Source of the DNA: a virus
Taxonomy: Duplodnaviria > Heunggongvirae > Uroviricota > Caudoviricetes
IMG/VR virus record: IMGVR_UViG_2925877141_000002
DNA length: 33,848 nucleotides
Strand: one strand, 5' to 3'
In this document: piece after piece, positions 1-33,848 of the stretch
Layout of the letters: the number at the start of each line of letters is the position of its first letter
Numbering within the stretch: the first letter of the stretch is position 1
Translations under genes and position numbers: made by a program
The notes under the pieces: model-generated
The model's input: only the letters and a program-made list of their open reading frames with translations
What the model was told of the DNA's origin: nothing
The model's database searches: none

Positions 1-1
1 A

Positions 2-1282
2 TTAATTTTTCATTGCTTCGTTATGGGGCATGGTTGGGGCAAACTCGCTTAACTGTGTATTTAACAAAGCTACCTGTGCATTATTGTTTTCAGACATCCA
101 TTTTCCGTATACCTGAAATACCATTTGCGCATCTGCATGGCCCATCTGGTTTGCTATAAATGCCGGGTTAGCACCAGCTGTCAGCGACCAGCAGGCATAA
201 GTATGTCTCGACTGATATGATTTTCGATGGCGGAGTCCGGCACGTTTTATCGCTGCGTCCCACATCTGCCTTATTGAGTCAACGGTAAAATGGTCACCAT
301 AATTTTTTACTCTCGCTGACACTTCAGGTTGAAAAACAAAGGTGCATTTATGTTTTTCTGTTCTGCCATACTCTCTGAGGTGAACATCAATGATATGCTC
401 TTTGCTCAGTCTCGTTAATGTCATCTGACTCCGGAGAGCGTCGATTGCTGGCTTAATAAGATGAATGACCCGATTGGTTCCCGCCTGTGTTTTTGGGACC
501 GTGAAACGGTCTTTTGCTAAATTTCTCCTGATCATCATTGTTCCATTTTTCAGATCTATGTCCTCCCATCCAAGTGCACACAGCTCACCAGGGCGAACGC
601 CAGTATAAACAGAAACACACCATAAATTTTTGGCTTGCTGATTTCTGCACGCATCGATAAGACGGATGAATTCCTCCCGCGAAAGAGGATCCGGAATGGT
701 TCTTGATTCCTTTAATGGCGAGATCCCCTTAAACGGGTTATCTGCCAGGTAACCGTTATCAACACCAAACTGGAACACGGCGTTAAGATTTGTCATGTAA
801 TTATTTACAGTTACAGCCGATCTCCCTGGTTGTGTAACAATATAGTTACTTTTGGGGATCTGGTATCCAGTCAGTAGCTCTTTACGAACCTCCAGTAATT
901 TTTCTTTATTAATCGATGAGGCAAGATTTTTTTCACCGATTATGCTCAGGATATTTTTGATGACGGCACGGTATGTGTTGAGTGATGTTTTTGCGACTTC
1001 AGTTTCTTTCAGTGCCAGAAATTTTTCAGCCAGTTCTTTTATGGTTAAATCTTGTCGGGCCTCACCAAATTTTTCCAGATTGCGTGAGGAGGGAAACTGT
1101 TTTGCATAGTCGAAAACACCAGTTTTTATTGCGTAACAAACAGAGGCGCGTAGCTCACCTGCAACGCGCCTGTTTTTTGCTGTGTCAGGAACCCCCAGGT
1201 TTTCCCTGACTCTTACGCCTTTATAAACAAACCAGATACGTAATTTCCCTCCATGGTTTTCCACGCCTGTCGGATATTTCAT
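2..1282 (-). CDS. Phage tyrosine integrase
   Basis: 431-aa six-frame ORF (2..1297); C-terminal half has tyrosine-recombinase character (RSxxT...HxxR...Y region). Second in-frame ATG at 1282 is preceded by purine-rich AGAGAAG, so chosen as start; 1297 is possible. attL must lie left of the window. Confidence 0.85.
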   Translation of the reverse strand: MKYPTGVENHGGKLRIWFVYKGVRVRENLGVPDTAKNRRVAGELRASVCYAIKTGVFDYAKQFPSSRNLEKFGEARQDLTIKELAEKFLALKETEVAKTSLNTYRAVIKNILSIIGEKNLASSINKEKLLEVRKELLTGYQIPKSNYIVTQPGRSAVTVNNYMTNLNAVFQFGVDNGYLADNPFKGISPLKESRTIPDPLSREEFIRLIDACRNQQAKNLWCVSVYTGVRPGELCALGWEDIDLKNGTMMIRRNLAKDRFTVPKTQAGTNRVIHLIKPAIDALRSQMTLTRLSKEHIIDVHLREYGRTEKHKCTFVFQPEVSARVKNYGDHFTVDSIRQMWDAAIKRAGLRHRKSYQSRHTYACWSLTAGANPAFIANQMGHADAQMVFQVYGKWMSENNNAQVALLNTQLSEFAPTMPHNEAMKN

Positions 1283-1316
1283 TTCAACTTCTCTCATTAG
1301 TTAGTGTGGCTTTTAG

Positions 1317-1568
1317 TCAAGTAAGATGACGTCTTGGTCTTGCTGATGCCTGGCGCTCAATCCAGCGATCAATTTCTTCCAGGTTGTAAAAGCATGGACT
1401 GTTATCCCATGGCATACCGTCATGAGCGACATGCTTATATTCCCTTCCTTCCATAAACGATTTTTCCCGGGCCTTTTTTAACGTACCTTTTTTTATTCCT
1501 TTCAGCGCAATTAACTGCTCTTCGGATACCCATTTGCCGGGAGAGACAATCATGATTACTTCGCTCAT
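1317..1568 (-). CDS. Excisionase-like protein (prophage Xis/DUF1233-like)
   Basis: 83-aa ORF immediately upstream of and co-oriented with int; small basic protein. Family assignment from recall only. Confidence 0.55.
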   Translation of the reverse strand: MSEVIMIVSPGKWVSEEQLIALKGIKKGTLKKAREKSFMEGREYKHVAHDGMPWDNSPCFYNLEEIDRWIERQASARPRRHLT

Positions 1569-1640
1569 CGATTTCTTTATCTCTTACATCAGACGAGCGC
1601 CGGTTGCAGAATACCAGTCACAACCGGCGACAGTTGAACA

Positions 1641-3919
1641 TTAAGAATCAGTCTGACTCGGGATCAGTTTTTGCCAGATAGCTGAAACGTATTTTGCCTG
1701 GTAACGGGCGTCATCAAGTGCATTATGGCGCTCACCTTCGAATGGAATAGCCGTTCTGGCATCGAAGTCTATGGCTTTCCCCAGCTCAACGATTGTGCGT
1801 ACATCGCGATCGTTGTAGTAACGCCACGGGCAGGGGATCCCCTGCCGTTCGTATGAACGGCGCAAAATCGTGTTGTCGAAGTTGGCTCCATTTCCCCAGA
1901 CATGAACAAAAAATTCACCGGAGTTTTCGTCGATAAATTCCCGCAATTGTAACAGTGCATCATCTAACGGGATTTCATCGGTCATAATGGCAGATTGCGC
2001 TTCGCGTGATTGCTTAAGCCACCATTTAATGGTGTCCCGATCAATGACTCCGCCAGCAGTTTCCAGATCGATAGTCTTACTAAATTCCGGTCCCATATCT
2101 CCGGTTTGCGGATCGAAAAATATTGCACCTATTGAGATGATCGGGGCATCAGGATTTTTTCCCATGGTTTCAAGGTCGATCATTAGATGGTCACACGTCC
2201 TGCTGGTGGATGTGATTTCGTGATGACCGTTCACCTTAATTGGGTGATCTGCCGTCTCGCCAGTTTCATTATCGCTATTGTGATGCTGATTGCCGCCAGT
2301 GTTCTCCTTGTGTGGATGTTCAGCGCCTTCCATTTCCTCCGGATCATCTTCCTGAACTTCAACCTGATACTCTTCATCGAATGTTTCTTGGTATGTTGCG
2401 TCGCCCATCACCGCGCCACAATCAGGGCAGTTGCCGCCGCCGGTCTGACCGCAGGCGGTGCAGGCTTTTTCCACTTCCTGTTGCGCCACTGGTTCAGGCT
2501 GTTTCGTTTCTGGCTCGTTTTGTAACGCATTTGGACTGTTTTGTTCCGCTTTTTGGTAGTTCCGTTCCGATTCATGCTGGTTCTGGTTCACAGAATCGCG
2601 GGTCTGGATCCCCTTAACCCATTTCGGATCATTCGGGTCACTAATCCCTTCAACAAATTCACCACGTGATGCAGCAAGCAACTTATCGGCGTCAGGCTGG
2701 CTGATATTGGCTGCCTGCATAATTTTGTTTACTTCGTCAGCGGTAACTTTTATCGGCTCTGGTTGTTCTGAATCTTCAGCGGTATCTACATTTTGCGGTA
2801 AGCCCGTGTATGTGCCATTTTTTCGGGCAAAATATTCTTCTTTTGTGATTTCAGTGGCGCCAGCAGCCAGTGCCTTATCCAGACCAGAAAGTTTGTTTGC
2901 GCGACCGTATTTTTCTCCGTCCTTATCTGCGAAGAGGAAATAGAACGGCCCCTCACGCTCTACAGATGGTTCAGCTTCCGGCGCGGTTTCATTTTTTGGG
3001 ATATCAGATACCTCAGTTTCCACTGCATCAGTTTGTGTTTCTGATGACTGGAGAACAGCAACAGTGCCCAGGTCTGTTTCTTCATTCTCAAACACGCCCT
3101 TTGTCGTCAGGTATTCGCAGATATATTTGTTCAGTGCTACGGGATCTTTGTGAATGTCGATCGGACGCTCACGGACAAGGCCAAAAATAGTTTGGCGGTC
3201 GTAGCGAAGGGCATCAGGCTGTTTGCGTATTGATGCCGAGATACGCTTCCAGTCTTCGCGGTCGTTGTCGATAACTTCTTTTTTTGCCCAGCGATGGATG
3301 CTGCCGTCAATGTTTCCGGCATCCACATCACCAGGCCAGAGAGCGTAGGCCAGTTCGTCATCCAGTGTTTTCCATGTCTGCTTGTATTCGCGATGAATGG
3401 CAGCAATGACCGAGCTCTTTTTTCCTGTTGAATTTTCAGTGTACTGTTGATTGGCTCTGGCGCGGGCGAGATCAACAACAGACGTGTATTTTCCGGTTTC
3501 CTTGCGTTCACCTTCGCGACGTTTTTTCCAGATGCGCATCTCTGCCTGAATTTCGGGCCATTTAGCACCAGGAATACATTTATGCTTAACCCACCCAATG
3601 GCGTGCAACTTAAGCTCCGGATACATGGCGTTAACTTCTGGCATTTTCATCAACGCTTCAACGATATGTCCGTCGAATGTTGCCATGTCTTCCTGCAACA
3701 ATTCCTGTGCGCTAATAACCATATCAACGGTGATGTTTTCACATGTGTCGAACTTAACCATGACAGCGTTCTGTACTTCAGGGGCCAGCTTGTCAAAAGT
3801 GACGTTCATCGGATCGGATTCAGTCTCAACCGGGACAAAAGAAGCAGACTCCTCATCCCAGCGGTTTTCCTGCATATATTCAGCATCCCATGAATCGAGG
3901 GCAGGGCGGGGTATGCCAG
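1641..3919 (-). pseudogene. Prophage exonuclease, C-terminal 758 codons (gene split by IS2); DnaQ-like DEDDh 3'-5' exonuclease domain at C-terminus
   Basis: ORF 1641..3947 runs into the IS2 left inverted repeat, so its first 11 codons are IS/TSD-derived. C-terminal motifs IDLETMG, VWGNGANFD, HNALDDA match DEDDh exonucleases. Confidence 0.75.
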
Positions 3920-4010
3920 TAGACTGGCCCCCTGAATCTCCAGACAACCAATATCACTTAAATAAGTGATAGTCTTAATACTAGTTTTTAGACTAGTCAT
4001 TGGAGAACAG

Positions 4011-4442
4011 ATGATTGATGTCTTAGGGCCGGAGAAACGCAGACGGCGTACCACACAGGAAAAGATCGCAATTGTTCAGCAGAGCTTTGAACCGGGGATG
4101 ACGGTCTCCCTCGTTGCCCGGCAACATGGTGTAGCAGCCAGCCAGTTATTTCTCTGGCGTAAGCAATACCAGGAAGGAAGTCTTACTGCTGTCGCCGCCG
4201 GAGAACAGGTTGTTCCTGCCTCTGAACTTGCTGCCGCCATGAAGCAGATTAAAGAACTCCAGCGCCTGCTCGGCAAGAAAACGATGGAAAATGAACTCCT
4301 CAAAGAAGCCGTTGAATATGGACGGGCAAAAAAGTGGATAGCGCACGCGCCCTTATTGCCCGGGATGGGGAGTAAGCTTAGTCAGCCGTTGTCTCCGGGT
4401 GTCGCGTGCGCAGTTGCACGTCATTCTCAGACGAACCGATGA
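4011..4442 (+). CDS. insC: IS2 OrfA (InsC) variant with altered, extended C-terminus
   Basis: Starts [14 protein letters not shown] with GGAGAACAG RBS; ends ...PGMGSKLSQ... instead of canonical ...PGDGE because of the 1-bp deletion. Confidence 0.8.
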
Positions 4443-5238
4443 CTGGATGGATGGCCGCCGCAGTCGTCACACTGATGATACGGATGTGCTTCTCCGTATA
4501 CACCATGTTATCGGAGAGCTGCCCACGTATGGTTATCGTCGGGTATGGGCGCTGCTTCGCAGACAGGCAGAACTTGATGGTATGCCTGCGATCAATGCCA
4601 AACGTGTTTACCGGATCATGCGCCAGAATGCGCTGTTGCTTGAGCGAAAACCTGCTGTACCGCCATCGAAACGGGCACATACAGGCAGAGTGGCCGTGAA
4701 AGAAAGCAATCAGCGATGGTGCTCTGACGGGTTCGAGTTCTGCTGTGATAACGGAGAGAGACTGCGTGTCACGTTCGCGCTGGACTGCTGTGATCGTGAG
4801 GCACTGCACTGGGCGGTCACTACCGGCGGCTTCAACAGTGAAACAGTACAGGACGTCATGCTGGGAGCGGTGGAACGCCGCTTCGGCAACGATCTTCCGT
4901 CGTCTCCAGTGGAGTGGCTGACGGATAATGGTTCATGCTACCGGGCTAATGAAACACGCCAGTTCGCCCGGATGTTGGGACTTGAACCGAAGAACACGGC
5001 GGTGCGGAGTCCGGAGAGTAACGGAATAGCAGAGAGCTTCGTGAAAACGATAAAGCGTGACTACATCAGTATCATGCCCAAACCAGACGGGTTAACGGCA
5101 GCAAAGAACCTTGCAGAGGCGTTCGAGCATTATAACGAATGGCATCCGCATAGTGCGCTGGGTTATCGCTCGCCACGGGAATATCTGCGGCAGCGGGCTT
5201 GTAATGGGTTAAGTGATAACAGATGTCTGGAAATATAG
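4399..5238 (+). CDS. insD: IS2 OrfB (InsD) transposase body, DDE domain; no longer reachable by -1 frameshift from OrfA
   Basis: 279-aa ORF identical to the distal InsD of copy B; the frame entered by -1 slippage at the A6G site (4328-4334) hits TAA at about 4371. Confidence 0.75.
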
Positions 5239-5249
5239 GGGCAAATCCA

Positions 5250-5447
5250 GCCAGGTTTATCCTCGCAGACAATAAATTTATAAGCGCAGTCCTGAGCAGC
5301 CGGATAATGTTCCAGGAATTGCCAGTGAAATTTTGCTCGAGCACGGCGTTCGTCGCCAGCTTCAATGGCTGTGGCTACAGCCACAGCGCCTTCTTCCCTT
5401 GTTGCCAGTTCGTCAGGAATAGCGACGCAAATAAAGACTTTACTCAT
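5250..5447 (-). pseudogene. Prophage exonuclease, N-terminal 66 codons separated from the rest of the gene by IS2
   Basis: ORF starting at 5447 (MSKVFICVAIPDE...) reads in frame through 5250; removing IS2 and one TSD copy joins it in frame to 3914..1641, restoring an 823-aa protein. Confidence 0.7.
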
Positions 5448-5540
5448 TTTGTTTTAACCTCATGACAGATTTAAGGATGAACAAATCCCTGCCATTGCTG
5501 GCATATAAGAATGAAACCGGATATTTATTACGGAACTGTT

Positions 5541-5732
5541 TTAAAGACCTGCCGGGATTTCGATATTATTCTGGTGAATAACTTTATCGACCGGGTAACA
5601 GTTACCGGGAATTTTCTGTTCGGTTGCTGCAGTCATACACTCCTGCATTGTCCTGTGAACACTGACTGCAATATCAACTGGCACTCCGGAAACAAGAAAA
5701 ACTGTCAGAACAAGCGCAAATGCTGAATTCAT
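5541..5732 (-). CDS. ydfD: YdfD-like small protein with N-terminal hydrophobic segment (reported prophage lysis protein)
   Basis: 63 aa from ATG at 5732 (MNSAFALVLTVFLVSG...), AAGGA RBS; ATGA overlap with dicB stop. Match to Qin YdfD is from recall. Confidence 0.7.
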   Translation of the reverse strand: MNSAFALVLTVFLVSGVPVDIAVSVHRTMQECMTAATEQKIPGNCYPVDKVIHQNNIEIPAGL

Positions 5733-5917
5733 TGTGCACATCCTTTTGGCATCAGACGTAAACGAGCCAGCATTGAAACAATGCATATTTTATTTAATAG
5801 CTCCCGTTCTTGTTTTCTCTTGTTAATGGCATCTTCAGTAAATACAGGGTTACTGATAGTGACACCAATTTCAAAACAACCTTCAGACGTATTAACGTTT
5901 GGTAATAACGTTTTCAT
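5729..5917 (-). CDS. dicB: Cell division inhibitor DicB
   Basis: 62 aa MKTLLPNVNTSEGCFEIGV...MLARLRLMPKGCAQ; GAGGA RBS 7 nt upstream; downstream of the DicF sequence as in the Qin dicB operon. Confidence 0.8.
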   Translation of the reverse strand: MKTLLPNVNTSEGCFEIGVTISNPVFTEDAINKRKQERELLNKICIVSMLARLRLMPKGCAQ

Positions 5918-6086
5918 TATCGCGTCCTCAACAATGAATTTTGTGATGCAGTGCCTGGTGCCTCCAAGTGACGTTAACCAGTTAACAATTAACGTCGGAT
6001 ACAGAGAATCCACCCATAACACTGTTTTTGGTTTTAACTGTTCCGCGTGCGCTTAGCCGCATTCACCGCATCACAAAATTCACTTT

Positions 6087-6144
6087 AAAAACGGCGGCAG
6101 AGCAGTCACGGAGTAAAACTGATACCGCCAAACGTCACCAGAAA
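6087..6144 (-). ncRNA. dicF: DicF small RNA with 3' stem-loop and U tract
   Basis: Reverse complement of 6092..6144 reads UUUCUGGUGACGUUUGGCGGUAUCAGUUUUACUCCGUGACUGCUCUGCCGCCG followed by UUUUU; matches DicF as recalled; sits between ydfC-like and dicB. Confidence 0.8.
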
Positions 6145-6213
6145 ATTGATAACAGAGGGCGTTGCAGCGGGGTTGTCACTTAAGCGTATGGTCAACCTGA
6201 CAACTCGGTGTCC

Positions 6214-6399
6214 TCAACGGGGAAGGAATAACCCCGCCATACTTACCGCCGCGCCATTTTGCGGGTTGCCACAACCGGAAGCGCACGGTCGAATTAAATT
6301 TAACGACACCGTACAGTGAGACGAACTTCGCCGTGCGCTTTCGTGTTGTGTGCCTGCTTTTAACCACGTCAGGCGAGGTGGTATCCTTAAAATCACCAC
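6214..6399 (-). CDS. Hypothetical small protein in the ydfC position
   Basis: 61-aa ORF with GTG start and no clear RBS; position only. Confidence 0.3.
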   Translation of the reverse strand: MVILRIPPRLTWLKAGTQHESARRSSSHCTVSLNLIRPCASGCGNPQNGAAVSMAGLFLPR

Positions 6400-6403
6400 A
6401 GTT

Positions 6404-6979
6404 TTAAGGATTCATTAAGCAATGTCGCAACCACCAATAAATCCGCTTAAGAACATGAAAATTGATTACTGGTATAAAGCGCTTACAGTTGTTGGCGCTG
6501 CGTTGTTTGTCTTTAATGGAACGTCTTTTTTTGACAGATATCCCGTTGTTCCATTGGGTTTTTTGTCCTCCGGCATCTTTTTTATTGGTTTGGGGGAGTG
6601 GATTAATCACCCTCTCAAAGTGAGATTTATTGGCCCTGGAGTTTGGACTCGTGGATATAATCGTTCTTCGTGCGCACTCGGTATCATCTTCGACATACTT
6701 GGTTGTTTCCTGATTGTTACAGGAGTCGTCAAGTTCTTCTGATGTAAAACCGCAAATGGGGCACGTAACGGGAATTTTGAAAAGCGTTTCTCCGGGTTCC
6801 AGAACAAAATTTTCTGCGGTCTGATTTTGCTTCTCATATTTGTGCTCCGCGTCATTGTGAGAGCACATTCTTATTCTGAGTGCCTGTTTAAACTCACTGA
6901 AGCTGAGAGCTTCTTCGCCTTCGGCAAGGCCTTCGAAGTATTCTTCGTAAGCCTTTTCCATGATTGTGTCGAAATCCAT
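6404..6979 (-). CDS. YdfB-like protein, extended (191 codons), with CPICGF zinc-ribbon-like motif; distal two thirds may be a shadow ORF
   Basis: Begins MDFDTIMEKAYEEYFEGLAEGEEAL... coupled to the ydfA stop; distal part is K/N/R-rich and exactly antisense to the plus-strand membrane ORF. Confidence 0.4.
   Translation of the reverse strand: MDFDTIMEKAYEEYFEGLAEGEEALSFSEFKQALRIRMCSHNDAEHKYEKQNQTAENFVLEPGETLFKIPVTCPICGFTSEELDDSCNNQETTKYVEDDTECARRTIISTSPNSRANKSHFERVINPLPQTNKKDAGGQKTQWNNGISVKKRRSIKDKQRSANNCKRFIPVINFHVLKRIYWWLRHCLMNP
6422..6742 (+). CDS. Hypothetical small membrane protein (three predicted TM segments), antisense to the dicB operon
   Basis: 106 aa with hydrophobic stretches ALTVVGAALFVF, GFLSSGIFFIGLG, ALGIIFDILGCFLIVTGVV; AAGGA RBS 11 nt upstream of ATG, lying in the 3' arm of a perfect 10-bp hairpin (6383-6392 / 6402-6411). 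Confidence 0.45.
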   Translation: MSQPPINPLKNMKIDYWYKALTVVGAALFVFNGTSFFDRYPVVPLGFLSSGIFFIGLGEWINHPLKVRFIGPGVWTRGYNRSSCALGIIFDILGCFLIVTGVVKFF

Positions 6980-6980
6980 A

Positions 6981-7136
6981 TCACTCACCTGAGTTTCTTT
7001 CCAGCCAGCGACGGGCACCATTTTCGGTTTTAAACGTTTTGCTTTTGGTATACGTCATCGCGGTGAACGTGCCGTCCTGGTTGGGGAACACGCCACATAC
7101 CAGAGATTCGCTGTTGCCAAGATCGATAGTATCCAT
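6981..7136 (-). CDS. ydfA: YdfA-like small protein
   Basis: 51 aa MDTIDLGNSESLVCGVFPNQDGTFTAMTYTKSKTFKTENGARRWLERNSGE; first gene downstream of the dicA-proximal operator. Confidence 0.7.
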   Translation of the reverse strand: MDTIDLGNSESLVCGVFPNQDGTFTAMTYTKSKTFKTENGARRWLERNSGE

Positions 7137-7250
7137 GCTGACCTCATTTCCCCTTAACGCCGGGGTAGCGGAACTGTTTGCTGAGAACACCGTGCGGTGT
7201 CTTGATGGAAAGTAATTTAGAATAACCTAACATTAGAGGCAAGTGTTTTT

Positions 7251-7268
7251 TGTTAGATTAGTCTAACA
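7251..7268. promoter_or_regulatory. Palindromic operator TGTTAGA-N4-TCTAACA upstream of ydfA (candidate DicA site controlling the dicB operon)
   Basis: Perfect 7-bp inverted repeat; the same half-sites recur in the dicA-dicC intergenic region. Confidence 0.5.
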
Positions 7269-7304
7269 AAAAGAGTGGGCGCAACTAATCACTTGAAAAG
7301 AATG

Positions 7305-7712
7305 TTATTTTATTGATTTATTTTTACGCGCTTTAAGCATTTCTTCGAAGAGTTTGTTGAAGTTTTCTACTCTTGCGCGCATTTCAGACAGCAAGGCTTC
7401 CTGCTCGGAAGATGGAAGAGCATCGAATAATTCGATCAATTCTTTGTGGTTGGGAGTTAGCTCTGTTTCCACATGAAGTTCTTGTGCAGGCACTGGTGCC
7501 TTGTCTTCGTCACCAAACATTAGCCATGTAGGTGAGCACTTCAGAGCATCCGCTAAAGCAAACAATCGTTTTCCGACTGGCTGGGTTTCGTCTCTTTCCC
7601 ATTGTGAAATTGTGACGTGAGCAACTCCAGCGAGGCGCGCAGCTTCTCGTTGTGTTAAGCGTAATTCTTTTCGTCGCGCCAGAACTCGCTGGCCTAGGGT
7701 TCTTGTATCCAT
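7305..7712 (-). CDS. dicA: XRE-family HTH repressor DicA (CI-like)
   Basis: 135 aa MDTRTLGQRVLARRKELRLTQREAARLAGVAHVTISQWERDETQP...; divergent from dicC. Confidence 0.9.
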   Translation of the reverse strand: MDTRTLGQRVLARRKELRLTQREAARLAGVAHVTISQWERDETQPVGKRLFALADALKCSPTWLMFGDEDKAPVPAQELHVETELTPNHKELIELFDALPSSEQEALLSEMRARVENFNKLFEEMLKARKNKSIK

Positions 7713-7761
7713 AGTTAGGTAATTCTAATTTTTCTTGACTTAGATATCCCGCGCACAATAA

Positions 7762-7779
7762 TGTTAGAAAAGTCTAACA
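7762..7779. promoter_or_regulatory. Palindromic operator TGTTAGA-N4-TCTAACA in the dicA/dicC divergent promoter region
   Basis: Perfect inverted repeat between the divergent starts of dicA (7712) and dicC (7793). Confidence 0.5.
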
Positions 7780-7792
7780 AGAGGGGGCTTTG

Positions 7793-8020
7793 ATGCTTAA
7801 AGTTGACGCAATTACTTTTTTTGGCAGCAAAACAAAGCTTGCCAATGCCGCAGGAGTGAGACTGGCAAGTGTTGCTGCTTGGGGGATACTGGTTCCTGAA
7901 GGTCGCGCGATGCGTCTACAGGAGGCATCTGGCGGGGAGCTTCTGTATGATCCCAAGGTTTATGACGAATATCGTAAGACGAAGCGGGCGGGGCGGTTGA
8001 ACAATGAAAATCACTCCTGA
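7793..8020 (+). CDS. dicC: Cro-like regulator DicC
   Basis: MLKVDAITFFGSKTKLANAAGVRLASVAAWG...RKTKRAGRLNNENHS; GAGGGGG RBS 5 nt upstream. Confidence 0.8.
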   Translation: MLKVDAITFFGSKTKLANAAGVRLASVAAWGILVPEGRAMRLQEASGGELLYDPKVYDEYRKTKRAGRLNNENHS

Positions 8021-8525
8021 ACAGGCTCGTGAGGCTCTGGATGCCTGGATATGTCGACCAGGAATGACACAGGAGCAGGCGACGATATTAATCACTGAAG
8101 CATTCTGGGCTTTGAAAGAGCGCCCGAACATCGATGTTCAGCGTGTCACAGATGAAGGTGGCGCGGTTGATCAGCGAGCGCTTGGCGTTAATCGAGTGAA
8201 GATATTCGAACGCTGGAAGGCTATCGACACCAGGGATAAGCGTGAAAAGTTCACGGCGCTAGTGCCTGCAATTATGGAGGCTATCCGGATTAATGATTTC
8301 AGGTTGTATCGTGAAATTAGTGACGGAAAAAGCATCACGTACATGATCGCCGGGTTAAACAAAGAATATGGCGATGTGGTGGAGTCCGGACTGCTTTTTG
8401 CTGATCCTGCCGTAGTGGATCGTGAAACTGACGAACTTATAGAAAAAGCAATTGCTTTCAAACTTGCGTATCGACAGCAATACCAACAAAAAGCTGGATG
8501 GAATTATGAGCCTTCTTTTTGCTGA
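8004..8525 (+). CDS. YdaT-family phage early protein (CII-position)
   Basis: 173 aa, translationally coupled to dicC (overlap 8004-8020); N-terminus and LPAI motif resemble Rac YdaT as recalled. Confidence 0.5.
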   Translation: MKITPEQAREALDAWICRPGMTQEQATILITEAFWALKERPNIDVQRVTDEGGAVDQRALGVNRVKIFERWKAIDTRDKREKFTALVPAIMEAIRINDFRLYREISDGKSITYMIAGLNKEYGDVVESGLLFADPAVVDRETDELIEKAIAFKLAYRQQYQQKAGWNYEPSFC

Positions 8526-9471
8526 ACGCCCACTGGTTATAAACACACAGCTTGCGATGAAGATTGGCTTAAATGAAGCCATTGTGTTGCAGCAGTTGCA
8601 TTACTGGTTGAGAGATACCAATTCCGGCATGGAATGTGATGGTGTTCGCTGGATTTACAACACAACGGAACAATGGCTGGAACAGTTCCCATTCTGGTCA
8701 GAGTCAACGTTAAAGCGCGCGTTTGCAAGTCTGAAAACGCTGGGGCTTTTGCGTTGTGAAAAGCTCAATAAATCAAAGCGCGATATGACCAATTTCTACA
8801 CGATCAACTATGGGAGCGAGCTTTTAGATGGTGGCAAATTGAACGAATCCATCGGTTCAAAATGCGCCGCTCCATCAGGTCAAAATGACACGATGGAAGA
8901 GGTCAAAATGAAACGCTCCATTGGTTCAAAACGACCCAATGTCATCGGGTCAAAATGGCCTGATGATCTTACAGAGAATACAACAGAGATTACTACAGAG
9001 AATAAAAACACTTTTCGTCCGGAAGCTTCGCAACCGGACCCGCAGACCGCTGAACAGGATTTTTTAATCCGGAACCCCGACGCGGTTGTGTTTAGTGCGA
9101 AAAAACGCCAGTGGGGTAGCAGGGAGGATTTGGCGTGTGCGCAGTGGATTTGGGGGCGGATCGTGAACCTTTACGAACAGGCTGCCAGCGACGATGGAGA
9201 GATCATGCGACCAAAAGAGCCTAACTGGACAGCCTGGGCCAATGACGTGCGCACAATGCGGATGCTGGATGGCAGAAGCCACAGACAAATTTGCGAAATG
9301 TTTGGTCGGGTACAGCGAGATCCATTCTGGGTAAAAAACATCATGAGCCCGTCAAAACTCCGCGAAAAATGGGACGAACTGGTCATCCGCTTGGGACGTT
9401 CACCTGTACAGCGTTGTGTGAATCATATTTCTGAACCGGATACAGAAATTCCGCCTGGTTTCAGGGGATAA
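8506..9471 (+). CDS. Phage replication initiator (O-like), contains internal iteron array
   Basis: 321 aa from ATG 8506; N-terminal winged-helix-like region; five direct repeats inside the gene encode the repeated peptide SIGSK. Confidence 0.6.
   Translation: MSLLFAERPLVINTQLAMKIGLNEAIVLQQLHYWLRDTNSGMECDGVRWIYNTTEQWLEQFPFWSESTLKRAFASLKTLGLLRCEKLNKSKRDMTNFYTINYGSELLDGGKLNESIGSKCAAPSGQNDTMEEVKMKRSIGSKRPNVIGSKWPDDLTENTTEITTENKNTFRPEASQPDPQTAEQDFLIRNPDAVVFSAKKRQWGSREDLACAQWIWGRIVNLYEQAASDDGEIMRPKEPNWTAWANDVRTMRMLDGRSHRQICEMFGRVQRDPFWVKNIMSPSKLREKWDELVIRLGRSPVQRCVNHISEPDTEIPPGFRG
8848..8958. repeat. Five direct iterons (core GGT(T)CAAAA(T/C)G) at 23-24 bp spacing followed by A+T-rich ACAGAGA repeats: candidate origin of replication
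   Basis: Cores at 8855, 8878, 8901, 8924, 8948; ori-within-initiator layout as in lambda O. Confidence 0.6.
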
Positions 9472-9511
9472 GTGTTGATTTCAGGTCATGAGGTAATTTT
9501 AAGGAGGACTT

Positions 9512-9934
9512 GTGGCAAAAGTTTTTACACAGGAAGAGCGGGAAAAAATTAAAGAGCAGGTGGTCGAACTTGTGCGCCAGAGCGGTCGCGAGACATTACG
9601 ACAGTTGGAAGCTAAAACAGGTGCGACAAGATATCTGATGAGCATTCTTGCCAGAGAGCTGGTTGCCAGTGGTTATGTATACAACTCCGGCTACGGGTTA
9701 TTCCCGTCTGAACAGGCACGAAAGGACTGGCAAAATGCCCGCAAAAAACTCTCTAGGGCGAAGGTGAAGAAACCCGCTGTGGTTGATCCGGACCTTATCT
9801 GGTCACTACCTGATGGAGAAATACGTCGCTACGACAGTCGTCTAAACATAATCTGTCGCGAGTGCCGGAAGAGTGAAGCTATGCAGCGTGTACTGGCTTT
9901 CTATCAGGGTAATTTTCAGGAGGCGGTACTGTGA
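9512..9934 (+). CDS. Hypothetical early-region protein
   Basis: 140-aa ORF, GTG start with AAGGAGG RBS 4 nt upstream; no recognisable helicase-loader motifs. Confidence 0.5.
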   Translation: MAKVFTQEEREKIKEQVVELVRQSGRETLRQLEAKTGATRYLMSILARELVASGYVYNSGYGLFPSEQARKDWQNARKKLSRAKVKKPAVVDPDLIWSLPDGEIRRYDSRLNIICRECRKSEAMQRVLAFYQGNFQEAVL

Positions 9935-10171
9935 GTGAAATTAGCTATCAGGCTTCAATTACCGCTGGCATTCGCATCAAAGGAGAGGAGCATGGAAATA
10001 AAACCAGAGGATTAGTTAAGCAATATCGTTTTATTTCCGATAAAAGAGGATGACCCTCGTAATCAGGTTAATTTTCTTTATGAGCCATCGGAAAGACCAT
10101 ATTGCCATCACGCTTCTGTCCGGGTTGACGAAAAAGAGCGTCAGGTCCGCTGTAAAATCTGAGGTGCAGTT

Positions 10172-10348
10172 GTGGAGCCATTTGACTGGATGCTCTCTGT
10201 GGCGAAAAGAGAAACCAGACTGGCAGATGATGTAAGGCTCTTGCGCCAGGAGGAACGGGAAAGACGAAAAAATATAGAAAAGCTAATTCAGATTGAGCGT
10301 AACGGGAAAGCGCGGATACGCAGGGTGACAAAATCCAGAACTGAATAA
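10172..10348 (+). CDS. Hypothetical small charged protein
   Basis: 58 codons from GTG with GAGGTG RBS; overlaps a 61-aa ORF in another frame, so uncertain. Confidence 0.3.
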   Translation: MEPFDWMLSVAKRETRLADDVRLLRQEERERRKNIEKLIQIERNGKARIRRVTKSRTE

Positions 10349-10418
10349 TTAAATTTAGCACTGTTAAAAATTTAATCCTTAACCGGAGGGATTTCTGCAC
10401 CCTCAGAACATCAGGAGG

Positions 10419-10434
10419 CCGCCCGAAAGGGCGG
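10419..10434 (+). promoter_or_regulatory. GC hairpin (CCGCCC-GAAA-GGGCGG) between SD AGGAGG (10413-10418) and ATG 10442
   Basis: Perfect 6-bp stem with GAAA loop; unfolded spacing is 23 nt, folded about 6 nt. Confidence 0.4.
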
Positions 10435-10441
10435 TAGTTAA

Positions 10442-10579
10442 ATGCGAAAGTTTAAAATAATTATTGAAACGGGAATAGCCGGTGGAGATTTCGAGGATGA
10501 ATTCGAAGTGGATAATGATGCGACGCCTGATGAAATACATGACGAAGCAAAAGATATTTTCTTTAACTACTGCAATTAA
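10442..10579 (+). CDS. Small acidic protein, 45 aa
   Basis: MRKFKIIIETGIAGGDFEDEFEVDNDATPDEIHDEAKDIFFNYCN; D/E-rich. Confidence 0.4.
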   Translation: MRKFKIIIETGIAGGDFEDEFEVDNDATPDEIHDEAKDIFFNYCN

Positions 10580-10616
10580 TCATATCACGAAATAAAAGAC
10601 GAAGAGGAAGAACAAA

Positions 10617-10793
10617 ATGGCTGATTTTGGTTCAACTAAATACAACGTCGGTTTTGAAGAATGGCATGAACTGTTAATGGACTATGCAGAGTTACGTGGT
10701 GGCAGTGCTGCTGATGCTGAAGCATGGCGTGATGATTATGAAGCAGGAAAAACTCCGGTCGAAGCATATTGTGATGAGTGGGGCGATGAATGA
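10617..10793 (+). CDS. Small acidic protein, 58 aa
   Basis: MADFGSTKYNVGFEEWHELLMDYAELRGGSAADAEAWRDDYEAGKTPVEAYCDEWGDE; GAGGAAG RBS 6 nt upstream; 17 D/E against 5 K/R/H. Confidence 0.45.
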   Translation: MADFGSTKYNVGFEEWHELLMDYAELRGGSAADAEAWRDDYEAGKTPVEAYCDEWGDE

Positions 10794-11275
10794 GCGAGGT
10801 TAATTATCAGGAAGGGCATGAAACGGCGGGGCAAGCAAAAACAGTGGCATGGCGATATCGCTACGTGAAAAAAAGGCGTTACGGACTTTCAGGGGAAGTA
10901 GTGATCTGGTGACTGGAAATATGTACCGAAAAAAGAGGATTGTAACGATAGGCCGAACTATGAAATTCAGGCCTTATTCACTGCCCCGCCAGTCCCGGTT
11001 ACATCAGAAGAACTGGTTAAAGCTGTGCACTTTTATGAACAACTAAAACGCGAAAATCCACCAGCATCCGGAAACCTGATTACAGGTTCCCAGATAAGGC
11101 AATGAGCTACCTGGCGCAGAACGGGCTGATAAGTATGGGGAATGTTTTACGATGAATATTTAGACTAAAGAGTTTGTAACGCTATGTAAGTGATTTTTTC
11201 TGGTTTAGATATTTATATGTCCGGCTAAATTGAGGTGTGTTTAAATGTTATTGCACATTGATTGTAGGGGGAATA

Positions 11276-11455
11276 ATGAAAAACGCATTGCAGTTTTTGT
11301 TTGTTGCGTTCTGGTTGTTCGCATCATGTATGCCCATCATCTTCACAGCAAGGTATATGGAAAAAGTTGATGTTTTGATATTAATATTTGGATATATAAA
11401 TGCCCTTTTTTTAGGGGTGTTCATGGCGGTCATGTGCATTGAATACTGGCGGTAA
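11276..11455 (+). CDS. Small hydrophobic membrane protein
   Basis: 59 aa MKNALQFLFVAFWLFASCMPIIF...; GGGGGA RBS; A+T-rich context. Confidence 0.4.
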   Translation: MKNALQFLFVAFWLFASCMPIIFTARYMEKVDVLILIFGYINALFLGVFMAVMCIEYWR

Positions 11456-11712
11456 ATACAGCGAACTCCATTGGTTTAGTTGGATATTTACTGTGCTGGA
11501 CAAAACGGTTTGCGGGGAAATCTTAGTTAAGTAGAATGACTGCGGGTGCTTGAGGCTATCTGCCTCGGGCACGAACACCAACGGCAGGTAGAGAAAAGCC
11601 CCAGTTAACATTACGCGTCCTGCAAGACGCTTAACATTAATCTGAGGCCAATTTCATGCTAGACACATGTAGGTTAGCCTCTTACGTGCCGAAAGGCAAG
11701 GAGAAGCAGGCT

Positions 11713-11868
11713 ATGAAGCAGCAAAAGGCGATGTTAATCGCCCTGATCGTCATCTGTTTAACCGTCATAGTGACGGCACTGGTAACGAGGAAAGACCTCT
11801 GCGAGGTACGAATCCGAACCGGCCAGACGGAGGTCGCTGTCTTCACAGCTTACGAACCTGAGGAGTAA
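11713..11868 (+). CDS. hokD: Hok-family type I toxin (HokD/RelF-like)
   Basis: 51 aa MKQQKAMLIALIVICLTVIVTALVTRKDLCEVRIRTGQTEVAVFTAYEPEE; AAGGAGAAG RBS; same frame is open upstream to 11656; terminator downstream. Confidence 0.85.
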   Translation: MKQQKAMLIALIVICLTVIVTALVTRKDLCEVRIRTGQTEVAVFTAYEPEE

Positions 11869-11938
11869 GAGACCCGGCGAGGGAGAAATCCCTCGCCACC
11901 TCTGATGTGGCAGGCATCCTCAACGCACCCGCACTTAA

Positions 11939-11957
11939 CCCGCTTCGGCGGGTTTTT
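11939..11957 (+). terminator. Rho-independent terminator after hok
   Basis: CCCGC-TTCG-GCGGG followed by TTTTTGTTTTT. Confidence 0.7.
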
Positions 11958-12084
11958 GTTTTTATTTTCAACGCGTTTGAAGTTCTGGACGGTGCCGGAA
12001 TAGAATCAAAAATACTTAAGTAGCGCGCAGGGATAAGAGGGATGGTCCCTTAAAGGGGAGAGCTAATTATCCGGAAGGATTCTG

Positions 12085-12336
12085 ATGATGAACATCGAAG
12101 AACTGCGTAAAATTTTTTGTGAAGATGGCCTCTATGCTGTGTGCGTTGAAAATGGAAATCTTGTTAGTCATTACCGCATTATGTGTTTGCGAAAGAATGG
12201 GGCTGCGTTAATTAATTTTGTGGATGGTCGAGTGACAGACGGATTTATCTTGCGCGAAGGTGAGTTTGTCACTTCATTACAGGCACTGAAAGAGATCGGA
12301 ATAAAAGCAGGCTTTTCAGCTTTTGCAGAAGAATAA
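12085..12336 (+). CDS. rem: Rem-like protein
   Basis: 83 aa MMNIEELRKIFCEDGLYAVCVENGNLVSHYRIMCLRKNGAAL...; GGAAGGA RBS; position after hok as in Qin. Confidence 0.6.
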   Translation: MMNIEELRKIFCEDGLYAVCVENGNLVSHYRIMCLRKNGAALINFVDGRVTDGFILREGEFVTSLQALKEIGIKAGFSAFAEE

Positions 12337-12402
12337 ACTCATCTACAATCTTGCGCGGGGCTGAACTCCCGCTGAGTAACACCGTGCCACCGGAGAAAAC
12401 CG

Positions 12403-12681
12403 ATGGCACGCAACGTAAAATATTACAATTCTGATAATTCGCCCGTTCTTGCCTGCACGCACGAGCGGTATTCTCACGCATTCAAGTCTGAATGGTTCCA
12501 GCACCCTCCATGCACTGAAGAGCAGGCTGAATGGATAATTCAGTGTTACCGCAGGCGCGGATACGAGGTTAAGAAAGCTCTTAGTCTCGACTACCGTCAC
12601 TGGATAATCTCAGTCAGATTGCCTTACTCCGAACGCCCACCGCGTCCGTCCCGTACATTCCAGCAACGCATCTGGAGGTAA
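12403..12681 (+). CDS. Hypothetical protein
   Basis: 92-aa ORF with GGAGAAAA RBS; stop abuts the DUF968 gene start. Confidence 0.5.
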   Translation: MARNVKYYNSDNSPVLACTHERYSHAFKSEWFQHPPCTEEQAEWIIQCYRRRGYEVKKALSLDYRHWIISVRLPYSERPPRPSRTFQQRIWR

Positions 12682-12682
12682 C

Positions 12683-13732
12683 GTGCGGGTATTACTTCGA
12701 CCTGTTCTGGTACCGGAACTCGGGCTGGTGGTCGTTAAGCCGGGCCGTGAATCCATGCCGGTATTCCACAATACCCGGGTACTGGTGGAGCCGGAACCGA
12801 AAAGCATGCGTAATCTGCCGTCCGGGGTCGTTCCTGCCGTTCGCCAGCCGCTGGTGGAAGACAAAACATTGCTGCCGTTTTTCAGTAACGCACGGGTAAT
12901 TCGTGCTGCTGGTGGTGCTGGTGCATTGTCTGACTGGCTGTTGCGCCATATTAAATCCTGCCAGTGGCCACACGGCGATTATCATCACAGCGAAACCGTT
13001 ATTCACCGTTATGGTACCGGCGCAATGGTGTTGTGCTGGCACTGCGACAACCAGCTGCGTGACCAGACATCCGAATCACTCGAGCAACTTGCTCATCAAA
13101 ACCTGTCAGCATGGATGATTGACGTCATCGGTCACGCAATAAGCGGTACGCAGGAGCGTGAATTATCTCTGGCTGAATTATCCTGGTGGGCGGTCCGCAA
13201 TCAGGTGGCGGACGCGCTACCGGAAGTGGTATTACGTCGCTCGCTGGGATTACCAGCGGAAAAAAACTGCTCGGTGTACCGCGAAAGCGACATCGTACCG
13301 GGAGAGCAGACCGCCACCAGCATATTGAAACAGCGCACAAAAAATCTTGCACCGTTGCCTCACGCCCACCAGCAACAAAACCCATCACAGGAAAAGACGG
13401 TGGTAAGCATCACCGTTGATCCAGAGTCTCCGGAATCTTTCATGAAGCTGCCTAAACGTCACCGTTGGGTTAAGGAGAAATACACACGCTGGGTTAAGAC
13501 ACAGCCGTGTGCTTGCTGCGGTATGCCAGCCGACGATCCGCATCATCTGATTGGTCACGGGCAGGGCGGAATGGGAACCAAAGCACATGATCTCTTTGTG
13601 TTGCCTTTGTGCAGAAAGCATCACGACGAGTTGCATACGGATACCGTGGCATTTGAAGAGAAGTATGGCTCCCAACTGGAGCTGATTTTTCGATTTATCG
13701 ATCGCGCGCTGGCAATTGGTGTGCTGGCCTAA
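12683..13732 (+). CDS. ydfU: DUF968 protein (YdfU-like) with C-terminal HNH-like Cys/His cluster, in the NinG/Rap position
   Basis: 349 aa; C-terminus [43 protein letters not shown]; directly upstream of Q. Confidence 0.7.
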
Positions 13733-13749
13733 TTTTGTGGAGTAAGTTG

Positions 13750-14127
13750 ATGCGTGATATTCAGATGGTTCTTGAGCGTTGGGGGGCATGGGCGGCTAAT
13801 AATCATGAAGATGTGACCTGGTCGTCCATTGCCGCCGGTTTTAAGGGATTAATTCCTTCAAAAGTAAGATCTCGTCCGCAATGCTGTGACGATGACGCGA
13901 TGATCATTTGTGAATGTATGGCTCGCCTGAAAAAAAACAACAGCGATTTACATGATTTATTGGTGGACTATTATGTCGGCGGCATGACTTTTATGGCGCT
14001 TGCACGTAAGCATGGGCGATCTGATTGTTGGGTTGGCAGGATGCTCCAGAAAGCTGAGGGCGTAGTGGAGGGCATGCTGATGGTGTTGGATCTCCGATTG
14101 GAGATGGATGCTGATTGTTCGAAATAA
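13750..14127 (+). CDS. Late-gene antiterminator Q (QuuD-like family)
   Basis: [76 protein letters not shown]...; resembles DLP12 QuuD as recalled. Confidence 0.8.
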
Positions 14128-14139
14128 TTAAAGGAAAAG

Positions 14140-14168
14140 TTGCTGTCTGATTTTCATTAGTCTAACAT
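14140..14168 (+). promoter_or_regulatory. Candidate late promoter PR' (TTGCTG-17-TAACAT) just downstream of Q
   Basis: Sigma70-like hexamers with 17-bp spacing, about 60-85 bp upstream of tR'-like terminator. Confidence 0.3.
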
Positions 14169-14226
14169 TTTAAATGTTGGAATCGCAACGTAGTTATTAT
14201 CATATAACAGCTTGTTTCCTGATTTA

Positions 14227-14254
14227 GCCAGCCTCCCCAAAGGCTGGTTTTTTT
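14227..14254 (+). terminator. Intrinsic terminator (tR'-like) downstream of Q
   Basis: GCCAGCC-TCCCCAAA-GGCTGG stem followed by TTTTTTT. Confidence 0.7.
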
Positions 14255-14282
14255 CTAATAAGTATCATTTCGGGTGGGGATT

Positions 14283-14807
14283 TTATTGTTTAACCCATAA
14301 TAGTTCATTGACATTGAATCCCAACTTTTGAGCGGTACGCACATAGTCTGCTTTTACATTATCTGGAATAGTTTGGGTCCTTGCCAGAATCCATAGGTAT
14401 TCTCTGTTCGGACCACTGACAAGAGCATACTTATACTCATCATCCAGCTTGATTACATTATAGCCACCATAGAAGGGGCCAAAAAACGAAACTTTCAACG
14501 CTGCAGTTTTAGTATCTCCAGTAAAGTATGCTTTACCTTCGCTCTCGCTCCATTTGTTTTTCGTTGGATCGTATCCACGGTTAAGTACGCGAATCCCTCC
14601 GTCGTTCCGTTTTTCATAAGTAGCGCTGACCTGTTCCAGACCACGTTCGAACCAGTTCTCGAGGCGAGCTATTTCATACCATTTTCCGAGGTAGCGGTTG
14701 GCGTCAAAATTTGTAATCGGCTGCACACCTTTAGGTGGTGTCGGGGCCTTACATGCTATAAGAGTGAAAGAGAGTGCAATGCCAGTCAACACAGGCCATA
14801 ACTTCAT
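14283..14807 (-). CDS. Outer-membrane lipocalin lipoprotein (Blc-like); prophage cargo
   Basis: 174 aa with lipoprotein signal (...LIAC), lipocalin motifs GKWYEIAR, FFGPFYGGYNVI; resembles chromosomal Blc as recalled. Confidence 0.85.
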   Translation of the reverse strand: MKLWPVLTGIALSFTLIACKAPTPPKGVQPITNFDANRYLGKWYEIARLENWFERGLEQVSATYEKRNDGGIRVLNRGYDPTKNKWSESEGKAYFTGDTKTAALKVSFFGPFYGGYNVIKLDDEYKYALVSGPNREYLWILARTQTIPDNVKADYVRTAQKLGFNVNELLWVKQ

Positions 14808-14999
14808 AATAAATCCTGTACTTTTGATAGTTGAGAGTAAGTATGAAAGATAGATGAGTACGACCGATCACTTAAAGAACTTTCCTACTATATTAGGAAT
14901 AGTCAATAACAGAAAAATTGTCAGTGATGAAGCCAGAAAGGCAATTTAGTCCGTGCACTACAAAGTTTATGTGTTAATGAATTAGTCAAGGGGGAGGAA

Positions 15000-15959
15000 A
15001 TGATAAAAAAACCTGTGATTGGGATCAGCGGTTGTTTGGGCGGTTCTGCTGTTCGTTTTGATGGTGGTCACAAAAGAGATGACTTTTTAATGGACAAATT
15101 AGTGGAATGGGTAACATTCAGACCAGTATGTCCGGAAATGGCTATAGGGCTGCCAGTTCCGCGTCCTGCTCTACGACTTGTGCGCTCGAAGCAAGGAAAT
15201 ATACGGATGTGTTTCAGCCACGACCAGAATGAGGATGTGACAGAGAGAATGACAGAGTTTAGTCGTTCTTATATGGACAAATTAAAGGATGTATCGGGGT
15301 TTGTGGTTTGTGCTAAATCTCCCAGCTGTGGCATGGAGCGCGTGCGTGTCTATGATGAAAATGGTAATCGAGGTCGTAAAGATGGAGTGGGACTATTTAC
15401 GAGCACTTTGATGGAAAAGTTTTCCTGGCTACCGGTTGAAGAGGATGGGCGATTACATGATCCAGTGCTTCGTGAGAATTTTATTGAAAGAGTTTTTGCT
15501 TTGCATGAGCTCAATCACCTTTACAAGGAGAAATTATCAAGAAGAGAGTTATTAGCTTTTCATAGTCGTTATAAGCTTCAGTTGTTGGCGCATAGCCAGG
15601 CAGGCTATAAAGATATGGGACCATTTGTGGCTGCAATACACGAGTGGGCGGACCTTGAATCATACTTTGAGGTGTATCGTGATAATCTGATGGCGATTCT
15701 CAGAAAACCAGCATCACGTAAAAATCACACGAATGTGCTGATGCATATACAGGGGTATTTTAGTAATTACTTAAGTACACGCCAGCGTAAAGAGTTGAGC
15801 GAGGTTATACTTAACTATCGCTTTGGCACATTGCCTCTTCTTGCGCCGTTGACTCTGCTGAAGCATTATCTGGGTGAGTATCCTAATGATTACTTGCTTA
15901 CACAGAATTACTTCGATCCCTATCCGGAAGAACTGGCTCTAAGACTGATGGTGAATTAA
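15000..15959 (+). CDS. DUF523-DUF1722 fusion protein (TudS-like Cys-rich N-domain plus YbgA-like C-domain)
   Basis: 319 aa; N-terminus [12 protein letters not shown]...; strong GGGGGAGG RBS. Confidence 0.65.
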
Positions 15960-16166
15960 CTGTATGCGATATCATCTGAAAGTGATGAGTTCCTGTATGC
16001 AGGATATTTACAATCGTAAAAACTACGCTATGATGCTCATAGTGTCAGTTTTTATAAAAATCCTGTTCACGCTAATAGACTGGCCCCCTGAATCTCCAGA
16101 CAACCAATATCACTTAAATAAGTGATAGTCTTAATACTAGTTTTTAGACTAGTCATTGGAGAACAG

Positions 16167-16532
16167 ATGATTGATGTCTTAGGGCCGGAGAAACGCAGAC
16201 GGCGTACCACACAGGAAAAGATCGCAATTGTTCAGCAGAGCTTTGAACCGGGGATGACGGTCTCCCTCGTTGCCCGGCAACATGGTGTAGCAGCCAGCCA
16301 GTTATTTCTCTGGCGTAAGCAATACCAGGAAGGAAGTCTTACTGCTGTCGCCGCCGGAGAACAGGTTGTTCCTGCCTCTGAACTTGCTGCCGCCATGAAG
16401 CAGATTAAAGAACTCCAGCGCCTGCTCGGCAAGAAAACGATGGAAAATGAACTCCTCAAAGAAGCCGTTGAATATGGACGGGCAAAAAAGTGGATAGCGC
16501 ACGCGCCCTTATTGCCCGGGGATGGGGAGTAA
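16167..16532 (+). CDS. insC: IS2 OrfA (InsC)
   Basis: 121 aa [56 protein letters not shown]... Confidence 0.85.
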
Positions 16533-17395
16533 GCTTAGTCAGCCGTTGTCTCCGGGTGTCGCGTGCGCAGTTGCACGTCATTCTCAGACGAACCGATGAC
16601 TGGATGGATGGCCGCCGCAGTCGTCACACTGATGATACGGATGTGCTTCTCCGTATACACCATGTTATCGGAGAGCTGCCCACGTATGGTTATCGTCGGG
16701 TATGGGCGCTGCTTCGCAGACAGGCAGAACTTGATGGTATGCCTGCGATCAATGCCAAACGTGTTTACCGGATCATGCGCCAGAATGCGCTGTTGCTTGA
16801 GCGAAAACCTGCTGTACCGCCATCGAAACGGGCACATACAGGCAGAGTGGCCGTGAAAGAAAGCAATCAGCGATGGTGCTCTGACGGGTTCGAGTTCTGC
16901 TGTGATAACGGAGAGAGACTGCGTGTCACGTTCGCGCTGGACTGCTGTGATCGTGAGGCACTGCACTGGGCGGTCACTACCGGCGGCTTCAACAGTGAAA
17001 CAGTACAGGACGTCATGCTGGGAGCGGTGGAACGCCGCTTCGGCAACGATCTTCCGTCGTCTCCAGTGGAGTGGCTGACGGATAATGGTTCATGCTACCG
17101 GGCTAATGAAACACGCCAGTTCGCCCGGATGTTGGGACTTGAACCGAAGAACACGGCGGTGCGGAGTCCGGAGAGTAACGGAATAGCAGAGAGCTTCGTG
17201 AAAACGATAAAGCGTGACTACATCAGTATCATGCCCAAACCAGACGGGTTAACGGCAGCAAAGAACCTTGCAGAGGCGTTCGAGCATTATAACGAATGGC
17301 ATCCGCATAGTGCGCTGGGTTATCGCTCGCCACGGGAATATCTGCGGCAGCGGGCTTGTAATGGGTTAAGTGATAACAGATGTCTGGAAATATAG
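16490..17395 (+). CDS. insD: IS2 OrfB (InsD), normally expressed as OrfAB by -1 frameshift
   Basis: 301 aa starting [22 protein letters not shown] (GTG immediately after A6G). Confidence 0.85.
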
Positions 17396-17701
17396 GGGCA
17401 AATCCAGCTAAAGAAAACATTGAGATGCAATTTAATGTTGGTAAACATACCAGCCCCAAACGATTTTATTCAATCTGTTTTTATATGAAGATATTTCAAG
17501 TGAATATTGAGAGTATATAATATTATTATTGCACGCAGCTATTATAATATAACAGATTAGTTTAATGATTTGTTTTTTGTGAGTTAAACACATGGTTTTA
17601 TAGTTGTGATGCAATGAGATTTTCCTTATTGTTGAACTGGCGAATATTGATTTTCCACCTATACTTACCTGGTGTAACCCCAATGATATCAGGTGGATAA
17701 T

Positions 17702-18415
17702 ATGCCATACATATGTTCTATCATTTTGGTGTTGAACTCGTTTGGTGTCCGAATTGGTAAAGAAGATATTTTGTTTAAAAAAGGAAATGCTGTCCTCATT
17801 GAATACAATTTAAAAGATCTTTTTTCGTCAAATACAGATCATCTAATGATCGTAGATGTTGAGGAGAAAACAGTTAATGATTTCTTTAAAAACTACACAC
17901 TCTCACCTTTTTCTGTAAGAAGGTTTTATCCGTCATACTTGATAGTAGAATGTGAAGATTTTTCATTGTTAAAGAACTTGGTTGCATGCTTGAATTGTGA
18001 TAGCAAAACCGTGGATGTAGTTAGAAATCAAATATCACTTGCATGTCTTGCTGTCTTATCTTCAGAGAAAATAGTGCAAAGTTTTTTGTTCGGAAGTCTT
18101 AATAGCTTAGGTTGTAAAGTTAAGGCTATTATTCACTCGGATATCTCAGCGTCATGGAGACTTTGTGATATATCTTCAAGATTATATATGAGCGAGAGTT
18201 TGTTAAAAAGAAAATTAAAAGACGAAGGATTATCGTTTAGTAAATTAATTCTTGAAGAACGAATGATGATGGCGCAAAGATTATTGATCTACAGTAACCA
18301 TACTGTCGGCAAGGTGGCGGGAATATGCGGGTATGACAATGCATCATATTTTGTAAGTGTTTTTAGAGGATATTTTGGTGTGCCTCCGCACCAATATTTA
18401 TCAAGATTTTCTTAG
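17702..18415 (+). CDS. AraC/XylS-family transcriptional regulator, A+T-rich gene
   Basis: C-terminal dual-HTH signature (...SLLKRKLKDEGLSFSKLILEERMMMAQRLL...ICGYDNASYFVSVFRGYFGVPPHQY); AGGTGG RBS; very A+T-rich gene and upstream region. Confidence 0.8.
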   Translation: MPYICSIILVLNSFGVRIGKEDILFKKGNAVLIEYNLKDLFSSNTDHLMIVDVEEKTVNDFFKNYTLSPFSVRRFYPSYLIVECEDFSLLKNLVACLNCDSKTVDVVRNQISLACLAVLSSEKIVQSFLFGSLNSLGCKVKAIIHSDISASWRLCDISSRLYMSESLLKRKLKDEGLSFSKLILEERMMMAQRLLIYSNHTVGKVAGICGYDNASYFVSVFRGYFGVPPHQYLSRFS

Positions 18416-18605
18416 AAGATATGATGTGATGGCATTTTATAAAGTTATTTTTTGAAGTGTAAGATTATACGATATTTTTAGCTACGCCAGAATAATTGCT
18501 GGCGTTTTTCTTTTTGAATAGATGTTCGGGCCTTACGCTAATGTAACTTCTTTCCTTCTTCGAACCAAACCGTGTACACCATCCGTTATCTGCGGAGGTG
18601 AGGCT

Positions 18606-18821
18606 ATGAAATCCATGGATAAGTTAACAACGGGCATCGCCTACAGCACCTCTGCAGGCAGTGCTGGCTACTGGTTTTTACAGTTGCTCGATAAAGTCAC
18701 ACCCTCACAGTGGGCGGCAATAGGTGTATTGGGTAGTCTGGTATTTGGCATGCTGACGTATCTGACAAACCTTTATTTCAAGATTAAAGAAGACAGGCGT
18801 AAGGCTGCGAGAGGAGAGTAA
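18606..18821 (+). CDS. Class II holin / pinholin (phage 21 S21-like) with dual-start motif
   Basis: [71 protein letters not shown]; two in-frame ATGs (18606, 18615); GGAGGTGAGG RBS. Confidence 0.85.
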
Positions 18822-18825
18822 GACA

Positions 18826-19044
18826 ATGACTAAAAACTATGAACTGATTGTGAAAGGGACCCGCAATTTTGAGAATAAAGTTACGGTAATCTTAACGTTA
18901 CAGGACAAAGAACGTTTTGCCGGTGAAATTTTTGATCTGAACATCAACCTTGAGCGACTTGAAGGAGCTGGTTTGGATTATTATGAAGTTACTGCGGTAA
19001 AACATGCCAAACAGTTCTTGAGAGATTTGGCTGAAAAAATATAA
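18826..19044 (+). CDS. Hypothetical protein inserted between holin and endolysin
   Basis: 72 aa, AGGAGAG RBS, starts 5 nt after the holin stop. Confidence 0.45.
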   Translation: MTKNYELIVKGTRNFENKVTVILTLQDKERFAGEIFDLNINLERLEGAGLDYYEVTAVKHAKQFLRDLAEKI

Positions 19045-19062
19045 AGCGGCATTACTGCCGCT
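19045..19062. terminator. Bidirectional hairpin terminator between convergent ORFs (AGCGGCA-TTAC-TGCCGCT)
   Basis: Perfect 7-bp stem exactly between the two stop codons (19042-44 and 19069-71); U-rich tract follows on the minus-strand transcript, weaker on plus. Confidence 0.6.
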
Positions 19063-19068
19063 TAGAAA

Positions 19069-19365
19069 TTATTCAATGTCTGGTAGCTTATCAAAGATTT
19101 CGGATACTCTTATATTTGTCATATAAGCAAATTGAGATTCTGCCAGCTCTTTGGGTGATTTTCCCGCTTTTTCTGAGCCAAAAATTGTTTCTAAAGCCAG
19201 CATGTTATATTTGAGAACCTCTTCTCGAGTTTTACCTGATAATTTTGCGGTAACAGCAATATAAAAAGGCAACACTTTATCCAGAAGGTCGTTGTGTTTT
19301 GTCAGTTGTGGTAATACCACATCAAGTTGCTTACTGATTGGTTTGAATGGATCTATACCGTTCAT
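19069..19365 (-). CDS. Hypothetical protein, opposite strand, inside the lysis cassette
   Basis: 98 aa, AAGGGA RBS; convergent with the 72-aa ORF. Confidence 0.45.
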   Translation of the reverse strand: MNGIDPFKPISKQLDVVLPQLTKHNDLLDKVLPFYIAVTAKLSGKTREEVLKYNMLALETIFGSEKAGKSPKELAESQFAYMTNIRVSEIFDKLPDIE

Positions 19366-19492
19366 AGTTACATTCCCTTATCAGAGGTAATCAGCCATCC
19401 CCCCTTTATTACACACGCCAGTATCCACCACTGACGGGCTGAGTGCTTAACATATCTAGAGATTAGAAACTGATAAATCCTGATAAATATCC

Positions 19493-20520
<1,028 letters not shown>

Positions 20521-20883
20521 ATTAATATTAAATCGGATTATTTTTAGCGCTGAATGTGAAATTTAAATAAAAAGGACTCTTCCATGAGTCAAAATCCTTG
20601 AAATCTTAAGGGTAAGATAAAAGGTCATTAGACAGAATGACACGTTTTATTAATAAATAAAGCTATTGTTTCATTCGTGTGTTTTTCTTTACAAAAGTAA
20701 TCCTTGCTATGGTTGGTTAATCATGCGTTAATGGTGTTCTGGTTTGTTACAAAATTATCTGAAGCAGTCATTGTTATAATTTTATTATTTGTACCTCTTG
20801 AGATTTCCTTGTTGGTTTTTCTCTCTGATATTTTTTTTCGGACCATTCTGCCCAAGGGCTAACTTCTTCAAAAGGTAATAATG

Positions 20884-21096
20884 ATGTCTAACAAAATGAC
20901 TGGTTTAGTGAAATGGTTTAACCCTGAAAAAGGTTTTGGTTTCATCACGCCGAAAGATGGTAGCAAAGATGTGTTTGTCCATTTCTCAGCTATTCAGAGC
21001 AACGATTTCAAAACGTTAACTGAGAATCAGGAAGTCGAATTTGGTATTGAGAACGGACCTAAAGGCCCCGCGGCTGTTCATGTTGTGGCACTTTGA
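20884..21096 (+). CDS. cspI: CspA-family cold-shock protein (CspI/CspB-like)
   Basis: 70 aa [38 protein letters not shown]...; long A+T-rich leader 20521-20880. Confidence 0.9.
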
Positions 21097-21295
21097 GGTA
21101 GAAAATATTACAAACCATATTCACTTTAGATGCCCGTGTTGCCATGGTTCTCAGTATAGAACATCATCTTTTGATGTTTCTGACAGGAATCCTTTCGGGG
21201 CAAAATGTATCTTTTGTAAATCAATGATGATTACATTTGATAATATTTCACAATACTTAAATGTTAGCCGTCTGTCGTTAGATTTAAGAAAGTGA
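21080..21295 (+). CDS. Small zinc-ribbon protein (CPCCH...CxxC)
   Basis: About 71 aa; only available start overlaps the csp 3' end; terminator follows. Confidence 0.4.
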
Positions 21296-21302
21296 AAATG
21301 AA

Positions 21303-21323
21303 GGCTCCTTCGGGAGCTTTTTT
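21303..21323 (+). terminator. Rho-independent terminator
   Basis: GGCTCC-TTCG-GGAGC followed by TTTTTT. Confidence 0.7.
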
Positions 21324-21367
21324 GCTTAGTGTCTAGTCGATGGATACTCACATATTACGGTAACATT

Positions 21368-21598
21368 ATGAAAAAAATAATAGTTTTTTTTAACTCTGAA
21401 CCAGCAATGGTAGTGCCAGTGATGACCGGAGTTAACACCATCATACGTGAATATCCAAATGGCGAAACAACACACCTCACTGTAATGGCTGCAGGGTTTC
21501 CATCTCTGACCGGAGATCATAAAGTCATTTATGTAGCAGCGGATCGGCATGTAACTTCAGAAGAAATTCTGGAAGCAGCAATGAGACTCTTGAATTGA
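21368..21598 (+). CDS. Hypothetical 76-aa protein (YmcE/YnfN-position, cold-shock cluster)
   Basis: MKKIIVFFNSEPAMVVPVMTGVNTIIREYPNGETTHL...; position only. Confidence 0.4.
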   Translation: MKKIIVFFNSEPAMVVPVMTGVNTIIREYPNGETTHLTVMAAGFPSLTGDHKVIYVAADRHVTSEEILEAAMRLLN

Positions 21599-21770
21599 TT
21601 TGATTCTAATGCATTGATAATAAATGATAATCATCTTTATCTGTTTGTGTGAAATTTAGACCGTCGTATGTTGATTATTGCGATGTTTCATCTTATCTTT
21701 TATACGTTTGCTCCATATAATTGACACTACTGTGTACCAGGAAAGTCATAACAGACTAAAAGAGGAAATG

Positions 21771-21944
21771 ATGAACATTGAAGAGTTAAAAACAAAAACA
21801 GAAGCAGATATTTCTGAATATATAACAAAAAAAATCATTGAGCTTAAGAAAAAGACCGGGAAAGAAGTTACCAGTATCCAGTTTACTGCACGGGAAAAAA
21901 TGACTGGTCTTGAAAGCTATGATATCAAGATTGATTTAATCTAG
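21771..21944 (+). CDS. gnsB: GnsA/GnsB-family protein
   Basis: 57 aa MNIEELKTKTEADISEYITKKIIELKKKTGKEVTSIQFTAREKMTGLESYDIKIDLI; AGAGGA RBS. Confidence 0.7.
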   Translation: MNIEELKTKTEADISEYITKKIIELKKKTGKEVTSIQFTAREKMTGLESYDIKIDLI

Positions 21945-22239
21945 TCTGTTTATAGCATTAGCATCAATTTCTCATCAGATGCTATTCAACAATACAAATT
22001 ACCCATAAACCTCGTTTTTACGGGGTTTTGTTATATTTAAACATTACCGAATAGGTATAAATCTCGATTGTCGATGGTATTGGTTGTGTGACAATACCTA
22101 GTCTTTTCGGTATGCCTGAAGAGAATACAAACGACAGATTATGTAAGGGAAACGCGCTGAATCTTTCACTCTTTCATGCTGAGTGATTTGACGTTATATT
22201 TTTAGCCGTAAGTGAAGAGCAAACGCATGGAGCGACAAA

Positions 22240-22446
22240 ATGCATAAAGATCAATACACTGATGCCCCCTCCCAGGAGCAGGTTCGTGTAAAAACTATGC
22301 TTAATAGCACCATTTCGATGGGTTACCCGGATGTTGTAATTGCATGTATAGAACATCAAGTGTCTCTGGAAGCATTCAGGGCAATTGAGGCCGCGTTAGT
22401 AAAGCACGATAAGAATACGAAGGATTATTCCCTGGTGGTTGACTGA
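22240..22446 (+). CDS. Hypothetical protein
   Basis: 68-aa ORF; no recognisable motifs. Confidence 0.3.
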
Positions 22447-22789
22447 TCACCATAACTGCTAACCATTCTGACCATTTCACAAGTGACAGAGTCAATATCG
22501 TATTCTGTCACTGTCAGGCTAATACAGCAATGCAATTCAACTACAGCAATGCCTCGTATTTAGGTGAATTTACAATATCGTCCAGTTCGGATGCCGGCTG
22601 CATTTCTGAAGATAAGGCATTTCGGTTCTCGTATTTTCCCCTCATGCTCGTCAGTCCTGCGCGTAGTAAGAGACAGGACACTCACACTAATTTGTGTGGG
22701 CATGCTGTGATGTCCTTCTGAATTATCCCCATGCCATTATGTAAAGCTCTGTTACAGATGCTCGTCACGGTTGTCAGGCTGTCGGGTCC

Positions 22790-22812
22790 TCCCAGTGGGG
22801 GGCCCTGCCACG
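22790..22812. other. Candidate cohesive-end site (cosN-like, ACGGGGCGGGAGCGTCGCGG) upstream of the Nu1-like gene
   Basis: Resembles lambda cosN (GGGCGGCGACCT) as recalled, followed by an A+T-rich stretch; correct position relative to the small terminase gene. Confidence 0.45.
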
Positions 22813-22998
22813 GGGCGGGAGCGTCGCGGAAAAAGGCTAGTTTTTGAAATTTTATTCGTCATCACCACTACTGTAATTGATTGATATTACAGTGGTTTTA
22901 TTTTTATGGTGTCGATTCTGATTGTTTTTTGTTCATCGCTAACACCGTTTGCCTAAAGTTGTTCGCAAGATGCATGTTTTAAACATTCTGGAGCGGGT

Positions 22999-23196
22999 AT
23001 GGATCGAGAGTTAAAAAATCTGACGCTGAATATCAGTCAACTGGCGGCATTGTCAGGTGTACATCGCCAGACTGCTGCGGCAAGGCTGCAAAATCTACCC
23101 GTTGCAGGGGGGCATGAAAGCAACCTCAAGCTTTATCGGGTGGTTGATATTGTGTCGGCATTTCTGGCATTACCACCGCCGGTTCCGGACCGGTGA
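22999..23196 (+). pseudogene. Terminase small subunit (Nu1-like) N-terminal fragment, 65 codons
   Basis: N-terminal HTH resembles Nu1 (QLAALSGVHRQTAAARLQNLPVAGGHESNLKLY); full-length Nu1-family proteins are about 180 aa; no terminase large subunit gene follows. Confidence 0.5.
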
Positions 23197-23453
23197 TGCC
23201 GTGGATTGACCCTGTTAAGGAGGCTGAGGCCTGGAAAATTCAGATTCGTGGTGGAGCGGCGACAGAATCAGACTGGGTACGTGCAGGTGGTCGTAATCCG
23301 GATGATGTCAAACGTCGGCGCAAGGCCGAAATTGATGAAAACCGCAAGCTGGATCTGGTATTTGATACCGATCCGGCCAGTGATAAAGGAGGCAGCAGTG
23401 CCGCAACGAAACGACAGGAGCCGCAGCACACCGACGACCAGTCCGAAGAATAA
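23193..23453 (+). pseudogene. Probable C-terminal remnant of a portal protein gene
   Basis: 86-aa charged ORF directly upstream of the head protease gene, where portal normally lies; assignment by position. Confidence 0.35.
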
Positions 23454-23466
23454 TTCCTGGTTCAGG

Positions 23467-25425
23467 ATGCAGGCAGGTCACCAGAGTGACGCGGATATTT
23501 ATATTTATGACGAGATTGGTTTCTGGGGTGTTACAGCGAAGCAGTTTATCAGTGATCTGAATGCACTGGGCGATATCACCCACATTAATCTCCATATTAA
23601 TTCACCGGGTGGCGATGTCTTTGAAGGCATCGCCATTTTTAATGCACTGAAAACACATGGTGCGTCCATTACCGTTTATGTCGACGGTGTGGCGGCGTCA
23701 ATGGCGTCGGTCATTGCGATGGTGGGAAACCCGGTCATTATGCCGGAAAACTCCTTCATGATGATTCATAAACCATTTGGCTTTACGGGCGGTGATGCGG
23801 AGGACATGCGCACCTATGCCGACCTGCTCGATAAAGTTGAGGCGGTTCTGTTACCCGCTTATGCACAGAAAACCGGGAAAACCACCGATGAAATTGCTGC
23901 CATGCTGGCGGATGAGACCTGGATGTCCGGTGCCGAATGTCTGGCACAGGGATTTGCTGATCAGGTGACACCAGCCGTTAAGGCAATGGCATGTATTCAG
24001 TCAAAACGTACAGAGGAATTTAAAAAGATGCCGGAATCCATTCGAAACATGATTACTCCGCCACGCAACAGTGCTCCACGCGTACAGGATGATGAACCTG
24101 CAGCCTCCCGGACGCCAGTGCAGGCAGCAGCACCCGTGGTGGATGAAAACAGTATCCGTGCGCAGGTACTGGCAGAGCAAAAAGCGCGTGTAAACGGTAT
24201 TAATGATCTGTTTGCCATGTTTGGCGGGCGTTATCAGACGCTGCAGGCCCAGTGTCTTGCCGATCCTGAATGTTCGCTGGAGCAGGCCCGTGAAAAGCTG
24301 TTGAACGAGATGGGGCGCGAGTCCACGCCATCCAATAAAAATACCCCGGCTCATATTTATGCCGGTAACGGTAATTTTGTGGGGGACGGGATTCGCCAGG
24401 CGCTGATGGCGCGTGCCGGATTTGAAAAAACCGAACGTGATAATGTCTACAACGGGATGACCCTGCGTGAATATGCCCGTATGTCACTAACTGAACGGGG
24501 TATTGGGGTTTCCGGTTATAACCCGATGCAGATGGTCGGTGCGGCGTTCACACACAGTACGTCTGACTTCGGTAATATTCTGCTGGATGTTGCGAACAAA
24601 GCCATTCTGCAGGGCTGGGAAGATGCCCCTGAAACCTATGAACAGTGGACGCGGAAAGGTCAGTTGTCTGATTTTAAAATTGCCCATCGTGTGGGTATGG
24701 GGGGCTTCAGTGCTCTACGTCAGGTGCGTGAAGGGGCGGAATATAAATACGTCACCACCGGAGATAAACAGGCCACTATTGCACTGGCGACCTATGGCGA
24801 GCTGTTCAGTATCACCCGTCAGGCCATTATCAATGATGATCTGAATATGCTGACCGATGTCCCGATGAAACTGGGCCGTGCGGCGAAATCCACTATTGCC
24901 GATCTGGTTTATGCCATTCTGACGTCTAACCCGAAAATCTCCACAGATAATGTAAGTCTGTTCGATAAAGCGAAACATGCAAACGTACTGGAGAGCGCTG
25001 CAATGGACGTGGCATCGCTGGATAAAGCCCGCCAGTTGATGCGCGTTCAGAAAGAGGGGGAGCGTCATCTGAATATTCGTCCTGCGTTCGTACTGGTACC
25101 GACGGCGATGGAGTCTGTTGCTAACCAGGTCATTCGCTCCTCAAGTGTCAAGGGGGCTGACATTAACGCCGGTATTATTAACCCGGTGAAAGATTTTGCG
25201 ACCGTTATTGCAGAGCCTCGTCTTGATGATAACAGCCAGACCACCTTCTACCTGGCTGCGTCAAAAGGCTCCGATACGATTGAAGTGGCTTATCTCAACG
25301 GTGTGGATACGCCATATATTGATCAGATGGAGGGCTTCAGTGTGGATGGCGTGACAACGAAAGTGCGTATTGACGCCGGTGTCGCGCCAGTTGATCACCG
25401 CGGTCTGGTGAAATGTACGGCGTAA
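23467..25425 (+). CDS. Prohead protease (ClpP-like) fused to scaffold-like linker and HK97-like major capsid protein
   Basis: 652 aa; N-terminal ClpP-like core (IYIYDEIGFWGV...HINLHINSPGGDVFEGIAIFNAL...ASMASVIAMVG), coiled-coil middle, capsid-like C-terminus. Confidence 0.75.
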   Translation: MQAGHQSDADIYIYDEIGFWGVTAKQFISDLNALGDITHINLHINSPGGDVFEGIAIFNALKTHGASITVYVDGVAASMASVIAMVGNPVIMPENSFMMIHKPFGFTGGDAEDMRTYADLLDKVEAVLLPAYAQKTGKTTDEIAAMLADETWMSGAECLAQGFADQVTPAVKAMACIQSKRTEEFKKMPESIRNMITPPRNSAPRVQDDEPAASRTPVQAAAPVVDENSIRAQVLAEQKARVNGINDLFAMFGGRYQTLQAQCLADPECSLEQAREKLLNEMGRESTPSNKNTPAHIYAGNGNFVGDGIRQALMARAGFEKTERDNVYNGMTLREYARMSLTERGIGVSGYNPMQMVGAAFTHSTSDFGNILLDVANKAILQGWEDAPETYEQWTRKGQLSDFKIAHRVGMGGFSALRQVREGAEYKYVTTGDKQATIALATYGELFSITRQAIINDDLNMLTDVPMKLGRAAKSTIADLVYAILTSNPKISTDNVSLFDKAKHANVLESAAMDVASLDKARQLMRVQKEGERHLNIRPAFVLVPTAMESVANQVIRSSSVKGADINAGIINPVKDFATVIAEPRLDDNSQTTFYLAASKGSDTIEVAYLNGVDTPYIDQMEGFSVDGVTTKVRIDAGVAPVDHRGLVKCTA

Positions 25426-25448
25426 ACGTCGCAGACAACAACTCTGAT

Positions 25449-25468
25449 GGCCCGTAAGGGCTTTTTTT
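25449..25468 (+). terminator. Terminator-like hairpin after the capsid gene
   Basis: GGCCC-GTAA-GGGC followed by TTTTTTT; a second hairpin AGCCCC-TGAAC-GGGGCT follows at 25481-25497. Confidence 0.5.
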
Positions 25469-25511
25469 GTACCTGAAATCAGCCCCTGAACGGGGCTGTG
25501 CGGAGACAGTT

Positions 25512-25835
25512 ATGGCAAAGAATTTTGTAGAAGAAGGAAAAACGGTGGCGATTGTTGCCAGTGCAGCCATCAGCAGCGGAGATCTGGTGCAGGTGGGCGA
25601 TGTTTTTGCGGTGGCGCTGACCGATATTCCACAGGGTGAAACAGGCGACGGCATGACCGAAGGTGTGTTTATGCTGCCTAAGCTGAAAACGGATGACATG
25701 AAAACGGGTAAGAAGGTTTATCTGAAGTCCGGAAAAGTTCAGCTGACTAACAGCGGCTCTGATCCGCTGGTCGGGGTTGTCTGGGCAGATGCCGGAACCA
25801 GTGCAGAAGAAGTGCCGGTAAAACTCAATGTCTGA
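25512..25835 (+). CDS. Small phage head protein (possible DUF2190/decoration-like)
   Basis: 107 aa MAKNFVEEGKTVAIVASAAISSGDLVQVGDVFAVAL...; GGAGACAG RBS. Confidence 0.5.
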   Translation: MAKNFVEEGKTVAIVASAAISSGDLVQVGDVFAVALTDIPQGETGDGMTEGVFMLPKLKTDDMKTGKKVYLKSGKVQLTNSGSDPLVGVVWADAGTSAEEVPVKLNV

Positions 25836-26103
25836 TCCCTTTTCCCGGCTGGCAGCGCGTATGGATGCTATCACGGTCAGAAAGATGGGAAAGACAGCCT
25901 CGATTAATGATGTCGATATGACTGTGATCCCGGGAGAAACACTGGCAGAGCTGAATGCTCTGTCCGGACCTGCGGTCTCTCTGGTGGTGTTTTCTTCGGG
26001 ATACCGCCCACGGCGCGGGGATCGCGTTGTTTATGACGGACAACAATGGACGGTCACACGGCATGAACGTTTTAACGGTAAGCCAATGATCTTTATTGAG
26101 TAA
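25828..26103 (+). CDS. Head-tail joining/connector-like protein
   Basis: 91 aa, overlaps the preceding gene by 8 nt; assignment by position and size. Confidence 0.45.
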   Translation: MSDPFSRLAARMDAITVRKMGKTASINDVDMTVIPGETLAELNALSGPAVSLVVFSSGYRPRRGDRVVYDGQQWTVTRHERFNGKPMIFIE

Positions 26104-26114
26104 AGAGGTGTGGG

Positions 26115-26525
26115 ATGAAGGGGCTTGAGAATGCCATCCGTAATCTGAACAGCCTTGATACCCGTATGGTGCCACAGGCCAGCGCATGGGCGATAAACCG
26201 TGTGGCACAGAAAGCGGTCTCGGTCGCCACCCGGCAGGTTGCCGGGAATACCGTTGCGGGAGATAACCAGGTGGCGGGTGTGGCTTACAGCCGTGTGTCG
26301 ACTTTCTCCGGGGATTATCTCCGCGTAACTGACAACAAGGGGAAAACGCACGATGTGCTGACCGGAAGTGATGACGGTCGCCACAGCAACATGTCTCTGG
26401 CGTGGGGGGCTGGCGTGCAGTTTAACCCGACCGAATCCGTGGCCATTGATGTCGCTTATGAAGGCTCCGGCAGTGGCGACTGGCGCACTGACGGTTTCAT
26501 CGTGGGTGTCGGTTATAAGTTCTGA
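26115..26525 (+). CDS. lom: Chimeric ORF: N-terminal about 50 aa of a tail-region gene fused to the C-terminal about 85 aa of Lom outer-membrane protein
   Basis: C-terminus SLAWGAGVQFNPTESVAIDVAYEGSGSGDWRTDGFIVGVGYKF closely matches the lambda Lom C-terminus as recalled; N-terminus MKGLENAIRNLNSLDTRMVPQ... is unrelated and has no signal peptide. Confidence 0.7.
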   Translation: MKGLENAIRNLNSLDTRMVPQASAWAINRVAQKAVSVATRQVAGNTVAGDNQVAGVAYSRVSTFSGDYLRVTDNKGKTHDVLTGSDDGRHSNMSLAWGAGVQFNPTESVAIDVAYEGSGSGDWRTDGFIVGVGYKF

Positions 26526-26551
26526 TTAGCCAGGTAACACAGTGTTATGAC

Positions 26552-26579
26552 AGCCCGCCGGTTCAGGCGGGCTTTTTTG
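26552..26579 (+). terminator. Rho-independent terminator between lom and stf
   Basis: AGCCCGCC-GGTTCA-GGCGGGCT followed by TTTTTT. Confidence 0.75.
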
Positions 26580-26589
26580 TGGGGTGAAT

Positions 26590-29500
26590 ATGGCAGTAAA
26601 GATTTCAGGTGTACTGAAAGACGGTGCAGGTAAACCGGTACAGAACTGCACAATCCAGCTGAAAGCAAAACGTAACAGCACCACGGTGGTGGCGAACACG
26701 GTGGCCTCAGAAAATCCGGATGAAGCCGGGCGTTACAGCATGGACGTTGAGTACGGTCAGTACAGCGTTATTCTGTTGGTGGAAGGCTTCCCGCCATCGC
26801 ATGCCGGGACCATCACCGTGTATGAAGACTCACAACCGGGTACGCTGAATGATTTTCTCGGTGCCATGACGGAGGATGATGTCCGTCCGGAGGCACTGCG
26901 CCGCTTTGAACTGATGGTGGAAGAGGTGGCGCGTAACGCGTCCGCAGTGGCGCAGAACACAGCAGCCGCGAAGAAGTCAGCCAGCGATGCCAGCACATCA
27001 GCCCGTGAGGCGGCAACCCATGCGACTGATGCTGCAGGCTCAGCACGTGCAGCCAGCACGTCAGCCGGACAGGCCGCTTCGTCGGCTCAGTCAGCGTCTT
27101 CCAGCGCAGGAACGGCATCAGCAAAGGCTACTGAAGCATCAAAAAGTGCTGCCGCTGCAGAGTCTTCAAAAAGCGCGGCAGCCACCAGTGCCGGTGCAGC
27201 GAAAACGTCAGAAACGAATGCCGCAGCATCACAAAAATCTGCGGCCACTTCTGCATCCACCGCGACCACGAAAGCGTCAGAAGCTGCCACCTCAGCCCGG
27301 GATGCGTCGGCTTCAAAAGTGGCGGCAAAATCATCAGAAACGAGCGCAGCCTCGAGCGCCGGCAGTGCAGCTTCCTCGGCAACGGCGGCAGGAAATTCCG
27401 CGAAGGCCGCAAAAACGTCTGAGACGAATGCGGATAACAGCGCACAGGCGGCAGCAGACTCACAAACTGCATCGGCAAATTCCGCGACAGCAGCCAAAAA
27501 ATCAGAAACCAACGCGAAAAATAGTGAGTCAGCAGCAAAGGTCAGCGAAACCAACGCTAAAGCGTCAGAGAACAAGGCGAAAGAATATCTCGACAAGGTC
27601 GGGGGACTCGTCAGCCCGATGACGCAATACGATTGGCCTGTTGTTACTGCTAGTGAGTCTCTTTACATCAAGATCGCGAAACTTTCCGATCCTGGAACCA
27701 GCAGAAGTCATGTAACGCTAATGGTTACTAACGCTGGTAACTACGGCTCCCCTTACGGAAACATTGACTTTATCGAGATCTCGGCGCGCGGTCTGCCTTC
27801 TTTGCTTAGTGCGGATAATGTTTCTCGTCATCTGAGTATACGCCGCTTAGGGTCAACCGGGCTGACCGATAACAACCAGATGCGTTACGGCCTGGTTAAA
27901 GGTGACGGCTTTATTGAGGTTTGGGCATTCCAGGGTGCGTTTATTAACGACGCAAAGGTTGCGGTGCTGGCGCAGACAACACTAAACACAGAATTATACA
28001 TTCCAGACGGATTTGTTAAGCAAACCGCCGCGCCTTCTGGATATATTGAAGGCAACGTTGTAAGGATTTACGACCAGGTAAACAAGCCGACTAAAGCAGA
28101 TTTGGGTCTTTCTAATGCTATGCTTACAGGCGCTTTCGGTCTTGGCGGTAGCGGGATATCAACAAACGGCAAGATGAGCGATGTAGAGATCTTAAAAGCT
28201 CTGCGTGACAAAGGTGGTCATTTCTGGCGCGGTGATAAGCCGACCGGAAGCACGGCGACCATTTATAGCCACGGTTCTGGTATATTCTCGCGGTGCGGCG
28301 ATACGTGGTCAGCGATCAATATCGACTACTCAACCGCGAAGATTAAGATCTATGCCGGCAACGATGCCCGGCTTAACAACGGGACTTTTAGCGTCAATGA
28401 GCTATACGGCTCGGCAAACAAGCCGTCGAAATCGGATGTTGGACTTGGCAACGTAACGAACGATGCGCAGGTAAAAAAAACCGGCGATACAATGACCGGT
28501 GACTTGACAATCAAAAAAGGTACACCGTCAGTCTTCCTGCGGGCAGACAGTGGAGTCACCGCTTTGCGGTTTTATACTGGCGATAACACAGAGCGCGGCA
28601 TAATCTATGCTGGTCCTAACACTGATTCGCTTGGCGAAGTTCGCATCAGGGCAAAGACAGCAGGGGGGACATCAGGAGGGGATCTTGTTGTTCGTCACGA
28701 CGGGAGGGTTGAAGTCCGTGATCTCACAGTAGCGTATAAAATTAAAAGCAGAACGATTGAGATTGCAAATACCGACACTGACTCATCGGCAACTACGCTA
28801 AGCATCTATGGAGTACAGCACACGCCGTTGGTTTTAACGCGTTCTGGTTCTTCTGAAAATGTGTCCATTGGGTTTAAGTTAGACAATGTGAACCCAAAGT
28901 ATCTTGGAATTGATACTAATGGGGATCTGGCTTTTGGTGAGAGTCCTGATCAGAAACAAAACAGCAAATTGATCACGCAAGCGAAACTCGACAAGGGATT
29001 AACGATTGGTGGTCAACTGGCTTTCAAAGGTACGACAGCGTTTTCAGCCGTTGCTACGTTCAGTGCCGGGATAGCAGGAGCCATCGAGCCGGAAAACATT
29101 GACGGCCAGACGGTTAATCTTAACAACCTGACCATCATCAAGTCAGATGCCGGGGCAGTTAAATACTATATTTGTCCATCCTCTGCAGGTGGTGCAAATA
29201 TCACCAACAAGCCTGACGGCGTAACAGGTAACTTTTTGCTCCGTGTTGAATCGACTCGTAAGGTTAGGGATTCAGATTATGCGAACATGCAAACGCTGAT
29301 TAACAGCGACACAAAACGTATATACGTTCGCTTTGTTGTTAATGGAAACTGGACAGCGTGGAGTCAGGTTGTTGTTTCCGGATGGAATCAGGATGTAACC
29401 GTCAGGTCGTTAACCTCGACGACTCCATCAAAATTAGGTGGCGGGCGGATTGATGTGCTTGGAAGTACGTCAGATTATGGCAGCATGAATTGTACCGTTC

Positions 29501-30369
29501 GTGGTGTTGATAGCACTGGAACCAATTCGGCGTGGTCGGTAGGCACATCAGAAAGCACAGGCAAAATGTTGTTCCTGAAAAACCACAGAAGCAGCGCTCA
29601 AGTGCTGTTAAATGGCGATGATGGAGCGGTTCAACTACTAAGTGGCACTGTTAACGGTGCTACAGCGCAGGCGCTAACCATCAACAAAGATGAGGTTAAC
29701 TCAACTGCCGATTTAGTAATTAGAAAACAAACAGGGACTGGCAATCGTTTTGCTTTACTTAATTCAGGTAATTCAGAACTACCAGTTAGTATCAGGGTGT
29801 GGGGTTCCAGTACTCGACAAAACGTTTTTGAGGTTGGCACGTCTGCTGCGTATCTGTTTTATGCGCAAAAAACAACAGACGGGCAAAACCTTACTGTAAA
29901 CGGAAGTGTTAACTGCACCACACTGAATCAGTCATCAGACCGCAGACTGAAAGAAAATATCGAGATTATCGATAACGCGACTGACGCAATCCGCAAAATT
30001 AATGGATACACGTACACGCTCAAGGAGAATGGGGCACATTGCGCCGGGGTTATAGCACAGGAAGTTGAAGAGGCCATCCCGGAGGCCGTTGGTTCATTCA
30101 TCCATTACGGTGAAGAGTTGCAAGGCCCGACCGTTGACGGCAACGAGCTACGCGAAGAAACGCGCTATCTTAATGTTGACTACGCCGCCGTGACGGGTTT
30201 ACTTGTTCAGGTCGCCCGTGAAACAGATGATCGCGTTACCGCGCTGGAAGAGGAAAACACAACGCTACGTCAAAATCTGGCAACAGCAGGCACCCGGATC
30301 AGCACTCTGGAAAATCAGGTAAGCGAACTGGTTGCACTTGTCCGGCAGTTAACAGGAAGCGAACATTGA
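26590..30369 (+). CDS. stf: Side tail fibre protein (lambda Stf-like N-terminus, Ala/Ser-rich repeats, C-terminal S74-type self-cleaving chaperone domain)
   Basis: N-terminus MAVKISGVLKDGAGKPVQNCTIQLKAKRNSTTV... matches lambda Stf as recalled; C-terminal SDRRLKENIEIID...YTYTLKENG...GVIAQEVEE motif typical of the intramolecular chaperone domain. Confidence 0.9.
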   Translation: MAVKISGVLKDGAGKPVQNCTIQLKAKRNSTTVVANTVASENPDEAGRYSMDVEYGQYSVILLVEGFPPSHAGTITVYEDSQPGTLNDFLGAMTEDDVRPEALRRFELMVEEVARNASAVAQNTAAAKKSASDASTSAREAATHATDAAGSARAASTSAGQAASSAQSASSSAGTASAKATEASKSAAAAESSKSAAATSAGAAKTSETNAAASQKSAATSASTATTKASEAATSARDASASKVAAKSSETSAASSAGSAASSATAAGNSAKAAKTSETNADNSAQAAADSQTASANSATAAKKSETNAKNSESAAKVSETNAKASENKAKEYLDKVGGLVSPMTQYDWPVVTASESLYIKIAKLSDPGTSRSHVTLMVTNAGNYGSPYGNIDFIEISARGLPSLLSADNVSRHLSIRRLGSTGLTDNNQMRYGLVKGDGFIEVWAFQGAFINDAKVAVLAQTTLNTELYIPDGFVKQTAAPSGYIEGNVVRIYDQVNKPTKADLGLSNAMLTGAFGLGGSGISTNGKMSDVEILKALRDKGGHFWRGDKPTGSTATIYSHGSGIFSRCGDTWSAINIDYSTAKIKIYAGNDARLNNGTFSVNELYGSANKPSKSDVGLGNVTNDAQVKKTGDTMTGDLTIKKGTPSVFLRADSGVTALRFYTGDNTERGIIYAGPNTDSLGEVRIRAKTAGGTSGGDLVVRHDGRVEVRDLTVAYKIKSRTIEIANTDTDSSATTLSIYGVQHTPLVLTRSGSSENVSIGFKLDNVNPKYLGIDTNGDLAFGESPDQKQNSKLITQAKLDKGLTIGGQLAFKGTTAFSAVATFSAGIAGAIEPENIDGQTVNLNNLTIIKSDAGAVKYYICPSSAGGANITNKPDGVTGNFLLRVESTRKVRDSDYANMQTLINSDTKRIYVRFVVNGNWTAWSQVVVSGWNQDVTVRSLTSTTPSKLGGGRIDVLGSTSDYGSMNCTVRGVDSTGTNSAWSVGTSESTGKMLFLKNHRSSAQVLLNGDDGAVQLLSGTVNGATAQALTINKDEVNSTADLVIRKQTGTGNRFALLNSGNSELPVSIRVWGSSTRQNVFEVGTSAAYLFYAQKTTDGQNLTVNGSVNCTTLNQSSDRRLKENIEIIDNATDAIRKINGYTYTLKENGAHCAGVIAQEVEEAIPEAVGSFIHYGEELQGPTVDGNELREETRYLNVDYAAVTGLLVQVARETDDRVTALEEENTTLRQNLATAGTRISTLENQVSELVALVRQLTGSEH

Positions 30370-30543
30370 TATCCTTCAAGCTCTGAAGGAGGCTGTTCCC
30401 GGTACGTTCAGACTGTTGTTGAGCTGGAGATCGCAACGGAGGAAGAAAACTCGTTGTTGGAAGCCTGGAAGAAGTATCGGGTGTTGCTGAACCGTGTTGA
30501 TACGTCAACTGCACAGGATATTGAATGGCCAGCACTGCCGTAG
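30370..30543 (+). pseudogene. Tail fibre assembly protein (Tfa) C-terminal remnant, in frame directly after the stf stop
   Basis: Encodes ...[40 protein letters not shown], the conserved Tfa C-terminus; no start codon. Confidence 0.55.
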
Positions 30544-30640
30544 GGTAAAACATATAAATTCTATAATTAGATGTATCTTTCCATTTACGGCAAGGAAGGG
30601 GGCTTGGAAGACGTAAAGCATCTCACACCGAGATTATTTT

Positions 30641-31231
30641 TTATATGTCAGGTGTCTGAAGTTTTGCTTTGGCTCTTAAAATGGTTTGCCGCGAGGTTTT
30701 GAATTCCCGGGCAATGGCACTTATACTTACACCTGACTTAATTCGTTCGAATACCACCTGTTTCTGTTCTTCATTTAACACAGGTGGTCGACCAAAACGT
30801 TTCCCTGCGCCGCGGGCTCTTACTATCCCGGAATGAGTGCGTTCAAGTAAAAGGTCTCGTTCAAATTCAGCGACTGCTGAAATTACGTGCATCATCATTT
30901 TTCCTGTTGGACTGGTCAGGTCAATGCCCCCCAATGCTAAGCAATGCACTCTGATACCTGTTTCGGTCAGTTGTTCCACTGTTTTCCTGATATCCATTGC
31001 ATTACAACCAAGGCGATCCAGTTTTGTCACAATCAATTGATCACCACATTTCAGGCGAGCAAGCAACCGGTTAAAACCAGGACGCTCACTGGTTGCTGCT
31101 GAGCCGCTAATGTGTTCTTCGATTATTTGCTGAGGTTTGATTTTAAAACCTGCACTTTCGATTTCCCGGCGTTGATTTTCGGTGGTCTGATCCAGCGTTG
31201 ATATCCGACAGTAAGCAAAAATTCGAGACAT
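30641..31231 (-). CDS. pin: Serine recombinase DNA invertase Pin (Gin/Hin family)
   Basis: 196 aa [20 protein letters not shown]...; catalytic Ser in the N-terminal motif; C-terminal HTH. Confidence 0.9.
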
Positions 31232-31547
31232 AGTGAGACTCTATACGAAATTGGTGTTCATATCATAATGCATCTCAGAAAATAATTTTGATTATTTTTG
31301 TGCATATTTGTATGTACACGTTCGAAAATAAACGAATGCGTATGCAACCCCGTAACTTTGGTGAGACCTAAAATCGATTTTGTGAAAAATGGCTTTAACT
31401 CGGTTTGTTTTTCGAGTTCCGGGCGGACTCAAGGAAGAAGAATAGTGTTGCGTGTTATTTTAACCAGATTTCAAGTTGTTTGGTCGTGGAAAAGTGGAGC
31501 AAAATGTTGTTAAAGTGGGAAAATGATAAAAAAGTAAGTTTATTATA

Positions 31548-31781
31548 TTACATTTTACCATTTAAATTTTGGTTGTCTTTAAGAACTGATATCGCTGTTT
31601 GTAATAATTCTTTGTTATCCAGCCATGATTTTTTCTTTATGTTTCCTTCAATGTAATCAAGCAATGTTCTGGTATTGATAGGTCTTCCCTGTTTTGCTAC
31701 TTCCACTACAGCATCCCCTAGGATAATTCTTACTTCAGGAAGCTGCGCAGGGAACCACTTTAGGGTGTCTTTTGATTTCAT
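31548..31781 (-). CDS. ydfK: YdfK/YnaE-like protein
   Basis: 77 aa MKSKDTLKWFPAQLPEVRIILGDAVVEVAKQGRPINTRTLLDYIEGNIKK...; AAGGA RBS; adjacent to pin as in Qin/Rac. Confidence 0.65.
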   Translation of the reverse strand: MKSKDTLKWFPAQLPEVRIILGDAVVEVAKQGRPINTRTLLDYIEGNIKKKSWLDNKELLQTAISVLKDNQNLNGKM

Positions 31782-32564
31782 GAAGATATTCCTTAAAATA
31801 TTATTGATTTTCATTGCGATATTGTATGTCTGATTCAGGATATGTTGACTTATACATCGGTTTTGTCTGGGTTATTGGATATGCCAATCCCTAATTTTAT
31901 TAGGGCATGACTAAAAATGCTGAATATGATAAGGAGAGAAGTGATTATCAGTATGCTGTTCATATAGCCTCGAATTAGTAATGTGTTATATATGATATAG
32001 TTGACAATTTTATCTTGGGTGTTCTTAAAGTTCGTAGATAAACATTGTCGTTTCAGGTATACAGGAATGCTAACAGGTGGCGGCAAAAATCAGGCGGTTT
32101 ATGGCGCAATCTGAAGTGGCAACTGCAAACTATCTTATGCAGAGACTCTACACGGATTGGGTTTAAAAGTATACATAGATAACAGTTTTTATCTGAAGAA
32201 GAAAAATATCAAGGTGATATAGCCTATATGCCTTTGATGTGGAGGAATGAATGTGATGGGAGTGATGTATCTGAATAGTTGAAAAACCGCAGACACACCT
32301 TATGCAAGAACGTGCTGCGGTTGGCTGGTAAATTTTTCGATAGTGCGAGTATTGAATGATTTCCAGCCGTTATTGATTTTACGCGTAAATCCATGAAAAA
32401 ACTACTTATCTGTTGGGGAGTTTTTTGGGGCATATATGGGACAGAAATAGGCCCCAGATAGACACTGAGATCGAACTTAGGATGCTTTTAAAAAAATGCA
32501 ACTATCTGAAAAAACCTAGAAAACGCCAAGGAAACCACAGGATGGGAAAAAACACCTGTGAATT

Positions 32565-33848
32565 ATGGATTTCCAGTTATATTCGCTCGGCGCAGCGTTA
32601 GTGTTTCATGAAATATTTTTTCCTGAATCATCAACGGCAATGGCGTTAATTCTGGCAATGGGAACCTACGGTGCAGGTTATGTGGCGCGTATTGTCGGAG
32701 CATTTATTTTCGGCAAAATGGGCGACAGAATAGGGCGTAAAAAAGTGCTCTTTATTACCATCACCATGATGGGGATCTGTACCACCTTAATTGGTGTGTT
32801 ACCGACCTATGCACAGATTGGTGTTTTTGCCCCCATCTTGCTGGTGACGCTGCGTATTATTCAGGGATTGGGTGCAGGTGCGGAAATTTCCGGTGCCGGT
32901 ACGATGCTGGCGGAATATGCGCCAAAAGGTAAGCGCGGAATTATCTCCTCATTTGTGGCTATGGGAACTAACTGCGGAACTTTAAGCGCAACGGCAATCT
33001 GGGCCTTTATGTTCTTCATTCTCAGTAAAGAGGAACTGCTGGCGTGGGGATGGCGTATACCGTTCCTGGCGAGCGTTGTCGTGATGGTCTTTGCTATCTG
33101 GTTGCGTATGAATCTGAAAGAAAGCCCGGTTTTTGAGAAGGTTAACGACAGCAACCAACCGACAGCAAAACCTGCACCTGCTGGTAGCATGTTCCAGAGC
33201 AAATCCTTCTGGCTGGCAACAGGGCTGCGTTTTGGTCAGGCGGGTAACTCAGGTTTAATTCAGACTTTCCTTGCGGGCTATTTAGTGCAGACGTTATTGT
33301 TTAACAAAGCAATTCCAACATATGCATTGATGATCAGTTCGATTCTCGGCTTTATGACCATTCCGTTCCTTGGTTGGTTATCCGATAAAATTGGTCGCCG
33401 GATCCCGTATATTATTATGAATACCTCCGCGATTGTGCTGGCATGGCCAATGCTTTCTATCATCGTAGATAAAAGCTATGCCCCGAGCACCATTATGGTT
33501 GCACTGATTGTGATTCATAACTGTGCGGTGCTGGGATTATTTGCTCTGGAAAATATTACCATGGCAGAAATGTTCGGCTGTAAAAACCGCTTTACCCGGA
33601 TGGCTATTTCTAAAGAAATTGGTGGTCTTATCGCTTCCGGTTTTGGTCCTATCCTGGCGGGTATTTTCTGCACCATGACGGAATCCTGGTATCCGATCGC
33701 CATTATGATCATGGCATATTCAGTGATTGGTTTAATCTCTGCGCTGAAAATGCCAGAAGTGAAAGACCGTGATTTAAGTGCGCTGGAAGACGCCGCGGAA
33801 GATCAACCGCGTGTTGTAAGAGCTGCGCAACCTTCCAGAAGTCTGTAA
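32565..33848 (+). CDS. ydfJ: MFS transporter YdfJ (host gene at prophage right boundary; likely lacks the first TM helix)
   Basis: 427 aa; MFS motif GKMGDRIGRKK about 50 aa from the start; ProP-like; weak RBS. Confidence 0.8.
   Translation: MDFQLYSLGAALVFHEIFFPESSTAMALILAMGTYGAGYVARIVGAFIFGKMGDRIGRKKVLFITITMMGICTTLIGVLPTYAQIGVFAPILLVTLRIIQGLGAGAEISGAGTMLAEYAPKGKRGIISSFVAMGTNCGTLSATAIWAFMFFILSKEELLAWGWRIPFLASVVVMVFAIWLRMNLKESPVFEKVNDSNQPTAKPAPAGSMFQSKSFWLATGLRFGQAGNSGLIQTFLAGYLVQTLLFNKAIPTYALMISSILGFMTIPFLGWLSDKIGRRIPYIIMNTSAIVLAWPMLSIIVDKSYAPSTIMVALIVIHNCAVLGLFALENITMAEMFGCKNRFTRMAISKEIGGLIASGFGPILAGIFCTMTESWYPIAIMIMAYSVIGLISALKMPEVKDRDLSALEDAAEDQPRVVRAAQPSRSL

What the first reader, a model, noticed from the sequence alone, without database searches (positions are those of the whole stretch)
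26115..26525. Tail-gene::lom chimera marks deletion of the whole tail gene cluster
The ORF joins an unrelated N-terminus with no signal peptide to the last 85 residues of Lom, which match lambda Lom nearly residue for residue including the terminal GVGYKF strand. With stf immediately downstream and no tail tube, tape-measure or tip genes, this looks like a deletion scar spanning the tail genes to mid-lom.
Basis: partly seen in the sequence, partly recalled or inferred. Interest (0 to 1): 0.5.

Follow-up and report, generated by a model that had tools for sequence, protein, structure and literature searches.

The report
Tail-deletion scar in decaying Qin prophage
This 136-codon gene is a leftover junction from an 11.6-kb deletion that removed every tail-shaft gene from a decaying E. 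coli prophage; this is ordinary prophage decay, but many unrelated prophages turn out to have broken at the same few bases of lom.

Summary
ORF 26115-26525 fuses the first 53 codons of a lambda-Z-type tail-completion gene, in frame, to codons 117-199 of lom.

Compared with an intact Qin-type prophage at the same chromosomal site (E. coli 118UI), the window lacks 11,599 bp. The missing block is the rest of Z, then U, V, G, T, H, M, L, K, I and J, and lom codons 1-116. The joint is at 26272-26273, on a shared 2-nt TG.

The junction occurs in 2 of 5,426 complete E. coli genomes and in no phage record. The fusion has no signal peptide and only about half of the Lom profile. It is a non-functional scar that RefSeq names as an Ail/Lom outer-membrane protein.

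Two details were wrong. The Lom part is 83 residues, not 85. It is 55% identical to lambda's own Lom, and 96-98% identical to Lom of other lambdoid phages.

The prophage carries a second scar (terminase small subunit joined to portal) and two IS2 copies, so it is defective several times over. K-12 Rac (ynaA::lomR') carries a scar of the same kind.

One result was unexpected and is unexplained. At least 23 independent X::lom fusions with different left partners all break at lom codons 116-119.

The parts
26115..26525 (+). Chimeric ORF (136 aa; RefSeq WP_134778598.1): gpZ(1-53)::Lom(117-199)
26115..26273 (+). First 53 codons of the Z-type tail-completion gene (PF06763 positions 1-53 of 190), with its native ribosome-binding site just upstream
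   Evidence: 100% identical to L002 20716-20874; Pfam; alignment with the intact gpZ and lambda Z
26272..26273 (.). Deletion joint: a TG dinucleotide present in both parental sequences (2-nt microhomology)
   Evidence: Three-way alignment of left parent, window and right parent
26274..26525 (+). lom codons 117-199 plus the stop codon, about the C-terminal half of the Ail/Lom profile including the terminal GVGYKF
   Evidence: 98.1% identical to L002 32474-32725; Pfam Ail_Lom up to position 199; tblastn against phages 96-98%
26552..26573 (+). Intrinsic-terminator-like hairpin plus T run, in the position of the native lom terminator, retained
   Evidence: same sequence and position after lom in L002
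26584..30369 (+). Side tail fibre gene stf: an uninterrupted 1261-codon ORF with phage_tail_N at the N-terminus and a Peptidase_S74 chaperone domain at the C-terminus. It is now orphaned, with no tail to attach to.
25828..26103 (+). Head-tail connector gene (Gifsy-2 / Phage_attach family), the last intact gene before the scar
25512..25835 (+). Head cement/decoration gene (Phage_cement_2, DUF2190)
23398..25425 (+). ClpP-like prohead protease / major capsid fusion gene, intact
22999..23190 (+). N-terminal fragment of the small-terminase-like gene (DUF1441), left partner of the second scar
23183..23184 (.). Second deletion joint (DUF1441 small-terminase gene joined to portal). It removes 3,859 bp relative to L002, shows a 2-nt TT microhomology, and is out of frame.
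30418..30543 (+). Remnant of the tail-fibre assembly gene tfa, lacking its N-terminus
   Evidence: RefSeq annotation of the identical stretch
30641..31231 (-). pinQ serine invertase, followed by ydfK, ynfT and the split ydfJ that mark the Qin attachment site

Best explanation
The ORF is the scar of one illegitimate deletion of about 11.6 kb in a Qin-type lambdoid prophage inserted in ydfJ of E. coli.

The deletion joined codon 53 of the Z-type tail-completion gene to codon 117 of lom across a shared TG dinucleotide. The joint happens to be in frame. It removed every tail-shaft, tape-measure, baseplate and tip gene, plus the signal peptide and about the first half of the Lom barrel.

Shown here:
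- the two parental halves;
- the exact joint and the extent of the loss;
- the narrow, E. coli-only distribution of the junction.

Inferred, not measured:
- If the fusion is made at all, it stays in the cytoplasm and has no function. It keeps Z's ribosome-binding site but has no promoter-like site of its own nearby, no export signal, and only about half of the 199-position Ail/Lom profile.
- The event was RecA-independent end-joining or replication slippage on 2-nt microhomology.

The prophage also has a second deletion that removes the large terminase gene and most of the portal gene, and it carries two IS2 insertions. It therefore cannot make particles.
For: - The window is collinear with an intact prophage at the same locus on both sides of the joint, at 100% (3,091 nt) and 98.1% (310 nt) identity.
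- None of the deleted 11.6 kb is present anywhere in the window, by blastn or by tblastn with the twelve tail-region proteins.
- Pfam finds a gpZ half (profile positions 1-53 of 190) and an Ail_Lom half ending at position 199 of 199.
- The junction is in only 2 of 5,426 complete E. coli genomes. The exact protein is recorded in 61 blocks of the assembly index; the 24 contigs read carry it, and the three distinct places shown have the same neighbouring genes.
- No phage record has the fusion.
- A frameshifted copy (P0010) sits in the same 90% cluster, as expected if the ORF is not under selection.
- The N-terminus has no hydrophobic signal core.
- No promoter-like site lies in 25300-26800.
- Other strains show different deletions in the same gene block (L004, L005).
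- K-12 Rac and K-12 Qin show the same type of scar.
Against: - The right flank is only 98.1% identical to the reference prophage, and the stf body differs. The true parent was therefore not 118UI's prophage but a mosaic relative, and no exact parent was recovered.
- The in-frame joint and the retained ribosome-binding site mean that a stable fusion protein cannot be excluded without expression data.
- P0007 has the same protein-level joint but five substitutions, all in the Lom part. I could not fetch its DNA.
- The joint lies in a recurrent lom breakpoint, so the break was probably not at a random position.
Confidence: 0.93

Rival explanations
1. The joint was not a random accident. It was directed by a fragile or enzyme-targeted site in lom (nt 347-357), for example a nuclease, topoisomerase or gyrase cleavage site, a replication pause, or an IS inserted there and later excised together with flanking DNA by microhomology end-joining. 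This changes the cause of the scar, not the conclusion that it is a scar.
For: - Five fusions with different left partners (Z, U, cement, Nu1, W) start lom homology at the same nucleotide (nt 347). In the four whose left parent aligns up to the joint, that parent ends in TG, as lom does; for Nu1 the lambda reference diverges before the joint. Three more fusions (J, A, H) start at nt 348-354.
- In an exhaustive HMMER scan with full-length Lom, 13 of 47 foreign::Lom representatives begin at Lom 116-119. Binomial p is 6e-10 over codons 17-154 and 7e-6 over codons 100-135.
- One fusion in the opposite direction, Lom(1-116)::Stf (P0344), uses the same codon.
- A microhomology end-joining polymerase (IEE) that promotes IS629 excision, with associated genomic deletions, is described in EHEC (PMC9943667, abstract).
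Against: - No Chi site lies near the joint.
- The local fold is no better than shuffled sequence (z = -0.72).
- By eye, the site shows no invertase-type dyad. An inverted-repeat scan of the stf-pin regions of L002 and the window found no invertase crossover sites to compare it with.
- No IS remnant was seen at any of the eight joints mapped at DNA level.
- The tail following the one Lom N-terminal fragment that ends at residue 120 (P0251) matches nothing in the plasmid collection, where common IS elements would be expected.
- The census counts predicted proteins clustered at 50% identity, not events on a phylogeny.
- The 4-codon bin was chosen after seeing the data.
Confidence: 0.5
2. The fusion is a real, selected gene: a new protein made by domain shuffling that uses the Lom C-terminus for some function.
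For: - The joint is in frame, with the native Z ribosome-binding site and the native lom terminator.
- RefSeq annotates it as a normal protein.
- It is present in dozens of assemblies.
Against: - All carriers examined share the same prophage context, including the second scar, which points to one clone rather than a spreading gene.
- It is absent from 50,697 phage records and from 5,424 of 5,426 complete E. coli genomes.
- A frameshifted variant exists.
- The fusion retains only positions 117-199 of the 199-position Ail_Lom profile and has no signal peptide.
- Dozens of other X::Lom fusions with arbitrary partners, some apparently out-of-frame translations, show that such ORFs arise as by-products.
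Confidence: 0.03
3. The junction is an assembly artefact caused by repeated prophage sequence.
For: E. coli genomes carry several lambdoid prophages with shared repeats. The lom segment has a median of 3 and up to 15 copies per genome.
Against: - Z and lom share no long repeat at the joint, only TG.
- The same junction is present in two independently finished chromosomes from Argentina and the USA, and the exact protein is recorded in 61 assembly blocks from NCBI and Logan.
Confidence: 0.01
4. The joint arose by recombination between two different resident prophages (Z side from one, lom-stf side from another) rather than by deletion within one prophage.
For: The flanks differ in identity to the reference (100% against 98.1%), and the stf body is unrelated to that of 118UI.
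Against: - Everything downstream of stf (tfa remnant, pinQ, ydfK, ynfT, ydfJ) is again collinear with, and 98.2% identical to, the same Qin locus.
- stf genes are notoriously mosaic, so a Qin variant with a different stf is the simpler parent.
- A cross between two prophages would also delete or invert the chromosome between them.
Confidence: 0.05

Closest known systems
ynaA::lomR' junction in the cryptic prophage Rac of E. coli K-12 MG1655
   Same: It is a tail-gene fragment (tape-measure domain, ynaA) abutting an N-terminally truncated lom, followed by stf, tfa and pin, in a tail-less lambdoid remnant. It is the same kind of scar at the same place in the gene order.
   Different: Lom homology starts at lom nt 203 (codon 68), not nt 347, and the fusion is out of frame. 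lomR' is additionally split by IS5 at about nt 411. The left partner is H rather than Z.
Cryptic prophage Qin of E. coli K-12 (nohA-stfQ junction)
   Same: It sits at the same ydfJ integration site and shares marker genes: pinQ, ydfK, ynfT, cspI, gnsB, rzpQ, rrrQ.
   Different: In K-12 the annotation runs straight from the packaging gene nohA into stfQ, with no head, tail or lom genes between them. The window's copy still has capsid, cement and connector genes plus the Z::lom joint, so it represents a different and less advanced decay path.
Lambda Lom / Ail / OmpX family (PF06316; PDB 9wso, 1qj8, 3qra)
   Same: The C-terminal 83 residues are clearly homologous, ending in the conserved AYEGSGSGDWRTDGFIVGVGYKF.
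   Different: The signal peptide and profile positions 1-116 are missing, and identity to lambda's own Lom is only 55%. From my general knowledge, members of this family fold as eight-stranded barrels. This fragment could not form one.
Lambda gpZ tail-completion protein (PF06763)
   Same: Residues 1-53 are the N-terminus of a gpZ homologue: 53/53 identical to the intact Qin-type gpZ, and BLASTP E 6e-9 against lambda Z.
   Different: 139 of the 192 residues are missing.
Microhomology-mediated genomic deletions in E. coli, such as those linked to IS629 excision promoted by IEE (PMC9943667)
   Same: The joint shows very short microhomology, and a multi-kb loss occurred inside a prophage.
   Different: No IS or IS remnant lies at this joint. 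Whether the carrier strains have IEE was not examined.

Membership tests
Ail/Lom family outer-membrane beta-barrel protein (the RefSeq name for this ORF) | N-terminal Sec signal peptide for export | tested here: not met
   The native Lom signal (MRKLYAAILSAAICLAVSGAPAWA) is deleted. The maximum 10-residue hydropathy in the first 40 residues is 0.92, against 2.79 in Lom.
Ail/Lom family outer-membrane beta-barrel protein (the RefSeq name for this ORF) | Complete barrel domain (PF06316 positions about 1-199) | tested here: not met
   True Lom sequence covers only profile positions 117-199.
Ail/Lom family outer-membrane beta-barrel protein (the RefSeq name for this ORF) | Conserved C-terminal strand ending in an aromatic residue (GVGYKF) | tested here: met
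gpZ tail-completion protein (PF06763) | Full-length domain of about 190 residues, encoded next to U and V tail genes | tested here: not met
   Only profile positions 1-53 are present, and no U or V gene is in the window.
Deletion scar (fusion pseudogene) in a defective lambdoid prophage | Both halves collinear with adjacent parts of an intact relative, with the intervening genes absent | tested here: met
Deletion scar (fusion pseudogene) in a defective lambdoid prophage | The fusion architecture is absent from functional phages and confined to one lineage | tested here: met
   0 of 50,697 phage records; 2 of 5,426 complete genomes; the places examined share the same context
Deletion scar (fusion pseudogene) in a defective lambdoid prophage | No purifying selection on the fusion ORF | tested here: inconclusive
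   One frameshifted copy (P0010) and one variant with five substitutions (P0007) exist. There are too few diverged copies for a dN/dS estimate.
Prophage Qin (ydfJ-inserted lambdoid prophage of E. coli) | Insertion splitting ydfJ, with pinQ-ydfK-ynfT at the right end and cspI, gnsB, rzpQ, rrrQ and dicB inside | tested here: met
   RefSeq annotation of the near-identical stretch compared with K-12 Qin
Site-specific (invertase or integrase) deletion | A recombinase recognition site, such as a hix/gix-type dyad, at both break points | tested here: inconclusive
   By eye, neither parental site shows a dyad. An inverted-repeat scan of the stf-pin regions found no crossover sites to compare with. No formal motif search was run. 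The shared TG alone is not diagnostic.

The most novel reading that the evidence does not exclude
lom contains a previously undescribed deletion hot spot of about 10 nt (GCGA|TGGCGGGT(A/G)|TGGCT, codons 116-119). Independent lambdoid prophages of E. coli have broken and rejoined there repeatedly, with partners from ParB and Nu1 through to J. The window's scar would be one instance.

If this reflects a sequence-specific break or stall (nuclease, topoisomerase, transposase pseudo-end or replication pause), it would be a defined cis-acting driver of prophage tail loss and domestication.
Probability: 0.4. Interest if true: 0.55.

Novelty: new member of a known kind. Interest (0 to 1): 0.25.

Why it matters
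The scar itself matters mainly for annotation. RefSeq calls the ORF an Ail/Lom outer-membrane protein, but it is a gpZ::Lom fusion pseudogene. The prophage around it lacks tail, large-terminase and portal genes and cannot form particles.

It also gives a dated, base-exact snapshot of one decay path of Qin, which can be set beside the different paths in K-12 and other strains.

The wider point is the recurrent lom breakpoint. If confirmed at the DNA level on independent lineages, it would mean that prophage decay is partly channelled by fragile sites rather than by random deletion. That would be directly testable with a lom cassette in a deletion-trapping assay.

Tried and rejected
- **Chi-directed end protection.** There are 8 Chi sites in the window, none within 6 kb of the joint and none in lom. 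By my reasoning, the orientation would also be wrong for protecting the lom 3' side.
- **Hairpin-induced breakage.** The ssDNA fold of lom nt 295-415 is no better than shuffled sequence (z = -0.72).
- **Pin invertase acting on a quasi-site.** By eye, the lom site has no AAACC-NN-GGTTT-type dyad. An inverted-repeat scan of the stf-pin regions gave no crossover sites to compare with.
- **IS footprint.** The foreign N-terminus shared by P0033 and P0156 looked like IS read-through, but it maps about 195 nt upstream of cosN, next to the ynfO-like gene. The tail of P0251 matches nothing in the plasmid collection.
- **K-12 Rac lomR' as another example of the hot spot.** It is not one; its joint is at lom nt 203.
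- **Small RNA 24B_1 as a reason to retain the lom 3' side.** It lies in the lom-to-next-gene spacer of phage Phi24B (PMC4426718), a different spacer from the one here. I did not pursue it.
- **First two protein censuses.** These were biased: the search for homologous proteins returned only targets of about 0.56-1.75 times the query length, and my first query began at the hot spot. The claim therefore rests on the exhaustive scan.
- **Gyrase consensus.** I compared it by eye only, and the fit was poor and inconclusive.

Full report
**What is there.** The ORF at 26115-26525 (+) is real: 136 codons, an ATG preceded by AGAGGTG, and a TGA stop followed by a GC-rich hairpin and T run at 26552-26573. 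Pfam splits it into two unrelated halves. Residues 1-53 match Minor_tail_Z (PF06763) positions 1-53 of 190. The C-terminal part matches Ail_Lom (PF06316) through position 199 of 199. The next ORF, starting 59 nt downstream at 26584, is a 1261-codon side tail fibre gene with phage_tail_N and a C-terminal Peptidase_S74 chaperone domain.

**Where the window comes from.** The window is almost identical to E. coli M23917 (NZ_CP133913.1, 2199380-2233227). The two differ only in IS content: M23917 has an IS3 that the window lacks, and the window has a second IS2. It is a lambdoid prophage inserted in ydfJ, with pinQ, ydfK, ynfT, cspI, gnsB, rzpQ, rrrQ, hokD and dicB. That is the Qin locus of K-12.

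**Mapping the deletion.** Strain 118UI carries an apparently complete prophage at the same site (L002). Its late gene order is DUF1441 small-terminase gene, large terminase, portal, ClpP-capsid fusion, cement, connector, Z, U, V, G, T, H, M, L, K, I, J, lom, stf, tfa, pinQ.
- Window 23183-26273 equals L002 17784-20874 with no mismatch in 3,091 nt.
- Window 26272-26581 equals L002 32472-32781 at 98.1%.
- The two alignments overlap by the dinucleotide TG, which both parents have at the break: left ...AACCAGGTG|AAAGGG, right ...TATGCGATG|GCGGGT.
- The loss is 11,599 bp (L002 20875-32473).
- On the left, 159 nt (53 codons) of Z remain. On the right, lom resumes at the first base of codon 117, so the fusion is in frame.
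- blastn of the deleted block against the window finds nothing. tblastn with all twelve tail-region proteins finds only Z 1-53 and Lom 116-199 at the chimera.

**Corrections to the observation.**
- The Lom part is 83 residues, not 85.
- It is only 55% identical (46/84) to lambda's own Lom. Near-identity is confined to the last 24 residues.
- It is 96-98% identical to Lom of mEp460, Stx1/Stx2 phages, cdtI phage and others.
- The N-terminus is the first 53 residues of gpZ. It is 53/53 identical to the intact relative and recognisably similar to lambda Z (BLASTP E 6e-9).

**Is it a gene or a scar?**
- The junction is in 2 of 5,426 complete E. coli genomes: M23917 from Argentina and EcPNK006 from the USA, both urine isolates.
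- The exact protein is recorded in 61 blocks of the assembly index. The 24 contigs read carry it, and the three distinct places shown all have the same neighbouring genes.
- None of 50,697 phage records has a place covering 80% or more of the protein. Its two halves always hit separate genes.
- The 90% cluster has ten members, all from E. coli, including a frameshifted copy (P0010).
- The fusion has lost Lom's signal peptide. The hydropathy maximum is 0.92, against 2.79 in native Lom.
- It has lost Ail_Lom profile positions 1-116. The family (OmpX, Ail, lambda Lom; PDB 1qj8, 3qra, 9wso) forms eight-stranded barrels, which I state from general knowledge rather than from a test here.
- No sigma-70-like promoter lies in 25300-26800, so any expression would depend on late-operon read-through.

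I conclude that it is a non-functional deletion scar and that the RefSeq name 'Ail/Lom family outer membrane beta-barrel protein' is misleading. Expression and localisation were not measured.

**The prophage is defective in other ways.**
- A second joint at 23183/23184 fuses the DUF1441 small-terminase gene to the 3' end of the portal gene. Relative to L002, 3,859 bp are lost, the microhomology is TT, and a stop follows two codons after the joint. This removes the large terminase gene and most of the portal gene.
- IS2 copies sit at 3920-5251, inside the exonuclease gene, and at 16076-17408.
- The tfa gene is reduced to a 126-nt remnant.

Other strains show different deletions in the same block: connector::J in strain 573, and a further variant at the DLP12 locus. 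K-12 Rac has a tape-measure::lom scar at lom nt 203 plus an IS5. K-12 Qin runs from nohA straight into stfQ. The finding is therefore an ordinary instance of a well-known process.

**Mechanism.** A 2-nt microhomology with no other similarity between the break sites is the signature of RecA-independent illegitimate recombination, by end-joining or template slippage. This is an inference from the joint and was not observed directly.

**An unexpected pattern.** The protein search returned dozens of other X::Lom fusions. I fetched DNA for seven of them.
- Five fusions, counting the window, start lom homology at the same nucleotide, nt 347. They are Z (the window), U (L010), cement (L011), Nu1 (L012) and W (L013). 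In the four whose left parent aligns up to the joint, that parent ends in TG, as lom does; for Nu1 the lambda reference diverges before the joint.
- Three start at nt 348-354, with 1-4 nt of microhomology. They are J (L014), terminase A (L015) and tape measure H (L016).

My first query began at that point, and the tool returned only targets of about 0.56-1.75 times the query length. I therefore repeated the census with an exhaustive HMMER scan of 1.84 billion representatives, using full-length Lom as the query.
- Of 47 representatives with a foreign N-terminus and a Lom part reaching the C-terminus, 13 begin at Lom 116-119.
- The flanks hold 9 in codons 100-115 and 8 in codons 120-135.
- Binomial p is 6e-10 over codons 17-154 and 7e-6 over codons 100-135. 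The window of codons was chosen after seeing the data.

Adding distinct junctions gives at least 23 different partners at 116-119. They are two types of Z, U, V, W, Nu1, a small-terminase-like protein, large terminase, portal, cement, capsid E, ClpP-capsid, H, three sites in J, ParB_N, a weak YdaS-like match, and several unidentified.

In alleles with GTG at codon 119 the break is usually just after ATG116. All nine such fusions have V or L before A117, which I read as an NTG codon. In alleles with ATG at codon 119 the break is usually at GGTA|TGGCT. One fusion in the other direction, Lom(1-116)::Stf (P0344), uses the same codon.

I found no Chi site, no significant hairpin, no invertase-type dyad (by eye; no crossover sites were found to compare with) and no IS remnant. 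The cause is unexplained.

Caveats:
- The census counts predicted proteins clustered at 50% identity, not events placed on a phylogeny.
- A few left-hand break points also recur: J 'NSTPVLD', stf 'PPSHAGTIT', and a site about 195 nt upstream of cosN. Clumping may therefore be a general feature of these deletions rather than something special to lom.

**Verdict.** As a deletion scar it is a new member of a well-known kind, and of low interest in itself. The recurrent lom breakpoint is the only part that might interest a specialist, and it needs a DNA-level census to be believed.

Noticed in passing
window 26272-26283, equivalent to lom nt 347-357; loci L010-L016; proteins P0013-P0261: At least 23 independent X::lom fusions with different left partners all break at lom codons 116-119. 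Five mapped at DNA level, counting the window, start lom homology at the same nucleotide. In an exhaustive scan, 13 of 47 representatives fall in this 4-codon bin (p 6e-10). No mechanism was found.
   Followed up: partly
window 23183-23184 (context 22999-23453): A second deletion scar fuses the DUF1441 small-terminase gene, out of frame, to the 3' end of the portal gene. Relative to strain 118UI, 3,859 bp are lost, the microhomology is TT, and the large terminase gene and most of the portal gene are gone.
   Followed up: yes
window 3920-5251 and 16076-17408: Two IS2 copies (99.9% identical) with 5-bp target duplications (GCCAG, GCTAA). The first interrupts the exonuclease gene. The closest finished genome (M23917) lacks the second IS2 and instead has an IS3 in the lipocalin gene, so the window comes from a sister strain.
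   Followed up: partly
window 26584-30369 and 30418-30543: stf is one uninterrupted 1261-codon ORF with a C-terminal Peptidase_S74 self-cleaving chaperone domain, and the tfa gene after it is reduced to a 126-nt remnant. RefSeq annotates the identical DNA as a truncated pseudogene plus a separate 'tail fiber domain' protein.
   Followed up: partly
window 26115-26525: RefSeq (WP_134778598.1) names the fusion 'Ail/Lom family outer membrane beta-barrel protein'. It lacks the signal peptide and half of the barrel domain, so it should be flagged as a fusion pseudogene.
   Followed up: yes
proteins P0007 and P0010 (same 90% cluster as the window's ORF): P0010 is a frameshifted copy of the fusion. 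P0007 has the same joint at protein level but five substitutions, all in the Lom part, which match residues seen in other lom alleles. This suggests gene conversion from another resident lom copy, or a second event. Its DNA could not be fetched.
   Followed up: partly
window 12724-13373, also 2202, 11058 and 19911: Eight Chi sites (GCTGGTGG) against 0.94 expected from shuffles. Five are clustered in the ydfU (DUF968) region, and none lies in the late region from 20 kb onwards.
   Followed up: no
proteins P0017, P0032, P0266 (J); P0058, P0247 (stf); P0033, P0156 (ynfO-proximal, L015 about 2096): Some left-hand break points also recur, each with different lom partners: J '...NSTPVLD', stf '...PPSHAGTIT', and a site about 195 nt upstream of cosN. 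The stf::lom fusions imply duplications or rearrangements rather than simple deletions.
   Followed up: no
L018 (K-12 Rac, 6388-8041): In K-12 Rac, lom homology starts at lom nt 203, directly after the tape-measure fragment ynaA, and IS5Y is inserted at lom nt 411-416. So lomR' is both a deletion scar and an IS target.
   Followed up: yes
tool behaviour: In these three searches, the search for homologous proteins returned only targets of about 0.56-1.75 times the query length. Censuses of fusion proteins made with it are therefore length-biased.
   Followed up: yes

Follow-up and report, generated by a model that had tools for sequence, protein, structure and literature searches.

The window, that is, the whole stretch of 33,848 nucleotides that was analysed, is on its sequence a defective lambdoid prophage of the Qin type, integrated in the E. 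coli gene ydfJ, and the region described here is its right end. E. coli chromosomes match it at 100% or 99.98% identity. It carries rspA/rspB at the left end and pinQ-ydfK-ynfT-ydfJ' at the right end, with the insertion in ydfJ lying between rspB and a ydfJ' that has no N-terminus, and it contains the Qin cargo genes dicB, ydfD, hokD, rem, cspI, gnsB, pinQ, ydfK and ynfT. The locus is ordinary and already known: a Qin right end with an S74-type stf, a tfa' stub and PinQ. Its features are as follows:

26584-30369, + strand: stf, lambdoid side tail fibre gene, 1261 aa from GTG 26584 (open reading frame, Pfam, similarity to Ayreon)
29935-30369, + strand: putative intramolecular chaperone/autoprotease domain (Peptidase_S74), Ser1118-His1261 (Pfam, S16 gp37 match, motif)
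30370-30405, + strand: junction filler, 36 nt, from the stf stop to the recognisable tfa remnant (full-length tfa genes match from 30407 only)
30406-30543, + strand: tfa' pseudogene remnant, last 45 codons and TAG of a lambda-type Tfa (Pfam Caudo_TAP; PGAP partial)
30544-30640: spacer separating the stop codons of the converging tfa' and pinQ, 97 nt, equal in length to that of K-12 Qin
30641-31231, - strand: pinQ, complete gene for a small serine recombinase, 196 aa (Pfam Resolvase and HTH_7; RefSeq pinQ)
31232-31547: AT-rich intergenic region upstream of pinQ, shared with K-12 Qin
31548-33848: prophage right end and attachment junction (annotation of the 99.98%-identical EcPNK006 region; same order in K-12 Qin)
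31548-31781, - strand: ydfK
31850-31963, - strand: ynfT
32565-33848, + strand: ydfJ', truncated host gene

K-12 Qin (stfQ-tfaQ-pinQ-ydfK-ynfT, in ydfJ) has the same integration site and the same gene order and orientation at its right end, and is 98.7% identical to the window from 30421 to the window end. However, stfQ is truncated and tfaQ is full in K-12, whereas the window has a full-length 1261-aa S74-type stf and only the 3' stub of tfa. The window also retains more of the prophage than K-12 Qin (int, xis and head genes); it shows deletions of its own and contains IS2 twice. Because it lacks all tail genes (a Z'-'lom fusion is present) and part of the terminase/portal region, Stf cannot be used in a virion at present. 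Why stf has kept an intact frame of 1261 codons in a tail-less prophage could be explained only by a recent deletion or by retention of the gene as a reservoir for recombination.

The side tail fibre and its C-terminal chaperone domain

The predicted Stf consists of a conserved N-terminal anchor (phage_tail_N at aa 3-136, E=1e-71, Pfam), an Ala/Ser-rich shaft, a variable receptor-binding part with weak T4 gp34-like similarity, and a C-terminal S74 chaperone; PGAP places the start at ATG 26590. The original prediction, made from the letters of the window, that Stf ends in an S74-type chaperone domain was borne out by a profile search, in which Peptidase_S74 (PF13884) matched aa 1118-1169 with E=2.6e-16 and 60.1 bits against a cut-off of 22, and by a phmmer alignment of the C-terminus with the solved structure of S16 gp37 (6f45, E=5.6e-9) that includes the 'SSDRRxK' motif. 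The corresponding S1118-D-R-R-L-K1123 motif, whose SDRRLK core is also conserved in Ayreon, mEp460, PhiR70_1 and mEp044, begins at nt 29935; the domain start proposed earlier, 29932, is one codon before it. The predicted Ser1118-Lys1123 dyad has the same spacing as the Ser1264/Lys1269 dyad of T5 pb1 (PMC4690869) and is followed by a C-terminal coiled coil and then by the TGA at 30367-30369, the S74 domain being the extreme C-terminus of Stf. Stf ends where the mEp044 fibre ends, and a terminator follows the mEp044 fibre gene.

The Pfam family, an S-x4-K dyad at the domain start, the coiled coil and the extreme C-terminal position in a trimeric fibre are all common to Stf and to K1F endosialidase, T5 pb1 and S16 gp37. 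By contrast, the receptor-binding domain upstream differs from that of Stf, and cleavage in Stf is predicted. These likenesses in sequence support the view that Stf ends in an intramolecular chaperone of the self-cleaving S74 type. If it works like those of endosialidase and T5 pb1, from which latter work the autocleavage mechanism comes (PMC4690869), it would bring about folding of the trimer and afterwards cleave itself off at a predicted scissile bond between Ser1117 and Ser1118 (nt 29934/29935). An Stf of this kind would need no Tfa. The functional lambdoid phages Ayreon, mEp460 and PhiR70_1, which have the same fibre, carry no tfa gene, and a separate chaperone is thus dispensable, as had been proposed. 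PADLOC and NCBIfam yielded no specific family for Stf, PinQ or YdfK.

In EcPNK006, the closest genome, PGAP splits the stf annotation. A broken stf was considered there and rejected, as the open reading frame is intact with one substitution.

The junction filler and the tfa remnant

The interval 30370-30543 is open in the stf frame, with 57 sense codons and a TAG, and has no start codon. The original prediction had described it as 58 start-less, in-frame codons of the Tfa C-terminus; the open frame and the missing start stand, but there are 57 sense codons, and only the last 45 are Tfa. The Caudo_TAP match is limited to stub residues 13-57 and to profile positions 86-130 of 131 (E=1.9e-19, Pfam). 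Since this match starts at residue 13 and DNA similarity starts at 30407, the first 12 codons (30370-30405) are not recognisably Tfa. With the N-terminus missing and no ATG or GTG start, the piece is a remnant and not a member gene of the family, and in the PGAP annotation 30418-30543 is likewise a tail fibre assembly protein marked partial, without its N-terminus. Overall, the evidence supports tfa' as the dead remnant of a module exchange.

The filler was found solely downstream of S74-type stf cassettes. We considered whether it is frameshifted tfa: its frame +1 peptide resembles 'LMQVASEHIAP' of TfaQ, with a 2-nt indel at about 30395 in the alignment of filler and tfaQ. This is plausible and has no Pfam or blastn support, leaving the origin of the filler uncertain. 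A palindrome at the junction, CCTTCA-N5-TGAAGG, was rejected as a Hin-family site, as such sites are built on a 2-bp core with AAACC/GGTTT arms. No terminator-like hairpin turned up when the tfa'-pinQ spacer (30544-30640) was scanned.

Distribution and proposed history of the junction

The junction, consisting of the S74 end, the TGA, the 36-nt filler and the tfa 3' end, was found in 802 of 5426 complete E. coli genomes, 143 of which have pinQ-ydfK-ydfJ downstream of it. It is also present in Ayreon (MF807953), mEp460 (JQ182728) and PhiR70_1 (PV340577), all propagated as phages, which share with the window the S74 domain, the stop codon, an identical or nearly identical filler and the tfa' stub to about 30530, as well as an N-terminal fibre anchor as in lambda Stf. 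Unlike the window, these phages are functional, have tail genes, lack pin and carry other b-region genes beyond about 30530. Their receptor-binding parts differ in how closely they follow that of the window: the side tail fibre of Ayreon has 86% DNA identity over 26272-30530, mEp460 matches partially, and PhiR70_1 is unrelated upstream of 29926. Because its similarity is confined to 29926-30530, PhiR70_1 has a different receptor-binding part joined to the same S74 and tfa' unit. A second copy of the junction lies in the potB-site prophage of EcPNK006, which is 95.9% identical over 27619-30530 and has no pin. The occurrence of the junction in pin-less phages, in this pin-less prophage and in 802 of the 5426 genomes indicates an older feature of the cassette and not a local origin.

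The tfa' stub is thus part of the S74 cassette, for which it probably acts as the homology arm on the right. It is very likely that the region as a whole is the right end of Qin, with an S74 cassette that brought along an inherited tfa' scar and with pinQ as a constant backbone gene that has no segment in cis. In one older event in a lambdoid phage, an S74-ending fibre would have taken the place of the stf 3' part and of the initial two thirds of tfa, leaving the filler and the 45-codon tfa 3' end as a non-coding scar that now travels with the cassette. The scar and the conserved 5' end of stf would provide the homology by which cassettes are exchanged between infecting lambdoid phages and resident prophages through homologous recombination. 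The window is homologous to the cassettes of Ayreon, mEp460 and the potB prophage as far as 30529-30530, and identity to the K-12 Qin backbone begins at 30421; the right-hand crossover would lie inside the scar, at approximately 30421-30490, with the Qin backbone beyond. pinQ belongs to the Qin/Rac backbone as a constant accessory gene and converges on whichever fibre module lies upstream.

Lambda is known to recombine with Rac and Qin within stf and tfa homology (PMC3945230). The reverse swap is shown by mEp460_ev081, a derivative of mEp460, in which a stf-tfa-pin block now precedes genes for integrase, excisionase and exonuclease, the arrangement seen at the end of Rac. The junction carries little weight beyond annotation. 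It illustrates that a pseudogene stub right after a gene can be a hitch-hiker in a mobile cassette and not the sign of a local event. It is also a concrete example of conserved 5' (stf N-terminus) and 3' (S74 and tfa') arms that frame a variable receptor-binding cassette, which is relevant to host-range evolution and to fibre engineering in lambdoid phages.

A variant in which the stub is kept as a homology handle for shuttling S74 cassettes and the intact stf serves as a host-range reservoir, or in which PinQ has an unknown target in trans in an e14-less strain, appears unlikely. Still less probable is a history along the lines proposed originally, in which the exchange took place at the window locus itself: stf-tfa would have been replaced, and with it an invertible segment, so that pin was orphaned and the 3' end of the old tfa stayed in place. 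The 98.7% identity to the K-12 Qin backbone from 30421 rightward fits with a tfaQ-type 3' end that was partly kept and a cassette that came by recombination; however, the S74-tfa' junction (30367-30420) is identical in the pin-less phages and in another prophage, besides being present in the 802 genomes, and pin has no invertible segment even beside intact stf-tfa (see below). Of that proposal, the stub as the remnant of a fibre module exchange stands, while the window as the place of the exchange does not.

PinQ and the search for an invertible segment

As predicted, a complete pin gene lies on the opposite strand. PinQ has Resolvase (PF00239, E=3.6e-36) and C-terminal HTH_7 (PF02796, E=3.8e-11) domains in Pfam, and its predicted catalytic Ser11 aligns with Ser9 of PinE, which together with the C-terminal HTH makes it a small serine recombinase. 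It is 98.5% identical to K-12 PinQ, differing at three of 196 residues, and 38% identical to PinE, from which its recognition helix differs. The upstream region, 31232-31547, shows hexamers resembling a promoter on its minus strand, and no other part of the window is a repeat partner of it.

Serine recombinases beside fibre and tfa genes are also found in the Gin, Cin, Hin and PinE systems (Mu G, P1 C, e14 P). These differ from the window in having inverted stf'/tfa' copies and 26-bp crossover sites, and their recombinase reads away from the segment, whereas pin of the window converges on the fibre genes. The window has neither two inverted sites of about 26 bp nor inverted fibre or tfa copies: a single stf and a single tfa' lie on the + strand, with no oppositely oriented copies or reverse-strand open reading frames. 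The expectation that no invertible segment is present held up in the repeat searches. Between 30370-30640 and the lom'/stf side, the best inverted 26-nt match was 18/26, which is chance level (shuffles 17.9 +/- 0.8; 66 of 100 reached 18). Inverted repeats involving the pin side and the pin upstream region, as well as those in 26000-32600 and in the whole window, were likewise at chance level, as judged by dinucleotide shuffles. A half-site scan, using e14 sites read from sequence and hix/gix half-sites, found no pix/gix/hix-like site in the window, the best score being 17/24 versus 21-22/24 for the real e14 pix sites that served as positive control. A pix core with three mismatches gave one chance-level match, at 6585, and none near stf or pin.

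That PinQ has cis sites of an unrecognised type in or near the prophage, at which local DNA is rearranged, seems highly improbable. Its 38% identity to PinE and its divergent recognition helix mean that a pix/gix scan could miss such sites, since the natural site of PinQ may be unlike pix and invisible to a pix-based consensus; moreover, the gene is intact and 98-99% conserved across prophages and phages. Against this, no above-chance inverted repeats link the pin flanks to the fibre region or occur elsewhere in the window, the best 20 genome matches to the window are all colinear apart from one with an IS2 insertion, and in a published BLAST survey inversions were confined to e14, with none in Qin or Rac (PMC12529663). 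In 2H10, Turner, Tritos and PhiR68_2, Pin copies of 98.5-99.5% identity adjoin either an intact stf-tfa or a different fibre module, and no inverted repeats flank them. No cis-invertible segment or flanking inverted repeats were found in the PinQ carriers 2H10, Tritos and Turner, none was found in Erwinia phage LS-2018a, whose Pin is 60.8% identical, and none lies beside PinQ or PinR where stf-tfa is intact (K-12 Qin, 2H10, Turner, PhiR68_2). Second tfa copies in Turner and PhiR68_2 were considered as inverted partners and rejected; these copies run in direct orientation and are leftovers within a b-region of the ybcY/appY/ompT type, as at the DLP12 end.

Because PinQ and PinR lack a cis segment even beside intact stf-tfa, the fibre exchange did not orphan pin, contrary to the original prediction, and to stand as an 'orphan invertase' beside tail fibre genes is the rule for PinQ/PinR. 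A 2025 paper (PMC12529663) reports that K-12 PinQ acts in trans to invert the P segment of e14. This is the sole activity reported for it, and PinQ may be active in the strain of the window too. In EcPNK006, e14 is absent from the icd site, and the sole published substrate of PinQ is probably missing there, which poses a modest question for the trans-inversion model as to the role of PinQ in such strains.

Coding potential of the stub

The in-frame arrangement of stf and tfa' has no evident meaning; the chance of an in-frame junction is one in three a priori and all copies derive from one shared junction, which makes the frame weakly informative. Readthrough of the stf TGA is unlikely and would be of little consequence anyway. 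A functional stub, reached by TGA readthrough or by its own translation, e.g., from TTG codons at about 30451 behind GGAGGA at about 30436, is barely credible: the 57-codon frame is open in every copy examined, is kept in the 802 genomes and has mostly synonymous changes in its Tfa-like part, but the one recent junction common to all copies means that the conserved frame says little. Codons 1-12 bear no likeness to Tfa, and the two changes that mEp460 has in them both alter the amino acid when read in the stf frame. The stop sits in a TGA-T context, which terminates efficiently in E. coli through fourth-base effects, the extension would lie on the domain predicted to be cleaved off, and there is no ATG or GTG start. 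Compared with Ayreon, tfa' has about six synonymous and two non-synonymous changes (counted by eye); this synonymous excess could mean coding constraint, and is accounted for just as well by gene conversion from tfa alleles that are functional.

Short, start-less tfa 3' fragments are also present in the b-region at other lambdoid prophage ends, e.g., one of 186 nt in PhiR68_2 and one of 174 nt in the potB prophage, and tfaX and tfaD of DLP12 in K-12 are comparable remnants. The window tfa' differs from these in its fixed place in the cassette, directly against the stop of an S74-type stf.

The tail-fibre module lies in a longer version of Qin

The window is a longer version of Qin, the cryptic prophage in ydfJ of E. 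coli K-12. Against E. coli chromosomes the region is 99.8-100% identical; over the whole window, the closest of these genomes, EcPNK006 (NZ_CP071436.1), shows 99.98% identity, save one extra IS2. Its genes run in the order rspA/rspB, int, xis, dicB, hokD, rem, Q, lysis genes, cspI, gnsB, a few head genes, stf, tfa' (a tfa 3' remnant), pinQ, ydfK, ynfT and ydfJ', and the RefSeq annotation downstream of the fibre likewise reads pinQ, ydfK, ynfT and truncated ydfJ. K-12 Qin has the same order (stfQ-tfaQ-pinQ-ydfK-ynfT) and an equal gap of 97 nt separating the tfa stop from the pin stop, the two genes being convergent. The features named in the original prediction are real and correctly placed, and all belong to known types, within a prophage that is itself known; the evidence does not support the proposed orphaning of pin by a local exchange. 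The two complete genes concerned are:

26584-30369, + strand: stf ORF, product of 1261 aa
30641-31231, - strand: pinQ, complete, encoding a 196-aa serine recombinase (Resolvase and HTH_7), as predicted

Stf ends with its chaperone domain

Stf begins with a lambda-type 'prophage tail fibre N-terminal' domain (aa 3-136) and, as had been proposed, ends with an S74-type chaperone domain (Peptidase_S74, aa 1118-1169, Pfam E=2.6e-16). The domain starts with S1118-D-R-R-L-K1123 at nt 29935, the same Ser-x4-Lys arrangement as Ser1264/Lys1269 of T5 pb1, where the Ser is scissile and folding of the trimer precedes release of the chaperone (PMC4690869). The C-terminal 389 aa also match the solved structure of a phage S16 fibre that carries such a chaperone (6f45, E=5.6e-9), in an alignment that covers 'SSDRRxK'. 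The homologous domain of mEp044, a non-lambdoid phage, stops at the same point, with a terminator after it; the stf stop is thus where the domain naturally ends, and the junction lies right at the stop codon.

Before and into the S74 domain, aa ~1062-1145 (29770-30020) weakly resemble gp34, the T4 proximal long tail fibre protein (4uxe, E=3e-4; 5nxf, E=2e-3), a likeness consistent with a mosaic fibre ancestry. The shaft contains a long low-complexity Ala/Ser/Thr-rich repeat region (aa ~130-345, ~26970-27620) that accounts for long spurious ORFs, both in other frames and antisense to stf. In EcPNK006, PGAP cuts stf into a 'partial' N-terminal pseudogene (26590-27567) and a 'tail fiber domain-containing protein' (29566-30369); this split is an annotation artefact, the 1261-codon ORF being whole there with V769M as its sole difference.

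The tfa stub belongs to the fibre cassette

After the stf TGA (30367-30369), the same frame stays open until a TAG at 30541-30543. It had been described as 58 codons of Tfa; the open in-frame stretch is there, and only its last 45 codons are Tfa-like. Residues 13-57 match positions 86-130 of the 131 in the Caudo_TAP (lambda Tfa) profile (Pfam, E=1.9e-19), the first 12 codons are not Tfa, and similarity to the full-length tfa of lambda and its relatives begins at 30407 and no earlier. The K-12 Qin identity (98.7%) begins no earlier than 30421. The 36 nt between the stf stop and the Tfa-like codons (30370-30405, the filler) occur behind no fibres but those of the S74 type.

In Ayreon and mEp460, both functional lambdoid phages, the S74 end, TGA, filler and tfa stub are the same as in the window; their homology to it ends at 30530 and 30529, respectively, and neither has a pin or a tfa gene. 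In PhiR70_1, an unrelated receptor-binding region joins the same S74 and stub unit at about 29926. A second lambdoid prophage of EcPNK006, by potB (NZ_CP071436.1 2615001-2665000; 25454-29430 of that region), also has an S74-type stf with a tfa stub, 95.9% identical to window 27619-30530; a methyltransferase gene follows the stub, a second tfa remnant lies farther along, and pin is not present in this prophage. Overall, the junction was found in 802 of 5426 complete E. coli genomes (261-nt probe spanning the junction, coverage at least 80%), followed by pinQ-ydfK-ydfJ in 143. Because the same junction recurs in all these settings, the suggestion that an exchange at this locus left the old tfa 3' end behind is not supported, and by sequence comparison the stub is part of the S74 cassette, not of the window locus. 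Most simply, a single old replacement in a lambdoid phage would have covered the 3' part of stf and about 145 tfa codons, and the new cassette would have spread afterwards.

Termination of translation at a TGA followed by T is efficient in E. coli, owing to fourth-base effects. There is no reason to expect functional readthrough of the stf stop, given this context, the non-Tfa codons, the 2-nt indel near 30395 that the tfaQ alignment to the stub region requires, and the two substitutions of mEp460 in the first 12 codons, both non-synonymous in the stf frame; furthermore, any extension would be on the domain that is predicted to be cleaved off. Differences in the Tfa-like part are mostly synonymous, a bias that conversion from functional tfa alleles accounts for equally well. 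The agreement in frame between stf and the stub had a prior of one in three, and comes to every copy with the one shared junction.

PinQ lacks crossover sites beside intact fibre genes as well

The window PinQ differs from that of K-12 by 3 residues. It shares only 38% identity with PinE, from which its recognition helix differs. No crossover sites were found in the window, in agreement with the original prediction that no invertible segment is evident: neither 26000-32600 nor the window as a whole had inverted repeats beyond chance (best 26-mer inverted match 18/26; shuffles 17.9 +/- 0.8), and in a half-site scan the best score in the window was 17/24, far from the fibre, compared with 21-22/24 for the real e14 pix sites. 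One 19-nt inverted match (84%; 5854-5872 / 31247-31265) pairs the promoter region of pinQ with a site 25 kb off, inside or beside the first IS2 copy, and another 19-nt inverted pair (95%; 5935-5953 / 6064-6082, 110 nt apart) lies near that site; the count of such pairs in the window equals the chance expectation.

PinQ/PinR copies of 98.5-99.5% identity occupy the same convergent position in K-12 and in phages 2H10, Turner, Tritos and PhiR68_2, beside either an intact stf-tfa pair or another fibre module, and flanking inverted repeats are likewise absent there. The absence of crossover sites is thus not due to a fibre swap, which removes the ground for regarding pin as orphaned by one. PinQ is reported to act in trans, inverting the P segment (1797 bp) of e14, and is explicitly stated not to invert adjacent DNA; a BLAST survey in the same paper found inversions in e14 only (Kirigo et al., NAR 2025; PMC12529663). 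In EcPNK006, iraM adjoins icd (12033-13709 of the potB-prophage region), so that e14 is absent from its usual site and the published PinQ target is probably missing in the window's background.

Proposed route of cassette movement, and prophage decay

The cassette would move by recombination between a left arm in the conserved 5' part of stf and a right arm in the S74 and tfa' sequence. Experiments have shown lambda recombining with Rac and Qin where their stf and tfa sequences are homologous, one such stretch, in tfa, being 95% identical (De Paepe et al.; PMC3945230). In the window, cassette-type sequence switches to Qin-type sequence inside the stub, at about 30421-30490. The mirror image of this event is seen in mEp460_ev081, a database derivative of mEp460 in which the S74 fibre is replaced by a full stf-tfa-pin block, followed by integrase, excisionase and exonuclease genes as at the Rac end.

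At present, the window's element cannot build its Stf into a particle. The ORF at 26115-26525 (+), which RefSeq labels plainly as an Ail/Lom family protein, is an in-frame fusion of the first 53 residues of Z, a minor tail protein, to residues 87-199 of Lom, an outer-membrane protein; the deletion that this implies took out every tail gene, Z through J, as well as the 5' end of lom. Terminase and portal are also truncated: at 22999-23453, a DUF1441 gene without its C-terminus, read by position as the small terminase subunit, abuts a portal gene without its N-terminus. This marks a second internal deletion, among the packaging genes. That the stf frame is intact may mean that the decay is recent, or that stf serves as a donor to infecting phages. 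Two IS2 copies lie in direct orientation 12.16 kb apart; the second (16076-17408) is the one missing from EcPNK006, and the first (3920-5252) interrupts a recE-like exonuclease gene.
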